DNA from: an uncultured Dehalococcoidia bacterium
GTDB lineage: Bacteria > Chloroflexota > Dehalococcoidia > Tepidiformales > Tepidiformaceae
Reading direction: 5' to 3'
Length of the DNA stretch: 48,783 nt
NCBI GenBank assembly: GCA_963933025.1
Contig: CAWVTC010000001.1
Span: 1-48,783 of the forward strand
The position numbers were made by a program, and so were the translations under genes. This document shows positions 1 through 48,783 of the stretch, one piece after another. Every line of letters begins with the position of its first letter. The stretch's first letter is position 1. The notes under the pieces were generated by a model, which saw only the letters and a list, made by a program, of their open reading frames with translations, did not search any database and was not told the DNA's origin.

Positions 1-216
1 ACTCCTGTACCTGAACCTACTCCTGAACCTACTCCTGTCAATGAGTATGAAGTCCAAGCAGGCGACACGTGTCTACAAATAGCAATTGATAATAACGTGG
101 ACCTTACTCCACTTCTCGATGCTAATAACCTCACTGAAGAGGACTGTGCAGCGATTCAAATCGGGCAAATTTTGATTATTCCTGAACCTGAACCTGAGAC
201 TGCAGAGACTGAATAG
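1..216 (+). CDS. LysM-domain protein, C-terminal fragment (5' end outside window)
   Basis: Frame 1 is open from nt 1 to TAG 214-216: TPVPEPTPEPTPVNEYEVQAGDTCLQIAIDNNVDLTPLLDANNLTEEDCAAIQIGQILIIPEPEPETAETE. The Y.V..GDT...IA....L...N.L....I..GQ.L.IP pattern is LysM, preceded by a Pro/Thr/Glu linker. It is absent from the ORF track because no start lies in the window. Confidence 0.7.
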   Translation, partial: TPVPEPTPEPTPVNEYEVQAGDTCLQIAIDNNVDLTPLLDANNLTEEDCAAIQIGQILIIPEPEPETAETE

Positions 217-883
217 GTAAAGTGACCGCAGGAAAGTTTTCTGCAGTCACTTCAAAATCGATCGAGGAAGAGATCCTTGGCATTGCGATATTCTTGTGAT
301 GTTCAGATATCCAATTCACTCGTACTTCCCAGTGAGACTGGAAGGACCTCCATCCTGATTGACGTTCTTTAACCCACCGCCAATCCGCCCAACATAGTAA
401 AGCGACATCTAAATCACGACGAGCTAAATGGCGAATAGCTTGTAAAGCCGGAACACGACGGCGTTTTACGGATTCAACTTTATCTGCAATCACAAGAATT
501 TTGGCAAGCAAAGACATTTCAGAATAGCCCGCAGTATGCTCCCTGATAGCAACTAACACTTCATCATCTGTAACACTCAGTGTCTTAGAAAGCAGGTCAG
601 CTGCAAGTGGTCCATGTAGTAAAATTGGATTTTCCCGAACCTCGTCCTCAATCGTTATACCTGCTTCCTCGGCAAAGCGAATCTGTTCTTCCGGCAGTGT
701 TGCTCTGAAAAGATCGTGGCCAACCACCGCTAACTCAATGCGTGATCTACTAACATTCCAGACATCCGAAAGTCGAAAAGCTTCCTCCAGTACACGTTCT
801 ACGTGCCTTTGCAAACCAAGGGGACGCTCACGAAGCATCTCACGAACCCTTTTAATCTGGTGTTGTAATTCCTTCTCACTCAT
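176..883 (-). CDS. HD-domain phosphohydrolase, YqeK-like
   Basis: 235 aa ORF with the HD motif (VVGHDLFR) and IREHTAGYSEMSLLAKILVIADKVE, typical of YqeK-type HD hydrolases. Its ATG overlaps the hit stop (TGATG). The 3' tail overlaps the LysM gene end. Confidence 0.6.
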   Translation of the reverse strand: MSEKELQHQIKRVREMLRERPLGLQRHVERVLEEAFRLSDVWNVSRSRIELAVVGHDLFRATLPEEQIRFAEEAGITIEDEVRENPILLHGPLAADLLSKTLSVTDDEVLVAIREHTAGYSEMSLLAKILVIADKVESVKRRRVPALQAIRHLARRDLDVALLCWADWRWVKERQSGWRSFQSHWEVRVNWISEHHKNIAMPRISSSIDFEVTAENFPAVTLPIQSLQSQVQVQE

Positions 884-1242
884 CAGGCTGCAGGACCAAC
901 TTCTGGACCAAGCTCACGACCAGCAAATAAATGTAAATGTAAGTGAGAAATCGTCATACCTGCTGCATCACCAACATTAAAACTAAGGCGATAACCATCT
1001 TCCAAAACACCTTCGGCAACTGCAACATCTTTTGCTAAATCAAACATTGCACCCAGAGTACTATGGTGGGTTTCTAAAATTTCTCGTGCGTCTGAAATAT
1101 GTTCACGTGGAATAATCAGAACATGAACGGGGGCACGAGGATTAATATCTCTGATTGCAAAAGCAAATTCATTTTCACTCACAAAATCAACAGAGATCTG
1201 GCGTGAAAGCATATTACAAAAAAGACAATCTTTATCTGACAT
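883..1242 (-). CDS. HIT-family (histidine triad) protein
   Basis: It carries the histidine triad MTISHLHLHLFAG and an N-terminal CLFC. The ORF track starts at 1269, but ATG 1242 (MSDKDCLFC) fits HIT N-termini and is the ATG conserved in the repeat copies at 1854 and 3044. Confidence 0.8.
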   Translation of the reverse strand: MSDKDCLFCNMLSRQISVDFVSENEFAFAIRDINPRAPVHVLIIPREHISDAREILETHHSTLGAMFDLAKDVAVAEGVLEDGYRLSFNVGDAAGMTISHLHLHLFAGRELGPEVGPAA

Positions 1243-1345
1243 AGAAGGATTGTAGCTGTTTCTAGGCACGAATAGGTCGGATATGTACGTTATTTATGCT
1301 GGTTTGGCGTTAATTTGGCGTTAATAATATAAAAACTAGGTACGT
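1221..1345. repeat. hit 5'-end module, copy 1 (core with native hit ATG plus distal arm)
   Basis: It is colinear with 1833-1957. The first 56 nt match 54/56 and the next 69 nt match 54/69 without gaps. Both copies end at GGTACGT and then diverge completely. Confidence 0.85.
1303..1324. repeat. 11-bp tandem doublet TTTGGCGTTAA x2
   Basis: Exact tandem copies at 1303-1313 and 1314-1324. A single related word TTTGGCGGTAA lies at 1735-1745 near the other end of cassette 1. Confidence 0.9.
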
Positions 1346-1506
1346 TTAGCCTTTGGACCTGGCGGTCGTCCAGCTATTCTACTTTCTCCTGTGAATTGCT
1401 TTTCTATACCGCATTTTTTACATGTGCCATTGGTTAACTCACCGCTTGGGGATGCGAGTTGCCAATGATGTGTGCACTCAGTGTCGATTGTTTTATCCTT
1501 TGCCAT
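1336..1506 (-). CDS. small Cys/His-rich protein (possible zinc ribbon) with basic tail
   Basis: MAKDKTIDTECTHHWQLASPSGELTNGTCKKCGIEKQFTGESRIAGRPPGPKAKRT, with C-x-H-H ... C-x-x-C spacing. The start is chosen at ATG 1506, because its first 19 nt are identical to the start of the mini-ORF at 12802. Confidence 0.35.
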   Translation of the reverse strand: MAKDKTIDTECTHHWQLASPSGELTNGTCKKCGIEKQFTGESRIAGRPPGPKAKRT

Positions 1507-1757
1507 TATGTCTAAATCATCTATCCACAAACAAGGATACTTCTACATCACTTGTAAGCACAGGGCCACCTAAGCCCTCATTAAAATTCCATGAACAGTA
1601 AGCAAACTTTGTAAGAACCGACAACTTAGAAAGGTCCACTAATCGGAAAACCCGTCCTACTAATTGTCCTAGCAATCCACCCATTGCTAGAATCTACGCC
1701 TATGTTAGGTATTTATCCATAGAAACCAAAATTTTTTGGCGGTAATTCTTTAATAAT

Positions 1758-1957
1758 AAGTGTTAGAGAGAGGCTCAGACGTGTTTTATACCTGATAATA
1801 AATGTACAAATGTACGACATAGAGTGTTTTGTAAAGACAGTCTTTACCTGACATAGAAGGATTGTAGCTGTTTCTAGGCACGAATAGGCCAGGTATGAAA
1901 GTTATTTAGACTGATTTGGCGCAAATTTGGCGCAAATAATTTGAAAAATAGGTACGT
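1758..1957. repeat. hit 5'-end module, copy 2 (composite: P'-like arm + core + P-like arm)
   Basis: 1758-1832 aligns with 2938-3022. 1833-1957 aligns with 1221-1345. The minus strand carries the pseudo-start ATGTCAGGTAAAGACTGTCTT (MSGKDCLYKTLYVVHLYIYYQV*). Confidence 0.85.
1915..1936. repeat. 11-bp tandem doublet TTTGGCGCAAA x2
   Basis: Exact tandem copies at 1915-1925 and 1926-1936, at the same relative position as the doublet at 1303-1324. Both halves differ from it in the same way. Confidence 0.9.
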
Positions 1958-1959
1958 AA

Positions 1960-2124
1960 ATGGACATTTTACCGATTTGGGCTTGGATGGCATTGGGATT
2001 GCTTCCATTCGTTGTCTTAGCTTTTCGGAAACCCAAGAGCAGATACAAATCCAGAGCCGAGTACGCACGTGATAAGCGTCCAACTAGGAAGCGTCCAACT
2101 AGAAAGCGTCCAAAAGGAAGCTGA
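1960..2124 (+). CDS. mini-protein, one TM helix plus repeated polybasic tail (54 aa)
   Basis: MDILPIWAWMALGLLPFVVLAFRKPKSRYKSRAEYARDKRPTRKRPTRKRPKGS. It falls below the ORF-track size cutoff. The ATG lies 24 nt after the doublet and 5 nt after TAGGTA, so it could be leaderless. The tail is encoded by three AAGCGTCCAA repeats. The track ORFs 1874-2083 and 1902-2171 are antisense to it. Confidence 0.4.
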   Translation: MDILPIWAWMALGLLPFVVLAFRKPKSRYKSRAEYARDKRPTRKRPTRKRPKGS

Positions 2125-2560
2125 AAAGGATTTAGACTCTTAATGGGCGTTTCTGGAATCTTGAACAACAAGACAAGCTACACCAAGAGCGCTGATGTTT
2201 ACGATGAGAATATAAACCTTGCTTAGGACACTCTTCTGAATCTAAATCATGAACGGAAACCATAATGGGGTGCTAATGAGTTTGGATTGGGTGGAGGGCA
2301 TATTGAATGCTATTGTCTGGTAGAATTATCCAAAGTTCATTGTAGAAGCTTCGGTATTTGGTAGATGCTTACGGTGGACCCCCTGCTCCTTTAACCCCCT
2401 AACACTGTTAAAACTCACCACCAGAATAGAAATTGGGACACTATCACTAAAGATATCGCTACCCCTAAAACAACACCAACTACAATGAAAATTCGTTTTA
2501 AAAAACCTCATGGGTTTTTAATCACTACTTAACCCCACGACGCGTTGACTCAGGCGTGTT

Positions 2561-2707
2561 TTATGACTGAGCGCGTTTCTGACCATGACCGCCTCGTCTC
2601 TTTAACCCGCTATGCCTTACCCCTTGCTTCTTCAGGCCATTCATGCGATTCATGAATTCCTCTGTCGTTTCTTCTTTCTTTTCCCGCTTGGGCTTAGATT
2701 TGGCCAT
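2561..2707 (-). CDS. small highly basic protein (48 aa)
   Basis: MAKSKPKREKKEETTEEFMNRMNGLKKQGVRHSGLKRRGGHGQKRAQS. It has the strongest Shine-Dalgarno I saw in this islet (GAAGGAGGCTACTATG). The stop lies inside the 19-mer GACTCAGGCGTGTTTTATG, which recurs at 2951-2969. Confidence 0.45.
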   Translation of the reverse strand: MAKSKPKREKKEETTEEFMNRMNGLKKQGVRHSGLKRRGGHGQKRAQS

Positions 2708-2721
2708 AGTAGCCTCCTTCA

Positions 2722-2757
2722 TGTTACGGATGTTACGACTGTTACGACCTATACGGT
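2722..2757. repeat. 9-bp tandem repeats TGTTACGGA/TGTTACGAC/TGTTACGAC (+ degenerate fourth)
   Basis: Read directly at 2722-2730, 2731-2739 and 2740-2748. They lie immediately upstream of the minus-strand mini-ORF start at 2707. An 8-bp inverted repeat ATAGAGTG/CACTCTAT follows at 2759-2766 and 2782-2789. Confidence 0.85.
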
Positions 2758-2890
2758 GATAGAGTGCGTTCTTGGTGTAAACACTCTATACCATTATCTT
2801 GAAATGCTCATGAGCGCTTAAAAGCTATCGCAAAGCAAAGTAGAGCAACCAACATATTTTTTGCGCCAAAAAATATAAGAAACCTTAGAA

Positions 2891-2910
2891 GACGCAAATT
2901 GGCGCAAATT
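2891..2910. repeat. 10-bp tandem doublet (G/A)GCGCAAATT x2 plus inverted partial copy
   Basis: GACGCAAATT is at 2891-2900 and GGCGCAAATT at 2901-2910. TTGCGCCAAA at 2861-2870 is the reverse complement of the TTTGGCGCAA word. Confidence 0.8.
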
Positions 2911-2937
2911 TAAAAACATGTACTATCAAGTTAAAAC

Positions 2938-3056
2938 AAGTGTTAGCAGAGACTCAGGCGTGTTTTATGCCTGTTTAAAAACATGAGGACAGCCAACTAA
3001 TGTACGGCATATCGCAGATTGGAAAGACAGTCGTTACCTGACATGCAAAGATTGTA
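2938..3056. repeat. hit 5'-end module, copy 3 (P'-like arm + core)
   Basis: 2938-3022 aligns with 1758-1832. The core at 3023-3056 is AAAGACAGTCGTTACCTGACATGCAAAGATTGTA. The minus strand carries the pseudo-start MSGNDCLSNLRYAVH*. It lies 26 nt from the divergent antiporter ATG at 3083. Confidence 0.8.
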
Positions 3057-3082
3057 ACGGGGAAAACTGACTTAATTGAATA

Positions 3083-4312
3083 ATGAATAAAAAATGGCTC
3101 ATCATCGGAACTACTATCCTCTGTGGCTTACCTGGAATTGTTCTGAGGATAACAGCCGTTCATGCCGATCCAGTCTTACTAGCTTTAGCATTTGGCGTTT
3201 CCATTCTTGCAGCAGCATTTTTATTAGGATGGTCACTTGAAACTGCAGAATTAGATATTCCACAAGGACTTGCTGTAGCACTAATTGCATTAATTGCAGT
3301 TCTTCCCGAATATGCCGTTGATGCTGTACTTGCTTTTAAAACAGGCGCTGATCCTCTGGGTAAAGAGGCTAGTGAAGGACTCGCAATAGCGAATATGACT
3401 GGGGCAAACCGCCTATTAATTGGCTTAGCCTGGCCTCTAGTGTTCTTAGTATTTGCGCTAAAATCGAAAAGCTGGAAACTAATTGTCTCGCGAGAACGTT
3501 CTTTAGAACTAGTTTTTCTCGCATTCGCCACAATTTACGTTCTCTTCCTTCCACTTCGTTCTTCTGTAACACTCGTCGACACGATTGTACTTGTATCCCT
3601 TTTTACTATGTATGTTTTGATGACAATACGCTCATCAAATGAAGAAGAACACGAACTGATTGGGCCAGCAGAAGCAATAGGGAAATTGACTACTTTACCT
3701 AGGCGTTTGGCGATAATAATTATTATGGCCTTCAGTGCAGCCGTTATCTTTGCATCTGCAGAACCCTTTGCTGAAGGATTAGTAGAGACCGGAACAAAAT
3801 TGGGCGTTTCAGAATTTTTGCTTATTCAGTGGATCGCACCACTCGCTTCCGAAGCCCCAGAGGTTATCTTGGCTGTCATGCTTACGTTAAGGGGACGTGC
3901 CAGTGTTGGCATGGGGGCACTCATTTCTTCAAAGGTCAACCAATGGACATTACTCATTGGAACCTTGCCAATAGCTTGGGCCTTCGGATCCGGGAATTGG
4001 TCCCTATTAGGCGGTCTACCGCTAGACGGAAGACAACAACAAGAAATCTTTTTAACTGCGGCACAGTCAGCATTTGCAATTGCAATATTTCTGAATCTTA
4101 GGCTTGAAAAAAGCGAGGCCTTAGCACTATTTCTCTTATTTGGAACTCAACTTTTCATCCCTCATGCTGAAGTTCGTATCGGATTTGGAGTTGCCTATTT
4201 ATTGTTGTGTGCCCTTCTAACAATAAAACGTAGGAAAGACGTCCCAAAATTGTTTCAGTCTGCATGGGCAACTGTTCGAGGAACAAAGGATTCCAGTATC
4301 AACTATTCTTAA
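3083..4312 (+). CDS. polytopic membrane protein, Ca2+/cation antiporter (CaCA, Na/Ca-exchanger-like) family
   Basis: 409 aa with about 10 hydrophobic segments. It has two alpha-repeat-like motifs, LIAVLPEYAVDAV and PLASEAPEVILAV. Confidence 0.5.
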   Translation: MNKKWLIIGTTILCGLPGIVLRITAVHADPVLLALAFGVSILAAAFLLGWSLETAELDIPQGLAVALIALIAVLPEYAVDAVLAFKTGADPLGKEASEGLAIANMTGANRLLIGLAWPLVFLVFALKSKSWKLIVSRERSLELVFLAFATIYVLFLPLRSSVTLVDTIVLVSLFTMYVLMTIRSSNEEEHELIGPAEAIGKLTTLPRRLAIIIIMAFSAAVIFASAEPFAEGLVETGTKLGVSEFLLIQWIAPLASEAPEVILAVMLTLRGRASVGMGALISSKVNQWTLLIGTLPIAWAFGSGNWSLLGGLPLDGRQQQEIFLTAAQSAFAIAIFLNLRLEKSEALALFLLFGTQLFIPHAEVRIGFGVAYLLLCALLTIKRRKDVPKLFQSAWATVRGTKDSSINYS

Positions 4313-5888
4313 TAATTGCAAACTCGAGAGCATCAGCAAGTGCTAGCCAAGAAGCCTCAATAATATCAGTACTCGCACCGACCGTAGTCCAATAACGCTC
4401 ACCATCAGTGCTTTCAATCAAAACACGTACAGAAGCTGCAGTAGCATCATGTCCATCTAAGATACGTACTTTGTAATCCGCAAGAGTAGCCTTATCAAGG
4501 CTAGCCCATATGCTAACGAGTGCTTTACGCGCAGCAATATCAAGAGCATTGATAGGTCCATTACCTTCAGCTGCAGTATGCAAAATTTCATCGCCTACAC
4601 GAATTTTCAGCATCGCTTCAGCAATCATATCCCTACTCTGGTCTGAACCATCCTCATGCCTATGACGTTCAACAATTACAAAATCATCCAACTCAAACGG
4701 CGCGGCATACCCAGGTATGTTACGCCTTACAAGCAGTTCAAAACTCGCCTCAGCTCCTTCATACTGAAACCCTTCACTCTCCTTTTGTTTTACAACTTCA
4801 AGAAGATTACGAATTTCCTGATCACTAAAAGGGTATTCAACTTCTAGCTCAGCAAGCTTCGTCTTAAGATTTCGTTGCCCAGACAATTCACTGACAAGCA
4901 CACGTGCACCGTTCCCTACTAGGTCAGGATCGATATGCTGATACGACTGAGGATCCTTTGCTAGTGCTGCAACGTGATAACCAGCTTTATGTGCAAAAGC
5001 ACTTGTTCCCACATATGGTGCTTGTGGATCTGGCGACAAATTAGCCAATTCACTCACAAAATGCGAAATCTCAGATAAGCGAGCAAGTTGTTCATCTTCA
5101 ACTACATCTAGACCCATTTTTAACTTTAAGTTCGCAAGTATCGTAAGTAAATCTGCATTGCCACATCGCTCACCGTAACCATTAATACAACCTTGGATCT
5201 GCCAAACACCCTGTTCTACTGCAGCCATAGAGTTAGCAACTGCTAGACCAGCATCATCATGACAATGAATACCAAGGCGAGCATCTGGAACCTTTTCTTG
5301 GACTGCTTGTAAAGCCTCTAGTAATTGATGTTGCGTCATACCACCATTCGTATCACAAAGCGCCAGGGTACTAGCACCAGCTCGCACTGCAGTAGCAAGG
5401 CATTGCAAAGAATAATCTGGATTAATTTGAAACCCGTCGAAAAAATGCTCAGCATCAAACACTACATTTCTACCCTTATCGACAAAGTAACGAACAGTGT
5501 CGCTGATCATAGAAAGGTTCTCTTCATCAGAAGTTTCCAAAATGTGCTCAACATGATATTGACTAGCTTTACCAACTAGTGTGACCCCTGGGGTTTCCGC
5601 ACTAACTAGACTTTGGATATTAGGATCAGAATCACAAGTAAGATCAGGACGTCGCGTACCACCAAAAGCCGCTACCTTTGCCTGTTTTAAATCAATCTCT
5701 TTCAATCTCTCAAAATAAGCTGCATCCCTTGGATTAGAGCCAGGGAAGCCTCCTTCTATCCACTCGATACCAAGTTCATCAAGTTTCTTAGTAATACTAA
5801 TTTTATCTTCAACAGAAAATGAGATGCCTTCCATCTGGGCACCATCACGCAAAGTAGTATCGTAGATCTGTACACGGTCGGTAGACAT
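4299..5888 (-). CDS. cimA: (R)-citramalate synthase / 2-isopropylmalate synthase family
   Basis: The N-terminus is IYDTTLRDGAQMEGISFSVEDKISITKKLDELGIEWIEGGFPGSNPRDAAYF. It is 529 aa with a C-terminal LeuA-dimerisation-type domain, and the overall pattern matches the CimA clade. Confidence 0.7.
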   Translation of the reverse strand: MSTDRVQIYDTTLRDGAQMEGISFSVEDKISITKKLDELGIEWIEGGFPGSNPRDAAYFERLKEIDLKQAKVAAFGGTRRPDLTCDSDPNIQSLVSAETPGVTLVGKASQYHVEHILETSDEENLSMISDTVRYFVDKGRNVVFDAEHFFDGFQINPDYSLQCLATAVRAGASTLALCDTNGGMTQHQLLEALQAVQEKVPDARLGIHCHDDAGLAVANSMAAVEQGVWQIQGCINGYGERCGNADLLTILANLKLKMGLDVVEDEQLARLSEISHFVSELANLSPDPQAPYVGTSAFAHKAGYHVAALAKDPQSYQHIDPDLVGNGARVLVSELSGQRNLKTKLAELEVEYPFSDQEIRNLLEVVKQKESEGFQYEGAEASFELLVRRNIPGYAAPFELDDFVIVERHRHEDGSDQSRDMIAEAMLKIRVGDEILHTAAEGNGPINALDIAARKALVSIWASLDKATLADYKVRILDGHDATAASVRVLIESTDGERYWTTVGASTDIIEASWLALADALEFAIIKNS

Positions 5889-6065
5889 TCTTTAACCTTT
5901 AATTATTAGAACGGGAATTTTTAGTACGGCTTCAAGGGCAAAAGCACTAAATTAAACATTCGGTAACCACGCAGAAATGGTATCACGCAAAGTACATTTA
6001 ATGAAGATAGTGGTACAAATATGAAAATATCGTTATCTTCAAAGAACCCTTTGAAGGAGTACACA

Positions 6066-6473
6066 ATGGCTACAGTTTTGATTCGCTTAAAAATCAAGGA
6101 CGGAATGGAAAAACGCTACGAGGAAATCCAGAAAGCCCTATATGAAAAAACACATCAGCTAGAAAAAGGCGTGCTCCGCTACGAAGCATGGAGATGTCAA
6201 GATCCCAGCGTCTATTACTGCCTACTAGCGTTTGCTGATTACAACACATTCTTAATAGGTCACCAGATTAGTGATCATCACGAAGAAGCCACTCCGCCGC
6301 TTATGGAAGTAATTGAAGATGAACAATTGGAATGGGTAGACCCAATACAAGGTGCTTCTCCACTACCATCAACTAATCCACAAGACCTTCCAGAAAACGC
6401 ACCCGAGATCGCCAAAACATATGATGAAATATTGCGAGTAGTCGCGCCAAATTGGTGGAATGAATTACGCTAA
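6066..6473 (+). CDS. ABM-like (dimeric alpha-beta barrel) monooxygenase-domain protein
   Basis: The sequence MATVLIRLKIKDGMEKRYEEIQKALYEKTHQLEKGVLRYEAWRCQD...YYCLLAFADYNTF has the ABM pattern. ATG 6066 is preceded by GAAGGAG. Confidence 0.5.
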   Translation: MATVLIRLKIKDGMEKRYEEIQKALYEKTHQLEKGVLRYEAWRCQDPSVYYCLLAFADYNTFLIGHQISDHHEEATPPLMEVIEDEQLEWVDPIQGASPLPSTNPQDLPENAPEIAKTYDEILRVVAPNWWNELR

Positions 6474-6544
6474 AGAAATAGAAATGGTAAGCAAGCACTA
6501 GAACGCTATAATCAAACTGTCCGTTTCTGAATATAGAGGTATTA

Positions 6545-7501
6545 ATGTCGCAAGTACTGACCGAACTCGCAATTTTCTCAGGGCGTACACACCCTGACTT
6601 CACGGAAGGTGTTTGTTCAAATCTTGACATGGAAATTGGTGAAGTAGATGTATTTGAATTTTCAAACGAAAATATTTTTGTCCAATATAAGGAAAATATT
6701 CGAAGTCGTGATGTTTTCTTAATTCAGCCATTCTGCACCCCCGTCAATACTTCACTGATGGAATTGCTAGTTATGATTGATGCTGCACGACGTGCATCGG
6801 CAGGAAGGATAACCGCAGTAATTCCATATTTTGGATATGGTAGAAGTGATAAGAAAGATCAGCCTCGCGTACCGATAACAGCTCGTTTAGTTGCTAACCT
6901 TTTAGAGACAGCTGGTGCAGATCGTATTCTGACAATGAATTTACATGCAGGACAAATCCAAGGATTTTTCAACATCCCAGTCGACGAATTGACAGCTCTA
7001 GACCCTCTAGCACACTATTTACAACAACAAAATTTAGAAGACTACACGGTAGTCGCAACAGATGCTGGTGACGAAAAAAGAGCCAGAGATATGGCGGTAC
7101 GCCTCAATTTACCCTTAGCCATTATTGATAAGCGCCGCATTGGCAACTCAGGAGAAACAGAAGCCTTAAATGTTCTCGGTGATGTAAATGCTAGAAATGT
7201 TTTTCTCTTAGATGATGAAATTGATACGGCCGGAACAATGGTGGAAGCAGTTCGTATTCTGAGAAAAAATGAGGCGCAAAATGTAATCATTGGAGGCTAT
7301 CATGCAATTTTAAGCGGACCAGCAGTTTCACGATTAGACAAAGCTCAGGTGGACAAAATTTTAGTTACTGATTCTGTTCCTATACCAAAAGAAAAACTCC
7401 TTCCAAATATGAAAACAATCTCTATTGCACCACTTTTTGCACAAGCAATTGAACGGATTCACACAGGACAAAGTGTCGGCGCTCTATTTAATGGACAATA
7501 G
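6545..7501 (+). CDS. prs: ribose-phosphate pyrophosphokinase
   Basis: It has LAIFSGRTHPDFTEGV, VIPYFGYGRSDKKD, NLHAGQIQGFF and the PRPP loop LLDDEIDTAGTM. Confidence 0.9.
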   Translation: MSQVLTELAIFSGRTHPDFTEGVCSNLDMEIGEVDVFEFSNENIFVQYKENIRSRDVFLIQPFCTPVNTSLMELLVMIDAARRASAGRITAVIPYFGYGRSDKKDQPRVPITARLVANLLETAGADRILTMNLHAGQIQGFFNIPVDELTALDPLAHYLQQQNLEDYTVVATDAGDEKRARDMAVRLNLPLAIIDKRRIGNSGETEALNVLGDVNARNVFLLDDEIDTAGTMVEAVRILRKNEAQNVIIGGYHAILSGPAVSRLDKAQVDKILVTDSVPIPKEKLLPNMKTISIAPLFAQAIERIHTGQSVGALFNGQ

Positions 7502-7508
7502 TTCCTAA

Positions 7509-9194
7509 TTAATCGTCCTCAAATTCTTTTTCTGGAGGAAAAATATCCTTACCCCCAAGAGCATTTCCTATTTTTCGTAATTCTCGATCGAAACGAATCG
7601 AGCGAGGGGCGATACCTGCAATAGAAATACGATTATTCTCTATAGCTACCCAAATACGTCGGCGTGGAATGTAAAAGGTGATTCCAAGACCTACTAGACC
7701 TAATATGATCGCGATCCATATGAAGGTATCCCCAGGGTCACGACGAACATCAATGCCAGAACCTTCAACACGATCGATAAAAGTGAACGAAAAACCATCA
7801 GCTGACAACCAAGTCCTATCTTGAGGCAACACGAGTCCTTCACCATCTGATCGGAGACCGGTAATATACAAGTAATCAGAATTCCAACGATCCTTCATCA
7901 GTTGAACAGTAACTTGCTCAGTAGCTGCACCAGGCATATCTAAAACGTTTATAGCAGGAATCAAGGTCGCATTCTTAAATGTGAACTCATATGTGTCTGA
8001 GCTAACCGACTCACCTGTGAATAATGAAGTTGCATTAAGATTTGGACCAACAAGCACGATATGGAAATCAGTTAGGTCCCTGTCTTGGCTTGGCAACCTC
8101 CACGAAACAGTATATGGGCCTCCTTCTAAGTCAAGCTCCGCAAAAACAGTAGAGCCTTCAGGATCCGAAATGGTCGCCATTTGAGGAACCGCTTCATTGA
8201 AAACAATTTCCCCATCACGTGTAGCAGCAGAAATAATTGGGACAGCCGTAACCTGATTTTCAAAATCAAGTACATCCCTATATAAAAGTTGACCCCCAAC
8301 ATTCTTAATTGAAATCAAAGCAAGATCGTCAAAGAAAGCTGCCTGGTGGAATCGATAACCATAAGCCTCGCATGGATTATTCACAGTAGCTTCACACAAA
8401 ATAGCTTCATCACCACGCCGAACTGTAAATTTACTTCTGAAATCTATCACGTTACCTTTATCGTCAATGCCTTTCACTGCATCAAGCATTTCCACGAAAA
8501 CTTGACTGGGACCAGGATCCCGAAAAAGAGGAACAGCAGAACGTTTTTCTACAAGAGATAATGTCCTTGATTCACCAGCAAGAGCGGTCAAAAGCCCTCC
8601 AAGCAAGAGCATGAGCAGCGCTAAATGCGAAACGAACGTCCCATATTGACCCCAAGAAAACCTTTGGGCAAAAAAAAGTTTGCTTCCTCTTGCATCAGCA
8701 GAATTACCAATTTCTTCAACCCCATACCTCAATCGTTTCAATTCTTTTACCACTACAATTGTGTCACCGATATAAGGAAACGTAATCCGATGCGTTGCCG
8801 ACTTAAAATACGAATCAGGCACAACTTTTTGAGGCCTGTGAATACTCCTCCAAATAGGCTTAAATCTGCTAACCGTACAAACGGTTACCGAAACAACGAC
8901 TATAAACCAAAGGGCAATGAACCAAACACTGTGAAATACATCAAATAAAGCAAGCGCGTCCAAGGGTTCAAACCAAATACCAAAGTCAAATCGTTTCAGC
9001 TCTAGCCAAGAGGTTCGAGCTACTTCATTATCTCGAACCTCAGGTGGAATTTGAGGAATTAAAATTCCTAATAAGCCAGACAACATAGCAAAAAATACCA
9101 AGCCTAAAGCAAATTTCACATTTGTTAAAAGCATCCATATCGCACGCAATGGATCATTTAATAAATTGTTCTGTAAGAAAGTAAAACTACTCAT
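7509..9194 (-). CDS. resB: cytochrome c biogenesis protein ResB/Ccs1
   Basis: 561 aa with the ResB-type N-terminus (VKFALGLVFFAMLSGLLGILIPQ). It has a large soluble loop and a C-terminal TM segment. It overlaps the upstream thioredoxin-like gene by 4 nt. Confidence 0.8.
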   Translation of the reverse strand: MSSFTFLQNNLLNDPLRAIWMLLTNVKFALGLVFFAMLSGLLGILIPQIPPEVRDNEVARTSWLELKRFDFGIWFEPLDALALFDVFHSVWFIALWFIVVVSVTVCTVSRFKPIWRSIHRPQKVVPDSYFKSATHRITFPYIGDTIVVVKELKRLRYGVEEIGNSADARGSKLFFAQRFSWGQYGTFVSHLALLMLLLGGLLTALAGESRTLSLVEKRSAVPLFRDPGPSQVFVEMLDAVKGIDDKGNVIDFRSKFTVRRGDEAILCEATVNNPCEAYGYRFHQAAFFDDLALISIKNVGGQLLYRDVLDFENQVTAVPIISAATRDGEIVFNEAVPQMATISDPEGSTVFAELDLEGGPYTVSWRLPSQDRDLTDFHIVLVGPNLNATSLFTGESVSSDTYEFTFKNATLIPAINVLDMPGAATEQVTVQLMKDRWNSDYLYITGLRSDGEGLVLPQDRTWLSADGFSFTFIDRVEGSGIDVRRDPGDTFIWIAIILGLVGLGITFYIPRRRIWVAIENNRISIAGIAPRSIRFDRELRKIGNALGGKDIFPPEKEFEDD

Positions 9195-9868
9195 GACAGG
9201 TAGGTTTCCGCCAGATATTTGTACTGTTCTTGTGAAAGAATGCCTACATAGATTTCACGAATTACACCATTCGGATCAATCAATAAACTAATTGGAAGCC
9301 CAGTTGAAACAGCGTAAGTACTTGAAACCTGACCATTGAAATCAAGAAGTATTTGATAGGAGACTGCGAATTGCGATACAAAAACAGTAACGGCCTCTAT
9401 TGTTTCCTGCTGATTTATACCTAAGACGATTAAGGTTTCTGGAAAACGGTCACTTAGCACTGATAGCTCAGGAGCCTCTTTGCGACAGGGTCCACACCAG
9501 GATGCCCAAAAATTAAGCAACACATACCTACCTCGAAAATCACTAAGCCTAACAACTTCATCATGTATGTTGGGAAGCCTAAAATTCGGTGCCAAACGAC
9601 CCAAAGAAGGAACAGGGGGTTGATTTATTGAGCCAGTATCACCATCCAGTGCTATAACTCCGAACTCATCATTTACAAAAGTACTTTCTTCACCTTCAAC
9701 ACGCATTTCAAAAAACCAAAAAGCTAAGCCGACAAACGTAATAATGACTACTGCAATACCTAAGGTTGTAAGAGGACCAGAATACTCACGCTTTCGTTGC
9801 GGTTGCTCATCTGGAGGACCAAACATATATGGGTATAACAGTAGCATTTCCCTGACATACACCACCAA
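9191..9868 (-). CDS. membrane-anchored thiol-disulfide oxidoreductase (TlpA/ResA family)
   Basis: It has an N-terminal TM segment and the thioredoxin motif FWASWCGPCRKEAPEL. It is coupled to resB. Confidence 0.75.
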   Translation of the reverse strand: MVVYVREMLLLYPYMFGPPDEQPQRKREYSGPLTTLGIAVVIITFVGLAFWFFEMRVEGEESTFVNDEFGVIALDGDTGSINQPPVPSLGRLAPNFRLPNIHDEVVRLSDFRGRYVLLNFWASWCGPCRKEAPELSVLSDRFPETLIVLGINQQETIEAVTVFVSQFAVSYQILLDFNGQVSSTYAVSTGLPISLLIDPNGVIREIYVGILSQEQYKYLAETYLS

Positions 9869-9891
9869 TGATTAGGGATTCTTTAAATGCT

Positions 9892-10512
9892 CTACTCTTT
9901 CAGCAATGGCTCAATAGCCGTCCAAGCTTCTATCGCCAAATCTTCGATCGACTGCGTTGCATCCACTCTCACCCATTTCTGATCCGACTCATTAGACATC
10001 AAAGCCTGATATCCCAAATACACACGCTGATGAAATTCCTCCTTTTCAGATCCGGTTATGACAGGTTCGCTCTCCCCTGCTTTTCTTGCAAGACCCTCAG
10101 CAATAGGCACATCACAAAAAATAATAAGATCCGGCTCAACACCTTCTCTTACTACAAAATCAATTTGTTTTAAAAGTTCAAGATCGAGATTTCGTCCGTA
10201 TCCCTGATATGCAAATGTGCTTGGACTAAAACGATCACACAAAACTACTAGACCTCGATTTAATGATGGCCGAATCACCCTAGTTATAAGATCTGCACGC
10301 GCAACTAAAAATGCGAGTGCCTCACCCCATGGATTAAGTCGTTTTTTTAATAGTTCACGAATTCCTTCCGCTACTGTAGTCCCACCCGGCTCACGTACAA
10401 CAATAAATGGGCGATCTAACCCCTTCAGTCGAATACTTATTGCTTTAGCAAGAGTTGACTTACCCGCACCCTCACCACCTTCGAAAACTATGAATAAACC
10501 TTTTTTAGACAT
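9892..10512 (-). CDS. tmk: thymidylate kinase
   Basis: It has LFIVFEGGEGAGKST (P-loop), VVREPGGT and CDRFSPSTFAYQG. Confidence 0.9.
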   Translation of the reverse strand: MSKKGLFIVFEGGEGAGKSTLAKAISIRLKGLDRPFIVVREPGGTTVAEGIRELLKKRLNPWGEALAFLVARADLITRVIRPSLNRGLVVLCDRFSPSTFAYQGYGRNLDLELLKQIDFVVREGVEPDLIIFCDVPIAEGLARKAGESEPVITGSEKEEFHQRVYLGYQALMSNESDQKWVRVDATQSIEDLAIEAWTAIEPLLKE

Positions 10513-10535
10513 CTCGAAAAATAAAAAACCTATCC

Positions 10536-12152
10536 TTATCCCTGTTGAGGTCGAATACGTACACGTCGCTCTGGTTCATCTCCATAACTTTCACTAGCGA
10601 GGTTATACCGACCCGCCAATTCATGCTGCACTCTTCGAATATAAGAATTCGCAGGTGGTAGCTCTACAGGATAGCCATCACGCTGTACACGCGTTATTGC
10701 ATCTTCAGTCTCTCGATACGCAACTGTCTCTGGATCGTCGACCACTGAACGGTCACTAAAGTGAAGCAGGGTTTGCTCTATCTGAAACTGTGTATTATTT
10801 TTCATAACATATATGGGAATCGACCTATTTTCAGCTTCACGAATTAAAGCAGGCTTTTTACGATAGGAATGCCGTAAAGTGATCACAGCGTCAGCATCTT
10901 CGATAGTATCTACCATCTCTACAGCTGCAGCAGTTCTTTGAATGGCTTGCCGAAGTCGACTACGAGAAATACTAAACGGAAAAACTCGTGCACGATGTGG
11001 TTTAGTAGATAGCACTGAACCTAGCCCGCTCTTTTCAGCAATCCCCAGGAAAAGTTCATCAACTTGTGAAGAATTTTGATCGGTTTGTCTAACTTCTGGA
11101 AGAACTTCAACTTCAACTTCCCCACTTTTTGAAAGCTCCCTAACTTCTGGGGAGGCTACAAAGCCACGTAGCTTTGAATCAACAACCGCAGCAACATCTT
11201 TATGAAGAGCAACTTTGTGCCACGATTGGATTTCAACCACACCATCAAATGTGGGCGGGGCCTTACGTTCCAAAATAGATTTTTGCGTACCTCTTCGGCG
11301 AGCCTCAGCATCTCCTAAAGTTACAGATTGAATACCCCCAATTAAATCAGCTAATGTTGGATTTGCCATCAGGTTTTCTAAGGTATTACCATGTGCAGTT
11401 CCAACTAGCTGAACCCCCCTCTCTGCAATAGTCCGAGCAGCAGCAGCATCGAGCTCATTACCTATTTCATCAATCACAATCACCTCAGGCATATGATTTT
11501 CTACTGCCTCAATCATAACTGCATGCTGCATGGCTGGCGTGGCCACCTGCATCCGTCGAGCTGCACCAATAGCAGGGTGAGGAATATCACCATCACCACC
11601 AATTTCGTTTGACGTATCTACAATAACAACCCTTTTTTTTGCATCATCAGCTAAAACACGTGCAACTTCGCGCAACATCGTCGTCTTTCCGACGCCTGGG
11701 CGACCAAGGAAAAGAAGACTCTTCCCACTCAAAACTAAATCCTCAATAATTCTAATCGTTCCATAAACAGATCGACCAACACGACAAGTAAGTCCAGTTA
11801 TATCACCACGCCTATTACGAATAGCTGAAATACGATGCAATGTGCGCTCGATGCCTGCACGGTTATCATCACCAAATAAACCTATTCGGTCCGTAACATG
11901 GCGTAAATCAAATTCAGTAACTTCTGTGCGACTCAACACAACTTGCCTATTCGGATATCGTGCTTCTGGCAAACGGCCAAGATCCATCACAACTTCAAGT
12001 AAGTCACTTTGATTATTACTAGCATGTAAAGATTCTGTGAATCGTTCTGGCAAAGTAGTTATCAAGGCCTCAAGATCATCGGTTATTATCCAATCGGGTA
12101 AAATAGCAAGCCTTGGCGAAGAAGCATTTTCCTCTATTTCAAAACTAGCCAT
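10536..12152 (-). CDS. AAA ATPase with C-terminal R3H domain (ycf45/SpoIIIAA-like)
   Basis: It has the Walker A GRPGVGKTTMLRE and the Walker B VIVIDEIG. The C-terminal YIRRVQHELAGRYNLASESYGDEPERRVRI is R3H-like. ATG 12152 is preceded by GAGGTG; the track uses GTG 12164. Confidence 0.7.
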   Translation of the reverse strand: MASFEIEENASSPRLAILPDWIITDDLEALITTLPERFTESLHASNNQSDLLEVVMDLGRLPEARYPNRQVVLSRTEVTEFDLRHVTDRIGLFGDDNRAGIERTLHRISAIRNRRGDITGLTCRVGRSVYGTIRIIEDLVLSGKSLLFLGRPGVGKTTMLREVARVLADDAKKRVVIVDTSNEIGGDGDIPHPAIGAARRMQVATPAMQHAVMIEAVENHMPEVIVIDEIGNELDAAAARTIAERGVQLVGTAHGNTLENLMANPTLADLIGGIQSVTLGDAEARRRGTQKSILERKAPPTFDGVVEIQSWHKVALHKDVAAVVDSKLRGFVASPEVRELSKSGEVEVEVLPEVRQTDQNSSQVDELFLGIAEKSGLGSVLSTKPHRARVFPFSISRSRLRQAIQRTAAAVEMVDTIEDADAVITLRHSYRKKPALIREAENRSIPIYVMKNNTQFQIEQTLLHFSDRSVVDDPETVAYRETEDAITRVQRDGYPVELPPANSYIRRVQHELAGRYNLASESYGDEPERRVRIRPQQG

Positions 12153-12287
12153 GCGACACCTCACCTGAATTAATCATACGTTAGGGTGTCCTAGTTTATT
12201 CTAGTTCGCTCCGTTAGTCTGCTGTTTAAATTCCGTGCCTAAATACAGATTTTTCGTAATAACCAGTTTGTTCTGGTTTGTTTGGGA

Positions 12288-12309
12288 TTCGCAGCAAATT
12301 CGCAGCATT
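12288..12309. repeat. 11-bp tandem doublet TTCGCAGCAAA / TTCGCAGCATT
   Basis: Read directly at 12288-12298 and 12299-12309. The architecture matches the doublets at 1303, 1915 and 13049. Confidence 0.85.
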
Positions 12310-12332
12310 TAATCTCTCAGAAAATATTGCCG

Positions 12333-12379
12333 ATGCTTGGATATGCTTGGATATGCTTTGCGATGCTTAAGCGATGCTT
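12333..12379. repeat. five helically phased ATGCTT hexamers (10,10,10,11-bp spacing)
   Basis: ATGCTT starts at 12333, 12343, 12353, 12363 and 12374. The array is bracketed by the inverted repeat AAATATTG (12322-12329) / CAATATTT (12382-12389). Confidence 0.85.
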
Positions 12380-12635
12380 AGACAATATTTCTAATCACTA
12401 AGTATCTATATAAACTTTTAAGAATATACCGTGATTGGAAATATCAGTTTTCAACCCGCGCTGATATACAATGAACTGGCCCTGAGCGGAACTGGTGCAA
12501 AAGAAGCAGAAAAAGCGTTACGGAGGCTACGGTGGGAGAAGAGTTTAACTACCGGCGAGTAAATAAAAGAAAATGAGAATTAATGTTTTAGGAACATCTG
12601 GAAGTGGAAAATTTTGTTACGGGCGGAGGGACAAC

Positions 12636-12815
12636 ATGAATGTTAAAAAAGTTTTGAACATTGCCAGTTGGGTAATATTTGCATTTGGCGCTATGTGGAT
12701 AATTTTTGGATCTGGAACCCTAATATTGCCACTTGGCATGATACTGGTGGCAATATTCCTGAACATTAAGAGTCGCCGGCTTCCTCAAGAGCAAGACAGC
12801 AATGGCAAAGGATAA
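12636..12815 (+). CDS. small membrane protein (59 aa), paralog of 22908-23063
   Basis: MNVKKVLNIASWVIFAFGAMWIIFGSGTLILPLGMILVAIFLNIKSRRLPQEQDSNGKG. ATG 12636 is preceded by GGAGGGACAAC. Its first 55 nt match 22908-22962 at 52/55. Confidence 0.5.
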   Translation: MNVKKVLNIASWVIFAFGAMWIIFGSGTLILPLGMILVAIFLNIKSRRLPQEQDSNGKG

Positions 12816-12945
12816 AACAAACGTGCCTAATTTAATTAAAAACCCACTAGGTTTCATTGTAATTGTTGTTGTTTTCGTGATAGCGGTATTCCTGTTTTGG
12901 TGGCTTTCTGGTGGTGGGATTTGGTTGATAGACGCGTACCTGTGA
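12802..12945 (+). CDS. small hydrophobic protein (47 aa), overlapping previous gene end
   Basis: MAKDKTNVPNLIKNPLGFIVIVVVFVIAVFLFWWLSGGGIWLIDAYL. It overlaps 12636-12815 by 14 nt in another frame. Its first 19 nt are identical to the start of 1336-1506 (-). Confidence 0.35.
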   Translation: MAKDKTNVPNLIKNPLGFIVIVVVFVIAVFLFWWLSGGGIWLIDAYL

Positions 12946-12946
12946 T

Positions 12947-12970
12947 AACAGTGTGAACGGTTTGGGAAAC
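12947..12970. repeat. exact 24-mer AACAGTGTGAACGGTTTGGGAAAC (copy 1)
   Basis: It is identical to 22853-22876 and begins 2 nt after the stop of the mini-ORF at 12802-12945. Confidence 0.9.
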
Positions 12971-13048
12971 GTTTTTGTTTCTAGTGAGGTGTTGCCTGCC
13001 AACAGAAGAACCATTCAAAACTGAAAAAATAGGGTAGTTTTAAAAACT

Positions 13049-13070
13049 TTCGCGACAAATTCGCGACATT
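13049..13070. repeat. 11-bp tandem doublet TTCGCGACAAA / TTCGCGACATT
   Basis: Read directly at 13049-13059 and 13060-13070. It is related to the doublet at 12288-12309, with AG changed to GA in both halves. Confidence 0.85.
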
Positions 13071-13100
13071 TCAGTAGTTTTTAGGCATAAATTCCCTGTT

Positions 13101-13754
13101 TTACGCACGACTCGTCTCGGAATCTAAATTAATCATACGGGAAAATAGATTATGTAGCCTTATATCCTTTGTAAGTTCAGGATGGAAAACTGTTGCCAAA
13201 AGATTTCTCTGTCGAGCAGCAATAATCTCTCCACCAGGAAGCGTAGCCAACACCTCAACAGAAGTACCAACAGTTGTAATTATAGGTGCACGTATAAAAA
13301 CAGCAGGGAATTCGTCCCCATCAATACCATCAATCTTAATATCTTCCTGAAAAGATTGGAGTTGCCGACCAAATGCATTCCTTTGAATTTTCATGTCCAT
13401 AACTTGGATTCCAGGACGATCGAGATTGTCGACATGTCGAGCAAGTAAAATTGCCCCAGCACAAGTACCCCATACCGGCTTATCACTATCACAAAAATTA
13501 CGTAAAGGTTCTAAAAAATTATATTCCAAAACTAATCTTGCAATTGTTGTAGACTCCCCGCCCGGAATGATAAGAGCATCCACGTCACACAACTGATGTG
13601 GAAGACGAACCTCACAGGAATTCACACCGAGTAAAGCAAGCATCTCAATATGCTCACGGAAATCTCCCTGCAAAGAGAGAACACCGATTGTAGGCAAAAC
13701 CCTATAATCGGTATTGTATGCAGCACTAGGTAGACTATTACTCGTGATGGTCAC
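13101..13754 (-). CDS. pdxT: pyridoxal 5'-phosphate synthase glutaminase subunit
   Basis: It has IGVLSLQGDFREHIEML, ALIIPGGESTT, VWGTCAGAILLA and ATVFHPELT. The true start may lie downstream of the first ATG. Confidence 0.85.
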   Translation of the reverse strand: MTITSNSLPSAAYNTDYRVLPTIGVLSLQGDFREHIEMLALLGVNSCEVRLPHQLCDVDALIIPGGESTTIARLVLEYNFLEPLRNFCDSDKPVWGTCAGAILLARHVDNLDRPGIQVMDMKIQRNAFGRQLQSFQEDIKIDGIDGDEFPAVFIRAPIITTVGTSVEVLATLPGGEIIAARQRNLLATVFHPELTKDIRLHNLFSRMINLDSETSRA

Positions 13755-13853
13755 AGGATGTTATACCATTAGGGATAGAAAGCACCATACAATAGTTTAG
13801 CATTGTCCTAAGCCTGAACTTTCAACACTTAAATGCATCCGGAGGATATTAGT

Positions 13854-14276
13854 ATGCCAGGAAAACTCACCACACAAGAAGTTTTAGAATTCCTTGATAG
13901 TCGACCAGGATGGATCATCTTCACAACGATTGGCAATGATGGCTACCCCCATAGTATTCCAATCGGATACTTCCGAGATGGTCCTGATGTACTCATTGGC
14001 GGAATGGATAAGACACAAAAAATCGTAAACGTTGAAAGAAACCCAAAAGTAAGTTTGTCCTTGGAAAGTGGTCAAACTATGCAAGATATAAAGGGAGTTC
14101 TAATTCAAGGAGAAGGCACAGTAGTACGCGATCCGAAAGAAGTTCTTGAATTAAATCGTACTGCGGCACGAGCTAGAGGGGCTCCCGAAGACAGCTTGCC
14201 TTCAGAAGCAAGACCAGGTGCTGCCTACGTCCGTGTAAAAATCATCAAGGTTATTTCTTGGGATTATTCACGCTAA
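13854..14276 (+). CDS. pyridoxamine 5'-phosphate oxidase-family (FMN/F420-binding split-barrel) protein
   Basis: The PPOX-like pattern is WIIFTTIGNDGYPHSIPIGYF...NPKVSLSLE...GVLIQGEG. ATG 13854 is preceded by GGAGGA. Confidence 0.65.
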   Translation: MPGKLTTQEVLEFLDSRPGWIIFTTIGNDGYPHSIPIGYFRDGPDVLIGGMDKTQKIVNVERNPKVSLSLESGQTMQDIKGVLIQGEGTVVRDPKEVLELNRTAARARGAPEDSLPSEARPGAAYVRVKIIKVISWDYSR

Positions 14277-14313
14277 CATTCATCTTGCTTAAAAGGATTA
14301 CAACTAATCAATT

Positions 14314-14676
14314 TTATTCAGGCCACCACTGAAAAATTTTTAGATCAACACGTCCTTTTTTGAAATTTACCTCTTCGTGTTCCAATAGTGCACACTGAAG
14401 ATCAGCAGCTACAACCGAACGTCTTTGAATACTAGTTTCCCCTCTTGCATTTATTACTCTCCACCAGGGAACATCAGAATCTGAAGGCAAGCCACGCAAG
14501 GCGTAACCAACAGCCCTTGCAGCACGAGGAGAACCAAGCAGTACGGCAATCTGACCATAGGTCACTACATAACCCCTGGGAATGCTTTGGACAAAGTCAT
14601 ATACCCGAGTATAGAAATTGGGAAGCTTATCCACGCGTATGGTAGGCACGTTCAAATTCGTACCAGCCAGAACCAA
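14314..14676 (-). CDS. alkyltransferase-like protein (MGMT DNA-binding fold lacking the acceptor Cys)
   Basis: It has IPRGYVVTYGQIAVLLGSPRAARAVGYAL and VPWWRVINARGE where MGMT has PCHRV. The start is uncertain: ATG 14676 overlaps the upstream gene by 50 nt, and GTG 14634 is an alternative. Confidence 0.7.
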   Translation of the reverse strand: MVLAGTNLNVPTIRVDKLPNFYTRVYDFVQSIPRGYVVTYGQIAVLLGSPRAARAVGYALRGLPSDSDVPWWRVINARGETSIQRRSVVAADLQCALLEHEEVNFKKGRVDLKIFQWWPE

Positions 14677-14977
14677 TAACTTTTAACGAACCATTACCAG
14701 GTTCTCGACCAGGCCATGCATCAGGATCACGTTGGTATTCATTTAGAACTCGTTCAGCTTCTTCCGAACTCTCAGCATCAACTTCATAGATACAAAGATA
14801 GTCTGAAGGGCTAGGAATCCCAACATGCTTACCAGTCAACTTATAAACACTTCCGCTTAAAAAATTAGGACAAAGGGCTGTGTCCTCAATGTGATTACCT
14901 AAATACCAATCATCAAAATCTTGTTGTTGCGCCTCACTCTGTGGCTCAACCAAACCAACCAATATAAAACGTGCCAT
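14627..14977 (-). CDS. hypothetical protein (possibly EthD/dimeric alpha-beta-barrel-like)
   Basis: 116 aa ORF with good coding appearance. No motif is recognised with confidence. Confidence 0.4.
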   Translation of the reverse strand: MARFILVGLVEPQSEAQQQDFDDWYLGNHIEDTALCPNFLSGSVYKLTGKHVGIPSPSDYLCIYEVDAESSEEAERVLNEYQRDPDAWPGREPGNGSLKVIGSGWYEFERAYHTRG

Positions 14978-15080
14978 AAAAAACCTCCATTTTTGAAAAG
15001 AATAGCCTTTTCAACGAACTAAGTCATTGTAGATTCCAAGTTCAGTATGTAACGTTCTAAACTACGAGTGGAGAAAGCAT

Positions 15081-17228
15081 ATGGGAACCCGTTTCCGTTA
15101 TTCGATTTGGGATGGAACACAAACTGTTACTGAAATTGATGCAGAAGATCTTCTAGACTCGCTATCTGACGACTTACTAAACTTTGGCGATTTACAGCAT
15201 GCAATGCGTAATCTAATGCAAAAAGGTGCACAGAATCTTGACGGTGAACAGGGTCAAGGATTACGTGACTTATTGCAACAGCTACGAAAACAAAGACGAG
15301 AACAACTCGATCGTTTCGACCTTGGCTCCATATTTGATAACTTAAACGAACAACTTGATGACATCTTAAATATGGAAAACAAAACTTTGGATGAGCGCCT
15401 ACAAGATGCAGGTATAGCACCTGACGAAGAAAAAGAAGGTGAACATACCAAGGGAACTCCATCTGAAAATCAATCCGATAACGAAAAACAAAGCCCAGAT
15501 AATGAAAACCCTACAGATAATCCACAGCCTACAAAACAAAACAGTAGCTCAAATCAAGAAAATGATTTTGATGAACTATTAAAAACCATAACCGACCGTA
15601 AAAAAGATCAATTAAAAAACTTACCAGATGATACGGCAGGGAAAATACAGGGGCTCCAAAATTATGAGTTCATGGATAAAGATGCGGAAGAAAAATTTAG
15701 AGAACTAGTTGATTCTCTGAAACAGGCCATGATGGATACCTTCTTTAAAGATTTGTCACAACAGATATCTGCCATGTCCCCAGAAGACATGGCACATGCT
15801 AAAGAAATGGCCAAAGACCTCAACGAAATGCTAAAACAAAAAATGCAAGGTGAGGATCCTGACTTTGAAAATTTTATGGACCAATACGGCGATATGTTCG
15901 GAGACGATCCACCAAAATCGCTAGAAGAATTAATGGCACAAATGCAGGCACAAATGGGAGCTATGCAAAGTTTGATGAACAGCCTTCCTCAAAATATGCA
16001 AGACCAGTTACAACAACTCATCAGCAATAAAATCGGCGATCCAGCCCTTGCAGATACCCTTAGTGAACTTGCAGAAAATATGATGCAACTCATGCCACCT
16101 AAAGAACAAAATAATCGTTATCCGTTCAGAGGTGATGAAGATTTAGATTTGTCAGCAGCGATGGAATTAATGAAGCACATGCAAGAAATTGATGAACTCG
16201 AACGGCAAATTGAGCGTACTCAATTCGGTGGTGATCTAGATGATATCGACCTCGACAAGCTAGAAGATCTATTAGGTGAAGAGGCTAAAGAAACTATCGA
16301 ACAGCTTAAGCAAATGCTCGAAATTCTCGAAGAGGCAGGTTATGTACGGCGTAAAGGAGATGATGATTGGGAATTAACCCCCCGAGGAACCCGGAAAATA
16401 GGGCAGCGTGCACTGGTAGAATTATATGCACAGCTAAAAAATGATAGCTTAGGAAAACACGAGACACATGAAACTGGGCATGGTGGTGAACGTATAGATG
16501 ATACAAAGCCCTACGAATTTGGAGACCCCTTTCATTTAGATATCCGTAAGACAATCATGAATTCGGTATATCGCAATGGTCCCGGCTTACCAGTTACTTT
16601 GCTACCTCAAGACTTTGAGGTAGCAAGGAGTGAAACAACCACCCAAACAGCAACTGTAATAATGCTCGATCTCTCTTGGTCAATGGCCTTAAAAGGGAAC
16701 TTCCAAGCAGCAAAAAAAGTAGCTCTTGCACTTAATAATTTGATTTCATCCCAATTTCAACGCGATAGTCTTTACATTATCGGATTCAGCGCATATGCCC
16801 GAGAACTAAAAGCAACAGAGCTGCCTTTCGTACATTGGGATGAATCGGTGCTTGGTACAAACATGCATCATGGACTAATGATTGCAGAAAAATTATTAGC
16901 AAAACATACTCAAGGAACTCGTCAAATATTAATGATCTCTGACGGTGAACCAACTGCACATCTTGAAAACGGACGTAGCTACTTTGCATACCCCCCCAGT
17001 CCAATCACAATCCGTGAAACATTACGCGAAGTTCAAAGATGCACAAAAAAAGGGATCACAATTAATACTTTTATGTTAGACCGTAGTCATCACTTAAAGG
17101 AATTCGTAAATAAAGTTGCAAAAATTAATAAAGGAAGAGTTTTTTACACGACACCAGACAAATTAGGGGAATATATTCTTGTTGACTATGTTTCTCAAAA
17201 ACAAAAGAACTTAGTAGGCCATAATTAA
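15081..17228 (+). CDS. von Willebrand factor A (VWA) domain protein with long acidic/coiled-coil N-terminal region
   Basis: The C-terminal VWA domain has the MIDAS motif VIMLDLSWSM, with later ILMISDGEPT. A low-complexity region, EKEGEHTKGTPSENQSDNEKQSPDNENPTDNPQPTKQNSSSNQEND, lies near residues 105-165. Confidence 0.7.
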   Translation: MGTRFRYSIWDGTQTVTEIDAEDLLDSLSDDLLNFGDLQHAMRNLMQKGAQNLDGEQGQGLRDLLQQLRKQRREQLDRFDLGSIFDNLNEQLDDILNMENKTLDERLQDAGIAPDEEKEGEHTKGTPSENQSDNEKQSPDNENPTDNPQPTKQNSSSNQENDFDELLKTITDRKKDQLKNLPDDTAGKIQGLQNYEFMDKDAEEKFRELVDSLKQAMMDTFFKDLSQQISAMSPEDMAHAKEMAKDLNEMLKQKMQGEDPDFENFMDQYGDMFGDDPPKSLEELMAQMQAQMGAMQSLMNSLPQNMQDQLQQLISNKIGDPALADTLSELAENMMQLMPPKEQNNRYPFRGDEDLDLSAAMELMKHMQEIDELERQIERTQFGGDLDDIDLDKLEDLLGEEAKETIEQLKQMLEILEEAGYVRRKGDDDWELTPRGTRKIGQRALVELYAQLKNDSLGKHETHETGHGGERIDDTKPYEFGDPFHLDIRKTIMNSVYRNGPGLPVTLLPQDFEVARSETTTQTATVIMLDLSWSMALKGNFQAAKKVALALNNLISSQFQRDSLYIIGFSAYARELKATELPFVHWDESVLGTNMHHGLMIAEKLLAKHTQGTRQILMISDGEPTAHLENGRSYFAYPPSPITIRETLREVQRCTKKGITINTFMLDRSHHLKEFVNKVAKINKGRVFYTTPDKLGEYILVDYVSQKQKNLVGHN

Positions 17229-17261
17229 TCAAATACTAGCTATAATTATCCGAGGCCAACA

Positions 17262-18275
17262 ATGAAAAAGCCACTAATTGGGATAACACTAGGCGATCCA
17301 TGTGGAATCGGCCCAGAAGTAGTTGCCAAGGTTTTAAACCACACAGAGATCACTGAATGGGCACGACTTTTAGTAATTGGTGATGCAAAGATTTTATCAA
17401 CGTCACTAAAATCAATAAATTCCGAAAAACGGATCGTCACAACAGAACAACCTGAACAAGCACATGGAGGTTCAGAGTCAATTACAGTACTGGAAGTTCC
17501 CAATATCAATGTGGAAGCTCCGGTATTAGGAAAACATTCAAAAAATGCGGGATTGGCTTCACATGCTTGGGTAGAAACAGCAGGTAACTTGGCCCTTGAA
17601 AAAAAAGTTGATGCAATTGTTACAGCACCTATCAACAAGACATCTTGGAAATTAGCAGGGATTAAGGAAACTGGACATCAGGAGGTATTCCAGCGTTTAT
17701 CCGGTTCGAAGCAGGTCTATACCATGCTTGTGAGTGGACAACTTCGATGCATGCATTTAACAACTCACCTGCCATTAGTGGAAGCTTGCAATTCTGTAAC
17801 TAAAGAAAATATAGGAGAAGCCATTTCAATAACAAATGACTATTTGCAACGATGGGGTTTTGCTCAGCCTAAAATTGCAGTTGCAGCATTAAATCCACAT
17901 GGAGGTGATTCAGGCCTGATAGGGAAAGAGGAAATTGAGGAAATCGCTCCTGCAATAGAAAAAGCTCAAAGTAATAAGATTTTAGTAACAGGCCCAATTC
18001 CGGCAGACTCAGTTTTTGTTCAAGCAATCGCAGGAAAATATGACGTTGTTATTGTTCTGTACCATGATCAAGGACACATAGCGATCAAAGTACATGGTTT
18101 TGAACAAAGCATCAGCATAAATCTTGGGCTTCCATTCATTAGAACATCAGTCGATCATGGAACTGCATTCGACATTGCAGGTAAAGGAATCGCTGACGAG
18201 ACCAGCTTAATCGAAGCAATCCGAACAGCAGTTGAACTTGCAACGGGCACCGGAATAAATACCCGAAATACATAA
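17262..18275 (+). CDS. pdxA: PdxA-family NAD(P)-dependent 4-hydroxythreonine-4-phosphate dehydrogenase-like enzyme
   Basis: It has IGITLGDPCGIGPEVV, LNPHGGDSG, LYHDQGHIAIK and IRTSVDHGTAFDIAGKG. Confidence 0.8.
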   Translation: MKKPLIGITLGDPCGIGPEVVAKVLNHTEITEWARLLVIGDAKILSTSLKSINSEKRIVTTEQPEQAHGGSESITVLEVPNINVEAPVLGKHSKNAGLASHAWVETAGNLALEKKVDAIVTAPINKTSWKLAGIKETGHQEVFQRLSGSKQVYTMLVSGQLRCMHLTTHLPLVEACNSVTKENIGEAISITNDYLQRWGFAQPKIAVAALNPHGGDSGLIGKEEIEEIAPAIEKAQSNKILVTGPIPADSVFVQAIAGKYDVVIVLYHDQGHIAIKVHGFEQSISINLGLPFIRTSVDHGTAFDIAGKGIADETSLIEAIRTAVELATGTGINTRNT

Positions 18276-18280
18276 CCCTT

Positions 18281-18952
18281 TTAATCAACCCAACTATCCC
18301 AAAAAAGCACATCACCCACAGGTAATCGCCTCGTTGGGCCAAAATTTGCATCGGGATAACCTAAAGGAATAAGTGCACAAGGAAGCGCATTTTCAGGAAT
18401 ACCCAAAAACGGACGTAGCTCATCAAGAATAGGAGCTTGGAAAGTAGTTAATACTGTTCCTAAACCGAGCGCACGAGCCACAAGTTGAAGATTTTGGACA
18501 GCACCGTATATAGATGAGCCTGTAAGAATATTGTCCGTCGAGGAGAATGCCCCATCATCCCTATATAAGCATGGGATAATGTAAACAGGTGCCTGATCGA
18601 GATCATTCAAAAGACTTAAAGCACCTGTGAACATTAATCGTTGACCAGTATCATCTGACTTAGAACCTTCGGAAAAATATTCACGTATACCCGGATTATG
18701 CTCCGCATTATTGCGTATCATTTTTGCAATCCTTGAACGTTTCTCAGAATCACGCACAACTAAAAACCTCCATGGTTGTCTATTAGTACCACTGGGAGCT
18801 TTAGTCGCAGCTTCGATAACGCGACGTAATATTTCGTCAGAAACCGGTTCGTTTTTAAACTTACGAATTGCACGCTGTGAATAAACAGCTTCAAAAATAT
18901 CTGCTGTTCCCTCTGGCCCTGATGTAAGGTTATCTGGCTGAAACTCTGGCAT
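18281..18952 (-). CDS. nitroreductase-family flavoprotein
   Basis: It has YSQRAIRKFKNEPVSDEILRRVIEAATKAPSGTNRQPWRFLVV and ALIPLGYPDANFGPTRR. It is a paralog of 32913-33563. Confidence 0.8.
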   Translation of the reverse strand: MPEFQPDNLTSGPEGTADIFEAVYSQRAIRKFKNEPVSDEILRRVIEAATKAPSGTNRQPWRFLVVRDSEKRSRIAKMIRNNAEHNPGIREYFSEGSKSDDTGQRLMFTGALSLLNDLDQAPVYIIPCLYRDDGAFSSTDNILTGSSIYGAVQNLQLVARALGLGTVLTTFQAPILDELRPFLGIPENALPCALIPLGYPDANFGPTRRLPVGDVLFWDSWVD

Positions 18953-19028
18953 TATAAACTCCTCGCCTTAAGGCATTGCATATGCTTGATAGGCCAGTTT
19001 GCCATGAAATTCATTATTAAGAGGACTT

Positions 19029-19133
19029 ATGCTTTGGATAACCGCTATCATCATACCTGCAATAGTGTTGGCATATTTCTCTTTTTGGGTTTGGTTTTGG
19101 GATCGTAGACGTAAAAGAAAGAAACCGAAATGA
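19029..19133 (+). CDS. possible mini-protein, one TM helix plus polybasic tail (34 aa)
   Basis: MLWITAIIIPAIVLAYFSFWVWFWDRRRKRKKPK, preceded by AGAGGA with only a 3-nt spacer. It lies 76 nt upstream of the MFS gene. It competes with the weak antisense track ORF 18968-19189. Confidence 0.3.
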   Translation: MLWITAIIIPAIVLAYFSFWVWFWDRRRKRKKPK

Positions 19134-19208
19134 CACTCTTTATTCCCAAACTTATAGTCTCTAACAGCCCCGACCAGGGAGTCCGACATCAGTAATCAAG
19201 AGGAAAAT

Positions 19209-20486
19209 GTGCCTCTAGAGAACTTCGTAAATAAGATGTTCCGCTCATTTTCAATTCCTTCTTTTCGTTACTTATGGATCAACACCATTACCTTTTCACT
19301 CGTGCAGGGGATGGCCCTACTTACATTTCTCCAACTTGCTAGAGAATTAAGTGAAAGCAATAAAGCCCTTGGTTTTTTTGGATTTGCAGTCGGAATCCCA
19401 GTTTTGATTTTTGGATTACCTATCGGAATTATTGCTGACAGGGTGGATAGAAGAATCCTCATAACTGCAAGCCATGTTGTTTCCTGTGTAGCATCTTTAG
19501 GCCTAGCCTTGCTCTTTTGGATGGGAGACCTAAACCTTGCTCTAGCACTCATTTTGGCAGGTATTTCAGGACTTGGTATAGCTATCGGACAACCTATTCG
19601 ACAAACAATTGTACCTTCAATCGTTCCACGCAAAAACTTATTGAACGCAATCGCCCTAAACAATGTAGGCATGCAAAGTGGACAATTTATAGGTCCCGTT
19701 TTTGCAGGTGTACTCGTAGCCACATTAGATTTCGGCTGGGCTTTCACAATCCAAGCCGGTTTACTAATTGCTGGAACGTTTTCACTAATTCCCCTTCGTC
19801 TCCCCCCACTTGAACGAACAATAGCAGAACGGAAAATAAGCTTGAACAAGTTTTTTCAGGATATCCGCGATGGGTTCTTTTTTGTCGCACGATCAATGGA
19901 TATTCGTGTACTATTCTTCCTTTTAATCGTTACTACATTGGTAGTTAATGGACCCTGGCAAACCCTTTTGCCAAGAATTTCAGAAGATCAATTAGGCGCA
20001 AGCAAAACATTTCAAGGCGTATTACTAAGTATTTTTGGCGCCGCTATGTTCATTATGTCCTTCATTATTGCTGCTCTCGGAACAATAAAAAATGCTGGGG
20101 GATGGTTTGCGCTAACACTAGTTATTGGCGGCAGCATTATTGTAGGGATTGGGTTTTCACACACTACATGGCTCACCATCGTATTGATGATATTGAGTGG
20201 ATTTAATGCAGCATTTTTCGTGAATTTAAATTTGACTCTAATTCAAATCAATACACCAGGATTTATGATGGCACGCGTTATGAGCATTTACACCATAGCT
20301 ATGATGGGAGGAGCACCTTTCAGCGCACTGTTGGCTGGAGTAATGGCAGATGTCGTTGGCTCAGCAGGCCTTTGGTTCTCAATTTGCGGTGCCTCAATGG
20401 CAATGATCGCAGCAATTATCATAGTTACACAGCCAAAACTTCGAAACATGTCCTCTGCTCCACGTAATGAAGAGTTGGTTCCCTAG
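19209..20486 (+). CDS. MFS transporter (MFS_3 / enterobactin-exporter-like topology)
   Basis: 425 aa with about 12 TM segments and the GIIADRVDRRIL motif after TM2. Confidence 0.8.
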   Translation: MPLENFVNKMFRSFSIPSFRYLWINTITFSLVQGMALLTFLQLARELSESNKALGFFGFAVGIPVLIFGLPIGIIADRVDRRILITASHVVSCVASLGLALLFWMGDLNLALALILAGISGLGIAIGQPIRQTIVPSIVPRKNLLNAIALNNVGMQSGQFIGPVFAGVLVATLDFGWAFTIQAGLLIAGTFSLIPLRLPPLERTIAERKISLNKFFQDIRDGFFFVARSMDIRVLFFLLIVTTLVVNGPWQTLLPRISEDQLGASKTFQGVLLSIFGAAMFIMSFIIAALGTIKNAGGWFALTLVIGGSIIVGIGFSHTTWLTIVLMILSGFNAAFFVNLNLTLIQINTPGFMMARVMSIYTIAMMGGAPFSALLAGVMADVVGSAGLWFSICGASMAMIAAIIIVTQPKLRNMSSAPRNEELVP

Positions 20487-20791
20487 TTCTTCCTTTTAAA
20501 AATCTGGGCACCACCTGATTTCGGAAAAAATCTTCTACGCAAAATTCGGACAGCGAACAAAATAAGTGCGAATAGGGAAGCATACGCAACGAAATTAGAA
20601 AGAATTGGTTGATTAATCGCCATGATGCCTGCAATCAACCCCGTCCACAAAAGAACCCAAATAGCAAGAAATATTGCTCTACTTCTTTGCACATTGTTCA
20701 ACTCGGAAAATCTTTCTGTTTGCAGAAGACGCTGGCCACACCAATAACCAATCGTAAACCACCCAACAAGAATGAGAATGAAAACTAACAT
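20483..20791 (-). CDS. small membrane protein, unknown function
   Basis: 102 aa with three hydrophobic segments and a basic C-terminus. Its stop overlaps the stop of the MFS gene. Confidence 0.45.
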   Translation of the reverse strand: MLVFILILVGWFTIGYWCGQRLLQTERFSELNNVQRSRAIFLAIWVLLWTGLIAGIMAINQPILSNFVAYASLFALILFAVRILRRRFFPKSGGAQIFKRKN

Positions 20792-20803
20792 CGAAAACCT
20801 CTC

Positions 20804-22093
20804 TTACTCTCCAAGTGATTTATCACTCGGTACTTCCAAATTATCAGTGTCTAGGACTGGAAATGTCGCCGATACAACAGGAGCTTTCTTCGCCGCAATA
20901 AAAAGGATCACAACACCTAAAACACCAGCGATGAGCGAACCAAAAATTACACCCATCTTTGCTTGATCAAGTAAAGATTCCCTACCTTCAAACGATAGTT
21001 CTGCAATAAATAAAGATACAGTAAAACCTATCCCTCCTAATGCAGCTGCTCCAAATACGTGCGGAATAGTTACAGCACTAGGCAGTCGCCCAATTCGTAA
21101 AACAAGACCTAATAACGTAGCCAAACTGATACCAACAAATTTACCGCCAACAAGGCCTAATAGAACACCCCAAGCAAGCCGTCCTCCAAAAGCACCACTT
21201 AAGCTTTCGCCAGAAATAACTACGCCTGCATTAGCTAAGGCAAACAAAGGCACAATCACAAAATTCGACCATGGCAATAGGAAATGTTCTAGTTTTTCCA
21301 TAATACGCTCACCTTGGAAAGGACGTGCTGGCGTAAGAAGACCAAGAATTACTCCTGCAATCGTGGCATGAATTCCGCTCTCAAATGTGGCATACCAAAG
21401 AATAACCCCTACAACAATATACGGGGCAAATGAAACTATCCGTGCACGTTGCATTAAAAAAACTAGTATCACTAAACCTAATGAGGCAGTAAGCCAGTCG
21501 AATGCAAGCTCGCTGGAATAAAAAATTGCAATAATTGCGATACCACCAATATCATCTGCAATGGCTAGGGTTAAAAGAAAAACGCGAAGACCAGAAGGCA
21601 AACGTCTACCAAAAATAGCTAAAACGCCAGCCACAAACGCGATATCCGTCGCAACAGGTATGCCCCATCCATCAATAGCATCAGTGCCATTAGTGAAAAT
21701 GAAAAATATTAGTGCAGGAACGGCCATGCCACCCACTGCTGCTAACAGCGGCAAAGCAGCCCGTTTAGGATCATTTAATTCACCAGTAACAAGTTCCCTT
21801 TTGATTTCTAATCCAACTAAGAAAAAGAAAACGACCATAAGGGCATCATTTACCCAATGACCTAAATCTTCATTTAAGTGAAAACCTTCAATATTTAAAG
21901 ACGCATGAATATGCCAAAAAGCCTCATAGGCTTCAGTAGCCACGTTACCCCATATAATTGCAGCAACCGCTGCAATTAAAAGAACAATGCCACCAGCAGC
22001 TTCAAGCTTGAGAAACTCTTGCAACATGGAACGTGCTCTTGCAGGGCGAGGTAACCAAGGCCAAGCGGTGTTAGTAGGTGGTTGGTCAGACAT
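20804..22093 (-). CDS. nhaA: Na+/H+ antiporter NhaA
   Basis: 429 aa. The NhaA pattern is LKLEAAGGIVLLIAAVAAIIWGN, VVFFFLVGLEIKRE and LAIADDIGGIAIIAIFY. Confidence 0.85.
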   Translation of the reverse strand: MSDQPPTNTAWPWLPRPARARSMLQEFLKLEAAGGIVLLIAAVAAIIWGNVATEAYEAFWHIHASLNIEGFHLNEDLGHWVNDALMVVFFFLVGLEIKRELVTGELNDPKRAALPLLAAVGGMAVPALIFFIFTNGTDAIDGWGIPVATDIAFVAGVLAIFGRRLPSGLRVFLLTLAIADDIGGIAIIAIFYSSELAFDWLTASLGLVILVFLMQRARIVSFAPYIVVGVILWYATFESGIHATIAGVILGLLTPARPFQGERIMEKLEHFLLPWSNFVIVPLFALANAGVVISGESLSGAFGGRLAWGVLLGLVGGKFVGISLATLLGLVLRIGRLPSAVTIPHVFGAAALGGIGFTVSLFIAELSFEGRESLLDQAKMGVIFGSLIAGVLGVVILFIAAKKAPVVSATFPVLDTDNLEVPSDKSLGE

Positions 22094-22135
22094 TAAACTT
22101 TAGAGTTACCTTATTGTTTTTTCATTCTGGAAAAA

Positions 22136-22594
22136 TTACTGTGGCTTATTGTTGCCACCTTTAAAAAAATCACCTACGCGGTCCCACATAGATTTATCAC
22201 CAACTCCTTTAAGGAACTCACCCCAAGCATCTTCAGCTGAAGATGAACGCGCTAAGTTTTTAACACGATCCTCCATAATATCCTTAATCCGCCCTTCCTC
22301 ACCTGCATCAACCCAAAAACCATGTGCATCCTCGCAAGTATCAAGCTCAAGATCATATGCACGATAATTAAAAGCAATCATCTCTTTATCACAAACAGGA
22401 CATTTAAGCTCACTTGGACGCTTAGCATATTGAATCGTTGCACGTCGCGTATTTTCATCAGATGCAGATTTAGCTTCTAAATCGTCAAGTTCATGGTGAT
22501 CAAGCCAACGCCCATGACACGTGAGGCAATGGTCTACCTCAATTCCAAAGTGATGTTCTACTGTAAGTGCACAGGCGCATCGTGGACAATCCAT
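22136..22594 (-). CDS. protein with two TFIIB-type zinc-ribbon modules
   Basis: The two modules are CPRCACAL...DHCLTCHGRWLDHHELDDL and CPVCDKEM...DTCEDAHGFWVDAGE. Confidence 0.65.
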   Translation of the reverse strand: MDCPRCACALTVEHHFGIEVDHCLTCHGRWLDHHELDDLEAKSASDENTRRATIQYAKRPSELKCPVCDKEMIAFNYRAYDLELDTCEDAHGFWVDAGEEGRIKDIMEDRVKNLARSSSAEDAWGEFLKGVGDKSMWDRVGDFFKGGNNKPQ

Positions 22595-22810
22595 AACTTT
22601 TACTCAACACATTTCTACCCAAAAGATATAGAACATATTACTAACATATCCAAGTATGTGGGTTTTTAGGCAGTAAAAATAAATAAAACAGTAGAAAAGG
22701 GGAAAATCAGGGGCAAATGCATTAAAAAACAGCCTTACAAAAGAACATCTCTGATTAGATAGAAGATACCTACACCTGATCCGATAGCTATTGGTATTAG
22801 ACGGCCAGCA

Positions 22811-22832
22811 GTTAGCATGAATTCATGCTAAC
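22811..22832. repeat. perfect 22-bp palindrome GTTAGCATGAATTCATGCTAAC
   Basis: Read directly. It is centred on GAATTC and lies 76 nt upstream of the mini-gene at 22908. Confidence 0.9.
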
Positions 22833-22852
22833 TGTAATGCTTCAGTTTTGGA

Positions 22853-22876
22853 AACAGTGTGAACGGTTTGGGAAAC
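22853..22876. repeat. exact 24-mer AACAGTGTGAACGGTTTGGGAAAC (copy 2)
   Basis: It is identical to 12947-12970. Locally GGAAACAGT occurs twice, at 22850 and 22871, 21 bp apart. It is followed by TATAAT at 22886-22891. Confidence 0.9.
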
Positions 22877-22907
22877 AGTTCCGTGCATATAATGAACACG
22901 CATAAAT

Positions 22908-23063
22908 ATGGATGTTAAAAAAGCTTTGAACTTTGCCAGTTGGGTAATATTTGCATTTGGCGTTTTTTTTACGTTTTCTATGGCAGTCATTGCCATGGTA
23001 CTGCAAGGTATTTTTTACTACTTCAAAAAAGACAACAAAAAAGATATAGACAATACCCCGTAA
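22908..23063 (+). CDS. small membrane protein (51 aa), paralog of 12636-12815
   Basis: MDVKKALNFASWVIFAFGVFFTFSMAVIAMVLQGIFYYFKKDNKKDIDNTP. It is below the ORF-track cutoff. The track ORF 22842-23072 (-) is antisense to it. Confidence 0.5.
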   Translation: MDVKKALNFASWVIFAFGVFFTFSMAVIAMVLQGIFYYFKKDNKKDIDNTP

Positions 23064-23129
23064 ACAGTTCACGTTTATCAGATACCCCTTAAATAAAAGA
23101 CTATGCTACTGCTTGTTAAGGAGTTAACA

Positions 23130-23384
23130 ATGACTAGACAAATATGGTGGTTCATTCTCAATGCAGGTAGTTGGCTTTTTGGGATGGGTGGCTTTCTTTA
23201 CACTGTTATTACATTTTCTGTCGCTGAAACAGTTATGCAACAAACTGCTGCTGCTGCATATGGTACTACCCTCGTATTATTTGCGATGTTCCTGCGGATT
23301 CATGCTACAAACCTACGCCGTACTGAAGAACGGCAGTATACGTTGCTAGAGATAATTTCAAGGGTTTACAGTATGAAGCCGTAA
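23130..23384 (+). CDS. small membrane protein, unknown function
   Basis: MTRQIWWFILNAGSWLFGMGGFLYTVITFSV... with two TM segments. ATG 23130 is preceded by AAGGAG. Confidence 0.45.
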   Translation: MTRQIWWFILNAGSWLFGMGGFLYTVITFSVAETVMQQTAAAAYGTTLVLFAMFLRIHATNLRRTEERQYTLLEIISRVYSMKP

Positions 23385-23445
23385 CCACAGATGATTCACT
23401 AAATACCTCATCGGTTACCTTTCTAGGCCAAGCTAAAGCAAACCT

Positions 23446-24300
23446 CTAATCTTCTGGCCAAGCATCTCCAGGCATCAAAGGCTTACCGCGCGGATCCCAT
23501 TCATCCGTAGGGAAAGGTCCAGGCTGATAACCACGACTTGCTGTTAAACCACCGTCTAGCGGTAAAATCACGCCGTTAACATACTTCGATGCATCAGATG
23601 CAAGAAAAACAATAGGCCCTACTAAATCATCAGGTGCACCAATACGACGCATAGGGGTACGTCCTTCTAGCATTTCCATAATTCCACTCTGAGCAATAGC
23701 ATCATGGGTCATTTCCGAATCAAAAATAGTTGGGGCAATGGCATTAACACGAAGGTTACGATCTCCCCATTCAACAGCAAGGAATTCAGTCAACCTAGTG
23801 ACACCACCTTTTGCCGCAAAATAGCCAGGTGATCGACCCTCAAAACCACCGATACCAAAAATACTACTGATATTTATGATATTCCCATGACCCTGCCTCA
23901 AAAAATGCTGTGCAGAAGCACGACAACAGTACCAAAGACCATTTAAATCTGTTGCAACAATGTCGTTATACATGTCTATATCAGAATGTTCCGAACGAAA
24001 ACCACGAGGATCAGCAATCCCAGCGTTATTGATAAGAACATCAACAGTACCAAATTCATCCCAAGCAACCTTCATAAGTTCCTCAACCTGTTCGTACTCA
24101 CGAACATCACAGGCCACAGTCAAACATCGACGCCCCTTCCCTTCAATTAATGCTTTTGTATCCTGCAACTTATCCTCGTTTCTTGCCGTCGCAACGATAT
24201 CAGCGCCATAATCAGCCAACGCAGATGCCCACGAGACTCCAAGCCCATAAGAAGCACCTGTAACAATTACAGTTTTCCCAGTCATATTAAATTCATTCAT
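23446..24300 (-). CDS. SDR-family oxidoreductase
   Basis: It has GKTVIVTGASYGLG, NNAG and the catalytic S...YxxxK (YFAAKGG). Confidence 0.85.
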   Translation of the reverse strand: MNEFNMTGKTVIVTGASYGLGVSWASALADYGADIVATARNEDKLQDTKALIEGKGRRCLTVACDVREYEQVEELMKVAWDEFGTVDVLINNAGIADPRGFRSEHSDIDMYNDIVATDLNGLWYCCRASAQHFLRQGHGNIINISSIFGIGGFEGRSPGYFAAKGGVTRLTEFLAVEWGDRNLRVNAIAPTIFDSEMTHDAIAQSGIMEMLEGRTPMRRIGAPDDLVGPIVFLASDASKYVNGVILPLDGGLTASRGYQPGPFPTDEWDPRGKPLMPGDAWPED

Positions 24301-24332
24301 ATATTTCTCCTTATTACGTTCAAAGACTTTCT

Positions 24333-25262
24333 TTATTCAAAAACTTTCTTTAGCTCTTGAGAGGCACTATCAATCGCTGCTTTAGCATCATCTAAAACTT
24401 CACTCATACCAAAAAAACCATGGGTCATACCGTCATAGCATTTTGAAACAGTGGGAACACCTGCATCCCTCAGCCTTGAAGCATAAGCATTTCCTTCATC
24501 TCTCAAAGGATCATATTCTGCAGTTATCACATGCGCATTGGGCAACCCACTTAAATCATCTGCTATAAGTGGTGAAGCGTACGGATCGTTTGGGTTTCCA
24601 TTTGGTCCAATATAGTGATCCCAAAACCATCGCATTGACTTAGTGGTTAAAAGATAGCCTTCAGCATTATCCCGATATGAATCACTTGTAAAGTCCATCG
24701 AAGTAACAGGATATACGAGAAGCTGATGACTAATCTCTACTGTACCTTCATCACGTGCACGCAAGGCAACTGCAGCTGCAAGGTTTCCACCGGCAGAATC
24801 ACCACCAACTGCAATTCGATTAGCATCTCCACCAATCTCAGAGGCATTCTGTGCAGCCCATAAGGTAGCGGCATAACAATCATCCATTGCAGCTGGATAA
24901 CGATGCTCTGGTGCAAGTCGATAATCAACAGATACAACAATGACTCCAGATCTATGCGCCAAGGCACGAGCCGTTGGATCTGCCATTTCAAGATCGCCAA
25001 GAACCCAACCACCACCATGAAACCATACTAGAATTGGCAAACCAGATTCAGAATTTGGCCTATATATACGTACAGGCACATCACCGTCCGGACCAGGAAA
25101 TGTGCAGTCTATACTTTCTGCAACAGGATCTGGGTTCGAAGGCGGTAAACGACGAGCTGCAGATGCAGCCCGAGCATCCTCAGCTGATTGCTCCCATAAT
25201 GGAGGAAGGTTGAGGCTTGCCATTTGATCAAGAATCATTTTCGCTTGTGGATTAAGTGGCAT
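24333..25262 (-). CDS. alpha/beta hydrolase, hormone-sensitive-lipase-type esterase
   Basis: It has the HGGGW oxyanion motif, the nucleophile elbow GDSAGG, and a C-terminal D...H. Confidence 0.8.
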   Translation of the reverse strand: MPLNPQAKMILDQMASLNLPPLWEQSAEDARAASAARRLPPSNPDPVAESIDCTFPGPDGDVPVRIYRPNSESGLPILVWFHGGGWVLGDLEMADPTARALAHRSGVIVVSVDYRLAPEHRYPAAMDDCYAATLWAAQNASEIGGDANRIAVGGDSAGGNLAAAVALRARDEGTVEISHQLLVYPVTSMDFTSDSYRDNAEGYLLTTKSMRWFWDHYIGPNGNPNDPYASPLIADDLSGLPNAHVITAEYDPLRDEGNAYASRLRDAGVPTVSKCYDGMTHGFFGMSEVLDDAKAAIDSASQELKKVFE

Positions 25263-25297
25263 GTTCGGATCCTTTCTTAATTATGATGCAATAGATG

Positions 25298-26125
25298 CTA
25301 ATGCTGAACAGCATTACCACCACATACATTGATAGATTGACCAGTAATCCATGAACCTTGATCACTGCATAAATACACTGCCTGATACCCAATATCTTCA
25401 CCTGTACCAGCACGACCTATCGGGATACGTGCAGCACGCTCATCAAAATTAGGATCATCAAACACATCATCCATGCGTGAAGTATCTACTAGGCCAGGAC
25501 AAATAGTATTTACCCTCACTCCATATCGACCAATTTCTTGTGCCATTGAAGCTGTTAAACCTTGCACTGCAGCTTTACTGGCTACATAAGCAGACATGTT
25601 CGGACCAAGAATTTTCCCTGCAATTGAAGAAATATTCACAATTGCACCTCCATTGTCAGCCTCAATCAAATGCTTTCCAAAAATACGGGACATTAAAAAG
25701 GTGCCCCGCAGATTAACATTAAGAACGGTATCCCATTGCTCGATTGGCATATCTACAACCGGAACTCGATCTTCACCTCGAGCTGCGCCTGCATTATTAA
25801 CAATGAAATCACAACTACCAAACTCCGCAATTGTTGCTGCCAGAAGGTCTTGGACAGATCCTTCATCAGCAACATTACTTACTAGTGGAAGTGCCTTTTT
25901 CCCCACAGCACGAATTTCATCAGCAACAGATTCAATGTCTCTCCATCCAGCTGCTTTTTCAGCATCGGGATAACGATCGGGTGAACGACCAGTTCCAGTA
26001 ATTACAACATCGCAACCAGCTTTCGCCATTTCTAAAGCGATCGAACGTCCAATTGAACGCATACGACCAGCTCCAGTAACAACAGCAACTTTTCCTTCAA
26101 GTCCAGTAAGTTCAAGAGTAGACAT
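25298..26125 (-). CDS. SDR-family oxidoreductase (FabG-like)
   Basis: It has GKVAVVTGAGRMRSIG, NNAG and SAYVASKAA. ATG 26125 is preceded by GAGGAA; the track uses GTG 26140. Confidence 0.85.
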   Translation of the reverse strand: MSTLELTGLEGKVAVVTGAGRMRSIGRSIALEMAKAGCDVVITGTGRSPDRYPDAEKAAGWRDIESVADEIRAVGKKALPLVSNVADEGSVQDLLAATIAEFGSCDFIVNNAGAARGEDRVPVVDMPIEQWDTVLNVNLRGTFLMSRIFGKHLIEADNGGAIVNISSIAGKILGPNMSAYVASKAAVQGLTASMAQEIGRYGVRVNTICPGLVDTSRMDDVFDDPNFDERAARIPIGRAGTGEDIGYQAVYLCSDQGSWITGQSINVCGGNAVQH

Positions 26126-26256
26126 ATAAAATTTCCTCACATAAATTTATTGATATATGGAAACTATGCACTTGAAATGGATGTCTCTCAAGTCCTTATC
26201 AATTTTGAAAGAGATGAAGTAGTCTAACTTTGTTAAAACATTCCGAGGAATATCCA

Positions 26257-27429
26257 ATGGCAGCCGAACCTTTCACTATCACAATTGAAGATGATGTTCT
26301 AGATGATCTAAGAGCACGATTGAAACAAACTCGCTGGGCATCAGACTTCGGTAATGATGACTGGAGATACGGGACAAACGAAGAATACCTTCGGGAATTT
26401 GTTGATTATTGGCTTAACGATTATGACTGGCGAGAGCAAGAACAAAAAATGAATAGCTTTGCTAATTTTAAAACTGAGATCGATGGAGTGCCTATCCACT
26501 TTATTCATGAAAAAGGAAAGGGACCAAACCCTACGCCGTTAATTTTGACGCATGGTTGGCCTTGGACATTCTGGGACTTCAACGAGGTAATTCGTCCTCT
26601 GACAGATCCAGCTGCATTCGGTGGAGATCCTGAAGATGCTTTTGACGTAATAGTACCCTCACTACCTGGGTTTGGCTTTTCAACCCCATTGCGACAAACA
26701 GGAGTACAGCCAGTAAAAACAGCTGATTTATGGGTCAAGTTAATGCGCGATGTACTTAAGTATGATCAGTTCGGTGCACAAGGGGGTGACTGGGGATCAT
26801 TTGTAACCGCACAACTCGGACATAAATACCCTGAATATCTGATTGGCATTCATTTGAGTCTGCCTTGGTTACTTACCGACGGTGGTTTTAGACCAGCTTC
26901 TGCAGAGGATTATGGTCCAGGAGAGGAAGATTGGTTTGAACAAATGAATACAAGAATGCAATCAGCAGCTTCACATGTTGCAGTACATTCAAACGATCCA
27001 CAAACATTGGCATACGCAATTAATGATTCGCCTGTGGGTCTAGCAGCCTGGTTAATTGAACGACGTAGAAACTGGAGCGATTGCGATGGTGATGTAGAAA
27101 AAAGTTTCACAAAAGAACATCTTATTAACACAGTAATGATTTATTGGTTAACAGAGAGCTTTTCCACCAGCGTTCGCTATTATTGGGAAAATGCTCGAGC
27201 TCCCTGGGTCGCCTCTCACGATCGGAAACCAACAATAGAAACACCTACAGCAATTGCTGTTTTCCCACGCGAGTTAATTTTGATGCCAAGAAAATTGGCA
27301 GAGGAACGTACAAATCTTCACAGATGGACCTTAATGCCTTCTGGGGGACATTTTGCCCCTGCTGAGGAACCACAACTTCTAGTCGAAGACTTACAAGCTT
27401 TTTTTAGGACTCTCAAAAGTGCGAGGTGA
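26257..27429 (+). CDS. epoxide hydrolase (microsomal-type, with EHN N-terminal domain)
   Basis: The N-terminal pattern is FTITIEDDVLDDLRARLKQTRWA...IDGVPIHFIHEKG. It has HGWPWTFWDF and GGDWGS around the nucleophile. Confidence 0.8.
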   Translation: MAAEPFTITIEDDVLDDLRARLKQTRWASDFGNDDWRYGTNEEYLREFVDYWLNDYDWREQEQKMNSFANFKTEIDGVPIHFIHEKGKGPNPTPLILTHGWPWTFWDFNEVIRPLTDPAAFGGDPEDAFDVIVPSLPGFGFSTPLRQTGVQPVKTADLWVKLMRDVLKYDQFGAQGGDWGSFVTAQLGHKYPEYLIGIHLSLPWLLTDGGFRPASAEDYGPGEEDWFEQMNTRMQSAASHVAVHSNDPQTLAYAINDSPVGLAAWLIERRRNWSDCDGDVEKSFTKEHLINTVMIYWLTESFSTSVRYYWENARAPWVASHDRKPTIETPTAIAVFPRELILMPRKLAEERTNLHRWTLMPSGGHFAPAEEPQLLVEDLQAFFRTLKSAR

Positions 27430-28498
27430 CCACTTCGGCTGGACAACTGTAACAATTGCAATTTGTTTCATCACTGTAATTACTTCTACTAGCCTACTGG
27501 CATGCGTTAGAAAATCAGCCGCTCCTACTTCTACCTCTACTTCTACCTCTACTTCTACCCCTACCTCTACTTCTACCCCTACCTCTACTCTTACCCCTAC
27601 CCCTACCTCTACTCCTACCCCTACTACTCCTACTCCTACCCCTACCTCTACTCCTACTCCTACTCCTACTCCTACTGCACAACAATTAGAAACGCTTAAG
27701 AAAAAACAACAATGTTCAGTTGCTGAACTTAAACTTTGGGAATTAGGCAAATCGATTGAGACGACAATGTCTACTTATGGAGATGACCCGTATAACGGAA
27801 GTTATAGCTTCGCACTGATCGATACATACTGCTCTCAAGCTCTAACCATCAATCCTGAACGATTACAATATCCAGCTTCTGCAGCAAAGATAGTAATTGC
27901 TATCGCTGTTTTACATGCAGTTGAAACAGAAAAACTAGCCTTGGAAGAAATTCAAGAAGATCTTGAAATTATGATGCGTAAGTCTATGGATATAAACTCG
28001 GATGCGTTAAATGATTTGGTCACCCCTGTACAAGTTCAAGAAATTATTCAAAAAGCAAACCTATCACCTTTAACAAGGTTCTTTCATAGCTGGCGCGAAA
28101 CGGCAATGACAGCACATGATTTGGCACTTATCTGGGAATCCTTAGTTTCGGGAAAGCTTCTCAATAAAACACTGACAGCCTACCTTATGGATTTAACTAC
28201 ACAAGCAATTATTCCCGAAGCCTTTATGACTTTCCCAAGCGGCAAGATCGAAGGTTTTGAATACGGGCAAAAAGCCGGTTACTGGATCAACGCTGAAGGT
28301 GATGAAAGGTTAATTGGCTCAGGATATTTGATAGAACAAGGTAATCCAAACAAAGCATATAGCATTGTTTTCATGACACAAGGAGACGAAGCTGATGACC
28401 TTTGGGATAGGTCAAAACTGGCAGCATCACCAAGACACGGGGTTTGGCCATTGATCCTTGAATTTGTAACCGGGCAAGTGCAAGCTCCAACGAACTAG
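27419..28498 (+). CDS. lipoprotein with Thr/Pro/Ser linker and class-A beta-lactamase-like serine hydrolase domain
   Basis: It has a GTG start, a signal peptide with the lipobox LLAC, a ~50-aa TSTSTPT linker, and the S-x-x-K motif PASAAKIVIAIAVL. Confidence 0.6.
   Translation: MRGDHFGWTTVTIAICFITVITSTSLLACVRKSAAPTSTSTSTSTSTPTSTSTPTSTLTPTPTSTPTPTTPTPTPTSTPTPTPTPTAQQLETLKKKQQCSVAELKLWELGKSIETTMSTYGDDPYNGSYSFALIDTYCSQALTINPERLQYPASAAKIVIAIAVLHAVETEKLALEEIQEDLEIMMRKSMDINSDALNDLVTPVQVQEIIQKANLSPLTRFFHSWRETAMTAHDLALIWESLVSGKLLNKTLTAYLMDLTTQAIIPEAFMTFPSGKIEGFEYGQKAGYWINAEGDERLIGSGYLIEQGNPNKAYSIVFMTQGDEADDLWDRSKLAASPRHGVWPLILEFVTGQVQAPTN
27521..27677. repeat. coding microsatellite-like ACT/CCT/TCT triplet tract (Thr-Pro-Ser linker)
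   Basis: The tract is CCTACTTCTACCTCTACTTCTACC... repeated with variants. It generates the spurious antisense ORF 27391-27750. Confidence 0.9.
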
Positions 28499-29478
28499 TT
28501 GAAATTAATATCTGCCAAAGTTAACGATCCTGGTGAAATACCCTCACGAGCTAAACGTTCAACCGTTTCCTGAAGAGCAAGATTCACAGGTGTGGCAATA
28601 CCAAATAATCGTCCAAGCATTACAATTTCCCCATTGAGATAGCTAGCTTCCACGCTTCCTGTTCCACGTTTCAAGCTCTGCCATGATGAAGAACCTTGTC
28701 TTGCAGCTGCTCCTTCACGACTAACAGCACTGAAAGTTTTAAATCTTTCTAAAAATGCTTCATCACTAACACGATCGATGCCAGCAGCCGCAAGACAAGC
28801 ATCACCTTCTTCACGCGCCCTTTGAAGAAGTGTACTGAAATCTTGTCGGATCTCAGCATCCACATCACCTTCAAGTCCAAGAATTGCATCTACTGCATTA
28901 AATAAATTTCGTATTAATTTTGTGTACTTCCACGGCATAATCTCCTGACGTGCCTCAGAACGGAATGAAGCATCCCTAAGATCAGAGGCAACTCCCTTAC
29001 AGATATCGTCCACTCCATTTGGGAAACGACCAAGATCAAGAATCCCTGTAATTGGCGCACTACTCGCTACCACTTCTCCTGGTTCAAGATGACTCACGGG
29101 AAGAACAACCAACATGCCATAAACATTTTGAAAATAACGGATTGCTAACCGCTCATTGTTAACACCATTTTGAGCACAAACAATTGGGGTTTCCGGGCTT
29201 GCCACAGAAGAAAGAACATCGAGAGCTTCCTGTGTATCCTGAGATTTCATACACAGTATGACAACATCATCAGCAGAAATTGCACTCTCCATTGGAGATT
29301 CAATAACAGGAATTTTGAGGTTGTGTTCTTTTTCCGGATCTATAAAAGAAAGACCTTTCTCCCGTATCACTTCAAGATGTTTTCCTCTAGCTATAAGTGT
29401 CACCTCACAGCCAATAAGGTGCAGGCGTGCACCTATAGTTCCTCCTACCGCACCTGAGCCATAGATGAAATACCGCAT
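28495..29478 (-). CDS. panE: 2-dehydropantoate 2-reductase (ketopantoate reductase family)
   Basis: The Rossmann N-terminus is MRYFIYGSGAVGGTIGARL, from ATG 29478. The longer track ORF would overlap DUF3500 by 116 nt. Confidence 0.75.
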   Translation of the reverse strand: MRYFIYGSGAVGGTIGARLHLIGCEVTLIARGKHLEVIREKGLSFIDPEKEHNLKIPVIESPMESAISADDVVILCMKSQDTQEALDVLSSVASPETPIVCAQNGVNNERLAIRYFQNVYGMLVVLPVSHLEPGEVVASSAPITGILDLGRFPNGVDDICKGVASDLRDASFRSEARQEIMPWKYTKLIRNLFNAVDAILGLEGDVDAEIRQDFSTLLQRAREEGDACLAAAGIDRVSDEAFLERFKTFSAVSREGAAARQGSSSWQSLKRGTGSVEASYLNGEIVMLGRLFGIATPVNLALQETVERLAREGISPGSLTLADINFN

Positions 29479-29479
29479 A

Positions 29480-30619
29480 TTAGGAATCAGAATGACTTGC
29501 AGCATAATGTGCTGCCAAAAGATCTGAACCGAAATCACCCCTTGGATCACGCCAAACAGAGTGGATATGATTTGCTTGACCCTGTGTACAGTCATATTCG
29601 ACTAAGAAACGAGGCGCTTGTAGCCGGTAATAATGTGGATCATACCTTTCGGAACCACCCGCCCAAGCAAAGTAAACTTCATTGATTACCTCATTCGTAA
29701 GCCTAGCAAACTCCTCTGAAGCCAACTCCTCAGGTAATCGATTTATATATTGGGAAACAAGTGCTTCAAGCAAATCAAGTTGACCTTGGCTAAACTCAGA
29801 AGCGGGAATACCCTTAGGAATCTCACTGTATCTGATAGCTTCTTCTGCAACCTCGTCATAACCCAAATAATCTCTTTCAGCCTGCAATCGTTCTCGCCAA
29901 ATTTCATCAATTTCCCAACCTAGCAACGCAGGAGTTGGCAGTGGCAAAACACCATTCTCAACCTGAGAGCGATTAGACTGCACAAGGTCAGGAGGAGCTG
30001 CAGAGGAAATTATTGCGTGTTTCTGCTGAACCTGATCAAGTGAATGAAGTAGTTCACGTGCAAGATCTTCTTCACCAGCAAGAGGGCGCAAAACACGGCC
30101 ACCTGGTAACGGAGACTCAGCAGGATTTGCACCAAAAAATGATGGAGTTGGTGAAATAATTTGATTTTTTGCAATAGTATAATTCAACGAAACATGATGT
30201 CCCTCAAAACGCCAACCCCAAAGATCTTTAGAATTGGGTTCACCAAAAATAGTTAAGAAATACATCGCAGGATCACGCCACCGGGAAGGGCCCTCTTGGC
30301 CTGGATAAGCTCCTGGTCTCCATCCTTCAACAGCATCAAGAGTATTTTCCAAACCAACAATCGTACTGACAGCTACAGAAGCGGACAAGCTTAGCCCTGT
30401 TCCTGTCAACCTATGAGCAAGACGCCTTTGCTCACCATTCATCTCATCAAGTGGTAGACCTCGGCGTGCAATAGGAGTGTAGTGCCAATTTTTACGTTCC
30501 TCAGTATCATCAAAACTTACAACTGCTTTTGCTCGCTGCTGTGACGATAGGCTATTAAGAAAATCAAGGGCAGCTTCACCCATTTTTTCAGCAATGTTTG
30601 GGGCATTGGTCTCAGGCAT
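29480..30619 (-). CDS. DUF3500-family protein
   Basis: 379 aa. The pattern is WHYTPIARRGLPLDEMNGEQRRLAHRLTGTGLS and EGHHVSLNYT. There is a 1-nt gap to panE. Confidence 0.5.
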   Translation of the reverse strand: MPETNAPNIAEKMGEAALDFLNSLSSQQRAKAVVSFDDTEERKNWHYTPIARRGLPLDEMNGEQRRLAHRLTGTGLSLSASVAVSTIVGLENTLDAVEGWRPGAYPGQEGPSRWRDPAMYFLTIFGEPNSKDLWGWRFEGHHVSLNYTIAKNQIISPTPSFFGANPAESPLPGGRVLRPLAGEEDLARELLHSLDQVQQKHAIISSAAPPDLVQSNRSQVENGVLPLPTPALLGWEIDEIWRERLQAERDYLGYDEVAEEAIRYSEIPKGIPASEFSQGQLDLLEALVSQYINRLPEELASEEFARLTNEVINEVYFAWAGGSERYDPHYYRLQAPRFLVEYDCTQGQANHIHSVWRDPRGDFGSDLLAAHYAASHSDS

Positions 30620-30739
30620 GTACGCTCCTTAATACATTAGATTACGCTTATTGGAAAAAAGGTGTAGGGAAATTAAAAAAAGTCCCACCTACCAGAATAT
30701 ACACATGCTAAACTGACGAACATATATAGGAGCAAACCC

Positions 30740-32890
30740 ATGGCTGTAGAAACTAAAAAATCATTCTGTCGATTCTGTCACGCATTTTGTGCACTGGAAG
30801 TAGACGTTGAAGATAACAAAGTTATCGAGGTAAGAGGAGATTCAAGCGATCCCATATATGGTGGCTACACATGTATTAAAGGACGACAACTGCCACAAGA
30901 ACACAACCACGAAGAACGCTTACGTTCTTCTATGAAACGAATGCCTGATGGAACTTATGAGCCTATCTCTAGTGAGCAGGCGCTAGATGAGATAGCTGAA
31001 AAATTGACTGCAATCATAGATGATTCAGGAACCCGTTCTGTAGCTACGTACAATGGTAGTCATGCCTTTTGTAACGGAATCCCCTTATCTTTCATAAGGG
31101 CTTGGCATGCCGGAGTAAAATCTCCGATGTTTTTTACGAGCGTCACTATAGATCAACCAGCAAAAGCAATTGCAGCTTCACGCCACGGAACGTGGATGGG
31201 CGGATCAAATAATTTTGCTGATGCAGACGTAACTATGATGGTTGGAACTAATCCGGTTGTATCTATGTTTGGCCCCGTACCGCCATTTAACCCATCAAGG
31301 CGACTAAACGATGCCTTGGACCGTGGTATGAAATTAATTGTTATCGATCCCCGAAAATCCGACGTCGCTAAGCGAGCAGATTTGCATCTTGCCGTAAAGC
31401 CAGGAGAGGATGCTACCTTACTATCTGGAATTTTAAGAGTTATCTTTACAGAAGGTCTGTATGACGGTGATTTTCTTGCTGCTAATGCGGATCATGTTGA
31501 AGAGTTAAGAACGTCAGTTGATCCTTTCGATCTGGATTATGTTGAGGAAAGGACAGGTGTTCCAGCAGGACAAGTAGAAGCTGCCGCAAGAATGTTTGCT
31601 TCAGGCCCTAAGGGTTCAGTCGGTTCAGGAACGGGACTAGATATGGGACCAAATCCGAATCTTTCCGAACACTTGATTCATACTTTAAATACAGTCTGTG
31701 GTCGTTACCAGCGAGAAGGTGACCTTGTAACAAACCCGGGCGCATTCGGTCCAAAACGACCATTCCGGGCAGAAGCAAACCCACCAAACCCAGCTTGGGG
31801 AAAAGGGGAGCCTTCTAGGATCAGAGGTCTTGGTGAAGTTTTTGGCGAAATGCCAACAGCCGCATTAAGTGATGAAATTATCATGGAAGGTGAAGGTCAA
31901 GTTCGAGCCTTAATTAGCGTAGGCGGAAACCCAGTAGCTGCCTGGCCAGATCAGTTAAAAACACTGCAGGCCATGGAGTCTCTTGACCTAAACGTGACTA
32001 TAGATATCAAAATGTCCGCAACAGCCAAAACAGCGGACTATGTAATCGCACCAAAAGTGTCTCTGGAAAGACCAGATATCACTCTGCTAACTGATGGTTG
32101 GTACCCAGAAACATACGCTCACTACACCCCAGCAATGGTCGAGCCTGAATTTGATGTTATTGAGGAATGGGAGTTTTTCTGGGGTTTGGCACACAGAATG
32201 GGAACATCTATCAACATCAATGGCATCGAATTAGATATGGAAAATAAACCTTCGACAGACGATGTTTTAGATGCCATTACAACCAACTCACGAATTCCAC
32301 TAGATGAAATTCGTGAAGCTGATGGTGGGACTGTCTTCCGTGACAAAGAAAAAGTATTTGTTGAGGCAAAGGAAACCGGAAACAATGCTCGATTAGACGT
32401 TGCCCCATCAGATTTGATGGAAGAACTCGCAAGTGTACGAGAAATGCAAATTATTGAAGGTGCAGGATACCGTGAAGGAGACCGATTTACACACCGTCTT
32501 ATTAGTAGACGTTTACGTGAATTTTACAATTCTTCAGGACGTGATCTTCCGCGATCACTAGCAAAATACCACACTAATCCTGCATTCCTAAACCCTATTG
32601 ATGCGGAAGAAATCGGTGCATCCGATGGTGACATAATTGATATAACATCAGAAAGATCAACAATTCTTGGAGTTGTTGCTATCTCAACTGACATACCCTC
32701 TGGTGTAATTTCAATGTCTCACTCATGGGGTGATGTCCCTGCATTAGATGACCAAGTTCGAACCATTGGATCTAGTACAAATCGCCTAGTCAATAATGAA
32801 AAGGACTTTGATCCGATTACAGGAATGGCTCGACAAACGGCTATTCCTGTGAACATCGAGCTTTCAAAGAAAGTAATACCAATTAGTTAA
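30740..32890 (+). CDS. molybdopterin-dependent oxidoreductase (MopB superfamily catalytic subunit)
   Basis: The N-terminal [4Fe-4S] motif is CRFCHAFCALEV...YTCIKG. It is 716 aa with a C-terminal molybdopterin dinucleotide-binding-type domain. There is no in-frame stop. Confidence 0.8.
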   Translation: MAVETKKSFCRFCHAFCALEVDVEDNKVIEVRGDSSDPIYGGYTCIKGRQLPQEHNHEERLRSSMKRMPDGTYEPISSEQALDEIAEKLTAIIDDSGTRSVATYNGSHAFCNGIPLSFIRAWHAGVKSPMFFTSVTIDQPAKAIAASRHGTWMGGSNNFADADVTMMVGTNPVVSMFGPVPPFNPSRRLNDALDRGMKLIVIDPRKSDVAKRADLHLAVKPGEDATLLSGILRVIFTEGLYDGDFLAANADHVEELRTSVDPFDLDYVEERTGVPAGQVEAAARMFASGPKGSVGSGTGLDMGPNPNLSEHLIHTLNTVCGRYQREGDLVTNPGAFGPKRPFRAEANPPNPAWGKGEPSRIRGLGEVFGEMPTAALSDEIIMEGEGQVRALISVGGNPVAAWPDQLKTLQAMESLDLNVTIDIKMSATAKTADYVIAPKVSLERPDITLLTDGWYPETYAHYTPAMVEPEFDVIEEWEFFWGLAHRMGTSININGIELDMENKPSTDDVLDAITTNSRIPLDEIREADGGTVFRDKEKVFVEAKETGNNARLDVAPSDLMEELASVREMQIIEGAGYREGDRFTHRLISRRLREFYNSSGRDLPRSLAKYHTNPAFLNPIDAEEIGASDGDIIDITSERSTILGVVAISTDIPSGVISMSHSWGDVPALDDQVRTIGSSTNRLVNNEKDFDPITGMARQTAIPVNIELSKKVIPIS

Positions 32891-32912
32891 TTGATCCGCT
32901 ACGGGAGCAACT

Positions 32913-33563
32913 ATGCAAACAACAGGTGACATTTGGGAAACGATTTATACTCAGCGTGCAATACGTGCGTGGAAAACAGATCCAGTTCCAGAAGAACTGA
33001 TATGGAAAGTTATTGAAGCTGGAACAAAAGCACCCAGTGGAACAAATACACAACCTTGGGGATTTGTCATAATTCAAGATGATGAAACAAGACAAACCAT
33101 TGCAGATCAACTTCATCAGGGCCTTAAGCAAAACCCTGGACTGCAGCAAATGCTTGAGCAAGGATCTCAAGCGGCGGACAAAACAACTCGTTTAATGCTC
33201 AAAGGAGCTCAACGACTTTTCACAAATCTTTCCTCTGCGCCAGTTTTTATTATCCCATGCTTGTATCAAGTCTCATCACCTGCACCTGAGGGTTTGCTAG
33301 CAGGATCTTCAATTTATGGTGCGGTACAAAATATGCTTTTGGCCGCTCGAGCTCTCGGACTAGGCACTGTTATGACAACGTTTCATGGTGCTGTGGAAGA
33401 AATACTGCGCGAACATTGCCAATTACCCGAAGATGCGACACCAGTTGCATTGATCCCAATGGGATATCCAGATGCAAACTTTGGTCCAACTACGCGAAAA
33501 GCTGTTCAAACTGTGACTCACTGGGAACAATGGGGATCAATGCAAGAAAGAACTCCGAGTTGA
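32913..33563 (+). CDS. nitroreductase-family flavoprotein
   Basis: It has IYTQRAIRAWKTDPVPEELIWKVIEAGTKAPSGTNTQPWGFVII and ALIPMGYPDANFGPTTRK. It lies 22 nt after the Mo-enzyme gene. Confidence 0.8.
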   Translation: MQTTGDIWETIYTQRAIRAWKTDPVPEELIWKVIEAGTKAPSGTNTQPWGFVIIQDDETRQTIADQLHQGLKQNPGLQQMLEQGSQAADKTTRLMLKGAQRLFTNLSSAPVFIIPCLYQVSSPAPEGLLAGSSIYGAVQNMLLAARALGLGTVMTTFHGAVEEILREHCQLPEDATPVALIPMGYPDANFGPTTRKAVQTVTHWEQWGSMQERTPS

Positions 33564-33569
33564 TCAAAC

Positions 33570-34340
33570 ATGGGAAACAATTTTGAAAAAGAGCGTCAAG
33601 CTTTTGCTAACTCTTGGGTTGTAGCAGGCCGCTTAGAAGATATACCTGGGCCAGGCCACTACTACACTTGGGAAAAAACACGTGTCCCCCTTTTAATTCT
33701 TCATGCAACCGATGGTGAAATTAGATCGTTTTATAATAGCTGTCGCCACCGAGGTGCACCTGTCGTACGAGTAGCGCGAGGAAGAAACCGAGCCCTACGA
33801 TGCCAGTATCATTCATGGACTTATGACACTACTGGTAAGTTAGTTTCCGTTCCTGATGAACGGGACTTTGTTGACCTTAAACGAGAGGATCGCAGTTTAG
33901 TACAAATTAAGGCGGAATCCATTGGCGGTTGGATTTTTGTAACTGAAAATTTGAATGCCCACTCCTTAACTGAAAGTCTAGGAGATGTAGCGGATAAACT
34001 CCTCGAAGATAGCAATCTACTTATAGCCAAACGTGAAACAAGACATGTGCAAAATAATTGGAAATCAATTCAGGATATCCTGAGCGATAACTTTACTTCC
34101 ACTAGTGATGAACTATCCCCTGCTGAACACAACCTGGACGAAGATTCTTACACAATCTTCCCGAACCTACTCCACGTCACCATTGAAAAACACGATGTAG
34201 TCCTTGTTACCTGGCCAATTGATGAAAACACCACAGAACTTGAAATTATATATTTAGCACCTCTACCCAAAATAGAAGATTCTGCATGGCAAAAAGAAAT
34301 ATCTTCCATCCAAAAAACCATCCAACAAGTAATCGAGTAA
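33570..34340 (+). CDS. Rieske [2Fe-2S] protein, truncated ring-hydroxylating-oxygenase alpha paralog lacking the mononuclear-iron ligands
   Basis: The Rieske ligands are C58-x-H60, then 17 residues, then C78-x-x-H81 (SCRHRGAPVVRVARGRNRALRCQYHSW). After the conserved NWK it reads SIQDILSDNFTSTSDE with no His. It is only 256 aa. Confidence 0.75.
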   Translation: MGNNFEKERQAFANSWVVAGRLEDIPGPGHYYTWEKTRVPLLILHATDGEIRSFYNSCRHRGAPVVRVARGRNRALRCQYHSWTYDTTGKLVSVPDERDFVDLKREDRSLVQIKAESIGGWIFVTENLNAHSLTESLGDVADKLLEDSNLLIAKRETRHVQNNWKSIQDILSDNFTSTSDELSPAEHNLDEDSYTIFPNLLHVTIEKHDVVLVTWPIDENTTELEIIYLAPLPKIEDSAWQKEISSIQKTIQQVIE

Positions 34341-34344
34341 AAGA

Positions 34345-35115
34345 ATGATAGCCCTTTACCGGTTCTGGCCGGAAATACGTGAAGATATACAAGATTCTCT
34401 ACGTGTTTTGCCTACAGCAATGCCTGATAGTGCCGCCAGCCTTGCACTAGAAATTCAAGCGTTCACTGTAACCCTAGGATCATATGACCTAGCAATTACA
34501 ATCCCTGAATTTAATACTATTGAAGAAACAGCTTCTGCAGCCCTAGCAATAATTGATGCGACTATTCAAAACCGCTTATACCAAAACGGGGAAAAGTTCT
34601 GGGCGGATATTCGATCCGAAATGATACCAAACCTGTCAATACAAACTCCTAAAAAACCCGATCCTTTTGAAAGCATTCCAGCTTCTGTACCAATTTTAAT
34701 CTTACGTGCTAAAGGTGGCTGGAATGTACTTGCTGCACCAGACCGCCAGGCGTGGCAAACGCTGGCAATGACATTTTTAAACCAGCAAACATACAATCTT
34801 TTTCATTACATACAGGACTGGTATGAACCTGCCATAAATGAACTTGCAACTCTCGTATTAGGCACACACCAATCGGAAGATGTGGCAGGAACCTGCCAAA
34901 CTTACAATTTGCCTGGCGATTTTTTGACAACATGGCAAGACGAGATACAAATACATAAAAAAATTTTGGGAAACCAAAAAAAATCCTCAAGTGAATCTTT
35001 AGCAAATATCTTGCAATATGCGGCCTTATTACCAAATCACAATCAACCGGACAACGAGACTCAAGATGGGTTACATCAATTGGCACAGCTTGGAAATAAT
35101 CTATTCAGGAAATGA
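34345..35115 (+). CDS. hypothetical protein, no recognisable domain
   Basis: 256 aa ORF that starts 4 nt after the Rieske gene stop. I recognise no motif. Confidence 0.5.
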   Translation: MIALYRFWPEIREDIQDSLRVLPTAMPDSAASLALEIQAFTVTLGSYDLAITIPEFNTIEETASAALAIIDATIQNRLYQNGEKFWADIRSEMIPNLSIQTPKKPDPFESIPASVPILILRAKGGWNVLAAPDRQAWQTLAMTFLNQQTYNLFHYIQDWYEPAINELATLVLGTHQSEDVAGTCQTYNLPGDFLTTWQDEIQIHKKILGNQKKSSSESLANILQYAALLPNHNQPDNETQDGLHQLAQLGNNLFRK

Positions 35116-35121
35116 TCTCAA

Positions 35122-36162
35122 TTACTGCAAAGGCTCAATAACAAGAACCCCATGACCGACCATCTCACCATTTTCCAAGATCGTAATCGCCTCATTCGTC
35201 TCTTCAATAGTAAAGCGCCTACTTGTCATTAAACTTGTTTGCAAATAATTAGAATTGACGGCTTCAAGCAAGCTTTCTAAGCCTGAATCTAAATCCGGAA
35301 TCGAAAATGAACGATAATCACCCTCTTCAATTTCTAATCTCTCATCCTCAAATTGTTCGGTTCCTGCAACGCCAAGTAAATAACCAAAACCACTGTCATT
35401 CAAAACTTGTATCGATAATCGCGGAATCATATCCACTTCATAAAGTGAATCGAAAACCCGATCAACTCCGCCATTACTCAGCTCACGTATAGCTGAAACA
35501 GCAGTCGCCGGCTCATTATTAAAAACCTCTGTAGCCCCAAGTTGACTTGCAATCTCAAGGCGTGCACTAGAGCTATCAACAGCATATATAGCTTCAGCAC
35601 CTGCAGCCTTGCAAAGAGCTACCGTACTTAATCCAGAACCCGAACAGCCAAAAACTGCAACGCTCTTCCCATCAACATCTGCATCCTTCACAGCAGCATT
35701 TGCGTAAAACGCAGTCTGACCCAAAATTGAAGCCCCTTCTTTATCTGCAAGATTAGGCAAGGTACTTAAAAACTGCTCATCCACTACAGTATTCGTCCCC
35801 CAGGTAAAAACAGGACCTATTTCATGAGTAGATCCATCTTCAAATTCAATCTGCACCAATTCTGGCAATCGATCCGACGCAGAAGAATAAGGGGAAATTA
35901 AAACAATATCCCCGATATGTACACGCGTCACCTCATCACCTACGGCTAATACGCGTCCGGTAGCTTCAAAACCTGGAATAGTCACTGAATCACTGGGTGG
36001 CTCTTGTACTAAATGAAGTTGAGCTGATTGAATCCCAGCACCATATATTTCAACGAGCACCTGATGAGCCAAAGGGGTCGGTAGATCTAGCTCCTGGATA
36101 GTGAGCACCCCATAATTTTCAAGAACTACCACACGAGCAGGAGAAGGCAAACTACACCTCAC
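35122..36162 (-). CDS. medium-chain dehydrogenase/reductase (zinc-independent, quinone-oxidoreductase-like)
   Basis: It has IPGFEATGRVLAVGDEVTRVHIGDIVL, with GFE instead of GHE. The nucleotide-binding motif is VAVFGCSGSGLS. Confidence 0.7.
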   Translation of the reverse strand: MRCSLPSPARVVVLENYGVLTIQELDLPTPLAHQVLVEIYGAGIQSAQLHLVQEPPSDSVTIPGFEATGRVLAVGDEVTRVHIGDIVLISPYSSASDRLPELVQIEFEDGSTHEIGPVFTWGTNTVVDEQFLSTLPNLADKEGASILGQTAFYANAAVKDADVDGKSVAVFGCSGSGLSTVALCKAAGAEAIYAVDSSSARLEIASQLGATEVFNNEPATAVSAIRELSNGGVDRVFDSLYEVDMIPRLSIQVLNDSGFGYLLGVAGTEQFEDERLEIEEGDYRSFSIPDLDSGLESLLEAVNSNYLQTSLMTSRRFTIEETNEAITILENGEMVGHGVLVIEPLQ

Positions 36163-36200
36163 ACTTAAGCAAAAATAAACGACTTAAAATATTTACCGTT

Positions 36201-37553
36201 TCATGAGCTAGATCTGTCTATATAAGGTCCAAGCAACTGAGGTACGCGCAAATCTTCTCGGATTTTTTCGGGGCCAATCATACGATCAACTTGCTCCGCA
36301 CAGTTCCAAATTCGACGCTCTTGGTAACTAGTTGGCATGCCTACAAGTCCTGGTGAATCAAGAGATTTTTGCATGGGCGCCATATTCCTCGTATCTTCCT
36401 CCATCACACTGTCAAAACCATTCAAACGCATTTGCCAGGCTTCATCGGTAACTGGTGAAGGACCATCACCCCAATCTGTACAGAAAGTCACCCACTCAAA
36501 CAAAGTGGTTCGGACATCAAGTGGCCAAGCAAGCAAAAATGGCATACCAGTCGCCCCTACAGGTGTGATTAAGTTGGGAAATGCACTAAATGCAGTGCTC
36601 GTACAACGTGTCATACCGTTGACAGTTTCAATGTCTTCCATGCCCGCATTATATTTTTCTGTATTCGATAAAGCGCGCGTAACATCTTTCCGCCAATCAA
36701 GTTGATCCTTCATCCCGGACATCTCGGCTGCCCGTTTAGAGAGAGGTGTAATCATACGAGAATGTCCATTTGGAAGGATACCCATAGTAGCACCACGCTG
36801 ATCAAGCCCCGAAACACCGGCTTTTTGATGTATATGCTTAAAGTGATATACCTCTTGGAAAGCTTCTACGGTCACCTTCCAATTACACGGAATAATGGTC
36901 CTTCGCCTGTTGATTAATCTTAATTTCTCACCCTGAAACATTTCCATCTGCTCCGTTAACGGATGCATCCATTCGAGCAAAGGTTCTGCGTTCAAATCTT
37001 GATTTACAAAAACCCATCCATCCCAAATCTCACATCGCAATTCCCGTAGAGAGTCCACATCTGTTATTGGTGATACCGGCTGTCCCTTCAGATCATACAC
37101 TTGCCCAGTATCTGGATCCGTCAACACGCCATCGTTTAAAAATCTTCTCGGAAACTCATTTTGAGTTTGAAAACTCTGTTTAGTTTCATATCCTTCTTCA
37201 AAAATTCTTTCGCCGTATAGGTCACTATCATCATGTGGTTCAACATAATACTTCCCACTTGGAGTGGTGTTATAAAAAGCGTGAAGCAAACCTTCTTCAT
37301 CTCGAACGACAATTACAGGCGTGTGCAAATAATCCCAAAGCTGGTATGAACCGGGCTCTGGAAGCTCTTCTTGACGGGTCGCATAAAGCCAAACCTTAGT
37401 CCAGAGATGCTTCATCTCGAGATCGAAAAATTCTTCCTCTCGATAGCGACCTGCCGGAATATCAGGAAACTTTGGAAATCCTTCAGGAGGTCCTTCACGC
37501 GAAAACTCGTAAAGGATTTCTTCCTTAAGTCTTTCAACAAGTGTCTCTTTCAT
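36201..37553 (-). CDS. ring-hydroxylating-oxygenase alpha-subunit paralog with catalytic iron motif but no Rieske ligands
   Basis: It has NWKVTVEAFQEVYHFKHIH (H-x4-H), AFPNL and SVMEEDTRNM. The N-terminal Rieske-fold region reads LHAFYNTTPSGKYY and RFLNDGVLTDPDTG where C-x-H and C-x-x-H are expected. Confidence 0.7.
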   Translation of the reverse strand: MKETLVERLKEEILYEFSREGPPEGFPKFPDIPAGRYREEEFFDLEMKHLWTKVWLYATRQEELPEPGSYQLWDYLHTPVIVVRDEEGLLHAFYNTTPSGKYYVEPHDDSDLYGERIFEEGYETKQSFQTQNEFPRRFLNDGVLTDPDTGQVYDLKGQPVSPITDVDSLRELRCEIWDGWVFVNQDLNAEPLLEWMHPLTEQMEMFQGEKLRLINRRRTIIPCNWKVTVEAFQEVYHFKHIHQKAGVSGLDQRGATMGILPNGHSRMITPLSKRAAEMSGMKDQLDWRKDVTRALSNTEKYNAGMEDIETVNGMTRCTSTAFSAFPNLITPVGATGMPFLLAWPLDVRTTLFEWVTFCTDWGDGPSPVTDEAWQMRLNGFDSVMEEDTRNMAPMQKSLDSPGLVGMPTSYQERRIWNCAEQVDRMIGPEKIREDLRVPQLLGPYIDRSSS

Positions 37554-37603
37554 ACTGACCTCCGCACAAATATTGTAGCGTTTGCTACAAAAATCTAAAA
37601 GTA

Positions 37604-38683
37604 CTATAACAAGTGCAAATTCTTTTTATTCTCAATCCATTGATCAACTTGTTCCCACTGATCATACAGCCACTCAATACGATCTTCATCAGTTTCAGGG
37701 ATTTCTGCACGTGGTACACGCCATAGTCCAATATGCAATTCTTTTCTCATCAATCCACCTCGAGCAGCTTGTGAATACGTCCCAAGTTCAAGTCCTGTAT
37801 GTGCAAGAAAAACGACATCTGATTCAGGTGAATTTTCAAGGAGAGCCAATGGGCCACCGGTACGAGGCAACAATACATTTCTAAATGATTCAGCTTTTTC
37901 TGCGAGAGCTCTATTATTATTTTTTACCAATCGAGTAATCATCTGGCTGCGTTTTCTTTCACTAAAAAGGGTACCTTCTGGAAATAACAAAACTACATCG
38001 TTGTCTCCAAGGTTTTTCCCAAGTGCTGCAACATCCTTCAAGTGACGAGGTCGTCTATGCTCACCAACACGAATAAAAGCAGTCGGAATACGATGTGAAA
38101 CTAAATCGATACTCGGATCTCGCAACAACCAATGGTTAAGAGCAGTTCTTATATGTAGACGATGCGGATTCGAAACAAAAACTGAGGGAATAAGGTTATC
38201 TACTGGTGAAACATGACGACTAAACAAGAGAATAGGACCACTCTCAGGAGGAGGGGTGCCTTCGACAAAAATACGTATACCAAAAATCTTCACTGCTCCC
38301 CAAAAAAGACAACCAGCCCAAAATCGAATAAGTGCATTATTTAAAGACAGCGAAGTTTTACTTCCACCAATACAAAACATCCTATCAATTAAGCAACCCA
38401 CAATAGTCAGGGTCTCAATCATTAAGTAAAACCAAGTAAGCAAAATCACTCTTGTCAAAGGCAAGTTTTTCCGCTTGCGTTGAACATCCCAAATAGTAGT
38501 AGCTAGAAAAAGCACAGGGGCACTTATAGTCATAAACACAAACCCCAGCGTGAAGGATGGAATAGTTATCAGCCTTCTCAACATCCAAAAGTTAAATGGA
38601 CTATGTGAATCCAATTTCACCGGGAGAACAGGGGTTTGGGTAACAGAGTTTTCTTTAGGTAAAGAAACATCGTTACGTGCCAT
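37604..38683 (-). CDS. membrane-bound lysophospholipid acyltransferase (PlsC/LPLAT family)
   Basis: It has N-terminal TM segments, the H-x4-D motif SRHVSPVD, and LLFPEGTL. Confidence 0.7.
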   Translation of the reverse strand: MARNDVSLPKENSVTQTPVLPVKLDSHSPFNFWMLRRLITIPSFTLGFVFMTISAPVLFLATTIWDVQRKRKNLPLTRVILLTWFYLMIETLTIVGCLIDRMFCIGGSKTSLSLNNALIRFWAGCLFWGAVKIFGIRIFVEGTPPPESGPILLFSRHVSPVDNLIPSVFVSNPHRLHIRTALNHWLLRDPSIDLVSHRIPTAFIRVGEHRRPRHLKDVAALGKNLGDNDVVLLFPEGTLFSERKRSQMITRLVKNNNRALAEKAESFRNVLLPRTGGPLALLENSPESDVVFLAHTGLELGTYSQAARGGLMRKELHIGLWRVPRAEIPETDEDRIEWLYDQWEQVDQWIENKKNLHLL

Positions 38684-38733
38684 ATCACTAGAGTAACCTG
38701 AGATGGGCTAGAAGATAGCACGAAAAGATCTCA

Positions 38734-38776
38734 ACAAAAAATTTATGGGAACAAAAAATTTATGGGAACAAAAATT
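38734..38776. repeat. 17-bp tandem repeat ACAAAAAATTTATGGGA x2.5 spanning a stop codon
   Basis: Copies are at 38734-38750 and 38751-38767, with a partial copy at 38768-38776. The stop of 38760-39257 lies inside copy 2. Confidence 0.9.
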
Positions 38777-39257
38777 GCGCATCTTCATCGCCAAGGATCA
38801 AAACTACACCGTAGATCGTTAGATCAAAGCGAGGAAATCGTAGCAAAAGGGTACGGGATTGTCCTGCTAAAAAAGTTAGGTTTGTTAGAGGAACATTGGG
38901 GTCTGCAGGAAGTGCCACGACTACCTCATCATCATCAGGAAACTTGATAGTAAAGTCAGTGTGAGCAGGTTTCCAATCAGAAAATGCATCAATAGTCAGT
39001 TCCACTTCAAAAATTTCAGCATTTTCAGCCTCATAAGCTTTCTGAAGGGTAATTTCAGCATTTTCAGCCTCATAAGGTTGTCCAGGTTGAATAGGATTAT
39101 CAGCAAAGTAACGATTTATCAAAGGTGGCACTACGAAAAGTCCAACAATAAGACCTGCCAGAACCCCTAAAATAGCACCTGTAACCAGACAACCACGTCG
39201 GTTCCCTGGAGATGCATCTTGATCGATAGAAAGACGTTTCCGATTTGGTTTAAGCAC
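38760..39257 (-). CDS. membrane-anchored protein of unknown function with internal 13-aa duplication
   Basis: It has an N-terminal TM segment (GCLVTGAILGVLAGLIVGLFVV) and the duplicated segment YEAENAEI. Confidence 0.5.
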   Translation of the reverse strand: MLKPNRKRLSIDQDASPGNRRGCLVTGAILGVLAGLIVGLFVVPPLINRYFADNPIQPGQPYEAENAEITLQKAYEAENAEIFEVELTIDAFSDWKPAHTDFTIKFPDDDEVVVALPADPNVPLTNLTFLAGQSRTLLLRFPRFDLTIYGVVLILGDEDAQFLFP

Positions 39258-39383
39258 TTAAGATCACATTTATCGCTTTTTGAATTGGAATGTATTCTCT
39301 AGATTAATAAACGTAGAGAATAGGTAACATCTGAGACATGAGAAAAGGATACCGCTAATCTCCTTCTTTGAGGAACAGATTTT

Positions 39384-40649
39384 ATGAAATATACAGAAGC
39401 CATCGCCTATTTAGAATCTTTTCAGGACATGGAAAGGGATCCTGGAAGATCAGCAAAGCCTGCAATGAATGTCCCAACGATGAAAAATTTGCTTAACCGC
39501 CTAGGAAATCCAGAATTAGGACAACAAACAATTCATATAACAGGTACCAATGGGAAAGGCAGCGTTGCTAATATGCTAGAAAGCATCCTGCGAACTAGTG
39601 GTTCCTCTACGGCCTTATTTACGAGCCCCCATCTCAATGGCTACACAGAACGCATTCAAATAAATGGTTTCCCGATCTCGCAAGCCTCCTTTGCAGAGGC
39701 TATGACAGAACTAAAACCTTGCATCGAAAAAGAACAGACTTCAAACAAATCTATATTTAGTACTTTTGGCATTTTGACTGCCTTGTTCTTTCTACTTAGC
39801 CACAAAAAAAAGATCGACTGGCAAATAGTAGAAGTTGGTCTTGGTGGCAAGTTTGATGCTACAAATATTTTCGAGCAAACCGAAATATCCGTGATTACAG
39901 CAATCGACTTCGACCATATGCATATTTTAGGCAGCACTATCGAAGATATCGCAAAGGATAAGGCTGGCATTATTAAACCTGGAAGTGTATGTGTTTTAGG
40001 TCCACAACAACACTCAATCGTCGAAAAAATCGTTGCTGGTGCATGTAAGGAAATTGGTGCTCAGCTAATCAAAGTACCATTACCTAAAGAAAATGTAGCT
40101 AAATGGAAAACCCAATTGCTCGGAATTCACCAACAGGCTAACGCAAAAATTGCAGCAACTGTAGCAACATCAATTAATGCTAATACCCAACAGTTGGATA
40201 AAAAAATAATTGAGGAAGGTATTTCCAAAACACGCCTACAGGGAAGAATAGAGGTGATTTCCTCACAACCAACTACAATTATAGATACCGCGCATAATCC
40301 TGCTGCAGCCCGTGCTTTGGTCAATACACTTCAAAGTGAATTTGGAAACAGAAAATGGCAATTTGTTCTAGGAATTATGGCTGACAAGGATGTTAAAGGC
40401 GTAGGGAAAGCTATCGAAAATATTGCAGAAACTATTATTTGCTGCTCTCTACCAAGTAAGCGAGCATTGACTGCACAGGCTTTGAGTTTGGAGTTAGCAA
40501 AACTTAACGTAAAACTTATTTTTGCAAAAAATGTTCCAGAAGGATTGCAGCAAGCACGTAAGCTTGCCGGAAAAACAGGTCATATCTGTATTACTGGATC
40601 CTTCATAACTGCCTCAGAGGGCGAAGCAGCTGTACGCAATAACCCATAA
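39384..40649 (+). CDS. folC: bifunctional folylpolyglutamate synthase / dihydrofolate synthase
   Basis: It has the IHITGTNGKGSV P-loop, SPHL and AHNPAAA. Confidence 0.85.
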   Translation: MKYTEAIAYLESFQDMERDPGRSAKPAMNVPTMKNLLNRLGNPELGQQTIHITGTNGKGSVANMLESILRTSGSSTALFTSPHLNGYTERIQINGFPISQASFAEAMTELKPCIEKEQTSNKSIFSTFGILTALFFLLSHKKKIDWQIVEVGLGGKFDATNIFEQTEISVITAIDFDHMHILGSTIEDIAKDKAGIIKPGSVCVLGPQQHSIVEKIVAGACKEIGAQLIKVPLPKENVAKWKTQLLGIHQQANAKIAATVATSINANTQQLDKKIIEEGISKTRLQGRIEVISSQPTTIIDTAHNPAAARALVNTLQSEFGNRKWQFVLGIMADKDVKGVGKAIENIAETIICCSLPSKRALTAQALSLELAKLNVKLIFAKNVPEGLQQARKLAGKTGHICITGSFITASEGEAAVRNNP

Positions 40650-40659
40650 ACTAACAACA

Positions 40660-41481
40660 ATGACATTTGCAAAAGAACTCAAGGGAGGCCTCTTCCCGAT
40701 CACTTTAGAAATCACTCCACCTAAGACTTCGAAGATGCCTGTACTGCTACGTCGCGCATCACTACTCGGCGATACTGCATCGGGAATAAACATCATTAAT
40801 CGAAATGGTCGACAACCCAGCCTTGCTGCAGCTATAGAACTCCAAAAGAAACATCTTGAACCAATTTGGCATTTAACTGTCGGAGGTAAAACTCAAGAAG
40901 CTATACGATCAGAAATTAAGGATGCCAAAACTGCAGGATTACAAAATGTTCTATGTTTGCTGGGCGATAGTAACTCTAAGGGCGAACTCAAGGTTCATGA
41001 AGTAATAAAACTACTAAAACAACAACTTGCACCGTCTCTAATTGCAGTTGCATATGATCAATATCACGACACAAAAAATAAATACGCTAATTTAAAGAAG
41101 AAAATCGCGCAAGGTGCTACATGTATATGGACACAACCTGTTCTAGAGAGTAAAAGGCTGCAAGTAGAAGTTGAAAAACTAAAAGAGGCTCACCCCGAAG
41201 CATCCATTGTGGCCATGGCAATGCCGCTTATTCAGGAGGCTCAATTGAAACAAATCACTGCACGCTTACAGATACCTGAACAACCAGCCCTCGAAAAACA
41301 AATACGCGCAGGGGAAGACGAAGCATGGGATGCTTTTAATGAAACTGTGCTACATCTTGTAATGAATCCATATATTGATGGATTGGCTATCATGACTTTT
41401 GAAACAGACCCACATCCCAACATAGGTAAACGCATTAAAAATAGTCTGAAGACGGCGAAGGCCTCTTTACCCAGGAGTTGA
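40660..41481 (+). CDS. methylenetetrahydrofolate reductase-family protein
   Basis: The MTHFR-like pattern is ITLEITPPKT...NIINRNG...HLTVGGKT...NVLCLLGD. It lies 10 nt after folC. Confidence 0.55.
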   Translation: MTFAKELKGGLFPITLEITPPKTSKMPVLLRRASLLGDTASGINIINRNGRQPSLAAAIELQKKHLEPIWHLTVGGKTQEAIRSEIKDAKTAGLQNVLCLLGDSNSKGELKVHEVIKLLKQQLAPSLIAVAYDQYHDTKNKYANLKKKIAQGATCIWTQPVLESKRLQVEVEKLKEAHPEASIVAMAMPLIQEAQLKQITARLQIPEQPALEKQIRAGEDEAWDAFNETVLHLVMNPYIDGLAIMTFETDPHPNIGKRIKNSLKTAKASLPRS

Positions 41482-41482
41482 A

Positions 41483-42445
41483 ATGCAGCAACGAGAATTT
41501 GGAAAACTTGGATTTATTAGTGCACTTACGCTTGGCGGAGGAGGGATCGGACAAGTATGGGGAGAGACTAACCGAGCCGAATCAATACGTACAGTTCATA
41601 AGGCAGTTGATAATGGAATTAATTTCCTTGATGTAGCACCTAGTTATGGCCAAGGAGAAGCTGAGCGTGTGATCGGTGACGCATTCGGAGGGGTTCTCCC
41701 TGAAGGCGTACGTATCTCTACAAAGCACCACCTTGGAGAAGTACCGCCTGGAGAAGTTGCTCTTCACCTTCAAACTTCCCTTGAGGAAAGTTTGGAACGT
41801 TTACAGTTGGAGAAAGTTAATCTTTTTTTTCTGCATGGCATGGTAATCCCAGATAACTACAAAGGCGTACAGAGGGGTACGCCACGCTCTCAATTCATAC
41901 AAGAAGTAAGGCCTGCTTTTGAGAAATTAGTACGTACTGGAAGAATTGATGGGTGGGGAATCAGCGGTATCGGCGTACCAAGTGCATTAGTAGAAACTCT
42001 TGAAGAAAACCCTAGCCCGAACGCCATACAATGCATTACAAACTTGCTAGATTCTGCTGGATCGATGCACACATACAACGAAAGTATGGAGCCACGAAAA
42101 CTTATTGGACTTGCTAACAAAGTAGGAACTGGAGTGATGGGTATTCGTGCAGTTCAAGCGGGTGCATTAACCGATGAACTAGACCGTGAGGTACCTCATG
42201 ATCATCCAGAGATGATTGATTACAAACGTGCCTCCGGATTCCGTCACCTAGCAGCAGAATTCGGAGTATCTGCTGCATCACTCGCACATCGTTATGCTTT
42301 AAGTATGGATGGCGTATCAACGGTTGTGTTAGGAGTAAAAAATTGTGAGGAATTAGAAGAATGCTTACAGGCAGAAAAATCAGGACCGTTGACCAAGGAT
42401 GAAATTACACTGATAGATCAATGCGTCGGAAGTAAACATTCCTGA
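41483..42445 (+). CDS. aldo/keto reductase
   Basis: It has LGGGGIGQVWG, GINFLDVAPSYGQGEAERVIG and LFFLHG. Confidence 0.85.
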   Translation: MQQREFGKLGFISALTLGGGGIGQVWGETNRAESIRTVHKAVDNGINFLDVAPSYGQGEAERVIGDAFGGVLPEGVRISTKHHLGEVPPGEVALHLQTSLEESLERLQLEKVNLFFLHGMVIPDNYKGVQRGTPRSQFIQEVRPAFEKLVRTGRIDGWGISGIGVPSALVETLEENPSPNAIQCITNLLDSAGSMHTYNESMEPRKLIGLANKVGTGVMGIRAVQAGALTDELDREVPHDHPEMIDYKRASGFRHLAAEFGVSAASLAHRYALSMDGVSTVVLGVKNCEELEECLQAEKSGPLTKDEITLIDQCVGSKHS

Positions 42446-42475
42446 TAGCACCGAACTTGAAAAAATGAGGAAAGT

Positions 42476-44119
42476 ATGTTGGAACTAAATGGAGCGCGAA
42501 TTATTGCGCAACAATTAAAAAACGAAGGAATAGATACCGTTTTCGGAGTGGTTGCAGGACCTATGATTGAGGTAATGGCTGCAATGGCAGAAGAAGGTAT
42601 CAATGTCATCAACTGCAGGCATGAAGAATCAGCAGCATTTGCTGCATCAGCTTGGGGTTGGCAAAAAGGGAAAGCAGGTGTGTGTGTTGTAGGATCGGGA
42701 CCAGCCCAGACAAACACTATAACTCCTATGTATGTTGCGACTGAAAGTGGGATGCCCCTTGTAGTCCTCGGAGGATCGTCCAGAGGTAATCAACGCGGTC
42801 TCGGTGCATTCCAAGAAGCAAATCAGGTCACTTATGCTGAACCGGTATGTAAATGGTCAGTCCAAGTCGATAACACAAGTAGAATTGCAGAATATGTACA
42901 TCTAGCACTAGGTCGTGCTACAAGTGGTAGGCCAGGTGCTATCTACGTAGATTTCCCCGCAGAGTTCATTGGGAAATCGGTTAGTGAAGATGAAGTTATA
43001 TGGCGCCAACAATCTCCACATATTGCGCCAGCTGCACCTGATAGTGAGGGTCTGAACAAGATCGTCGAACTGTTAAGTGAAGCTGAACATCCGTTAATCA
43101 TTGTTGGGAAAGGTGCAGGATGGGCAAATGCGGGAACAGCGCTTGAACAATTAGTTTCGTTAGGTATTCCTTTTGTAACTTCACCAATGGGCAGGGGGAC
43201 TATCCCAGACGACGATCCGATGTTTTTTAACGGTGCTAGGTCAGTCGCACTTGCTGAAGCAGATGCCGTATTGATGATAGGAGGGAGATATAATTGGATT
43301 TTTCAGTTCGGACAAGAACCCCGATTTAGAAAAGATGTCCGCTTAGCACAAATAGATATCTCAGCAGAAGAATTCTATAGTGGTGCAGATTTAGAAATAG
43401 GTGTTACTGCTGACTGTCGTTTAGCTTCTGAGCAACTTTACGAAATTCTTAGAACTCGTACTTTACGTTCTTCCAATAATGAATGGGTACAACTACTACA
43501 AAAGACAAGGAATCAGAATGAGTCACGTTTGGCAGAAGCAATGGATTCTGACGAAAAACCTATTAATCACTTCCGTTTATTAAGAGAACTCCGCGACGTG
43601 GTTGAACGTGATGCAACGCTTTCTGTTGATGCAGAATTAACCATGGGTGTAGCAAGAGCAGTTCTCCCATCCTTTGGACCACGCCTGCGTCTAAATTCTG
43701 GAACAACCGGTTGTATGGGGACAGGCTTCCCTTATGCGATAGGTGCAAAACTAGCAAGGCCAGAGAAGCAGTCTATTGCGATCCTAGGGGATTACGCGTT
43801 TGGAGCTGCGGCTATGGAGGTGGAAACTTGTGCGCGAGTTGGTGCAAACGTTGTCATTATTCTATCTAATAACGGCGGAATAGCTGGACATACGATCCAA
43901 AATCGCATGTTCACCCCTGATGCCCCTCCCATCGCAGCAATGTTGCCAATTGATTATGAACACATGGTCAAGATGGTTGGGGGACACGCACAGCGAGTTG
44001 AAGATCCAAAAAATCTACAGAGTGCAATAAAAAAGGCTCTTGCATCCGAAACGATTTCACTTGTTAACGTTTTAACAGATCCCGAAGGAACACGAAGCGG
44101 CTCAGCTTATCTGGGATAG
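42476..44119 (+). CDS. thiamine-pyrophosphate-dependent enzyme (acetolactate synthase / oxalyl-CoA decarboxylase-like)
   Basis: It has GIDTVFGVVAGPMIEV, and the TPP motif GDYAFGAAAMEVETCARVGANVVIILSNNGG. Confidence 0.85.
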   Translation: MLELNGARIIAQQLKNEGIDTVFGVVAGPMIEVMAAMAEEGINVINCRHEESAAFAASAWGWQKGKAGVCVVGSGPAQTNTITPMYVATESGMPLVVLGGSSRGNQRGLGAFQEANQVTYAEPVCKWSVQVDNTSRIAEYVHLALGRATSGRPGAIYVDFPAEFIGKSVSEDEVIWRQQSPHIAPAAPDSEGLNKIVELLSEAEHPLIIVGKGAGWANAGTALEQLVSLGIPFVTSPMGRGTIPDDDPMFFNGARSVALAEADAVLMIGGRYNWIFQFGQEPRFRKDVRLAQIDISAEEFYSGADLEIGVTADCRLASEQLYEILRTRTLRSSNNEWVQLLQKTRNQNESRLAEAMDSDEKPINHFRLLRELRDVVERDATLSVDAELTMGVARAVLPSFGPRLRLNSGTTGCMGTGFPYAIGAKLARPEKQSIAILGDYAFGAAAMEVETCARVGANVVIILSNNGGIAGHTIQNRMFTPDAPPIAAMLPIDYEHMVKMVGGHAQRVEDPKNLQSAIKKALASETISLVNVLTDPEGTRSGSAYLG

Positions 44120-44162
44120 AAACCCCCTTCGTGTTTGAAGCCAGGAACGGTATAGTATCGAC

Positions 44163-44672
44163 ATGAGCGAAATACAGAAGCCTAGATTACGTTTAGCAAA
44201 TGATACCGAGCTACCAGAACATCTCCGTTCACGAAATGATTTGGTAACACGTGTTTTTGGACACAATGCTGAGTTATATGAAAAATGGATGGAGTGGTAC
44301 AGACCCTTAGTACGTGACGGAAGTGTTACTTCACGACTTAAAGAAATACTACGACTTCGAGTAGCCCAGCTAAACACATGTGATTTCTGACAAGCAGCAC
44401 GGCTTCCCCTGTCAGGGGAAGGCAACACTTTGGAAGAAGACATCGTAGAGAAAATAGAGAGTTGGGGAGAGCACGACTTCTCTGAAGCTGAAAAAGCAGC
44501 TTTGCATTACACCGAAAGACTATTTGTTGACCACGCGAATATAGATAGCGAATTATTTGATGAACTACTAGCGCACTTTAATGAAGAGCAAATCGTTGAG
44601 ATTGGATGGGCCGTTGTCAGTTACCTTGGTTTCGGGAGATTAATTCATAGTTTTGGGCTAAAACCGAATTAA
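44163..44672 (+). CDS. carboxymuconolactone decarboxylase / AhpD-like protein with in-frame UGA (candidate selenocysteine, C-D-F-U)
   Basis: Track ORFs 44163-44390 and 44430-44672 are in the same frame. The joined reading is ...LRLRVAQLNTCDF[TGA 44388-44390]QAARLPLSGEGNTLEEDIVEKIESW..., which matches the CMD pattern RV.QLNGC.YC...H. The TGA falls at the second redox Cys, and a hairpin follows. Confidence 0.6.
44403..44421 (+). promoter_or_regulatory. candidate bacterial SECIS hairpin
   Basis: CTTCCCC-TGTCA-GGGGAAG: a perfect 7-bp GC-rich stem with a 5-nt loop containing GU. It starts 12 nt after the UGA. Confidence 0.45.
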
Positions 44673-44746
44673 CTCGATCAGATTAACTATTGCCCTATCA
44701 TTGTTAAACAAGAATTAAACGTTAAAGATTTCGAATAGGAGCAATC

Positions 44747-45085
44747 ATGGGAGAAATGATAACCACAGACTCCGGTCTGCAATATGAGGTACTAAACAAA
44801 GGAACCGGCGCAACTCCAGGACCAACAGATACAGTATCTGCTCATTATCATGGTACTTTTGAAGACGGACGTGTTTTCGATAGCTCTGTTGAGCGTGGTG
44901 AACCAATCGATCTACCTGTCAATGGAGTGATCTTAGGATGGCAGGAGGCCTTACAAATGATGAAGGAAGGCGATAAATGGCGTCTAATTGTTCCTTCTAA
45001 CCTTGGTTATGGTGAAGCAGGGGCAGGTCCAATACCTGGCAATACAACTCTAATATTTGAAGTTGAGCTCATTAAAGTCCTTTGA
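44747..45085 (+). CDS. FKBP-type peptidyl-prolyl cis-trans isomerase
   Basis: It has GLQYEVLNKGTG, VSAHYHGTFEDGRVFDSS, VILGWQEAL and GNTTLIFEVELIKV. Confidence 0.9.
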   Translation: MGEMITTDSGLQYEVLNKGTGATPGPTDTVSAHYHGTFEDGRVFDSSVERGEPIDLPVNGVILGWQEALQMMKEGDKWRLIVPSNLGYGEAGAGPIPGNTTLIFEVELIKVL

Positions 45086-45120
45086 GAACGAACTAAGTGG
45101 TGCAATTAGACTGACAAAAA

Positions 45121-45196
45121 TGGTGCCCCCGGCAGGAATCGAACCCACAACCCCCTGGTCCGAAGCCAGGTGCTCTATCCGTTGAGCTACGGAGGC
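45121..45196 (-). tRNA. tRNA-Arg (anticodon UCG), CCA encoded
   Basis: It was folded by hand: acceptor GCCUCCG/CGGGGGC, D arm GCUC-AACGGAUA-GAGC, anticodon arm CCUGG-CUUCGGA-CCAGG, and T arm GUGGG-UUCGAUU-CCUGC with two G-U pairs. It is 76 nt. Confidence 0.85.
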
Positions 45197-45278
45197 ATAC
45201 TTCACGGTCACTTTGGCAGGAGAACACCTGCTCAGCAACGGGGAAACATCTGCGAGAAGAGTACACTACATTTTAGAA

Positions 45279-46403
45279 ATGACCTCACATAAAGAAGCCA
45301 CATCAGTTTTTATGGCTAAAGCCATCGAAGCAGCACGCACAGCAAAAGGTATTGCAAGTCCTAACCCCTGGGTCGGCGCTCTCCTAACAAAAGATGGAAA
45401 AATCATCAATGTTGGTTCAACTGGGAAAATCGGAGGTGCACATGCAGAAGCACAAGCTCTCCAAAACAAACAAGTATCCGGCGGGACATTGTATACAACA
45501 CTAGAACCATGTGTAGCATTTGAGGGAAAACATACCCAGCCATGTACCGAAGTTATTATTAACTCCAACATCGAAAAAATTGTTATAGGAATTGAAGATC
45601 CAGATCCAAGAGTTAAAGGTCACGGGATTATACAGTTACGTAATGCAGGTATAGATGTCGAAATTGGTGATGGTGCCGATGAAATAATTCACCTTCTGAG
45701 ACCATATATTAAACATCGCCAAACAGGATTACCTTACGTAATTGGAAAATTTGCCGCTAGCCTTGATGGGAAAATCGCAACTAGCACTGGAAACTCTCAA
45801 TGGATCACTGGTGAAAAAGCCCGTGATACTGCCCATCATCAAAGAGCGTGGGTAGATGGAATCCTTATAGGTAGCGGCACGGCAATATCAGATGATCCTT
45901 CCTTAACTGCAAGGCCCAGAAATCTATCCCCAGAACAATTTAACCAGCCACTACGCATCGTTCTTGATGGTAGTGGAAAATTACCTGTTAACAGCAAATT
46001 AGTACAACCAAATGGAACAATAATTGCAACATCATCGAAATCTAAAAAAAATTGGCAAGAGTCCTTAACTGAACAAGGAGCACAGATCATAATTTGCGAA
46101 CCTAGCCAAAATGGCAGCGGCATTAATCTTGAGCAATTACTTCAAGTCTTAGGATCACGTTCCATACTTTCTCTATGGGTTGAGGGAGGATCACAAATTC
46201 TTGGCTCTTTTTTCAGTCAAGATCTCATTGATGAACTCTGGGCTTTCATAGCACCAATTATCATCGGAGGAGATGGTCTCTCAGCAATTAGCACGACAGG
46301 TACAAGTACATTGACTGAGGTACCTCATCTACGAGAAATCATTATTGAAAAACTGGAACAAGACTTTCTTATCCGTGGATTTACAGGGAATTGGGCCCCT
46401 TAA
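45279..46403 (+). CDS. ribD: bifunctional riboflavin biosynthesis deaminase/reductase
   Basis: It has FMAKAIEAARTAKGIASPNPWVGALL, HAEAQAL and TLEPCV (the deaminase zinc site). The C-terminal reductase domain has KFAASLDGKIAT. The track start at 45213 overlaps the tRNA region. Confidence 0.9.
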   Translation: MTSHKEATSVFMAKAIEAARTAKGIASPNPWVGALLTKDGKIINVGSTGKIGGAHAEAQALQNKQVSGGTLYTTLEPCVAFEGKHTQPCTEVIINSNIEKIVIGIEDPDPRVKGHGIIQLRNAGIDVEIGDGADEIIHLLRPYIKHRQTGLPYVIGKFAASLDGKIATSTGNSQWITGEKARDTAHHQRAWVDGILIGSGTAISDDPSLTARPRNLSPEQFNQPLRIVLDGSGKLPVNSKLVQPNGTIIATSSKSKKNWQESLTEQGAQIIICEPSQNGSGINLEQLLQVLGSRSILSLWVEGGSQILGSFFSQDLIDELWAFIAPIIIGGDGLSAISTTGTSTLTEVPHLREIIIEKLEQDFLIRGFTGNWAP

Positions 46404-46411
46404 AGGGAAAA

Positions 46412-46861
46412 ATGTCATTTTGGATTGTAGTAACCGGGCTAGAGATCTACGACAAAACCAAAGAAATGGAATTTAAAAAACATGGGTTCAAAAGCACAAG
46501 AAACAAGCTTGCTCAAAATATCGCTTATGGTGATTGTTTAATCTTCTACATCACAGGAAAAAAACAATTTGCTGGCATAGTAGAGGTTACTTCCAAAGTA
46601 ATCTATGACGATTCTAGAGTTTGGCAAAGCAAAAAAAAACCTGGTGAGATGTACCCTTTTCGCGTCAATACGAAGCCTGTTATAACACTAGAAGAAGGCA
46701 AGTGGTTAAATGCTGAAACCTATCATGAGCGCCTTAAGTGGACCAAAAAATGGCCACGGAAAAATTGGACTCTTGCCTATCAGGGAAGTTTACGTGAAAT
46801 ACCAAAGAGCGACTATGCCATACTATTGGCAGACTTCAAGTCGACAAAAAAACAAAAATAG
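46412..46861 (+). CDS. EVE/PUA-like domain protein
   Basis: The pattern FWIVVTG...GFKSTRNKLAQNIAYGDCLIFYITGKKQFAGIVEVTS is EVE-like. It starts 9 nt after the ribD stop. Confidence 0.5.
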   Translation: MSFWIVVTGLEIYDKTKEMEFKKHGFKSTRNKLAQNIAYGDCLIFYITGKKQFAGIVEVTSKVIYDDSRVWQSKKKPGEMYPFRVNTKPVITLEEGKWLNAETYHERLKWTKKWPRKNWTLAYQGSLREIPKSDYAILLADFKSTKKQK

Positions 46862-46869
46862 GGCGAAAA

Positions 46870-47361
46870 ATGCCTCGGTTACCTGAAAACATTGCTGAAG
46901 TCCTTTCAAAATACAACGCAGGACCGACTGAACTTAGGAGCATCCTTGATGGAATAGGTCCGGCTGATTTTAATCGCCGTCTTCCTAATGAAGATTGGGC
47001 CATTCGCGACTGCGTTCTTCACGTCGCTGATGCGGAGCTAATCTATGCGACTAGATTTCGCCTAGTTATAGCCTCCAAGGAATCAGTGCCTGAATTACCA
47101 ATATTTGATCCGGAAAATTGGAAGCGCCGCTTACTATACCCGTACAGAGATCCTGAAGGTGCATTAAGCTTATTTAATTTAATTAGGTACTCCAACGGAG
47201 ACATGCTTAAAGAATGTGAATTGGTGGCATGGACAAGAACAGGGAAGGATAGCTCTAATAAAACTTCTTCACTGAGTGAGATTTTGGAAGATGCGACTAA
47301 ACATTGCGTTGAACATGTTAAGCAAATCAAAACCCTTCGTGAAAAAAGTGCAAGCGAATAA
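46870..47361 (+). CDS. DinB-superfamily protein
   Basis: It shows a four-helix pattern with conserved His residues: DCVLHVADAELIY and ATKHCVEHVKQI. Confidence 0.55.
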   Translation: MPRLPENIAEVLSKYNAGPTELRSILDGIGPADFNRRLPNEDWAIRDCVLHVADAELIYATRFRLVIASKESVPELPIFDPENWKRRLLYPYRDPEGALSLFNLIRYSNGDMLKECELVAWTRTGKDSSNKTSSLSEILEDATKHCVEHVKQIKTLREKSASE

Positions 47362-47520
47362 TCTGGTAAACACTCCTCGATATCTTTATGCTAAGGACGA
47401 ATAATACTTTAGGGAAATCGTATGCCTTAGATGCGCGTAGAAGGCGCGGCGAAATTGATTAATAGGAAAAACGACTGCTATTTATCCTTTTAAGTTTATG
47501 GTGTAGACAAGGAGATATAA

Positions 47521-48294
47521 GTGAAAAAACCTCTTTGGGCTCTGGCATCAGGTTGTATCCCAGATGCTCAGCCGTGGGATATCCCGAAAATTGCTGCTTC
47601 AGCTGGATTTCTATCATCAGGAATGTGGGTTGATCCTGAAACAACATGGACTAATGATGCACTTAAAAAAACTAAAGCCTCTATCCGCGAAACTAATATC
47701 GAATTGATAGATGTTGAAGTCATCTGGTTAGAAAAAACTAAAAAAGCTACTGATACACACAAGTTAATTATAGATGTGGCCTTAGAGCTAAAAGCACGCA
47801 ATATATTAGTTGTTTCTCGTCATGAAAATTATAATGAGTCAATATCTCAATTCCGCGACATATGTGAAAGAGCTGGAAATGAAATTCGAGTATGCCTAGA
47901 GTTTGGTGAATTTACTGATATTAAATCATTAACTAAAGCGAGAGAATTTATTAATTCTGTCGATCATAAATCTGCTGGCATATTAATAGACTTAATGCAC
48001 TTAAATAGGGCTGGTGATAGTTTACCCGATATAGAAGACTCAATTTTTCCATATGTACAAGGTTGTGATTTTTGGCAGAACTCAGCTTCCATGAAAGGTA
48101 TGGACTATATAAAAGCGGCTGTTAATAGTCGGTGTTGTCTTGGTGAAGGCGAGGCTCGAAAAAACGATCTTATAAAAATGTGTCGTTCTTCAAAAGATAT
48201 AAGTCTAGAAATTAGATCTCTTGAACTACGCAATCAATTTCCAGATCCATATATAAGAGCTAAAGAAATCTTCAAGCGTTGTAAAAGGAATTGA
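47521..48294 (+). CDS. sugar-phosphate isomerase/epimerase (xylose-isomerase-like TIM barrel)
   Basis: The GTG start is preceded by AAGGAG. It has RVCLEFGEFTDI and GILIDLMHLNRAG. Confidence 0.55.
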   Translation: MKKPLWALASGCIPDAQPWDIPKIAASAGFLSSGMWVDPETTWTNDALKKTKASIRETNIELIDVEVIWLEKTKKATDTHKLIIDVALELKARNILVVSRHENYNESISQFRDICERAGNEIRVCLEFGEFTDIKSLTKAREFINSVDHKSAGILIDLMHLNRAGDSLPDIEDSIFPYVQGCDFWQNSASMKGMDYIKAAVNSRCCLGEGEARKNDLIKMCRSSKDISLEIRSLELRNQFPDPYIRAKEIFKRCKRN

Positions 48295-48571
48295 TAATTC
48301 TTGTACTTACATTTGCTAAAAAGATCTGTTCACTTTTTGTCTACCCTACTGTGTCTACACTCTGAATCAAAAAAAAGTTTGCCGAAACTGGTCACGTTTC
48401 CGTATGGACGAGAATTAAGCGAAATAAGTTAATAGATCTTGTTTGTTTGAACTCCCGATTCCCTACGGGAGGAGTTCAACAAACTCTTAAAAACGGGGAC
48501 TATGCATATGGTGGCAATACCCCGTAGTAATGTTGACTATTCACGCCCAATATCGGAATAGTCAAACATTC

Positions 48572-48783
48572 TTATCTTAGTATCACTTCCAGACCGTGCG
48601 GGTCGGAAGCTGAGACTTCCGTTCCATCTTTAAGAGTAACCATCCTTTTTGAGTCATTCATTGATGCGAGGTCCTCCTCTTCCCAACTGAGGCTCTTGCA
48701 ATCATCGCTGATGGTCAGAACAGCCACACCTGGTGTCCGATCCGCGGACTCAAGGGAGCCGATAGCCGACAGCGGTTTAGCAC
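48572..48783 (-). CDS. C-terminal fragment of an unidentified protein (possibly VOC/glyoxalase-like)
   Basis: The minus frame is open from the window edge to TAA (48572-48574): AKPLSAIGSLESADRTPGVAVLTISDDCKSLSWEEEDLASMNDSKRMVTLKDGTEVSASDPHGLEVILR. The ending DPHGLEVIL resembles VOC C-termini. GC is visibly higher than in the rest of the window. Confidence 0.45.
   Translation of the reverse strand, partial: AKPLSAIGSLESADRTPGVAVLTISDDCKSLSWEEEDLASMNDSKRMVTLKDGTEVSASDPHGLEVILR

Follow-up and report, generated by a model that had tools for sequence, protein, structure and literature searches.

Reciprocally degenerate Rieske oxygenase paralogs at a Dehalococcoidia locus: two probable halves of one split enzyme

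The DNA analyzed here, referred to as the window, is a 48.8-kb stretch (48,783 nucleotides) from an uncultured marine Dehalococcoidia bacterium. An earlier note on it had described two paralogs of the Rieske oxygenase alpha subunit, here called A and B, as convergent genes about 1.9 kb apart, one keeping only the [2Fe-2S] site and the other only the mononuclear-iron site. Both reading frames, of 256 and 450 codons' worth of protein, were confirmed at the coordinates given in Table 1; A lies on the plus strand and B on the minus strand, and the spacing between them is 1861 nt. The gene for U starts 4 nt past A. U and the zinc-less MDR protein are two conserved partners that were absent from the earlier description of the pair. 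The Rieske motif of A was the only one in the six reading frames of the window, and no ferredoxin or FNR-type reductase gene was found either in the window or in the self-contained four-gene operons described below.

Table 1. Genes and sequence features of the A/B locus (positions in the window)
Feature	Position	Strand	Remarks
Cytoplasmic bis-MGD molybdoenzyme, N-terminal 4Fe-4S motif	30740..32890	+	First gene of MOLY-NTR-A-U operon
Nitroreductase-family FMN protein	32913..33563	+	6 nt upstream of A, same operon
A, putative Rieske-only alpha-prime subunit	33570..34340	+	256 aa; [2Fe-2S] ligands intact; catalytic domain shrunken, without iron ligands
Rieske motif of A, C58-R-H60 ... C78-Q-Y-H81	33741..33812	+	Four ligands invariant in 37 sequences
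U, small conserved protein, CoA-transferase family III-like	34345..35115	+	256 aa
Zinc-less MDR/ADH-like protein	35122..36162	-	346 aa; directly downstream of B
B, putative iron-only alpha subunit	36201..37553	-	450 aa; full catalytic domain; Rieske-fold domain without cluster
Asp387 of B, third iron ligand, inside MEEDTRN	36393..36395	-	Invariant
B residues 224-242, NWKVTVEAFQEVYHFKHIH	36828..36884	-	Bridging Glu234 and iron ligands His237, His242
Ex-Rieske cluster loops of B, residues 95-150	37104..37271	-	NTTPS..., ~30-residue insertion (DDS..F..Q..FPRR), LTDPDTG

Protein A matched the Pfam Rieske domain (PF00355, 1.5e-16), and its ligands C58, H60, C78, and H81, with 17 residues between the two ligand pairs, were invariant in 37 relatives, which bears out the intact ligand set claimed for it. 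The Ring_hydroxyl_A profile fell just short of its threshold (24.5 bits over profile positions 89-153; cut-off 24.9). Downstream of N162-W-K164 there was no H-x4-H, and the third-ligand position had no Asp, as the claimed loss of the iron ligands implies. The C-terminal remnant contained no family-conserved His, Asp, or Glu; the only family-conserved residues outside the Rieske domain were W164, N199, W215, and P216. Compared with canonical relatives of 417 aa, A lacks ~160 residues: ~38 at the N terminus, ~65 internally after the NWK helix, and ~55 at the C terminus, where the helix region is truncated; the catalytic domain is therefore short by ~120 residues rather than the roughly 100 estimated before. 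What remains of it was folded in the AF2 model of A (strand 151-160, helix 164-176, sheet 194-230, helix 238-255; pLDDT 80.8), for which the best Foldseek match was CntA (TMq 0.75). The closest sequence and fold matches of A were alpha subunits, not ferredoxins, and searches for flavin, NAD, and plant-type ferredoxin domains in A found none, only the Rieske domain and the Ring_hydroxyl_A remnant. The truncated form recurred with 99%, 90%, and 82% identity in independent marine metagenome contigs, and 72 R+Fe- clusters were present among the best matches of A.

In Pfam scans, protein B matched Ring_hydroxyl_A alone (6.8e-19), with no Rieske match. The presence of NWKVTVEAFQEVYHFKHIH and MEEDTRN agrees with the H-x4-H motif and full catalytic domain attributed to B; the 2-His-1-Asp iron site is complete (H237, H242, and D387) and is joined by a bridging Glu, E234. 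These four residues were invariant in 27 and 29 sequences and in ~60 further loci, and NWKVTVEAFQEVYHFKHIH aligned to E205/H208/H213 of CntA. The former Rieske loops read NTTPSGKYY... and ...LTDPDTG. They contain no Cys or His ligands, as had been stated, but the change goes beyond substitution at the ligand positions: the first cluster loop is replaced by a conserved ~30-residue insertion, a confident beta-hairpin (E113-119 and E126-131) in the AF2 model (pLDDT 79.5, pTM 0.85). The top Foldseek matches of this model were stachydrine demethylase and CntA (~4e-18). Because the sole Cys in residues 1-185, C174, is shared with canonical relatives at a non-ligand position, B has no alternative [2Fe-2S] ligand set. 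Alternative ligands, which would have refuted the earlier interpretation, were likewise missing from the A remnant. In some B1-type proteins C-x-H ... C-x2/4-H remnants persist; their Cys and His vary among close relatives (C/S/N, H/D), indicating decay rather than function. The best 120 matches of B included 36 R-Fe+ clusters. Both degenerate types are conserved families and not a chance feature of one genome.

Selection was estimated for A, B, and U and for parts of A and B. The dN/dS of A was 0.28 (0.17-0.19 for the Rieske part and 0.28-0.33 for the catalytic remnant), and sphingomonad orthologs gave 0.14-0.25. For B the value was 0.06, with 0.07 for the dead Rieske-fold domain and 0.11 for the insertion, and for U it was 0.16-0.18. 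No gene of the cluster had a higher dN/dS than A, on which the constraint was four to five times weaker than on B. Both proteins are under purifying selection, including the dead domain of B and the remnant of A, and neither is decaying; a decaying pseudogene, which the earlier note had named as one refuting outcome for A, is not supported. In an NJ tree each degenerate type formed one clade, and both clades adjoined the same canonical clade, with canonical P0031 as the first non-B tip beside the B clade. Duplication and subsequent complementary loss would produce such a placement. Pairwise distances of A, U, B, and ADH over 13 loci were correlated (r = 0.76-0.96), although simple co-inheritance would also produce such a correlation.

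The module A-U-B-ADH, in which ADH is the zinc-less MDR, was found in Chloroflexota and Alphaproteobacteria in three arrangements. It is convergent in the window and at L003, L004, and L077; divergent at L001, in Henriciella (L002), in Sphingopyxis/Sphingomonadales (L058, L060, L063, L064), and at L083, L084, L087, and L088; and a single operon at L028/L073 and L052/L074, where the genes are co-directional and lie 4-60 nt apart or overlap slightly. A B-type gene adjoined the short A-type gene in every case with enough flanking DNA, and this adjacency occurred in at least eight lineages of the two phyla. None of ~45 canonical loci had U, a zinc-less MDR, or a B-type gene as neighbor. A lack of co-occurrence in other genomes, which the earlier note had also named as refuting, was thus not observed, and none of its three refuting outcomes materialized. 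Seen from B the linkage is looser: no Rieske-only gene lay within 10 kb at ~28 of 36 Dehalococcoidia B1-type loci or at any of the 21 B2-type loci, so B-type proteins need no adjacent A. At least nine Dehalococcoidia genomes without an adjacent A had a ~400-aa Rieske-only paralog on the same chromosome, 0.15-1 Mb away and in unrelated context.

U, always present with the module, is a truncated protein with a distant resemblance to CoA-transferase family III. PF02515 matched 6 of 13 members (best E-value 5.8e-6), and the family comprised only 53 clusters in 5.8e9 proteins, none annotated. The gene at 35122-36162 was considered as a zinc-dependent medium-chain alcohol dehydrogenase, an identity that was rejected since Cys46, His67, and Cys174 (liver ADH numbering) are replaced by Q, F, and Q; the GxGxxG motif and fold are kept. 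The catalytic zinc ligands were absent in all 12 orthologs examined, and wherever flanking DNA sufficed, at B1-type and proteobacterial loci alike, the gene followed immediately downstream of B. Both U and the zinc-less MDR probably serve either as additional subunits or as partners that the pathway requires. The nitroreductase-family FMN protein and the molybdoenzyme were linked to the module only in Dehalococcoidia. The former is inferred to be a candidate electron donor, and homologs of the latter also occurred upstream of canonical relatives. At the Henriciella locus a Fer2 gene lay 2.7 kb away.

Each of A and B alone is an incomplete Rieske oxygenase alpha subunit, and the pair jointly has both metal sites. 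We know of no canonical Rieske oxygenase in which the electron stays within one subunit. Complete enzymes are head-to-tail oligomers in which the cluster of one subunit hands the electron, by way of a bridging Asp or Glu, to the iron in the adjacent subunit, over an inter-subunit Rieske-to-iron distance of ~12 Å. Because the canonical transfer is already inter-subunit, a mixed assembly needs just one productive A-to-B interface. Since these complementary subunits co-travel in two phyla with two other degenerate enzyme-like genes, they are probably one split enzyme. We consider it reasonably likely, though well short of certain, that A and B together make up a single Rieske non-heme-iron oxygenase, each supplying one half. 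This proposal rests on observed ligand patterns, conservation throughout both families, folds, purifying selection, and cross-phylum linkage; the physical association of A and B, the ratio of the subunits, the route of the electron, its donor, and the substrate are inferred.

In the proposed mechanism, an unidentified donor would reduce the Rieske [2Fe-2S] cluster carried by the alpha-prime protein A. The electron would pass from the His-ligated cluster iron of A through Glu234-His237 of B to the mononuclear Fe(II) that the alpha protein B is predicted to hold by His237, His242, and Asp387, where O2 would be activated and the substrate oxidized. The dead half of each protein may be kept as an assembly scaffold: a mini helix-grip remnant in A, and in B the Rieske-fold domain with its cluster loops swapped for the structured insertion. 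Judged from the sequences, the metal sites of A and B are exactly complementary and conserved in both families, and both sides of the putative ancestral inter-subunit interface are almost unchanged relative to canonical P0026 (45 of 50 residues identical for A 54-103, and 19 of 19 for B 224-242). The bridging Glu kept in B is essential in CntA (PMC7948474). The main caveat is that an adjacent A is missing at most Dehalococcoidia B-type loci; the weaker constraint on A than on B and the lack of a local ferredoxin or reductase also count against the split enzyme. In addition, strict alternation of A and B is impossible in a ring of three, which leaves the stoichiometry undecided. The complementary-paralog interpretation of the earlier note is nevertheless supported, with the hetero-oligomer itself inferred only.

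Rieske-type ferredoxins are standard parts of three-component oxygenases, and those of dioxygenases (BphF, TodB) deliver electrons to the oxygenase. Like them, A is small and soluble, with a Rieske [2Fe-2S] cluster as its only predicted cofactor, and it might be a dedicated, freely dissociating carrier of this kind, descended from an alpha subunit and docking transiently on a B homo-oligomer. B keeps all that a homotrimer needs, down to a strongly constrained Rieske-fold domain (dN/dS 0.07); the many B-type loci without an adjacent A would fit a diffusible donor encoded anywhere; and A is small and evolves faster. We nevertheless find this account rather unlikely. A differs from Rieske-type ferredoxins in its descent, which its best matches place among alpha subunits, in being more than twice as long, and in its vestigial catalytic domain, a folded remnant under purifying selection that would be needless in a pure shuttle. 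In a B homotrimer, moreover, the neighbor's dead Rieske-fold domain already fills the site facing each Glu234.

It is also conceivable that A and B are functionally unrelated neighbors, with A serving other oxygenases or another role, and B acting with no Rieske protein at all, as would an iron dioxygenase that takes electrons from its substrate, or with some other donor. B2-type paralogs do stand alone, A is missing at most B1-type loci, the ~400-aa Rieske-only paralog can adjoin an unrelated canonical oxygenase, and some B1-type proteins retain Cys/His remnants. Against this, those remnants are variable, pointing to decay; nothing in the B of the window could serve as a cluster ligand; Glu234, the bridging residue, does not vary; and the short A-type gene never occurs without an adjoining B, given flank, across two phyla and three gene orders. 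We regard independent roles as quite improbable. It is scarcely credible that one or both genes have no function and are merely decaying, in a genome with many oxygenase duplicates. SAR202 genomes do contain large expansions of ring-hydroxylating oxygenase paralogs (PMC6946804), and the dN/dS of A exceeds that of the other genes in the cluster. Decay is, however, already contradicted by dN/dS values far under 1 for A and B alike in the two phyla, by intact reading frames in dozens of genomes, by the recurrence of truncated A in independent metagenome contigs, and by the conserved neighborhood.

The split of one Rieske oxygenase over two genes has been described before only for the green-algal chlorophyll oxygenase. 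Chlorophyllide a oxygenase (CAO) of Micromonas pusilla and other Mamiellophyceae is a heterodimer of MpCAO1 and MpCAO2, the products of homologous genes; the iron motif is confined to one and the Rieske motif to the other, and both products are needed (Kunugi et al. 2013, as cited in bioRxiv 10.1101/2025.02.10.637544 and PMC9615114). CAO and A/B have in common two homologous genes, one Rieske-only and one iron-only, and the rationale that electron transfer runs between neighboring subunits anyway. CAO, which belongs to the PAO/CAO branch, works in eukaryotic plastids in the synthesis of chlorophyll b, whereas A/B is bacterial, belongs to another branch, and is probably catabolic. In A/B each protein also retains the fold of its inactive domain, and the pair comes with two additional conserved proteins. 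Membership of A/B in the CAO/PAO family was rejected, the nearest proteins being CntA, Stc2, TPADO, and NagG and the host a non-photosynthetic Dehalococcoidia; A/B is proposed to work like the split CAO, but outside its family.

The N7-demethylase NdmCDE of Pseudomonas putida CBB5 is a bacterial parallel: its catalytic non-heme-iron subunit has no Rieske cluster of its own, the cluster comes from another polypeptide, and the non-catalytic GST-like NdmE is required for assembly (PMC4408171). In that system the reductase NdmD carries the Rieske domain as a fusion, whereas here the domain stays on the degenerate alpha paralog, and the accessory proteins are MDR-like and CoA_transf_3-like instead of GST-like. 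An NdmCDE-type assignment was rejected: A has no reductase domains (FMN, NADH, plant-type [2Fe-2S]) and there is no GST-like subunit. The best sequence and fold matches of both A and B were canonical alpha3 quaternary-ammonium monooxygenases (CntA, Stc2, GbcA), which unlike A or B carry both metal centers on every subunit. GbcA was the best NCBIfam match for both, at 59-85 bits vs. a family cut-off of 670. B shares with this group a bridging Glu instead of Asp, as well as an aromatic residue two positions before it (F232, aligned to Y203 of CntA).

A more far-reaching possibility, which we put forward only tentatively and think somewhat unlikely, is that the four linked genes encode one obligate multi-subunit oxygenase made wholly of degenerate enzyme scaffolds, namely the Rieske-only alpha-prime, the iron-only alpha, the zinc-less MDR, and the truncated CoA-transferase-III-like protein. 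It would then represent the first example in bacteria of reciprocal alpha-subunit subfunctionalization in a Rieske oxygenase. If so, marine SAR202-type Dehalococcoidia and Alphaproteobacteria would inherit this obligate oxygenase as one unit, and its substrate might be a CoA-thioester or a quaternary-ammonium compound of marine dissolved organic matter.

The earlier note had claimed that two Rieske-oxygenase paralogs are reciprocally degenerate, protein A keeping only the [2Fe-2S] site and protein B only the mononuclear-iron site. Careful alignment revealed no hidden Cys, His, or Asp ligands in either protein, and the paralog pattern stands. Protein A gave a Pfam match to the Rieske domain (1.5e-16), with the catalytic domain present only as a sub-threshold fragment, and it contains the sole Rieske motif in the whole window. 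Its ligands C58, H60, C78, and H81 were invariant in 37 relatives. Alignment to canonical relatives (homologs with both metal centres) showed neither an H-x4-H downstream of the NWK motif nor the Asp ligand, and the catalytic domain is short by ~65 internal and ~55 C-terminal residues. Four His residues in the remnant (159, 187, 202, and 208) were considered as alternative ligands and rejected, their conservation being confined to the closest relatives.

Protein B matched only the catalytic domain in Pfam. Residues E234, H237, H242, and D387 were invariant in all relatives examined; the first three align with Glu205 (the bridging residue), His208, and His213 of the carnitine monooxygenase CntA (PMC7948474). 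C174 is the only Cys in the Rieske-fold domain of B; the canonical relatives share it at a non-ligand position. A conserved insertion of ~30 residues stands in place of the first cluster loop. A search for alternative metal ligands in B found none, and comparison of its dead Rieske segment with 1.84e9 representatives gave a single weak match that was uninformative. AlphaFold2 models of both proteins were confident (pLDDT 79.5 and pTM 0.85 for B; 80.8 and 0.81 for A), and their fold matches were Rieske oxygenase alpha subunits, with CntA, stachydrine demethylase, and TPADO at the top. The insertion in B was predicted to be an ordered beta-hairpin, and A to keep a miniature helix-grip remnant.

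The window is part of a marine Dehalococcoidia genome, to which the MAGs LRMED-146 and ALOHA_A2.0_8, labeled Tepidiformaceae or Dehalococcoidia, are nearest (91–92% protein identity for gene B). A and B lie in two convergent transcription units of tightly spaced genes. The stop codons of U, the gene after A, and of the ADH-like gene are only 6 nt apart (window 35115–35122); separate terminators have no room, and thus the transcripts must overlap or read through. A promoter and terminator scan found fewer promoter-like sites than in shuffles and was not used.

Coordinates and features of genes in the window
Gene	Position	Strand	Feature
ORF	27419–28498	+	N-terminal hydrophobic segment, ~55-residue Ser/Thr/Pro repeat linker (STSTSTSTSTPTSTSTPTS...TPTPTPT), then globular domain
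Bis-MGD molybdoenzyme (MOLY)	30740–32890	+	
Nitroreductase-family protein (NTR)	32913–33563	+	
A	33570–34340	+	Rieske domain
U, unannotated protein	34345–35115	+	
MDR/ADH-like protein, downstream of B	35122–36162	−	
B	36201–37553	−	Catalytic domain only
Small ORF, 165 aa	38760–39257	−	One hydrophobic segment; internal duplicated peptide YEAENAEI x2

The small ORF sits between acyltransferase and FolC genes. The nearest PDB relatives of the cytoplasmic molybdoenzyme are acetylene hydratase and FdhH. MOLY homologs also lie directly upstream of canonical relatives in unrelated metagenome and actinomycete contigs (L059, L090, L091, L098, L100, L107, and L110). The linkage of molybdoenzyme and Rieske oxygenase is thus recurrent; we have no explanation for it.

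The possibility that the 256-aa gene for A is a decaying pseudogene was examined by dN/dS against the orthologs in two loci, L003 and L004. Values for A were 0.28 overall, 0.17–0.19 in the Rieske part, and 0.28–0.33 in the remnant; those for B were 0.06 overall, 0.07 in the dead Rieske-fold domain, and 0.11 in the insertion. Decay or relaxed selection is rejected on these values. Orthologs from Sphingopyxis and other Sphingomonadales gave 0.14–0.25 for A-type and 0.07–0.17 for B-type genes, and independent marine metagenome contigs carried A-type sequences with 99%, 90%, and 82% identity to A.

The best database matches included 36 clusters lacking the Rieske site and keeping the iron site, and 72 of the opposite type. 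The latter ranged from short A proteins of 249–332 aa up to A-prime, a full-length paralog (~390–414 aa) in which the His motif is replaced by ...LLESLPVPPRPG... The same canonical proteins (clusters P0026, P0030, P0031, and P0033) topped the matches of both A and B; P0026 is identical to A at 45 of 50 positions (residues 54–103) and to B at all 19 of residues 224–242. A neighbour-joining tree of 229 sequences, without support values, placed each degenerate type in one pure clade, with canonical P0031 as the first non-B tip beside the B clade; its distances are inflated by the ligand and domain losses themselves. Judged from sequence comparison, the A and B families appear to have a common origin.

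Gene linkage was examined in a B-anchored scan of one genome per species (62 loci, classified by script) and an A-anchored metagenome scan (80 loci), with only 10 kb of flank readable. U followed every short A-type gene, and wherever the contig was long enough B and the ADH-like gene lay alongside. The order is convergent in the window, L003, L004, and L077; divergent in L001, Henriciella litoralis (L002), Sphingopyxis and other Sphingomonadales (L058, L060, L063, and L064), L083, L084, L087, and L088; and a single co-directional A-U-B-ADH operon with unrelated genes on both sides in L028/L073 and L052/L074. Allowing for near-duplicates, the linkage occurs in at least eight lineages of Chloroflexota and Alphaproteobacteria. 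None of ~45 canonical relatives had U, the zinc-less MDR, or a B-type gene as neighbour. B adjoins the ADH-like gene in all proteobacterial loci and all loci of the Dehalococcoidia class B1 with enough flank, and the stop codon of one often overlaps the start codon of the next. Across 13 loci the four proteins show correlated pairwise distances (r = 0.76–0.96). The proteobacterial cluster is not the sphingomonad bile-salt side-chain cluster; the Nov2c228 oxygenase of the latter is KshA-like and belongs to another branch.

Co-occurrence of the two types, a check named in the earlier note, held at the level of adjacency in one direction only: short A was beside B wherever the contig was long enough, but ~28 of 36 Dehalococcoidia B1-type loci had no adjacent A. 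In these ~28 loci B-ADH faces U-NTR-MOLY, with a U-NTR gap of ~36 nt where A would be. The second class, B2 (21 loci), stands alone at ~40 kb from the B1 locus of the same Dehalococcoidia genome. B2 proteins are 57–59% identical to B, have loops ESPN...RCQRRGW like those of proteobacterial B proteins, and lack partner genes (L031–L051, L056, L062, and L066). That B-types without adjacent A keep their own cluster ligands was not supported, because class ii includes ligand-retaining and ligand-lost forms, both without adjacent A. Some B1-type proteins do keep C-x-H and C-x2/4-H remnants; the residues vary (C/S/N, H/D) among close relatives, and on sequence grounds this looks like ligand decay. 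Variants at the former ligand sites (L005–L030) include C-x-H, N-x-H, and S-x-D, and RCPEEGH, RCCEGH, and RSSEGH. In a few B1-type proteins the 30-residue insertion lies between a C-x-H and a C-x2-H; whether any of these variants still binds a cluster remains open.

A-prime was considered as an adjacent partner of B elsewhere; this is true only in L005 and L027. Contig matching to the hit list placed A-prime on the same chromosome in at least nine of the B1/B2 genomes lacking adjacent A, 0.15–1 Mb from B where located, beside acyltransferase, AKR, MTHFR, and FolC genes or an unrelated canonical oxygenase. A therefore depends on B, whereas the partner of B-type proteins may be encoded at another site. 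The acyltransferase-FolC-MTHFR-AKR block of the window (37604–42445) is orthologous (40–64% identity) to the A-prime flanking genes in L071 and L072; A-prime is absent from it, with the acyltransferase as the immediate neighbour of the B cluster. This orthology suggests a history for the window lineage in which the Rieske-only gene moved to the U operon and became shorter.

The accessory proteins are also degenerate enzymes. In alignment with liver ADH, all three catalytic zinc ligands of the ADH-like protein are replaced (C46Q, H67F, and C174Q), as in all 12 orthologs examined; its GxGxxG is kept in Chloroflexota and eroded in Alphaproteobacteria. Loss of the zinc ligands, together with erosion of the alphaproteobacterial NAD(P) glycine motif, suggests a structural pseudo-dehydrogenase. 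U formed 53 clusters among 5.8 billion proteins, none annotated, on contigs coinciding with those of A and B. U had no match among PDB sequences; 6 of 13 U members matched Pfam CoA_transf_3 (best E-value 5.8e-6).

Resting on the observed ligand complementarity, conservation, folds, selection, and linkage, our proposal is that A and B would form a split Rieske oxygenase. An unidentified donor would reduce the [2Fe-2S] cluster of A, the electron would cross the subunit interface through Glu234-His237 of B to the mononuclear iron, and O2 would be activated there. The dead halves may be kept as assembly scaffolds, and U and the zinc-less MDR may be extra subunits, like the GST-like NdmE in NdmCDE, or obligate pathway partners. 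The earlier note's split-oxygenase interpretation is thus supported, with the complex unproven; the complex, stoichiometry, donor, and substrate are all inferred, and a three-membered ring cannot alternate. Substrate hints are weak: B has F232 at the position of the quaternary-ammonium-binding Y203 of CntA, U resembles the CaiB-type CoA-transferase fold, and acyl-CoA ligase, DUF35/thiolase, acyl-CoA dehydrogenase, and CoA-transferase genes lie near several loci. An oligopeptide-type ABC transporter is also among the neighbours.

Micromonas and other Mamiellophyceae provide the closest precedent: their chlorophyllide a oxygenase is encoded by two genes, one with only the iron motif and the other with only the Rieske motif, and needs both (Kunugi et al. 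2013, cited by bioRxiv 10.1101/2025.02.10.637544 and PMC9615114); it is a plastid enzyme from a different branch. In the bacterial NdmCDE, too, the catalytic subunit carries no cluster of its own, but there the Rieske domain is fused to the reductase (PMC4408171). The literature searched yielded nothing beyond these two on bacterial reciprocally degenerate (split alpha/alpha-prime) Rieske paralogs, and a SAR202 pangenome paper counts all such genes merely as RHD alpha subunits (PMC6946804). The newness of the proposed split oxygenase lies in its being bacterial, in its branch, and in its two further degenerate partners.

About 100 clusters annotated "aromatic ring-hydroxylating oxygenase subunit alpha" or "hypothetical" would be proteins that cannot work alone. 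Electron transfer between subunits is a textbook feature of Rieske oxygenases. If the split system is real, the separated donor and acceptor halves would give a clean handle on the transfer step, because each metal centre could be mutated or labeled on its own polypeptide, and A and B would show homo-oligomers drifting into obligate hetero-oligomers. The system is present in cultured Henriciella and Sphingopyxis strains and is thus directly testable, and its abundance in SAR202-type Dehalococcoidia bears on the oxidation of recalcitrant marine organic matter.
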